Shown one piece after another: positions 1 to 27,603 of a DNA stretch of 27,603 nucleotides. The notes under the pieces were generated by a model. The model had not been told where the DNA came from and searched no databases. It was given only the letters and a program-made list of their open reading frames with translations. The stretch comes from an uncultured Thermotogae bacterium (GTDB taxonomy: Bacteria; Bipolaricaulota; Bipolaricaulia; CAYUCE01), in assembly GCA_964443275.1 (NCBI GenBank), contig CAYUCE010000022.1:1-27603 (forward strand). The letters are read 5' to 3'. The position numbers were made by a program, and so were the translations under genes. Within the stretch, counting starts at the first letter, position 1, and each line of letters opens with the position of its first letter.

Positions 1-117
1 ATGTTTCATTAGCACTGGAATTCTCAATAACATCGATTGTTTTCTGGTAGCGGAAGGCTAAAGCCTTCCGCTACCTCGGCTATAACTTGCGTCCCTTTAT
101 AAACAAGAAGCTCAATA
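1..117. repeat. Copy 1 (short variant) of a multi-copy intergenic repeat element: conserved core (1-55) + perfect 13-bp-stem hairpin GTAGCGGAAGGCT-aa-AGCCTTCCGCTAC (47-74) + tail CCTCGGCTATAACTTGCGTCC (74-94) ... AAGCTCAATA (108-117)
   Basis: Core matches 4773-4827 at about 52/55 nt. Tail matches 4961-4982 and 4995-5004. The 133-bp middle module of copy 2 is replaced here by a short hairpin. Truncated by the window edge. Confidence 0.75.
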
Positions 118-155
118 AAATCCTTTTTCAAAGAGTCCGGGTTCCCCCATTCTTT

Positions 156-184
156 TTGATGGAAAGGTAAAATGGCCTTATAAT
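156..184 (+). promoter_or_regulatory. Candidate sigma70-like promoter for ORF 227-949: -35 TTGATG (156-161), 17-nt spacer, -10 TATAAT (179-184)
   Basis: Hexamer match and spacing read from the sequence. A GAGGA Shine-Dalgarno sits 8 nt before the ATG at 227. Confidence 0.3.
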
Positions 185-226
185 TCAACAACCATCCTCA
201 ATAAGCGTAAATGAGGAACTTCTTAG

Positions 227-949
227 ATGAGCCAAAATACTGACAAAACAAAGCTATCCCGGATTATTGAGTCCTACATGGACAAAACTGCCGGGCTCAA
301 GCAGCATTGCGAAAGGTGTCTTAGGACCGAGCGTTGGGGTTCTAACGCCGTACTGATGGTGGTAGATGCAGCCTTTACCTCCATAGGGCTTAATTATTTC
401 ACGGGGGTAGTTCCCAAAGTAATGGAGTTTGAAAAAGAATTTGTAAACAGCGGATCCATAAGCTGCTTTAAAGGCTTAAAAAACCTCTCCTTGATCGAAG
501 CGGAACATATCTGGAAAAACAAAAGGTCATGGAACGTAGCCAGGTCAGTTGCTACATATCTGGATGATTTAGAGCAAGAAAACCACCAGAATGACCGAGG
601 GGCTCTGCGGATGTGGGCTCAAAATGCTCCACTTGAAAACTGGCAAGCGACCCCAATTGGAAAGGTAAAAGGAGTGGGTATAAACACCTATCAGTATCTG
701 CGCATGATGGGCGGTGTAGATACCGCGATGCCGGATAAGATAGTAAGAAGGGTGATAAGAGAAATCCTAGAGAAAGCAGAGGTTACCATGCCCACCGAGG
801 ACGACATTGAGCTGGTTGAAACTATAGCTAGAATAGCTGACATATCTGGATACCGGTCAATTGAAATCTGTTGGATGACTTGGCTTGTCCAGTCCGAGGG
901 AGACCAAACAAGGATGGAAAAATACGCCCCAATTTTGGAGAGAATATAG
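227..949 (+). CDS. Hypothetical protein with a helix-hairpin-helix motif (IGKVKGVGINTYQYL) followed by GGVDT. Weak resemblance to HhH-GPD-type DNA glycosylases.
   Basis: 240-aa ORF with ATG start, RBS and a putative promoter. An HhH-like GVG hairpin is visible. No confident family assignment. Confidence 0.5.
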   Translation: MSQNTDKTKLSRIIESYMDKTAGLKQHCERCLRTERWGSNAVLMVVDAAFTSIGLNYFTGVVPKVMEFEKEFVNSGSISCFKGLKNLSLIEAEHIWKNKRSWNVARSVATYLDDLEQENHQNDRGALRMWAQNAPLENWQATPIGKVKGVGINTYQYLRMMGGVDTAMPDKIVRRVIREILEKAEVTMPTEDDIELVETIARIADISGYRSIEICWMTWLVQSEGDQTRMEKYAPILERI

Positions 950-1032
950 GGATCAGATTTAGCCTAGAGATATCTTTGCGAGAATTTAATGTATCTACAA
1001 AAAATATGCAACAGTAAGAAAGGGTGACAACT

Positions 1033-2229
1033 ATGAATTGCGATTTTGACAGGGTAATACACCGCCGGGGGACAAATTCTGCAAAATGGGATTACTGTGA
1101 GAAGGTATTTGGGCGCGATGATATACTGCCTATGTGGGTCGCAGACTCTGATTGGACCACAGCTAAGCCGATAATCGAAGCCATCAAAAAAAGAGCCGAA
1201 CACGGTATATTCGGCTACACTAAACAGGGTAAAGAGTGCGATGAAATTGTCATCAAGTGGTTGAAAAGACGTTTTGATTGGGAAATCAAGCCGGAATGGA
1301 TAATTTATACTAACGGAGTTATCCCCTCAATATCCGTTGCTATTAGAGCTTTTACTCAACCTGGTGACCAGGTAATCGTGCAACCTCCGGTTTACTATCC
1401 ATTTTTTCCCACCATTACTAATAGCGGCACACAGATAGTTAACAACCAGCTCGCCTTTGAGAAAAAATCATACTCCATGGACTTTGCCGATCTGGAAGGT
1501 AAGTTCAAACCCGGAGATGATTATGCTTCCCGCCCTCCCCGAGTCAAGATCCTTCTCCTGTGCAGTCCTCACAATCCGGTGGCCCGAGTTTGGAGTAAAG
1601 AAGAACTATTAAAATTAGGTGAGATTTGCCTAGAAAACAACACCCTAATCATCTCCGATGAAATCCATGCCGACCTTACCTTTGAGGGTTATGAACACAC
1701 CCCTCTTGCTTCCCTATCCAAAGAACTGGCTGCCAATTCTATTACTATGATGTCACCGAGCAAAACTTTTAACATACCTGGACTTCACACCTCCATGGTA
1801 ATAATCTCCAACCCCAAAATACGAAAGCAATTTAAGGCTGCCAAAAGCTACCTGCTTAATAAAGGAGGAATCTTTGGACTTGTAGCTTTAAAAACGGCCT
1901 ATAGCAAGTGTGACCAATGGTTGGAAAAACAGCTAGATTATTTACAAAAAAATATGGAATTTACTCTACAGTATTTTAAGAGGCATATCCCCAAAATTAA
2001 GGTTATAGAGCCGGAAGGAACTTATTTACTCTGGCTTGACTGCAGCGGGCTAAATTTAAGTCCCCGGGGGCTGGAAGATTTCATGATAAATCAAGCCAGG
2101 GTGGGGCTGGACAGTGGAAATTGGTTCGGCCCGGGAGGCGAATGCTTCATGAGGTTAAACATCGCCTGCCCTCGACCCCTCCTGCAAGAAGGACTGGATA
2201 GAATAAGGGTGGCAGTGAGAGAAAAGTGA
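1033..2229 (+). CDS. PLP-dependent aminotransferase class I/II, MalY/PatB-type cystathionine beta-lyase (C-S lyase)
   Basis: N-terminal DRVIHRRGTNSAKWD signature typical of MalY/PatB. PLP-lysine motif SPSKTFN. About 400 aa. ATG at 1033 is preceded by AAGAAAGGGTGA. The ORF track's GTG at 1024 is an alternative start. Confidence 0.85.
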   Translation: MNCDFDRVIHRRGTNSAKWDYCEKVFGRDDILPMWVADSDWTTAKPIIEAIKKRAEHGIFGYTKQGKECDEIVIKWLKRRFDWEIKPEWIIYTNGVIPSISVAIRAFTQPGDQVIVQPPVYYPFFPTITNSGTQIVNNQLAFEKKSYSMDFADLEGKFKPGDDYASRPPRVKILLLCSPHNPVARVWSKEELLKLGEICLENNTLIISDEIHADLTFEGYEHTPLASLSKELAANSITMMSPSKTFNIPGLHTSMVIISNPKIRKQFKAAKSYLLNKGGIFGLVALKTAYSKCDQWLEKQLDYLQKNMEFTLQYFKRHIPKIKVIEPEGTYLLWLDCSGLNLSPRGLEDFMINQARVGLDSGNWFGPGGECFMRLNIACPRPLLQEGLDRIRVAVREK

Positions 2230-2324
2230 GGATCTATTGTCTTATTACTTGAATAAATACTGCGAAGTTGTTACGATTTATGGTAAATTAGCCTAATAAA
2301 ATTAAAAATCAGAAGGGAGGAAAA

Positions 2325-2687
2325 ATGGCTGCACCTTATCATGAACCTTACGAGGAAATACCGGCCGAGGCACGAGAATATCACCGGATGATCCAAAGTG
2401 TAATAGAAGAGTTGGAGGCCATTGACTGGTACAATCAAAGGGCGGCGGTTACGGGAGATTCCCAACTTAAGGCAATAGTGGAACACAATAGAGATGAGGA
2501 GATTGAACACGCCTGTATGGGACTGGAGTGGCTTAGAAGAAATAGCCCTATATGGGACGAGAACCTAAATACTTACCTATTTTCGCAAGGCGATGTTACC
2601 GAATTGGAAGAAGGGGAAAACTCCAATAACGAAAGTTTTCCTGAAGATGGCTCTCTAGGAATTGGTGGTAGGGGAGGAGGAAAGTAA
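2325..2687 (+). CDS. Encapsulated ferritin-like protein (EncFtn/Flp), cargo of a family-1 encapsulin. C-terminal Gly-rich linker plus GSLGIG targeting peptide.
   Basis: The HEPYEE...HRMIQSVIEELEAIDWYNQR...HNRDEEIEHA...LEWLRRN pattern is typical of EncFtn. The C-terminal ...EDGSLGIGGRGGGK matches the canonical encapsulin cargo-loading peptide. Strong RBS GGGAGG. Stop lies 2 nt before the shell gene ATG. Confidence 0.85.
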   Translation: MAAPYHEPYEEIPAEAREYHRMIQSVIEELEAIDWYNQRAAVTGDSQLKAIVEHNRDEEIEHACMGLEWLRRNSPIWDENLNTYLFSQGDVTELEEGENSNNESFPEDGSLGIGGRGGGK

Positions 2688-2689
2688 AT

Positions 2690-3488
2690 ATGGATATTTT
2701 AAAAAGATCACAAGCCCCCTATACCGGCTGAAGCTTGGGATTTTATTGACGAAGAAGCCCGGGAAGTTCTAGAAGTAGAGTTGGTAGGAAGGACAGTGGT
2801 TGACTTTATAGGCCCCCAAGGCTTAGATAAATCCGCAGTTAATACTGGAAGAATTAAGAGACTAGGCCAAGGGGCAGTAGAGGGGGTAACTTATTGTCTG
2901 CGGGAGTCCCTACCTATGGTGGAAATTAAAGTGCCCTTCCGGATAAAGCTAAGTGAGATAGAAGCCCTGGCCCGGGGAGCGGCTGATGTGGATACAGATC
3001 CATTAATCGAAGCTTCCTTAAAAATAGCCCAGGCCGAAGACGAGATAATTTTCAATGGGCTAGAGGAAGCAAATATCAAGGGTATAGCAGTTGAAGCCGC
3101 GGAGTCTGCCTACGGAGTCTCCGATAAAGACGGGTTTATGCCGGCGGTTGTTCAAGGTATAAGCGGTTTCAAAAAAGCGGGAGTAGGAGGGCCTTATTCG
3201 CTTCTATTGGGACCGGAGATGTATGCATCTTTGTTTAAATCAACGGGAAGAGGTTATCCAGAAGAAAAAAGACTAAATGAGATTTTAGAAGGAAATATTA
3301 TCCGGGTACCAACCCTTGAATCCAGAGGACTTCTAATTTCCACTCGGGGCGGGGACTTCGAGCTGTTTGGAGGACAGGACCTCTCCGTGGGATTTTCCCA
3401 TTGGAAAGAAGACGAGATAGAATTCTTTTTGTACGAGTCCCTCACCTTTAGAATAAATACCCCCGAGGCTGCTCTGATTCTAACTTAA
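2690..3488 (+). CDS. Family-1 encapsulin shell protein (HK97-fold, linocin M18-like). The reading frame needs a +1 shift at the C5 run 2715-2719, so this is a frameshift, a sequencing error or a pseudogene.
   Basis: ATG at 2690 gives MDILKRSQAP, then TGA at 2729. The next frame gives ...IPAEAWDFIDEEAREVLEVELVGRTVVDF...GGDFELFGGQDLSVGF...PEAALILT. Joined, this matches the conserved encapsulin N-terminus (MxxLKRxxAPxxxxxWxxIDxxAR) and C-terminus. The RBS GGAGGAGG lies within the EncFtn 3' end. Confidence 0.85.
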
Positions 3489-3498
3489 GTTTTATAGA

Positions 3499-4476
3499 GT
3501 GAAGGTGAAAACATGGATTTGTAGGTTATTCGTCGGGTTTGGGTTACTTTTTTACCTGCTTGGGTTCTATTACCCAAATTTATCTGCACAAAATAAAGAG
3601 CCGGCTCAAGAATACCTGGTGCAACAGAGCTTTACCGTAAGAAATGAAGGCCCCGGTAATGCCTTGGATATAGGAATATGGGCGGTCTTGATCCAAACTC
3701 TATCACCTTATCAAAAAGTCCTATCAAGAGATGTAAATCTTCCAGATTACTCCATCCAGATAGATACAAATAACAATAAATATTTACATTTTAATCTGGA
3801 TAATCTACCTGCGGGGAAAGAAAGAACTATTGTGATTGAGTACAAGGTGATGGTACACAAAGTGGCAATTGATCTAAAGCTTTGCAGATGGGCAGGAAGC
3901 ATTCCCGAATCAGTTAAACCTTTTTTAAAGCTGGAAGGGATAGGCGGGTCGGATAAATCTGCCATAAAGGCCCTGGCGGATCGTCTGGCCAATGGGAAAA
4001 ACTCACCTTGTGAGATTTTACGAGCCATATACGAATGGATAGGAAGAAATATTGGCTATGATGAACATTTAAATGAAGATAAGAGCGCTTTATGGGCCCT
4101 TCAAAACAAAAGAGGTGATTGCTCGGAGTTTAGTTCTTTATTTGCTGCCTTAAGTCGAGCAGCCGGAAGTCCGGCCCGAATAGTGGAAGGGCTAGCATAT
4201 AGACCTGGTTTAGGCGATTCAACAGGTTTCTTTCATGCGTGGGTTGAAGTTTGGCTGGCCGACCTAGGGTGGGTACCAATCGATCCCACTTGGGGTAGGT
4301 TCCCGGAAACAAAAGATGATTATTTTGCAAAACTCACCCCTGATCATATTGTACTCACTCGGGGTAACTCGGCTAACCTACCTGAACAAAGTAGTTTTAT
4401 TCAATATGAATGGAGTAGGGAGAGGGAAGTTTCTCTTTCTTTAAAAGATTTGAGCTTGAATGTAGTTGCCAAGTAG
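3499..4476 (+). CDS. Secreted transglutaminase-like cysteine protease superfamily protein
   Basis: N-terminal signal peptide (hydrophobic core, ...LSA-Q). Cys-His-Asp triad motifs RGDCSEF, FFHAWVEVW and VPIDPTWG. GTG start 10 bp after the encapsulin stop. Confidence 0.8.
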   Translation: MKVKTWICRLFVGFGLLFYLLGFYYPNLSAQNKEPAQEYLVQQSFTVRNEGPGNALDIGIWAVLIQTLSPYQKVLSRDVNLPDYSIQIDTNNNKYLHFNLDNLPAGKERTIVIEYKVMVHKVAIDLKLCRWAGSIPESVKPFLKLEGIGGSDKSAIKALADRLANGKNSPCEILRAIYEWIGRNIGYDEHLNEDKSALWALQNKRGDCSEFSSLFAALSRAAGSPARIVEGLAYRPGLGDSTGFFHAWVEVWLADLGWVPIDPTWGRFPETKDDYFAKLTPDHIVLTRGNSANLPEQSSFIQYEWSREREVSLSLKDLSLNVVAK

Positions 4477-4534
4477 GTTCATCTATCATTATATTAACCC
4501 AGGGAAGGATTTACCATTTTTTAGTGTACCACTT

Positions 4535-4560
4535 GGAGGAAGAGAAAATTTTCTTCCTCC
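4535..4560. terminator. Stable hairpin GGAGGAAGA-gaaaattt-TCTTCCTCC in the convergent intergenic region. Possible bidirectional terminator, weak because there is no clean U-tract.
   Basis: 9-bp perfect stem read directly. T-run upstream (4516-4522) but none downstream. Confidence 0.3.
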
Positions 4561-4616
4561 AACAAACGCTGTGCCGCCCCAGTATTATTGAGCTTTTCGA
4601 TCACTAAAGAAACAAA

Positions 4617-4757
4617 AGATCGATCATGGATGTTATATTCTCGTACTTCGCTTCTTCGAAGCTCTCTGCTTCGCAAGCCTCTACTACGCTCCTTCGTAGC
4701 TTCGTAGAAGCGGAGAAGAGGTCGTAGAAGCGGAGAAGAGTAGGCAGTTTTGTTATG
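4617..4757. repeat. Array of about 22-bp imperfect palindromic repeat units in direct and inverted orientation, part of the multi-copy repeat element. Units: u1 4652-4672, B 4673-4688, u2 4689-4710, u3 (inverted) 4709-4730, u4 (inverted) 4731-4750.
   Basis: u1 CGTACTTCGCTTCTTCGAAGC is similar to u2 CTCTACTACGCTCCTTCGTAGC. The reverse complement of u3 is CTCTTCTCCGCTTCTACGAAGC. The same A-B-(inverted A) module recurs at 27540-27603. A tandem 20-mer GTAGAAGCGGAGAAGAG occurs twice. Confidence 0.75.
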
Positions 4758-4772
4758 CTTGTATGTTTTATT

Positions 4773-5004
4773 AGCACTGGAATTCTCAATAACATCGATT
4801 GTTTCCTGGTAGCGGAACCTCTACTATGCTTCTTCGAAGCTACGTAGAAGCGAAGAAGAGCCTTCAGGGTTCCACCCTTATATGGGATGCCCAAATAAAA
4901 ACCATGGAACCTTGCGCCATCCGCTACGAAAAACCACTTCCCTGGAACTTCCTCGGCTATAACTTGCGTTCCACAAGATCCAAAAAGCTCAATACACTGA
5001 GGCA
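4773..5004. repeat. Copy 2 (long variant) of the multi-copy repeat element: core 4773-4827; palindromic unit pair u5/u6 4829-4870 centred on AGCT; GGGTTCCACCC segment 4871-4887; TCCGCTACGAAAAAC 4931-4945; tail CCTCGGCTATAACTTGCGTTCC 4961-4982 ... AAGCTCAATA 4995-5004
   Basis: Aligns with 1-117. The pair differ by a 133-bp internal module versus the short hairpin in copy 1. Segments recur, partly inverted, at 27461-27493. Confidence 0.75.
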
Positions 5005-5034
5005 GTGTAATTACAGTTAAGTCACTTGCCGAAT

Positions 5035-5877
5035 CTAGTCGGTGAATCCCCACCTGGCCGGATCAAAATTAGGCAAACTTTCCGGTTCGAAAACGGAGTC
5101 GGGAATTTCACCCTCCGGGCGTATGCGCTTCTGAAAGGTGATAGTAGTTGAGCTTTCTTCCAAAACATTTTTGTTTATCATTTTATCAATTACTAACTTC
5201 CCTTCGAACTCTCCCAAAGCAAGCACTTCCACAACTCTCTCCAGGTTTTTTGCTTTGTTGTAGTACTCGGACTTTAAATCAAGCCAAGTGTCTTTGCTGA
5301 CCCACATCTTCCCGGTTGGATAATCGGCATCCGCACCCGGTTTGGCAGTAAGTTTTAGCACATAGCAAGGCATCTGTTTTCCCTGGATTTCCAGGGTTTC
5401 CTGACCGGAAAGCTCTGCTTTGTAATCATCCATTCTACTGCGCTCACCTATATCCTCATAAGAGAAGGTACTTCCGGCAAAGCTCTGTTTTCTTTGTTGT
5501 TCTGATTCCAGTTTCTTGAGTTGATCGACGGTAGGGGCGTAAACCCAAATATCTGCATCTCCTTGTTCAGGGGTTATGGCCAAAAACAAAAAGCCCTTTG
5601 GTTTAAGAAAGTAAATGAGCATTTTGTCGGGTCCTTCTTCGACATTTTTACCCAGACTTCTGAAACTGGTCTTGCTGGTAGTGCCGTCAGAATACTTATC
5701 CTCAAATTGAATGTAGTTAATCAAACTTCCCGACATTATCTCTTCGTCTCTATCTTCGACTTTTTGTAAAATCTGATCTCCGGTAAGCTGATTTTTTGAG
5801 TAGGTCAAATTACCGACCGTAAAACAGCCCATAAGTAGGAGCATAAATATTACTGCTCCGTAACTAGCTCTTCTCAT
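5035..5877 (-). CDS. LolA-like outer-membrane lipoprotein-sorting protein family (putative lipoprotein), partner of the MMPL transporter
   Basis: Signal peptide with a lipobox-like LLMGC. Size and beta-rich composition are consistent with LolA_like/DUF1571 proteins that flank MMPL/RND genes. The start overlaps the MMPL stop by 14 nt. Confidence 0.6.
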   Translation of the reverse strand: MRRASYGAVIFMLLLMGCFTVGNLTYSKNQLTGDQILQKVEDRDEEIMSGSLINYIQFEDKYSDGTTSKTSFRSLGKNVEEGPDKMLIYFLKPKGFLFLAITPEQGDADIWVYAPTVDQLKKLESEQQRKQSFAGSTFSYEDIGERSRMDDYKAELSGQETLEIQGKQMPCYVLKLTAKPGADADYPTGKMWVSKDTWLDLKSEYYNKAKNLERVVEVLALGEFEGKLVIDKMINKNVLEESSTTITFQKRIRPEGEIPDSVFEPESLPNFDPARWGFTD

Positions 5878-8170
5878 TTTTATCTACCTCCTGTGATTGA
5901 GAAGTTGGATTTAGAAATTTTGGCTCCAAAGTTAACAGTATAGCGGGAATAATGGTGAATGCGCTGACCGCACTTACTACCATGGTCATGGATATAAGCA
6001 AACCAAAGTTAGCCGTCCCTTTAAAAGTAGAAAACAGGAGTACGGCAAATCCCAGGGTAAGTGCTACCGCGTTATAGGTGATCCCCCTCCCGGTAGTATG
6101 AAGGGTTGAGGAGAGTGACTGTTTGGGAGTCTGACCCTGACTATATTCCTCTTTAAATCGGCTAATAAAATGAATGGCATAATCGATTCCAATACCTACC
6201 GCAATTGAGGAAATCATCAGGGTAGCCATATCTAATGGGGTGTTGGAAAAACCCATTACCCCAAAGTTTACCACAACGGTCATCACCAGGGGAATAAGAC
6301 TAATTAAACCGGCAATTAAGGATCCCATTAGCAAGGCTACAATTAAACCTGCGGCCAAAATGGCAGTAACCAAACTGGTAATCTGGCTGGTAACAATTTT
6401 ATCAAAGAGTGTTGCTCCCAGGCGGGTACCCCCCACCATCTCGGCTCGCAAAACTGAGAAGTTTTCATCCAAATAATTTTGAACTTCGGTTTTCAGTTTG
6501 ACCAGCTTAGAGCTACCCATCGTATTATAAAAACCAATTAACTCCCCGGCAGAAAAATTGCCCAGAGCCATATTGCCCAAATCCCCACCGCCAAAAGTGA
6601 ACAGAAAGAGCAGTTCTTCCGCCTCTTGCTGAGTCTCGGGTATCCGGTAAAAATTTGGGTCGTCAGCGTGGAAGGTCTGATTCATTTCCCGTACTAGGTT
6701 GGTAATGGAGATCGTTTTATTAATCTGTACCCCCGGTTTATTCAAAAGCCATTGCTCTAAGTCAACCATCTTTTTCAGAACGGCGGGGTCTTTCAGCCCG
6801 TCCTGGCGCTCTGTATCAACCTCTATCACCACTTGTTCGCTTCCCGAAAAGTGTTCATCCATCACCTCTGTCCCTTTGACTACCGGGTGATTCTCCCCCA
6901 GAAACTCCTTTTGTGAAGTTTCTACTCTGACCATGAGAGTTCCTATAACGCAGACAACGAATATCACCATAGCCACGCCCAATACCAGTTTTCGATGTCT
7001 TCTCACTAACCAATCGAACCCGGACAACACCTTTCCTAATGGACCTTTTTTAATGTCCATTTTACGCTGGGGGAGCTTGAGAATGGAGAGGAGGGCCGGT
7101 ATAAAGATCAGAGTAAGTAACATCGCTATCCCTACTCCAAAGGCGGTGAATATTCCAAATTGCCTTTGGGGAATAAGAAAGGAACTAATCAAGGATAGAA
7201 AACCGGCTGCGGTGGTCAGCCCGGCCATAGAAACTGGAGAAACCATCATCATGGTAGTTTCTACTACTGCCTCCCGGCGAGACTTGCCGTGGGAGATCTC
7301 TTCGTAATATTTGTTCAATACGTGGATGCAGTAAGCTATTCCAATGGCCATCAATATTACCGGTAGTATAAAGGATATAATAGTGAACGGTACCTTGGTG
7401 ATGGCCATTGCTCCCACCGTCCACACGGTACTTAACGAGACCACCAGCAGAGGAAGAAGTACCCCTCGGAGGCTCCAGAAGCTAAGATACAATACGGCTA
7501 CGATAACCAAAATAACCAGGGGAAGCATGATTCTTAAGTCCCTCCCCATGGATTGGGATAGAACCAAATTCATATAAGGCAGTCCGGATATAAGTATGCT
7601 TTCCGGCCCCCTGTACTTCTCAACTACATCAATGACCCCTTTGGCTGCTTCAACTTGATCGGCGTCTTTTTTTAGCTCGATGGAAATAGCGGCTGCCTTC
7701 CCATCACCGGCCACAAATCTATTCCTTATCATCCGGCTGCCCATGACCCTTTCTTTGTACTCCTGCATGGCCTCTTCGGTGGTGGGCACTTCCCCGTTTG
7801 GAGCAGCCGAACTAACTACCAATGATTTCTCCTTACCTATAATTACTTGTGCATTTAAGGGACCGGTTACTTCCTCCACACCAACTATGTCCTCGAACTC
7901 ACGGCTCATTTTCTTTATCTTTTCTAAAGTAGAGGTCTTAAATATGGTGTCTTCGTTCTTTACCGCTATCATAAAGAAGGTTTGAGAACCATACCGGTCC
8001 TCCGCCCGCTCCATTGCCTTAACTGCTGGATCCTCTTTGGACAGATAATCTTTGAAATTTGTCTCCATGGTAAGTTGAGGGAGAAAAATCCCAAAGCCAA
8101 TAGTTAAAAACACGATAAATCCTATGATTATAAAGGAATGGTCGACGATCCATTCAACGATCTTTTTCAT
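5864..8170 (-). CDS. MMPL/RND superfamily membrane transporter (12 TM helices, two large periplasmic loops)
   Basis: 768 aa. Two repeated halves, each with a large soluble loop followed by a 5-TM bundle (…GIGIDYAIHF…). Architecture typical of the MMPL/HpnN-like RND exporter family. Confidence 0.85.
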   Translation of the reverse strand: MKKIVEWIVDHSFIIIGFIVFLTIGFGIFLPQLTMETNFKDYLSKEDPAVKAMERAEDRYGSQTFFMIAVKNEDTIFKTSTLEKIKKMSREFEDIVGVEEVTGPLNAQVIIGKEKSLVVSSAAPNGEVPTTEEAMQEYKERVMGSRMIRNRFVAGDGKAAAISIELKKDADQVEAAKGVIDVVEKYRGPESILISGLPYMNLVLSQSMGRDLRIMLPLVILVIVAVLYLSFWSLRGVLLPLLVVSLSTVWTVGAMAITKVPFTIISFILPVILMAIGIAYCIHVLNKYYEEISHGKSRREAVVETTMMMVSPVSMAGLTTAAGFLSLISSFLIPQRQFGIFTAFGVGIAMLLTLIFIPALLSILKLPQRKMDIKKGPLGKVLSGFDWLVRRHRKLVLGVAMVIFVVCVIGTLMVRVETSQKEFLGENHPVVKGTEVMDEHFSGSEQVVIEVDTERQDGLKDPAVLKKMVDLEQWLLNKPGVQINKTISITNLVREMNQTFHADDPNFYRIPETQQEAEELLFLFTFGGGDLGNMALGNFSAGELIGFYNTMGSSKLVKLKTEVQNYLDENFSVLRAEMVGGTRLGATLFDKIVTSQITSLVTAILAAGLIVALLMGSLIAGLISLIPLVMTVVVNFGVMGFSNTPLDMATLMISSIAVGIGIDYAIHFISRFKEEYSQGQTPKQSLSSTLHTTGRGITYNAVALTLGFAVLLFSTFKGTANFGLLISMTMVVSAVSAFTIIPAILLTLEPKFLNPTSQSQEVDKNEKS

Positions 8171-8180
8171 TTTTTAGCTC

Positions 8181-8702
8181 CTAACCGGAAATCCATCCAT
8201 TCCGTAAAAGAACCCCGGCCAAAAGTGCAGGAAATAGGGACTCACTTACATCCACAGCCTCTACTTGAAATATTCTTTCTATCATTGAGGATAAAGTTTC
8301 AATTCCCTCCCTTACTGGCGACTTCATCCGATGATTAATCGGGGCGGAAAGGAGCCACACTTCCTGGACACTAACATCATCCAACCCTTTGGGGAATAGT
8401 AATATGAGATCATATTTTTTATCCGCGGTTTTTCTCTTGAGCGGGTTTTCGTAGCTCGATTCGACGTCGGCGATTTCAGCTGACAAGTCAAAAATCCCCA
8501 TCTTTTGAATATTTCCGGCCAGGACCTCTATTCTCATTGATTGTTGAAAGGTCTTGGTTTCATCTATTATCAAAAGCGAAATTTTGCTTACTTGTTCACT
8601 TTGGGCGCTTTGACCCCAAACTATAAGGCCACAAGAAAGCAAAAGTAGCAAAATTATGAGCACCAAAATAGGCCTGCTTTTATTTAAAGACATAATAATC
8701 AC
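8181..8702 (-). CDS. Hypothetical exported protein or lipoprotein encoded between the TetR and MMPL genes
   Basis: Signal peptide MIIMSLNKSRPILVLIILLLLLSCG (lipobox-like LLSC). No recognisable domain. Overlaps the TetR stop by 4 nt. Confidence 0.5.
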   Translation of the reverse strand: MIIMSLNKSRPILVLIILLLLLSCGLIVWGQSAQSEQVSKISLLIIDETKTFQQSMRIEVLAGNIQKMGIFDLSAEIADVESSYENPLKRKTADKKYDLILLFPKGLDDVSVQEVWLLSAPINHRMKSPVREGIETLSSMIERIFQVEAVDVSESLFPALLAGVLLRNGWISG

Positions 8703-9328
8703 TCTCCTGTTGCGTTTTTTAGCAATCTTTCTATAGCTATAGCCAGTTCTTTGGGGGCCTTATTTAAGATCTTCTCCGCCTGTTTATCCTCATACAAAAC
8801 TCCCCGAGTGGTAGCTGACACTATCATCCCAAAAAGCCCGTGAGCGATGATACCAGCATCACAAGGCACCACCTCTTTCCTTTTTATTCCTTCTTCGATG
8901 ATTTCTGATATATATCCGGCCATATCGTCGCGCAGCTTCTTCAGTTCTTCTCGCAACTTTTCTTCCGGAGCCAGCATCTCCATCAGAAGAACCCGGGTAA
9001 GATTTTTACGTTCTCTTGCTCGACTAAAGTGCATCTCCAACATCTCTCCTATTTTGTCCCATCGGGAGAGTCCGCTGGCCGACAGGTCGGCGAAGAACTT
9101 TTTTCTCTGCTCGATTTCCCTGTGAAAGATGTAAATCAAAATATCTTTTTTCCCTTCAAAATAGTGGTAAATAGTTCCTACCGCCACCCCCGCCTCTTGG
9201 GCTATAGCTGGCATATTGGTAGAATGAAAACCTTTTTCGGCAAAGACGCGAGTGGCAGCTTCCCTGATTAGCTCCTTTTTGGATACCTCATGATCATCTT
9301 TAGCTTTTTCTGTTTTCTCTTCGGTCAT
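8699..9328 (-). CDS. TetR/AcrR family transcriptional regulator
   Basis: HTH signature ...AATRVFAEKGFHSTNMPAIAQEAGVAVGTIYHYFEGKKDIL. Probable start is the ATG at 9328 (MTEEKTEKAK...). The ORF track's TTG at 9409 would add 27 residues that overlap a hairpin and a direct repeat. Confidence 0.75.
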   Translation of the reverse strand: MTEEKTEKAKDDHEVSKKELIREAATRVFAEKGFHSTNMPAIAQEAGVAVGTIYHYFEGKKDILIYIFHREIEQRKKFFADLSASGLSRWDKIGEMLEMHFSRARERKNLTRVLLMEMLAPEEKLREELKKLRDDMAGYISEIIEEGIKRKEVVPCDAGIIAHGLFGMIVSATTRGVLYEDKQAEKILNKAPKELAIAIERLLKNATGE

Positions 9329-9522
9329 AATATTTGCGGCTAGATTTTCGAATGAACGTTCAATCGAAATCTTACCATAATATTTGCCCCTTGTCAACGC
9401 AGGGGCCAAACTTCTTTAACTATAGATAGATTCTATCCGTCCCGGTTTATCGAAAAGCCCAAAACCTCATTTTTAAAAAGTCCTGGGACTACTACCGGTT
9501 AACTTGACTGACAGATAAGTAT

Positions 9523-9828
9523 TTGCTACCATTTATCAAAAGTTTTTTAGCAAACAAGGTGATCAAAATTCCTACTACGAAATCAGCCAAGAAGCGCTTA
9601 AGGCAAAATATAAAGCGAAGAAAAAGAAACCAGCGAAGAAAGAAAGCCATAAAATCTACCCTTAAAGAAATTAACCAGTACATCTCCAACGGGGATAAAG
9701 AGAAGGCGAAAAGCAAGCTTTCCGAATTGAAAAAGTCAGTGGATAAAGCAGTGGCTAGAAACATTATCCACAAAAACAAAGGGTCCAGAATAAAATCTAA
9801 GATTACCCGCCGGGTAAACGATCTTTAA
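9523..9828 (+). CDS. rpsT: 30S ribosomal protein S20 (bS20)
   Basis: ...KSAKKRLRQNIKRRKRNQ...GDKEKAKSKL...ARNIIHKNKGSRIKSK matches the bS20 pattern. The true start may be the GTG at 9559 (MIKIPTTKSAKKR). Confidence 0.8.
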   Translation: MLPFIKSFLANKVIKIPTTKSAKKRLRQNIKRRKRNQRRKKAIKSTLKEINQYISNGDKEKAKSKLSELKKSVDKAVARNIIHKNKGSRIKSKITRRVNDL

Positions 9829-10727
9829 TGGAATTTAATATAGATTTTCTAAAAGCTAGAAAGATATGGGGCTCTATTTCCATAGCCTTAGTTATTCTAG
9901 GGGCACTACTTTTAGTCTTCGTGGGACTCAATCCCGGTATTGACTTCACCGGGGGTACCCAACTGCGCATTCAATTTGAAAATGATGTTTCTACAGCACA
10001 GATCCGAGACGTTTTGGCAAAAATCTCATTGTCAGGATTAGACCTTTCCAAGAGTACCATCCAGGAATTTAGGGACCTGAAAAATGTTTATGTTTACACC
10101 ATCGTTATGAAAACCACCGGAGAAGAAGAAGTTAACTCCGTTATTTCAGGTTTAAATAATCAACTGGAAGGGGGCATGGAGATTCTTTCCAGAGAGGTTA
10201 TAGGAAGCCAAATAAGCCAGGAATTGACCAAAAAGGGTTGGCAAGCCATCTTAATAGCACTACTTGTAATACTGATCTATATAACTTTGCGCTTCCAATT
10301 CAAGTACGCTTTGGGAGCAGTGGCCGCACTGGTTCACGATGTAACGGTAGCCTTGGCCGTGTTCGCCATCTTCAAAATTGAGGTCAACTTGCCGGTGATA
10401 GCTGCCTTCCTGACCATAATAGGATATTCTTTAAATGATACTATAGTCATTTTCGATAGGGTGCGTGAGAATGTCGGCTCGAAATTGATGAGAAAAGCTC
10501 CCTTTTATGATATTATAAATAAAAGTATCAACCAGAGCTTATCCCGCACCATAAATACCAGCTTAACCACATTTATTCCGGTTATAATTTTATTTATGTT
10601 TGGTGGATCGGTGCTTAAGGCTTTTTCATTGGCCTTGCTCATCGGAGTAATCGTGGGAACTTATTCTTCCATCTATGTAGCCAATCCCATTGCTTATCTT
10701 CTGACCCAGTTAGAAGCTTCCGAATGA
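9828..10727 (+). CDS. secF: Protein translocase subunit SecF
   Basis: 299 aa, 6 TM. Conserved GIDFTGGT motif and SecD/SecF C-terminal membrane domain. ATG overlaps the rpsT stop. Confidence 0.9.
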   Translation: MEFNIDFLKARKIWGSISIALVILGALLLVFVGLNPGIDFTGGTQLRIQFENDVSTAQIRDVLAKISLSGLDLSKSTIQEFRDLKNVYVYTIVMKTTGEEEVNSVISGLNNQLEGGMEILSREVIGSQISQELTKKGWQAILIALLVILIYITLRFQFKYALGAVAALVHDVTVALAVFAIFKIEVNLPVIAAFLTIIGYSLNDTIVIFDRVRENVGSKLMRKAPFYDIINKSINQSLSRTINTSLTTFIPVIILFMFGGSVLKAFSLALLIGVIVGTYSSIYVANPIAYLLTQLEASE

Positions 10728-12448
10728 GGTCGCTGGTTACTGATAGAGTTTGGACCTTTAATCCCCCTGACTTAAAGCTTGTAAATCGCATAAAAAAGAA
10801 TCTAACCTGTACGGATTCTTTCGCCCCAATATTGGCCGCCCGGAGTAATCAGGACCCTCAATTTTCTCACAGGTTAATTGAATCCGATCTATCCAATCTA
10901 CGCTCTCCGTACAAACTGGATGGAATCAAGTCAGCCCTCCAAAGGTTAGAGAAAGCAAGAGCCTCAGGCGAAAAGCTATTTATTCACGGAGATTTCGACG
11001 TGGATGGACTGACTTCTTCCAGTTTGCTTTATATGGCCTTACGGGAACTTGGGCTGAATCAAATAAAGGTGGAGGTTGGAGACCGGGCCACCGGTCATGG
11101 ATTAGACTCACTCACCGTAAAGAAAATAATTGATGAGGACTTCGATTTACTCATAACTTGTGACTGTGGGATAAACAGCGTGGCTGAGGTTAAAACCTTA
11201 AAGGAAAATGGAGTGGATACCATAATCACCGACCACCACAGCCCGCCGCAACATCTTCCTGATGCGCTGGCAATCCTAAATCCGAAGCTTGATTCCTGCA
11301 GTTACCCAAACAGGTTTTTGGCCGGGGTGGGTGTGGCTTACAAGCTAATTTCTGCTTTCATGCAACAGTTGGGTATAGAAAGCGAGCTTTACGAAAAATA
11401 CTTGGATTTAGTAATGCTGGGGACGGTAGCCGATTTGGTCCCTTTAGTGAAGGATAAGGAGGCCGAAAACAAGCTCTTAGTGACTCAGGGGTTAAAGAAT
11501 CTGGCCGAAGGCGTGGGCAATAAGGGACTTAAAGTCTTGATTGAGAAACTCTCCCTTAAACCAAAAGATTTAACCGCCGGACGTATAAGCTATATCGTTG
11601 CACCCCATTTGAACGCTGCCAATCGGGTTGGAGACCCCAGAGTAGCCTTTTTGCTGCTTACCACCAATAAAAAAGGGCGCGCTTCATATCTTGCAGATGT
11701 GCTCATCGATTACAACCGAGATAGGCGAATAGGACAAGATGAGCTTAAAAGTCAGGCCGATGAACTGCTTAGTTCCAGTAAAGCGAATCAAAAAGGTGAT
11801 AAAATAATTATCTTAGATGGAGATAATTGGAATCCAGGGATTATTGGGCTTATAGCTTCCCAAATGGTGGAAGAGCATAAGCTACCCGCGATTTTGATTT
11901 CCAAAAAGGGAGGGATTAGTCAAGCCTCTTGCCGAAGCATTCCTGAGTTTAATCTGATGGAGTGTCTGGAGGATCATAAGCACTTGTTCGTCCAATACGG
12001 CGGCCATGAACTAGCAGCCGGTTTTAAAATAAAAAATAAAAATATCCCCACTTTAAAGGAAAAAATCAAGGATTATGCTAAACATAAGCTAGCCGGTCTC
12101 ACTTGCCCGCCACTGTCCATTGATGCAAAGGTTTTACCGAAGGAGATCGATTTCAAACTACATGGGGAGATTTCAAAACTCTCACCTTTCGGAATGGGCA
12201 ATCCTAAACCCTTACTTTTTACAGATGAAGCAGAAATCGATAAAGTTGGACCAGTAGGAAACCAAGACAAACACTTAAAATTTACAGCCAACCTTAGCGG
12301 TAAGGACTTCGAAGTCATAGGCTACGGGTGGGGAAAGTACGAAAACGAAGTTAGCAACCTTCATAAGGCAAAGCTCATCTTCAGACTTGGAGTTAATAAT
12401 TGGATGGGCAAAAAACGGGTGCAGTTGGAGTTAGAAGATTTGGTTTGA
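10724..12448 (+). CDS. recJ: Single-stranded-DNA-specific exonuclease RecJ
   Basis: DHH motifs (FIHGDFDVDGLTS, ITDHHSPPQ), DHHA1 domain and C-terminal OB-like region. About 574 aa. ATGA overlap with secF. Confidence 0.9.
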   Translation: MRSLVTDRVWTFNPPDLKLVNRIKKNLTCTDSFAPILAARSNQDPQFSHRLIESDLSNLRSPYKLDGIKSALQRLEKARASGEKLFIHGDFDVDGLTSSSLLYMALRELGLNQIKVEVGDRATGHGLDSLTVKKIIDEDFDLLITCDCGINSVAEVKTLKENGVDTIITDHHSPPQHLPDALAILNPKLDSCSYPNRFLAGVGVAYKLISAFMQQLGIESELYEKYLDLVMLGTVADLVPLVKDKEAENKLLVTQGLKNLAEGVGNKGLKVLIEKLSLKPKDLTAGRISYIVAPHLNAANRVGDPRVAFLLLTTNKKGRASYLADVLIDYNRDRRIGQDELKSQADELLSSSKANQKGDKIIILDGDNWNPGIIGLIASQMVEEHKLPAILISKKGGISQASCRSIPEFNLMECLEDHKHLFVQYGGHELAAGFKIKNKNIPTLKEKIKDYAKHKLAGLTCPPLSIDAKVLPKEIDFKLHGEISKLSPFGMGNPKPLLFTDEAEIDKVGPVGNQDKHLKFTANLSGKDFEVIGYGWGKYENEVSNLHKAKLIFRLGVNNWMGKKRVQLELEDLV

Positions 12449-12455
12449 TTAGGCT

Positions 12456-13916
12456 TTATTCAAATTTTCGATAATTGGGAGCTTCTTTGGTTATTTGTAC
12501 ATCGTGGGGATGGGATTCAAGAAGACCGGCATGGGTTACCTTGATAAACTGGGCCCTTTCCCCAAGGGCAGTAAGATCCTTGGCCCCCACATAACCCATT
12601 CCTGCTTTCAAACCCCCGATTAGTTGATAAGTTACATCGGACAGCTTACCTTTGTATTTGGTTCTCCCCTCAACCCCTTCCGCAATGGGCTTATCATTTT
12701 CTGTCCATCCGTAGCGGTCACTGGCCCCCTTTTTCATGGCGGTCAGTGAACCCATTCCCCGATAGGCTTTATAGCTTTCTCCACGCAGTGTAAATAGTTC
12801 ACCCGGAGCCTCATCCGTACCTGCAAATAAGCTACCTATCATAACCGCGTTGGCCCCGGCCGCCAGAGCCTTTACTATATCTCCAGAAAATCTTATTCCT
12901 CCATCTGCAATTGTGGAAATATCGTGCTTTTTGGCTTCCTCCACACAGGACTGGATAGCGGTTAGTTGAGGTACTCCAATTCCTGCCACCACTCGGGTAG
13001 TACAAATGGCACTCGGTCCTACCCCTATTTTTATGGCATCCGCTCCTGCTTTGATCAGATCATGCGTAGCTTTCTGAGTGGCCACGTTCCCGGCGATGAC
13101 TTCCACATCTAAACCCTCGGTTAACTCCTTTAACTTCCTAGTTTTCTCTAACACCTTTGTCGAATGCCCGTGGGCAGTATCCACTACTAGAAAATCAACC
13201 TCCGCTTCTAAGAGTTGTCTTTCCCTCTCCATATCTAAATTCGCGCCGACGGCAGCTCCCACAATTAGCCTCCCCCGGCTGTCTTTACAAGCGTTAGGAA
13301 ACTTGGCTGCTTTCAGAATGTCCTTCATAGTAATTAGGCCTTGTAATTTAAAATCACCATCTACTAGAGGCAGCTTTTCAATCCGGTGTTCGGACATTAT
13401 TTTACCTGCTTGCTCGTGACTTATATCAAAAGAAGCGGTGATTAGATCCTCTCTAGGAGTCATCATCTCACTTATAGATCTTTGAAGCTTTTCTTTAAAT
13501 TGCAAATCTCTTATAGTAATAATTCCCTCTAGCTCATTCGTTCCCGGTTTCACGATCGGTATACCGGAAATATTTCTGCTTTCCATAACCGCCAATGCTT
13601 TTCTCAGCGGTTCCTCACTAGTCAAGGTAATAGGATCCTTAATTATCCCTGCCTCAAAGCGCTTTACACTTCTTACCTCCTCAGCCTGTTCTTCGGGGGA
13701 AAGGTTTCTATGAATAACACCGGCTCCTCCCTGCTGAGCAAGGGCGACAGCTAATTTGCTTTCAGTAACTGTGTCCATAGCTGCGGAAAGAAGAGGAATT
13801 TTTAGACTAATTTGTTTGGTGAGTTGGGTGGAAACATCTACTTCCTGGGGTAGGACTTCGGATCGTCGGGGAACAAGCAGAACATCGTCAAAGGTAAGCC
13901 CCGTTTCTAACTTCAT
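12456..13916 (-). CDS. guaB: Inosine-5'-monophosphate dehydrogenase
   Basis: [17 protein letters not shown]-terminus. Tandem CBS domains. Catalytic loop [11 protein letters not shown]. GGxxxGMGY... motif. 486 aa. Confidence 0.95.
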
Positions 13917-13987
13917 CTCTCTCCCTCCAGATTGCTCTTTTTAATTCCTACACTTATCTGTTTTTTGTAAATACCCATTGAGAGGGA

Positions 13988-14401
13988 TTAATCCTTCACC
14001 TCGTATTCGACTGAAATATAGTCCTTCTCCGCTTTTTCACTGACCTTTCTAGTGAATTTTTTCGAAATCCAATTAGTAAAAAACCTTCTACTGGCGGGTA
14101 TTAAGCCCAATAACCCCAAAGCGTCAGTGATAATACCCGGGGTAATTAAAAGGGTACCTGAGACCAAGATAAAAGCCCCATCTATAAGTTCCTGGCCCGG
14201 AAGGGTACCTGAATCAAGCTTGGCTCTAATCTTATACAGACAAGATAGACCCTCTCTTTTGGCCAAATAGCCCCCAACTGCACCGGTTATCACCACTAAA
14301 AGAACTGTATTTAAAACCCCAATCAGTCTGCCTATCTCGATAAGTAGAAACAGCTCTATTAACGGAATGGATATAAATATAATGAAAAATCTAGCTAACA
14401 T
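13988..14401 (-). CDS. fxsA: FxsA family cytoplasmic membrane protein
   Basis: Small 2-TM protein with the characteristic LLITPGIITDALGLLGLIP motif (compare E. coli FxsA LLLLPGFFTDFLGLLLLLP). Confidence 0.7.
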   Translation of the reverse strand: MLARFFIIFISIPLIELFLLIEIGRLIGVLNTVLLVVITGAVGGYLAKREGLSCLYKIRAKLDSGTLPGQELIDGAFILVSGTLLITPGIITDALGLLGLIPASRRFFTNWISKKFTRKVSEKAEKDYISVEYEVKD

Positions 14402-14578
14402 AGTTACTTTTAAGAATACATAAACTTACACTTTGAGTCAAGAGAACTCACTTTTAGCACCCCGGTTTGATCCATTAACACAGGGAAACCGAAACCACAG
14501 CTAATTGCAAACCCACAAGTTAAACGATAAGATTTAAATTGATAGTAAACATTTTGAAAATAGAAGGGGGAGTGAGAA

Positions 14579-15169
14579 ATGGCATCGGAAGAAGAGATAA
14601 AAGAGGAAACTACCCGGAAGAAGGAAGGGGAAATAATAGAAGATTTAGGACGAATCACCGTCGCTGAGGAAGTTATAGCTTCCATAGCTGCCACCGCGGC
14701 CTCGGAAGTAGAAGGCCTAGGGGAGATGAAATCCTCCGTGGCTGAAGATATAGTAGGAATTTTTGGAAGTAAAAGGAAAGGCGTGGAAACCGTACTCAGC
14801 AAAGATGGAGTAAGTATCGCCTTAAAAGTCGCCGTTAAATATGGGCACCAAATCCACAAAGTGGCAAAAAGCATCCAGAAGAGAGTAAAGGAGAAAGTCG
14901 AGAAAACTACCGGGCTCTCAGTAACAAAAGTAGATGTTTTCGTAGAAAAATTGCAGATACATGAGGAAGAAGAGGAGTTAAAAGAAAGTGAGCTTTATGA
15001 GGTGGCTTTGGAGTACATCCAGGAAAGCACCCAAGGGATATCCTTGGTTGATTTGGGAGAAACTATAGGGGTGGATTGGAGAAGGCTAATCCCATTGGTC
15101 AATCAAATGATAGACGAAGGGTTGGTAAAAAAGGAGGACAAAAAGTACTTTCCCACCGAACCCCTCTAG
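14579..15169 (+). CDS. Asp23/Gls24 family envelope-stress (alkaline shock) protein with a C-terminal extension
   Basis: GRITVAEEVIASIAATAASEVEGL... is typical of the Asp23 (DUF322) fold. Strong RBS AGAAGGGGGAG. Confidence 0.7.
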   Translation: MASEEEIKEETTRKKEGEIIEDLGRITVAEEVIASIAATAASEVEGLGEMKSSVAEDIVGIFGSKRKGVETVLSKDGVSIALKVAVKYGHQIHKVAKSIQKRVKEKVEKTTGLSVTKVDVFVEKLQIHEEEEELKESELYEVALEYIQESTQGISLVDLGETIGVDWRRLIPLVNQMIDEGLVKKEDKKYFPTEPL

Positions 15170-15269
15170 GCAGAAATGTTAGTAATAATCTTTCCATCTT
15201 TAGCCGACTGGAACTTTTTTGTTATTTGAGAAGAAAAATTGGATTAGAAGATAGATAATTTGTCACGGC

Positions 15270-16628
15270 TTGAAAAATTCAAGAATCAAGATGAACGATA
15301 AGAAAAGAAAAACCGATAAGACCAAATTCAAAAAGTTTACTGCCCGAATCAAAAAGTTAGTTCAAAAGCATCCAGCAGATATAGCTGATGAATTGGAAGA
15401 CCTGCCGGAGGAAGCTGCTCTCAAAATCCTCCGCCAACTGCCTCGGGAGATTGAGGTCGATTCGCTGGAAGAAATGGAGCCCACCAATTCAGCAGAACTG
15501 CTAGGCGATCTGGGGATAAAAGAGGCAGCTCTAATTCTGGAGAGGATGGCCCCCGATAACGCAGCCGATCTTCTGGAGGAGCTTACCGACCAAAAGCAGA
15601 AGGCCCTGCTAGAAGAGATGTCCATAAAGGCCTCCCAAGTTTTAAGTACTCTGCTTGCTTATCCGGAGGATACCGCCGGGACCATCATGTCCCCGGAGGT
15701 AATCTCTTTATCCAAAGACATGACCGCCGAGGAGGCTATTGGGGAGCTTAGAAGGAAAGCCGAGAAAGCAGAGACCATATACTATGTTTATGTCACTGAC
15801 CAAGACAAAAGGCTCTTGGGAGTTCTCTCCCTAAGGAATCTCACCCTGGCCCCACCAAACAGAAAATTGGAAGATATATTAAACCCAGAGGTACATACCT
15901 TACAGGCTGGCATGGATAAAGAAGAGGTAGCCCGATTGTTTGATAAATATGACTACTTGACACTACCGGTAGTAGATGATCAGAATCATCTGCTGGGAGT
16001 GGTAACCGTAGACGACATCATAGACGTCATACAAGACGAAGTAACCGAGGATATACACGGGATGGTCGGGGTCTCCGGCGAAGAAAGAGTGTTTTCCCCG
16101 TGGACATTTTCTTTTAAAAAGAGATTGCCCTGGCTTTACATAAACTTAGCCACCGCTATCGCCGCTTCTTTGGTAGTAGGAGCTTTTGAAAGCACCATTG
16201 ATAAGTTAACTGCTTTGGCCGTATTTATGCCTGTGGTGGCCGGCATGGGGGGAAATGCCGGTGCCCAGGCATTGGCAGTTACAGTCAGGGGGCTGGCCTT
16301 AGGAGAGATAGATCCCCAAGAAGGAAAGAAAGCTTTAATGAAAGAAGTTGCGGTGGGAAGCCTCAACGGTATAGCCATCGGGGTGGTAGTGGGAATCCTA
16401 GCCTATCTGTGGCAAGGCAGATTTTTTTTAGGTATAGTGGCCGGAATTGCCATGCTTTTAACTCTGATAATGGCCGGTATCGCCGGGGTGGCAATACCTT
16501 TGGGGCTTAAAGCTTTGGGTCAGGACCCGGCGTTGGCCTCCACCATATTTCTTACTACTGTTACTGACATTATGGGTTTCTTCTTCTTTTTGGGCTTGGC
16601 CGCCGTTTTTATAAATTATTTGGTGTAA
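15270..16628 (+). CDS. mgtE: Magnesium transporter MgtE
   Basis: MgtE N-domain, tandem CBS pair and C-terminal 5-TM MgtE channel domain (…PVVAGMGGNAGAQ…). Alternative ATG start at 15291. Confidence 0.9.
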   Translation: MKNSRIKMNDKKRKTDKTKFKKFTARIKKLVQKHPADIADELEDLPEEAALKILRQLPREIEVDSLEEMEPTNSAELLGDLGIKEAALILERMAPDNAADLLEELTDQKQKALLEEMSIKASQVLSTLLAYPEDTAGTIMSPEVISLSKDMTAEEAIGELRRKAEKAETIYYVYVTDQDKRLLGVLSLRNLTLAPPNRKLEDILNPEVHTLQAGMDKEEVARLFDKYDYLTLPVVDDQNHLLGVVTVDDIIDVIQDEVTEDIHGMVGVSGEERVFSPWTFSFKKRLPWLYINLATAIAASLVVGAFESTIDKLTALAVFMPVVAGMGGNAGAQALAVTVRGLALGEIDPQEGKKALMKEVAVGSLNGIAIGVVVGILAYLWQGRFFLGIVAGIAMLLTLIMAGIAGVAIPLGLKALGQDPALASTIFLTTVTDIMGFFFFLGLAAVFINYLV

Positions 16629-16635
16629 CCTAGGT

Positions 16636-17640
16636 TTAGCCTAAAGCAGCTACATCTTCTCCCCTGAGTTTTTTTCTCATCCGCTCGCTTTCTTTTATCA
16701 AATCCTCATCGATTTGGGTGGTGACCACTTTTGCTCCCCATGTCTTTTTATCGATCTGCTGCAAGAGGCTTTTTTTCCCTTGGCTTTTAAAGATTTCAGC
16801 AATTCGATAAACAGGTGAAAAGCTGCCTGCTATTATCGAAATCTCACAGGATTTAAGGGCGTAATTGTTTCCGTTAAAGGATATAGCCAGGCCACCTTTC
16901 TGCTTTACTAAGGAGAGAGCGGCGGAGTCAGTTATGGAATCTCCGACGTAGATTACCTGGGATAGGTTATTTCCGGTAAGTTTTATGGTTTTCAGGATGC
17001 GATCTACCTTCTCCTTCCCTCCCACCGGCCTAATATTTTTCAAAAAATATCCGGAGTTCATCGGCCAGATCTCTTCCCAAAAGATCTGATCCAGCTCTTG
17101 AATAGTCTCTTGACTGGCGAGCGGAAAATCTTCAAGCGATGAAGCTTTTGGTGGAATATCGATTTGAGGCAAAGCTAGAATCGATCGATAGATTTCTTTA
17201 AGTCGTTCCCCTTCGGACTCATCGATTTTTACCGAACATAGGTTTATCGCAGTGGAGTAGGCGTTCTGGGGCAGGAAATTGAGGTATTCGCATACCGCCA
17301 AAACATAAGGCTCATAAGATGTACTAATGATGAAAGTAGGCATTAACTTAGAGATTTTGCCCACCGTCTCCTTCGCCCCGGGTACTAATCTAAGCCCACT
17401 TCTAGAAAACTTTTGAATCTTCTCTTCAGTTACCTTAAAAGCTAGAAAGAAAGGCAGGATTAACTTTAGGGTGCTCCCGGGTTGGTAGTTTTTCCTTTTT
17501 AGCACATCTGCCAGTAGGTCATCGTATTTACTTAAATTTGCAAAAAACCTATCCCCTTCCGGCAAGAAATGGGAGGTCAGTTCAAAGGCATTATCATTTA
17601 GAGTTATCGGCCCTTCTAGATCGGTATTGAATTGAACCAT
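16636..17640 (-). CDS. HAD-superfamily-like hydrolase family protein (putative). Atypical motif I, FNTDLEGPIT (DxE instead of DxD).
   Basis: N-terminal MVQFNTDLEGPIT and C-terminal YVGDSITDSAAL resemble HAD motifs I and IV. Start chosen at the ATG at 17640. The TTG at 17679 is the alternative. Confidence 0.45.
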   Translation of the reverse strand: MVQFNTDLEGPITLNDNAFELTSHFLPEGDRFFANLSKYDDLLADVLKRKNYQPGSTLKLILPFFLAFKVTEEKIQKFSRSGLRLVPGAKETVGKISKLMPTFIISTSYEPYVLAVCEYLNFLPQNAYSTAINLCSVKIDESEGERLKEIYRSILALPQIDIPPKASSLEDFPLASQETIQELDQIFWEEIWPMNSGYFLKNIRPVGGKEKVDRILKTIKLTGNNLSQVIYVGDSITDSAALSLVKQKGGLAISFNGNNYALKSCEISIIAGSFSPVYRIAEIFKSQGKKSLLQQIDKKTWGAKVVTTQIDEDLIKESERMRKKLRGEDVAALG

Positions 17641-17756
17641 ATTCCTGACTATATTAGCTGACTGGGCATTAAATTCCAACCGGTCACAATCTTACTTAAC
17701 CCTCCATTCGGTTGTATTTGGAAAATGTAGAAATTACCGATAAAATCCAACTGCCA

Positions 17757-19334
17757 ATGAAAGTGCTAACCGGCCAGCAGATGAAAGAGCTCGATGGACA
17801 GGCCATAGAAGAGATGAATATACCTTCTAATTTACTTATGGAAAACGCCGGACGGTCGGCCTCTAAGATAATTAAAGAACAAGTTCCAAGTATTTCCAAT
17901 AAAAGAGCCATAGTCTTTTCCGGAAAGGGAAATAACGGAGGAGATGGCCTGGTTGTAGCCAGGCATCTCTACAATGCTGGAGCCTCAGTTACAGTTTTCA
18001 TTTTAGGTAAAAAAGAGGGGCTTTCTTCGGAGACCAAGACTAATGCCCAAATCTTGGAGAATATAATAAACCGAGGTGAATGTATGCTATCCCTAAATTA
18101 TTTACCTACCAAAGAAAGCCTGGATAAAATGGGTAAAGCTTTGAGGGGGCAGGATATAATTATTGATGCCCTGTTAGGAATTGGAATCAAAGGATCAGTA
18201 CGCGGTTATTATAAGAAAGCAATTAAACTGATAAACGACTCTCCAGCAAAGGTCTTTTCTATCGATGTCCCTTCCGGCCTGCAGGCAGATACCGGCCGGG
18301 TAGGTGGGGAGTGTGTAAAAGCAGATCTAACCACCACCATGGAGCTTCCCAAATTAGGCTGTCTCCTTTATCCGGGGAAAAGATATGTAGGGAAGTTAAA
18401 AGTGGCTCCGGTTGGATATCCCCAAAATTTAGTTAAAAGCTTTCAAAGTAACTGCCAGCTAGTAGATGAGAAATTTGTAACCGAAAACCTCCCTAAAAGA
18501 GACCCCTATAGCCACAAATCCGATTACGGTCGGGTCTTCATCCTTGCCGGTTCTAAAGGGATGACTGGAGCAGCCTGCCTGGCTGCTAACTCCGCTCTGA
18601 GATCGGGGGCCGGGCTTGTATACTTGGGAATACCCGAAAGTCTAAATCCCATCCTAGAAACTAAGCTAACCGAGGTTATCACCCTCCCTTTACCCGATTC
18701 CCAAGGGGTGTTAAGCCAAGAAGCCTTGCCACCCATAGTAGATTTTCTAGACCAGATGCGAATAGATTCAGTGGCTTTAGGTCCAGGTCTTTCCCGAAAT
18801 AAAGAGGTGGCAAATTTATTACGTAATTTGCTTCTCCAAATAAAAGTTCCTTTGGTCATTGACGCGGATGGGATTAACAATCTTATATCCGATCAAAAGA
18901 TCTTTCAAAAACTTAAAACCGATGTGATAATCACTCCCCATCCAGGAGAGCTATCCAGATTGATTAATAAAAATATAGTGGAGATTGAGGCCCACCGACC
19001 ACAGGTGGCTAAACAGGTGGCCGGCGAATTTGCAGTGAACACTTGCCTGAAAGGAGTTCCCACGGTAACTGCTTTACCTGACGGCCGCCTGTATATTAAT
19101 CCTACTGGAAATACCGGCCTGGCCTCCGGGGGAAGCGGTGATGTTTTGTGCGGATTGATGGCTGGGCTCCTAGCCCAAGGTGTAGAACCGGCCGTTGCCG
19201 CTCCGGTGGGGGCATACTTACATGGGCTTGTCGCGGATCGGCTGGAATCTACCGCCGGTCAGCGGGGGATGATAGCCGGAGACCTAGTAAAAGCGCTCCC
19301 CCAGGTCCTAAGAAAGTTCGAATCCAAAAAGTGA
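17757..19334 (+). CDS. nnr: Bifunctional NAD(P)H-hydrate repair enzyme Nnr (epimerase + ADP-dependent dehydratase)
   Basis: N-terminal YjeF_N domain with GKGNNGGDGLVVARHL. C-terminal carbohydrate-kinase-like domain with GSGDVLCG. Start at MKVLTGQQMKELD. Confidence 0.85.
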   Translation: MKVLTGQQMKELDGQAIEEMNIPSNLLMENAGRSASKIIKEQVPSISNKRAIVFSGKGNNGGDGLVVARHLYNAGASVTVFILGKKEGLSSETKTNAQILENIINRGECMLSLNYLPTKESLDKMGKALRGQDIIIDALLGIGIKGSVRGYYKKAIKLINDSPAKVFSIDVPSGLQADTGRVGGECVKADLTTTMELPKLGCLLYPGKRYVGKLKVAPVGYPQNLVKSFQSNCQLVDEKFVTENLPKRDPYSHKSDYGRVFILAGSKGMTGAACLAANSALRSGAGLVYLGIPESLNPILETKLTEVITLPLPDSQGVLSQEALPPIVDFLDQMRIDSVALGPGLSRNKEVANLLRNLLLQIKVPLVIDADGINNLISDQKIFQKLKTDVIITPHPGELSRLINKNIVEIEAHRPQVAKQVAGEFAVNTCLKGVPTVTALPDGRLYINPTGNTGLASGGSGDVLCGLMAGLLAQGVEPAVAAPVGAYLHGLVADRLESTAGQRGMIAGDLVKALPQVLRKFESKK

Positions 19335-19377
19335 AATGGCTTTAGTTAAGCGAATAGCTAAGTGCTGATATCCATCC

Positions 19378-19405
19378 TTGTGTCCCAGTTTCTAAATGGT
19401 ATAAT
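19378..19405 (+). promoter_or_regulatory. Candidate sigma70 promoter with extended -10: -35 TTGTGT (19378-19383), 16-nt spacer, TGgTATAAT (19397-19405)
   Basis: Read directly. The ATG at 19453 is preceded by the RBS AAGGTGGA. Confidence 0.4.
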
Positions 19406-19452
19406 GACCGTGAAATTAAATATATATTTATCGTGTATCAAGGTGGAAAAGT

Positions 19453-22128
19453 ATGCTTGCCGAAAAGCTTGATCAGATGTTTAGACCGGAGTCAATTGCC
19501 ATAATTGGGGCTAGTGAAGAAGAAGGTTCCGTAGGCGGAACTTTAATGCAAAACGTAATAGATAGTTATGAAGGCTCCATATATCCGGTAAACCCAAACC
19601 GAGAAAGTGTTTTTGAAATAGAGACATTCCCCACTGTAAAAGAAGTTGTCGCCCCTATAGATGTTGCAGTTATAGCCACTCCGGCTCCCACGGTTCCAGA
19701 GGTGATGGTTGCCTGCGGGGAAAAGGGAATCCAAGCTTCAATCATTATCTCTGCCGGGTTCAGCGAAACAGGCAAGGAAGGTGCAAAATTAGAGAAAAAG
19801 ATCAAAAAAATAGGAAGTGAGTACGGCATTAGAATACTCGGCCCCAACTGTCTGGGAATTATTCGACCTGCTTCCCATTTAAACCTTACTTTTCTGCAGA
19901 TAACGCCCGATGAGGGAGGCATTACCTTCATCTCCCAGAGTGGAGCAATAGGGTCATCGATTATCGATTGGTCCACCCAAGCACGAGTAGGTTTTTCAAG
20001 CTTTGTGTCCGTAGGTAATATGATAGATGTGGACTTCGGTGATCTAATAGATTACTTCGGACAAGATCCCCAGACGGACAGTATTTTGATGTATATGGAA
20101 TCGGTAACTTCCGCCCGCAAATTCATGAGTGCGGCGGGAGGATTTGCCAGGACCAAACCAATAATGGTGGTAAAATCGGGCAAGCATGCCAGAAGTGCCC
20201 AAGCGGTAGCCTCTCACACCGGCTCACTGGCCGGTGAAGATTCAGTATACGAAGCCGCCTTCAAGCGGGCGGGGATAACTAGGGTGGATCATATAGATGA
20301 TTTGTTTAGTTGTTCGGAGACCTTGGCCAAACAGAATCTACCCGACGGTGCGGAGTTGGTGGTAATAACTAACGCCGGAGGTCCCGGAATTATGGCCACC
20401 GATTCCATTCTGGATCAGAACGGAAAAATAGCCTCCTTGACTGAGGGCACGGTTGATAAGTTAAATGAATTGCTACCTGAGCATGCCTCCAAAAATAACC
20501 CGATAGATGTATTAGGAGATGCAGATGCCAACCGTTACCGAGAATCGATACAGATCTGCTTGGATGATCCCAATGTAAAAGGATTGCTTATTATCTATAC
20601 CCCCCAAGGAGCCGCTTCAGATAAAGAAGTGGCCCAAGCTGTAGCGGATATGGCAAAAACCACCAAAAAACCCATTCTGACTAGTTGGATGGGTGAAAAT
20701 AAGGTCAGTAAGGGTCGAGAAGTACTGAGAACCCATAATATACCTACTATGTCCACTCCCGAGCAAGCGGTTAGTGCCTATATGTATTTATATAGATATG
20801 CCAGAAATTTGGAGCTTCTGTATGAGACCCCGGAAGAATTGCCGGTAGACAGCATGCCCCCCAAACATCACCTAAAAGCCATGGTCAAGAGGGTAGCCCG
20901 TGAAGGCCGAGAAATCTTAACCGAAGTGGAGGCAAAGAAGTTTCTGGATACCTATAATATACCTACTTCCAACACCAAGGTAGCCGAATCAGGAGGACAG
21001 GCTGCCAACATAGCCTCTGATCTAGGATTTCCGGTGGTCTTGAAGATTCACTCACCGGATATCACTCACAAAACCGATGTAGGTGGAGTGGCCTTGAATC
21101 TGTGGTCAAAAGAAGACGTGAAGGAAGCTTTTGAGAAAATCACAAATAAAGCCAAAGAGCATAAACCCTCCGCAAAAATAGGAGGGGTAACTGTACAGCA
21201 AATGATACAGAACGTGGATTTTGAGCTTATTCTAGGATCAAAAAAGGATAGCCTATTTGGATCGGTGATAATGTTTGGTCGGGGAGGAACCGGGGTGGAG
21301 TTATACAAAGATACGGTGGTAGGTTTCCCTCCACTCAATCAAGTGCTCAGCCACCGGATGATGGAGGAGACCAAAGTTTACCAATTACTTAAGGGATATC
21401 GGGGTAAATCTGGTGCAGATATACGGGCCTTGGAGGAATACTTGGCCTGGTTTTCCCAACTTATCATAGATTTTCCGGAGATAAAGGAAATAGACATCAA
21501 CCCTTTGGCAGTAGTAGAGGGTGAGTTTAGGGCTTTGGACGCCCGGATAATCATCGATAAACAGAAGGCGGTTAACTCACCCGGATCACATGAGCACCTG
21601 GTTATCGAGCCTTACCCCCGCCAATACGTAGAAGAGTGGAAGCTAGATGATGGTCGGGAAGTAACCTTACGGCCCATTAGACCCGAAGATGAACCCCTGG
21701 AATTTGAGCTATTTGAGACCTTCTCCAAACAAACTTGGAGATACCGCTTTTTTGGACCTATACAAGAAGTTACCCACAAGGATATGATAAGGTATACCAA
21801 TATCGATTATCGCCGGGAGATGGCTATAATCGGGGTGCTAGAAGAAAACGATAAAGAAAAGATGATCGGGGTGGGTAGGCTTATAATTGAACCCGGTGGC
21901 GATATAGGTGAATACGCTATCGTGGTAGGTGACCCCTGGCAAGGACTGGGGTTGGGAGAGAAGCTAACTGACTCCATAATTGGAGTGGCTGAAGATAAAA
22001 ACCTAAAAAGTATCTATGCCACTATGTTGCAAGGTAACAAAAGAATGATCCAGCTATGCAGGAAGATGGGCTTTCAGGAAATAAAGAGCGATCAAGACAC
22101 AGTAACCATGAATTTGGAACTCCGTTAG
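19453..22128 (+). CDS. Pat/PatZ-like fusion: ADP-forming acetyl-CoA synthetase (CoA-binding, SCS-like and ATP-grasp domains) with a C-terminal GNAT acetyltransferase domain
   Basis: N-terminal CoA-binding IAIIGASEE. Phosphohistidine motif AVASHTGSLAGED, as in ADP-forming acetyl-CoA synthetases. ATP-grasp segment. C-terminal GNAT (…GVGRLIIEP…QGLGLGEKL…). 891 aa. Confidence 0.85.
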   Translation: MLAEKLDQMFRPESIAIIGASEEEGSVGGTLMQNVIDSYEGSIYPVNPNRESVFEIETFPTVKEVVAPIDVAVIATPAPTVPEVMVACGEKGIQASIIISAGFSETGKEGAKLEKKIKKIGSEYGIRILGPNCLGIIRPASHLNLTFLQITPDEGGITFISQSGAIGSSIIDWSTQARVGFSSFVSVGNMIDVDFGDLIDYFGQDPQTDSILMYMESVTSARKFMSAAGGFARTKPIMVVKSGKHARSAQAVASHTGSLAGEDSVYEAAFKRAGITRVDHIDDLFSCSETLAKQNLPDGAELVVITNAGGPGIMATDSILDQNGKIASLTEGTVDKLNELLPEHASKNNPIDVLGDADANRYRESIQICLDDPNVKGLLIIYTPQGAASDKEVAQAVADMAKTTKKPILTSWMGENKVSKGREVLRTHNIPTMSTPEQAVSAYMYLYRYARNLELLYETPEELPVDSMPPKHHLKAMVKRVAREGREILTEVEAKKFLDTYNIPTSNTKVAESGGQAANIASDLGFPVVLKIHSPDITHKTDVGGVALNLWSKEDVKEAFEKITNKAKEHKPSAKIGGVTVQQMIQNVDFELILGSKKDSLFGSVIMFGRGGTGVELYKDTVVGFPPLNQVLSHRMMEETKVYQLLKGYRGKSGADIRALEEYLAWFSQLIIDFPEIKEIDINPLAVVEGEFRALDARIIIDKQKAVNSPGSHEHLVIEPYPRQYVEEWKLDDGREVTLRPIRPEDEPLEFELFETFSKQTWRYRFFGPIQEVTHKDMIRYTNIDYRREMAIIGVLEENDKEKMIGVGRLIIEPGGDIGEYAIVVGDPWQGLGLGEKLTDSIIGVAEDKNLKSIYATMLQGNKRMIQLCRKMGFQEIKSDQDTVTMNLELR

Positions 22129-22168
22129 TTTTCAACAAAGGTATCTATTTAGCCCCATGAAAACCTTT

Positions 22169-22274
22169 GGAATGACACCGAGGCCATCCCCTACATCTGG
22201 CCTATCATAAAAACGTAGAAACATGCCGGAATGACACCGAGGCCATTGTCTACATCTGGCATATCATAAAAACG
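22169..22274. repeat. Two 47-bp direct repeats (22169-22215 and 22228-22274, period 59 bp): GGAATGACACCGAGGCCAT[CCCC/TGTC]TACATCTGGC[C/A]TATCATAAAAACG
   Basis: About 42/47 identity. Each contains an internal inverted repeat (AGGCCA...TGGCCT) and a TATCAT -10-like hexamer. Lies in the 256-bp intergenic region upstream of 22385. Confidence 0.7.
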
Positions 22275-22384
22275 ATCCCCTGTTATGGCTTCTAAAATTG
22301 GTAATATTTTGGTATCTCAACTGTAAGTGAGCCCTTGAATTAAATCCTGACTTTCAGTAAAATCCACCGATAAAGGGATGAGAC

Positions 22385-22936
22385 GTGGGATTCTGGGATA
22401 AGCCGTTAATAATTGCGTTAGCAGTTCTGGTTTTAACCTTAGGTAATTTCTATATTGGGGAGAGGATAACTACCGGGGTGGTGATCTTTTTATTTATTAT
22501 CTATTATTTGTACAGAGAAAAGGAAGGTTTTAGAAGACAACTGGCGGTAAGGAATCTAATGGGGCTTCTGCCGGGAAATTTGCTGCTGCTGCTTGGAATT
22601 TCGACCATGGAAACTCGCCGGGCTTACCTACTTTGGATTTGGCTGGCTATGGTTTTTGGAATTGTTGTTTTTGATCTTTTGGCTAACAAGGACAGGATAG
22701 ATTCATCTTTATCCAAAGCTTTGTTAGGGGGGGGTTATCTATTTATCTGGTCGAGTATCTTTTTTTTAATTTATATGTGGATAATTATGGGTGGAAAAGT
22801 TTCTCCGGAAATTAAAGCTTACTTGGCCTGGGGGATTATTGTGGGAGGCGCAGTATTTTTATCCATTGGTATCTACCGGTTCACTCATCTAAAACTATCC
22901 ACAGGAGGAAGAGAAGTTGAATGCGAGAGGAACTAG
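22385..22936 (+). CDS. Hypothetical integral membrane protein (about 5 TM)
   Basis: Hydrophobic 183-aa ORF. GTG start preceded by AAGGGA. No recognisable family. Confidence 0.5.
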   Translation: MGFWDKPLIIALAVLVLTLGNFYIGERITTGVVIFLFIIYYLYREKEGFRRQLAVRNLMGLLPGNLLLLLGISTMETRRAYLLWIWLAMVFGIVVFDLLANKDRIDSSLSKALLGGGYLFIWSSIFFLIYMWIIMGGKVSPEIKAYLAWGIIVGGAVFLSIGIYRFTHLKLSTGGREVECERN

Positions 22937-22997
22937 CTATGTACGAACACTTTTTGCTAGAGTATATACAAAGTATCAGCAGAAAAAGGAGGAAACC

Positions 22998-23318
22998 TTG
23001 AAAGGAAAATTAAATTTCTGGCCATCATTTGCTCTTATAGGCCTGCAAGGATCAAATTTACCGAATATAGTCCCTTCAATTTTGATTTTGGCCGCCTTTG
23101 TAGCCATATTTTACTTTTTACTTATAAGACCGCAGAGAAAAAGGCAAAAAGAACACCAAGAGTTGGTGAAGAAGCTACAGCGAGGAGATAAAGTAATTAC
23201 CGCTGGAGGAATCCATGGTAAGATCACTAAACTGGGAGAAGACTACCTGATGTTGGAAGTAGAAAGCGGGGTTACCTTGAAGATATCTAGAGGAAGTATA
23301 GCCGAAAAGGAGGAGTAG
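22998..23318 (+). CDS. yajC: Preprotein translocase subunit YajC
   Basis: ...FYFLLIRPQRKRQKEHQELVKKLQRGDKVITAGGIHGKI... is typical of YajC. TTG at 22998 is preceded by a strong RBS AAAAAGGAGG. The ORF track's ATG at 22917 gives an implausibly long N-terminus. Confidence 0.8.
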   Translation: MKGKLNFWPSFALIGLQGSNLPNIVPSILILAAFVAIFYFLLIRPQRKRQKEHQELVKKLQRGDKVITAGGIHGKITKLGEDYLMLEVESGVTLKISRGSIAEKEE

Positions 23319-23320
23319 TA

Positions 23321-24688
23321 TTGGATCGGCGAAACTTAATTAAAATAGGAGTAATCGGGGCAGTGGTAATTATTGCTTTATATTTCCTTTATCCACCCGG
23401 CGAATCAATTAATCTGGGATTAGACCTCAAGGGTGGTTCCCGGTTGGTCTTGCAGGCCAAGATCCCGGAGGATGCTCCCCCGCAGGAAAAAGATGATATG
23501 GTTAACCGGATAATCACTATTTTAACCAACCGAGTAAATCAATACGGCCTGGCCAATCCGGTGATAACCAAGATGGGCCAGGAAAGGATATTGGTAAAAC
23601 TTCCCGGAACTAAAGATCCGGAGGTGGCCAGACAGCTTATAGGTAGAACCGCAATGTTAGAATTCAAAAAAGTGGTAAAAGCTGGAGACAGCCCCCAAGA
23701 CCAAGTAGAGCCGGAGAGTTTCAAACAAGAGGTATTAGAAAACAGAACAGGGGTCCCCTTTATAGTTCAAAAGAGGCCACTTCTTACCGGAAAGGCCTTA
23801 GCCGACGCCAGGGTCCAGATAAGATCCGCCTCCTCCGGCTCCATTCAAAATCCTAACCGGATTTTTATAGCCTTGACCTTCAATAATGAGGGAGCAAAGA
23901 GGTTCGTCCAAGTACTAACACAGGATCTTGAAGTGGACGACCGGTTAGCCATCGTTTTGGATGATGTAATACATAGCGCTCCCCGTATTACCCAATCCAT
24001 TAAAGATGCCGCCCAAGGTGGATGGAGACAGATCAAGAGTTCCACTACAATTACAGGACAGTATACCCCGGATGAAGCTAGGAGGCTTTCCATAGTACTT
24101 AGAGCCGGTGCTCTACCCGCAGAGGTAGAAATTATCCAGGAAAACTCAGTGGGACCCACCTTGGGACAAGATTCCATAAGAAGGGGAATAATCACCATTG
24201 CCACCGGATTTTTACTTATCCTCTTATATATGCCTATTCGATACCGCTGGTTAGGTCTAGTAGCCGATCTGGCTTTGGTCTTAAATATGATAATTATATT
24301 TGGAAGCCTGGCTGCTTTTGGGGCTGCCTTGACCCTTCCGGGGATTGCCGGAGTTATTTTAACTATCGGTATTACTGTGGATGCCAACGTAATTATATTT
24401 GAGCGAATAAAAGAGGAAAGAAGAAGCGGTAAACCACCGGTAGCTTCTATAACCGGAGGTTTTAAGAAATCACTTTCCGCGGTCCTAGATGCAAATATAA
24501 CCACCCTTGCCGCGGCTTTTATCCTGCTTTTCTTCGGTACCGGACCGGTGAGAGGGTTTGCCATAACCTTGGGTATAGGTATTGTGGGCAGCTTGTTCTG
24601 TGCACTTTTTGTTACCAGGTTTATACTGGAGGTTACCCCACTTTCTGAACGTCTGCCGGTAGCTGGCGAATCAGCAAGAGCGCACTAG
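23321..24688 (+). CDS. secD: Protein translocase subunit SecD
   Basis: N-terminal TM, LGLDLKGGSRLVLQA motif, large periplasmic domain and C-terminal 5-TM SecD/F domain. 455 aa. Confidence 0.9.
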   Translation: MDRRNLIKIGVIGAVVIIALYFLYPPGESINLGLDLKGGSRLVLQAKIPEDAPPQEKDDMVNRIITILTNRVNQYGLANPVITKMGQERILVKLPGTKDPEVARQLIGRTAMLEFKKVVKAGDSPQDQVEPESFKQEVLENRTGVPFIVQKRPLLTGKALADARVQIRSASSGSIQNPNRIFIALTFNNEGAKRFVQVLTQDLEVDDRLAIVLDDVIHSAPRITQSIKDAAQGGWRQIKSSTTITGQYTPDEARRLSIVLRAGALPAEVEIIQENSVGPTLGQDSIRRGIITIATGFLLILLYMPIRYRWLGLVADLALVLNMIIIFGSLAAFGAALTLPGIAGVILTIGITVDANVIIFERIKEERRSGKPPVASITGGFKKSLSAVLDANITTLAAAFILLFFGTGPVRGFAITLGIGIVGSLFCALFVTRFILEVTPLSERLPVAGESARAH

Positions 24689-24803
24689 CTATCCCACTGG
24701 ACGGGTATGGTTAAGAAGAAGCTATTAGTCCCACGCGGCTTGAGTTTTGAAGTGCTAATCTTTGGGTACTAATCACTGATACCTAACAACTGGTACCTAG
24801 TAC

Positions 24804-25208
24804 CTATCTAGGTCTTATAGCGACGATCTTATTAAATATATTGGCCGATACTTTTACCAATTTATCTTCTTCTCCTAATTCATCTACTACCTCTTTTAGC
24901 TTTCTGACTACCTGCTTATCGGTCATGCAGTTTAGTGGATACTTTTTGCCGTGTACGGTTTTTATTCTGGTAAGTGAAAATTGGCAGTCAAACATCCCTT
25001 CTGAGCTAATCTGGCCAAAATTAAAATCATGTGCGTTGTCGCCTTCTCTGGCCAAAATTAACACCGCATACCAAGAGCGCTCTTGAAACTCATCTTGGTG
25101 GTTCAAGATTTCTTTTGAGATATCTCTTCCCTCTTTAAGATCCAATAAAATCTCTTCTATCTCCGGTTGTTCGTCTGACCACCAGCTAACTGCCTTTACT
25201 CGGCTCAT
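24804..25208 (-). CDS. Hypothetical cytoplasmic protein, no recognisable family
   Basis: 134-aa ORF. Acidic, no TM segment. Isolated on the minus strand between secD and hflK. Confidence 0.45.
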   Translation of the reverse strand: MSRVKAVSWWSDEQPEIEEILLDLKEGRDISKEILNHQDEFQERSWYAVLILAREGDNAHDFNFGQISSEGMFDCQFSLTRIKTVHGKKYPLNCMTDKQVVRKLKEVVDELGEEDKLVKVSANIFNKIVAIRPR

Positions 25209-25290
25209 TTTTCACCACTAATTATCTTACCAAAAGAAAAAGCACCATAGCAAGTCGGCCACCCAAGTTGGCATCTTTTCATTCGTCCGA

Positions 25291-25319
25291 TTGTTTACTA
25301 TCCCCTAGTATGTTAGAAT
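25291..25319 (+). promoter_or_regulatory. Candidate sigma70 promoter for hflKC: -35 TTGTTT (25291-25296), 17-nt spacer, -10 TAGAAT (25314-25319)
   Basis: Read directly. RBS AAGGAGAAGGAGGAG lies upstream of the TTG start at 25353. Confidence 0.35.
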
Positions 25320-25352
25320 GATTTTTAACTAAGGAGAAGGAGGAGATAAATT

Positions 25353-26435
25353 TTGGCTGGCAGACCTTTTGACATAGATATGGAAGATAAAGGCGGAGAA
25401 ACTGTAGAAAAATGGAGAAAAAGATTAAGCAAAATGGGTAACTGGACGGCTTGGATAATCATCCTGGTAATAATTGGATTTTACGCAATAGGAGGTCTAT
25501 ATAAGGTAAATCCTTCCGAAGTAGGTTTAGTTAAGCGATTTGGCAAGTATGTGCGGCTAACAGAACCGGGTCTCCACTATCACCTCCCCACACCGGTTGA
25601 GTCCGTGGAAACAGTGGATATACGTTCGATTCGCAAAGTGGAGATCGGATTTAGAACCATATCCCCGCCTCCAAACCCCAGATACAGAGAAATAGACGAC
25701 GAAGCCCTTATACTTACCGGGGATGGAAACATCATTTACGCAGAGGCAGTAGTTCAGTGGAAGGTTGAGGACCCGCTGGATTTTGCTTTTAACCTTATCC
25801 CTTCCCAACGCCAAGTTTCCCGTGACTACCCCATAGCCCGGCTTGATCCTTCCCAACACTACTACGCAGATCCCAGAGAACGGTATGTAGAAAAGGCAGC
25901 TGAAGCGGTGCTTAGGGAGAAGATAGCAGAGACCACCTTGACTGAAATTATGACCATACAGCGGGCGGAGGTGGCTGCAGAGGTGGTCGAATCCCTACAG
26001 GAAATGATGGATAGCTATAGTTCAGGCATCCAAATCGCAAATGTGAAATTGCAGGATACCAAACCTCCCGAGCCAACCCGGTCGGCATTTCACGACAAAA
26101 ATAGCGCATTACAGGACAAAGAACGAAAAATTAAAGAAGCCGAAAGATATGAAAACCAGGAAATCCCCCGAGCAAAAGGTGAGGCCGAACAGATACTAAA
26201 CCAGGCCGAAGCTTACAAGCAAGAGAGGATAAAAATAGCCCAGGGTGATGTGGCCAGGTTTGTAGAAGTTTTGAACAAATATCAATTGGGAGAAGATGTG
26301 ACTCAGACCCGCCTGTATATCGAGACCATGGAAGATATTTTGCCCAAGATGAAAAAGGTGGTTTTGACCAAAGGAGCTTCCGGGGTACTCAAATTCCTTG
26401 ATTTAGAAAAGCTATCTGGAGGTGAGGGTCAATGA
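25353..26435 (+). CDS. hflK: FtsH protease modulator HflK (SPFH/band-7 domain)
   Basis: N-terminal TM followed by an SPFH domain and C-terminal coiled coil. Immediately upstream of hflC with an ATGA overlap. Confidence 0.85.
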   Translation: MAGRPFDIDMEDKGGETVEKWRKRLSKMGNWTAWIIILVIIGFYAIGGLYKVNPSEVGLVKRFGKYVRLTEPGLHYHLPTPVESVETVDIRSIRKVEIGFRTISPPPNPRYREIDDEALILTGDGNIIYAEAVVQWKVEDPLDFAFNLIPSQRQVSRDYPIARLDPSQHYYADPRERYVEKAAEAVLREKIAETTLTEIMTIQRAEVAAEVVESLQEMMDSYSSGIQIANVKLQDTKPPEPTRSAFHDKNSALQDKERKIKEAERYENQEIPRAKGEAEQILNQAEAYKQERIKIAQGDVARFVEVLNKYQLGEDVTQTRLYIETMEDILPKMKKVVLTKGASGVLKFLDLEKLSGGEGQ

Positions 26436-27295
26436 AAAAGATAGCAATATTTGTAGGTCTGATAATTTTATTGATTATTGCTTATAACCTGTTTTGCTTT
26501 CCGGTGGATGAGACAAAGACGGCCGCAGTTATACAGTTTGGCGAAATCGTCCGGGTGGTAAAAGAACCCGGCCTTCATTTTAAGATTCCTTTCATTCAAG
26601 GAGTAAGATATCTATCAGACAGGGTATTAATATACGATATACAGTCTAAATTGATCGTTACTTCTGATGAAAAAGGTCTTTTCGTAAACAACTACGCTTT
26701 CTGGAGGATCGAGGATCCCAAAACGTTTATCCAATCCATGAGGACCATGGATAGCGCACAGGCCCGTATCGACGATGTGGTCTTCTCCAACTTAAGAAAC
26801 ACTTTGGCCGAGCATGCACTAAATGATATTGTTTCCAGAAAAAGGTTAGAGTACTTAAAGCAGGTAACCCGCACCAGCCAGGAAAATATCAAAGGATTTG
26901 GAGTTAAGCTGCTCGATGTACGGGTAAAGCGGGCCGATCTACCGTCGGAAAACGAAGCTGCCGTATATGATCGGATGAAATCAAAGTGGGAAGCAGAAGC
27001 CGAACTATCCCGTGCAGAGGGCGACCAGGAAGCGAGGAAAGTTAGATCGGCAGCGGATCGAGATGTAGAGATAATCATGGCCGATGCAAAAAGGCAGGCT
27101 GAACGATCAAAAGGAGAAGGAGACGCACAAGCCCTTGAGATATATGCTAATGCCTATAATCAGAAACCCAAGTTCTACCGGTTCTGGCGGAGTCTGGAAA
27201 GTTACAAAAAGTCCTTCGAAGCCGGTTCAACCATAGTACTTTCCACTGATTCTGATTACCTTAAATTCTTTGAAAGTAAGGAGCTTATGGAATAA
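26432..27295 (+). CDS. hflC: FtsH protease modulator HflC (SPFH/band-7 domain)
   Basis: N-terminal TM, SPFH domain (…AFWRIEDP…) and the typical HflC C-terminus. Confidence 0.9.
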   Translation: MKKIAIFVGLIILLIIAYNLFCFPVDETKTAAVIQFGEIVRVVKEPGLHFKIPFIQGVRYLSDRVLIYDIQSKLIVTSDEKGLFVNNYAFWRIEDPKTFIQSMRTMDSAQARIDDVVFSNLRNTLAEHALNDIVSRKRLEYLKQVTRTSQENIKGFGVKLLDVRVKRADLPSENEAAVYDRMKSKWEAEAELSRAEGDQEARKVRSAADRDVEIIMADAKRQAERSKGEGDAQALEIYANAYNQKPKFYRFWRSLESYKKSFEAGSTIVLSTDSDYLKFFESKELME

Positions 27296-27460
27296 ATGAT
27301 GTGTATATGTAACCTAATTTACAAAATTATAAACTAAAACTGTTACTTTAATATATAAGCGAAATTCTAAAGTATTGCGCCTTATTCGGAACCTTCACAT
27401 TGTTGTTTATTGTAGCAGGCTTTAGCCATCATTATGTATACATTTAACCCTCCCAGATAG

Positions 27461-27603
27461 GGTGGAACCCTGAAGGGTTCCGCTACGAAAAACAAACGAT
27501 GTTAATAAGATTACCCCGCAACCAGATGGGTAGAGGATGCTCTACTACGCTACTTCGTAGCTCTCTGCTTCGCAAGCTTCGCAGAAGCGTAGAAGAGGTC
27601 GTA
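27461..27603. repeat. Third, partial copy of the repeat element, cut by the window end: hairpin GGAACCC-tgaa-GGGTTCC (27464-27481), TCCGCTACGAAAAAC (27479-27493), units u7 27540-27561, B 27562-27577, u8 (inverted) 27576-27597, then GTCGTA
   Basis: u7/B/u8 match the 4652-4750 array. 27461-27477 is the reverse complement of 4871-4887. TCCGCTACGAAAAAC matches 4931-4945. Confidence 0.75.

Follow-up and report, generated by a model that had tools for sequence, protein, structure and literature searches.

A family of GTAG-tagged palindromic mosaic repeats in intergenic DNA of an uncultivated Bipolaricaulota bacterium

Three intergenic regions of a 27,603-nt contig, hereafter called the window, carry copies of a composite repeat. 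The regions very probably represent a family of non-autonomous palindromic repeats. It is a new repeat family of a well-known kind, that of the REP/BIME-like mosaic repeats, and no new biological system. A lineage-specific non-autonomous REP/BIME-like mosaic, moved by an HUH enzyme, is the somewhat favoured reading of its nature. The evidence comes from three copies in one contig, one fragment of a sister species and one foreign contig.

Intergenic repeats of the window

The GC content of the window is about 44%, and its gene content is of the housekeeping type, including IMPDH, SecD/SecF, RecJ, MgtE, HflK/C, encapsulin and an MMPL transporter with a LolA-like partner. The named homologues of the LolA-like protein are from Candidatus Bipolaricaulota/Acetothermia MAGs. 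A query of the GTDB species representatives with the MMPL protein found no close relative; its sole match was 22% identical and irrelevant. There is no transposase-like gene of any kind within the 27.6 kb. Four intergenic gaps exceed 200 nt, of which three hold the repeat family; all of the three copies (A, B, and C) are intergenic. Copy B is located between convergent genes and copy C after the 3' end of a gene, while copy A lies upstream of a promoter-like site of the gene at 227–949. Both ends of the contig fall within repeat copies (A at the start, C at the end). The Logan contigs of the host species and of the sister species likewise break in or beside family modules. In short-read assemblies, a multi-copy family leads to contig ends inside the repeats. 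We can only infer, from hints such as these contig breaks, that the genome carries tens to hundreds of copies.

The recurrence of the modules, as claimed in the preliminary description, was confirmed. The 55-nt core at 1–55 matches 4763–4817 with 96% identity over 55 nt (E = 4e-18), and the tail at 71–117 matches 4948–4994 with 81% identity (E = 1e-8). The palindromic array units recur at 4644–4740, 4818–4860, and 27539–27597, and their pattern has three matches against 0.00 expected. The motif GTAGCGGAW appears six times in the window against 0.21 expected, and five of these matches are inside the three repeat regions. Five GTAG-tagged heads are spread over three intergenic regions of one 27.6-kb contig. 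The results also support the description of a composite repeat family which fills gene-free intergenic DNA and whose copies differ by large indels and inversion of sub-modules. The three regions themselves stood, but two of their limits did not: 4617–5004 was extended to about 4576–5004, and the start at 27461 was moved to about 27397.

The region 4477–5034 had been described as having no credible gene, and this was borne out. A search of 5.8 billion proteins gave no homologue of its sole long ORF (4604–5053, minus strand, 149 aa), and the shared modules are in different frames. A protein-coding remnant was ruled out, as the reading frame changes from copy to copy in core and tail, and homologues are lacking. 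A CRISPR array or simple tandem repeat was ruled out as well, since the duplications are short and local only. A sequencing adapter or vector was rejected because the modules also turn up in independent assemblies and copy B lies inside the contig.

Architecture of the arms and the 42-nt palindrome

An all-against-all comparison and a five-way alignment indicated that the basic arm is composed of a core, a central pair of opposed GTAG-headed hairpins, and a tail. The core (46 nt) and the tail (43 nt) are conserved and non-palindromic. The tails end in ..GCTCAA, and the right end AAAGCTCAAT is common to the five aligned arms, which are strongly diverged (41% mean column identity). TA follows ..CTCAA at four of the five arm ends, and TG follows at the arm of the sister species. 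GTAG is located directly 5' of stems of 8–9 bp with 2-nt loops, and the hairpins always form opposed pairs. Their heads are at 47/74 in copy A, 4809/4927 in copy B, and 27412/27486 in copy C. The tagged hairpins are palindromes of 20–50 nt with GTAG at one end, as in GTAG-tagged REPs, and their opposed heads and larger folds correspond to the inverted dimers and BIME-like clusters of these repeats.

Copy A (1–117) is a forward arm whose upstream part was lost at the contig start. Its core (1–46, plus strand) is cut by the contig start and is 96% identical to 4763–4817; the 3' part of this core, AACATCGATTGTTTTCTG, stands directly before the GTAG head. Hairpin H1 (47–74) is a perfect palindrome, GTAG-CGGAAGGCT-AA-AGCCTTCCG-CTAC, with the GTAG tag on both strands, a 9-bp stem, and a 2-nt loop. 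The sequence GTAGCGGAA is found at 47 on the plus strand and at 74 on the minus strand. The DNA fold of H1 has an energy of –16.4 kcal/mol (z = –8.3). In copy A, the opposed hairpin pair is collapsed into this single perfect palindrome. The tail (75–117, plus strand) ends in ..AAGCTCAA followed by TA, and it is 81% identical to 4948–4994. The other hairpin type, H2, has the form GTAG-C-GGAACCCT-TC-AGGGTTCC with an 8-bp stem and a 2-nt loop; it is split in copy B and is intact and inverted in copy C. The inner stems of H1 and H2 differ by two double changes that preserve the pairing (GGCT/AGCC versus CCCT/AGGG).

Copy B (about 4576–5004) is the complete copy. It consists of a short inverted arm (4576–4640), an array (4641–4747), and a long forward arm (4763–5004). 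The left arm, on the minus strand, comprises the inverted 3' part of the core and the end of the tail. It has no GTAG hairpin, appears to be the left terminal inverted repeat, and is 85% identical to an element end of the sister species (13–65 of contig L010). The terminal inverted repeats of copy B, 4576–4597 and 4983–5003, are 86% identical over 22 nt. The lengths of its two arms are very unequal, about 58 and 232 nt. The array, on the plus strand, is built from X and Y half-units and ends in TAGGCAG; it holds a complete 42-nt palindrome at 4679–4720 and a 20-nt tandem duplication at 4702–4740. In the right arm, the core (4763–4808, plus strand) matches the copy A core with 96% identity. It is followed by the GTAG head and the first bases of H2 (GTAGCGGAAC, 4809–4818, plus strand), which are separated from the rest of the hairpin by a nested 42-nt palindrome, CTCTACTATGCTTCTTCGAAGCTACGTAGAAGCGAAGAAGAG (4819–4860, plus strand). 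Positions 4861–4935 hold the remaining part of H2 (CCTTCAGGGTTCCACCCT), an inner hairpin (GGTTCCA/TGGAACC), and the GTAG head that opposes the first one. Within this segment, 4861–4878 is an exact inverted match of 18 nt to 27459–27476, and 4861–4896 is 83% identical to 27476–27442. The heads of copy B are 119 nt apart (4809 plus, 4927 minus), with H2, small hairpins, and the nested palindrome in between. The minus-strand head is at 4919–4927, inside TCCGCTACGAAAAAC at 4921–4935. This sequence had been regarded as a box of its own. The all-against-all comparison and the positions of GTAGCGGAW identify it as the core 3' end plus the GTAG hairpin head, read as the reverse complement, and it is no longer counted as a separate module. 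The tail with the right terminal inverted repeat (4948–5004, plus strand) ends in ..AAAGCTCAA followed by TA CACTG. Because the two arms are inverted around the array with their tails outward, the whole copy B can fold into one long hairpin (z = –5.8).

Copy C (about 27397–27603) has the same order as copy B, an inverted arm and then an array, up to the contig end. Its left limit is uncertain between 27372 and 27400. The left arm (27397–27515, minus strand) contains an inverted and diverged core, for which 17–69 of copy A and 27515–27464 are 75% identical, and an intact H2, whose GTAG is at minus-strand position 27486. Opposite the H2 head is a degenerate GTAG hairpin (GTAGCAGGCTTTAGCC, 27412, plus strand), and a long hairpin forms by pairing between these two heads with their 5' extensions (fold z = –4.0). 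The X-M-Y palindrome array (27537–27603, plus strand) is cut by the contig end. It is 87% identical to 4637–4681 (over 27537–27580) and 77% identical to 4664–4726, and its fold has an energy of –15.7 kcal/mol (z = –3.3).

The 22-bp palindromic units of the preliminary description do recur, but they are not the real units. Each is one half-arm, X (CTCTACTACGCTCCTTCGTAGC) or Y (TTCGTAGAAGCGGAGAAGAG), and X and Y together make up an imperfect palindrome of 42 nt, CTCTACTAYGCTYCTTCGWAGCTWCGTAGAAGCGRAGAAGAG, with conserved A-A mismatches. In the 42-nt register, 92.5% of the cells are paired versus at most 63% when the register is slid. The 42-mer folds as a hairpin, with two G-T pairs (G-U in RNA) on one strand. 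A count of covariation bore out the palindrome, but the covariation was not significant over five sequences, a number with no statistical power. There is no terminal unpaired GTAG tag on the 42-mer and its GTAGs are internal, which places it outside the GTAG-tagged REPs. It composes the arrays and is found inserted in other hairpins, among them further copies of the 42-mer. When exactly 4819–4860 are cut out of copy B, the joined sequence reads GTAGCGGAACCCTTCAGGGTTCCACCCT and matches the intact hairpin of copy C over 28 nt without a difference; at most one C is ambiguous at the junction. Therefore, the 42-mer went in precisely and left no target duplication. No specific tetra- or pentanucleotide target was found 5' of the insertions at about five junctions, whose flanks (..GGAAC, ..CAAGC, ..GGATG, ..GCCGG, and ..TCCTA) share no motif.

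Occurrence in other genomes

The closest relative is a sister species in the Logan assemblies of SRR11308169 and SRR11308170, with a LolA-like protein of 85% identity. It aligns on both flanks of copy B without the element, and the flanking genes are conserved. Compared with the sister species, the window has 406–411 extra nucleotides at this site (about 4576–4988). The position of the junction has an uncertainty of about 10 nt, and the right limit of the indel is at 4984–4988, give or take a few nucleotides. The filled and empty sites were compared by an explicit single-deletion search, as a global alignment by MAFFT and the result of a free-gap aligner were both misleading. On the other hand, the orthologue of site A in the sister species, beside a syntenic gene of 70% identity, carries a short-form arm. 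This arm shares 85% identity with the left arm of copy B and runs in the direction of the copy A tail; the sister contig begins inside it. Since site A is filled in both species and site B is polymorphic, the family is common to at least two species. Besides, a hairpin segment of 60 nt is inverted between the two species.

One contig from the JGI metagenomes, Ga0209427_10181822 (L009), was the single match to the degenerate array-unit pattern. It has a GC content of 27–31% and a glycosyltransferase-like gene. In this contig, a 42-mer (39/42 to the consensus) is nested, inverted, at the exact centre of another 42-mer (40/42), again without target-site duplication. Such insertion, seen in copy B and in L009, is the behaviour expected of the IS200/IS605-type mechanism. 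The nested pair is flanked by CCTGCCGG and CAGGCAGG and lies in 680 nt of non-coding DNA in which three strong hairpins follow one another. Positions 4819–4861 of the window and 1550–1592 of L009 are 95% identical over 43 nt, and the copy B array and L009 are about 70% identical over 104–125 nt. Therefore, the unit is present in a compositionally unrelated organism.

Outside these matches, the JGI metagenomes are nearly free of the family. Scans with exact 22-mers and 20-mers of the core found nothing in the GTDB species representatives, the JGI metagenomes, and IMG/VR. The array unit, the X half-unit, hairpin H2, and the tail had no match in viral contigs, and copy B had no BLASTN match in plasmids and phages. 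Two more distant Bipolaricaulota (L012 and L013–L020; protein about 53–54% identical, 60–65% GC) have no family member in about 45 kb, and contigs L011, L021, and L022 have none either. A literature search found no publication on repeats in Bipolaricaulota.

Nature and significance of the family

GTAG-tagged REPs are defined as extragenic palindromes of 20–50 nt after GTAG, with stems of 6–13 bp and short loops (PMC3733652; PMC8266576). They occur as opposed pairs 20–100 nt apart, in head-to-head dimers and mosaic clusters (PMC3733652; PMC8266576), and some known dimers sit within conserved carrier sequences (PMC3733652). The present family resembles GTAG-REPs, BIMEs, and REPINs (Di Nocera et al. 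2013, PMC3733652; Corneloup et al. 2021, PMC8266576; Bertels and Rainey 2011, PMC3116915) in its 20–50-nt palindromes after GTAG. The 8–9-bp stems with 2-nt loops, the pairing-preserving stem variants, and the opposed pairs, here 28–119 nt apart and foldable into one larger hairpin, are also shared with GTAG-REPs. Like BIMEs and GTAG-REPs, it forms clusters of several motifs which are extragenic and often between convergent genes. Therefore, REP/BIME-like was the best fit among the four options offered in the preliminary description, judged by the GTAG-tagged opposed hairpin pairs and the palindrome mosaic against the published definitions (PMC3733652; PMC8266576). The family is unlike GTAG-REPs in that its hairpins are embedded in a non-palindromic core of 46 nt and tail of 43 nt, and in that a second, untagged palindrome of 42 nt dominates the arrays. 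Also, its host is an uncultivated Bipolaricaulota, and there is no RAYT gene within the 27.6-kb window. In REPIN-RAYT or REPtron systems, a cognate single-copy HUH Y1 gene (RAYT/TnpAREP) is found in the genome, usually flanked by REPs. The non-palindromic core and tail, which are atypical of plain REPs, the untagged 42-mer, and the hairpin-less left arm of copy B are points against the REP reading.

The family may also be compared with other small repeats. Small dispersed repeats (SDR) of 21–27 nt have reportedly been described for the cyanobacterium Nostoc punctiforme, by Elhai et al. in 2008 (Genome Res 18:1484). They are said to be discrete insertions, nested in one another or in hairpins and patchy between genomes. 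The units of the present family are likewise shorter than 50 nt and are discrete, nested insertions of patchy occurrence between genomes; in contrast to the SDR, the unit is an imperfect palindrome of 42 nt, and there is no sequence relationship. As for the IS200/IS605-derived PATEs and IS608, hairpin-dependent single-strand transposition would explain the exact 42-nt insertions. The end ..TCAA of the arms has the tetranucleotide of the IS608 right-end cleavage site, perhaps by coincidence. Unlike PATEs and IS608, the insertions have no conserved tetra- or pentanucleotide on their 5' side and the window has no tnpA or tnpB; unlike in IS200/IS605 with their asymmetric ends, the arms of copy B are inverted. 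The TA-duplicating MITEs of bacteria include the Correia/NEMIS elements of Neisseria and the IS630-derived RUP. The present family is like them in its terminal inverted repeats, intergenic location, length of 100–450 nt, fold-back structure, and possible TA flanks, and unlike them in the mosaic of GTAG hairpins and nested palindromes inside. No sequence similarity to annotated elements was found in the plasmid and phage collections.

In the favoured reading, the small palindromes would be copied and pasted as folded single-stranded DNA. The mobiliser would be a RAYT- or TnpA(IS200/IS605)-type HUH tyrosine transposase that would be encoded elsewhere and act in trans. Such a transposase would explain the GTAG tags, the hairpin dependence, and the insertion without target duplication. 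The clusters may grow by repeated insertion into existing hairpins together with local duplication and inversion. Effects on the host, such as stabilisation of mRNA 3' ends or termination between convergent genes, would be secondary, if any. IS200/IS605-type elements are not known to make a target duplication on insertion. The HUH enzymes of IS200/IS605 type and those processing REPs act on single-stranded hairpins and need GTAG (PMC8266576). The HUH reading is favoured because the duplication-free 42-nt insertions fit single-strand chemistry and not a DDE transposase; the link to an HUH enzyme is drawn purely by inference.

A rather unlikely alternative is that the composite of about 410 nt (TTGAGCTTTT...AAAAGCTCAA) is a foldback or TIR-type MITE, moved by a DDE transposase, e.g. 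IS630/Tc1-like, with duplication of TA, and that the palindromes are its passengers. The 22-nt terminal inverted repeats with 86% identity pair in the fold, as expected of such an element, and the composite is absent as one block of 406–411 nt in the sister species. A hand alignment of CAGTAT-TA-CACTGAGGCAG with the sister site CAGCATCTATACCGGAGCAG is compatible with TA duplication, and TA stands after ..CTCAA at four of the five arm ends. However, the junction is ambiguous by about 10 nt and its best-scoring split needs no TA duplication, while the arm of the sister species is followed by TG. The MITE would leave unexplained both the precise, duplication-free 42-nt insertions and the GTAG-tagged opposed hairpins. 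The very different lengths of the copy B arms (about 58 versus 232 nt) also speak against it, and no matching IS, for which the termini TTGAGCTTTTCGATC are expected, was found in the plasmid or phage collections. As an observation by itself, the 22-nt terminal inverted repeats and the TA after four of the five arm ends also fit a classical TIR-type MITE.

It is improbable that the copies are functional RNAs or cis-regulatory elements under selection, such as 3'-UTR stabilisers, factor-independent terminators, or small RNAs. The location between convergent genes (B) or after the 3' end of a gene (C), the stable hairpins, and the two G-T pairs of the 42-mer (G-U in RNA) would suit such a role, and GTAG REPs are often transcribed and can be RNA elements (PMC3733652). 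However, no Rfam family (Rfam 15) matched the window at the gathering threshold, in agreement with a known RNA family being absent; permissive searches with the three regions and L009 gave only generic hairpin matches, mostly to miRNA-precursor models, far below threshold. The copies contain neither T-runs of terminator type nor a promoter pattern, both orientations of the modules occur within one copy, and the promoter-like site of the gene at 227–949 is downstream of copy A. Moreover, site B is empty in the sister species despite its conserved flanking genes, and nested insertions disrupt the hairpins. The option of an ncRNA gene is unsupported, in view of the missing Rfam match, the lack of terminator or promoter pattern, and the inconsistent orientation relative to the genes. 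With still lower probability, the palindromes were generated locally, by template switching, slippage, or gene conversion at hairpins, among decayed IS or gene remnants without current mobility. The 20-nt tandem duplication at 4702–4740, the inversions of sub-modules and of the 60-nt hairpin segment between species, and the diverged arms (41% mean column identity) would be accounted for. On the contrary, a 55-nt core of 96% identity at a distance of 4.7 kb, the 42-mer of 93–95% identity in an unrelated organism of 27–31% GC, and exact 42-nt insertions whose removal restores the target would not. An assembly artefact with chimeric or collapsed contig ends, considered in the preliminary description, has next to no probability. 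Two of the three copies are at contig ends, but copy B is internal and both of its flanks match the sister species. The independent Logan assemblies of two sequencing runs match 26–226 and 4965–5034 of the window at 100% and thus reproduce parts of copies A and B; an assembly chimera is excluded by this result. Related modules are carried by relatives and found in other samples, and contig ends inside repeats are normal for a multi-copy family.

A bolder proposal can be made for the 42-mer only with much doubt. It might be among the smallest discrete mobile DNA units known, inserted precisely and free of target duplication into hairpins, its own copies included, and horizontally shared between the Bipolaricaulota host of 44% GC and the unrelated organism of 27–31% GC. 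If true, this sharing would imply a broadly transferred dedicated HUH enzyme or the use of a conserved host function, and it would contrast with REPIN-RAYT systems, whose inheritance has been described as strictly vertical.

The REP/BIME-like family would be the first described repeat family of Bipolaricaulota (Acetothermia), a phylum known from metagenomes only. It explains the fragmentation of such MAGs, whose contigs end inside the repeats. In practice, its copies can mark strains and flag assembly breakpoints; otherwise, it is an ordinary selfish or structural repeat. How REPs spread is still an open question (PMC8266576). The duplication-free nesting of the 42-mer, together with its near-identity in an unrelated organism, makes this family a natural test case for the spread of small palindromes.

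Palindromes and hairpins in related contigs

A perfect palindrome tagged at both ends, GTAG-AAATGCCCCGG-TTCCG-CCGGGGCATTT-CTAC, was located at 872-908 of contig L007, which derives from a related Bipolaricaulota whose LolA-like protein is 67% identical to that of the window. The palindrome begins 24 nt past the stop codon. Its design is shared with H1, the perfect palindrome at 47-74 of the window, but the stem is different. Three strong hairpins with 36-56% GC are found in succession (1347-1396, 1422-1499, and 1516-1616) in the non-coding stretch 1100-1777 of the JGI contig Ga0209427_10181822, the GC content of which is 27%. This stretch suggests that the organism carries a palindrome mosaic comparable to that of the window.

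Sequences next to the LolA-like gene

A 58-nt segment of the window (4502-4559), which contains the hairpin GGAGGAAGA-GAAAATTT-TCTTCCTCC, is 83% identical to positions 4335-4393 of L005, a contig of the sister species. Its orientation relative to the LolA-like gene is flipped in that species. The flip could be caused by inversion at the palindrome, or the segment could be another small mobile module. On the minus strand, the 27 nt directly 3' of the LolA-like stop codon (5008-5034) are GATTYGGCAAGTGACTTAACTGTAAYTA. The counterparts at 4231-4257 of L005 and at 1250-1276 of L008, another contig with a LolA-like homologue, are nearly invariant despite protein identities of only 85% and 61%, respectively. 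The end of the L008 contig coincides exactly with this segment. The 27 nt may represent either a conserved 3' element or the terminal part of a further repeat.

Other features of the window

The encapsulin shell gene at 2781-3488 (Linocin_M18, E = 4e-64) is preceded by a 120-aa ORF at 2325-2687, which could encode its cargo. In the 256-nt gap upstream of the gene at 22385-22936, a 47-nt direct repeat (22169-22215 and 22228-22274; 91% identical, 59-nt period) is placed. This direct repeat, which has no relation to the palindromic repeat family, could have arisen by duplication of an operator or regulatory site. The product of 227-949 is composed of 240 aa and belongs to no Pfam family. Among the named homologues closest to it (59-65% identical), many are from MSBL1 archaea and Halodesulfurarchaeum, and others are from Chloroflexi and Dehalococcoidia MAGs. 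This spread over archaea and bacteria hints that the gene is shared between the domains, and the homologue sources would perhaps point to a hypersaline, anoxic habitat.
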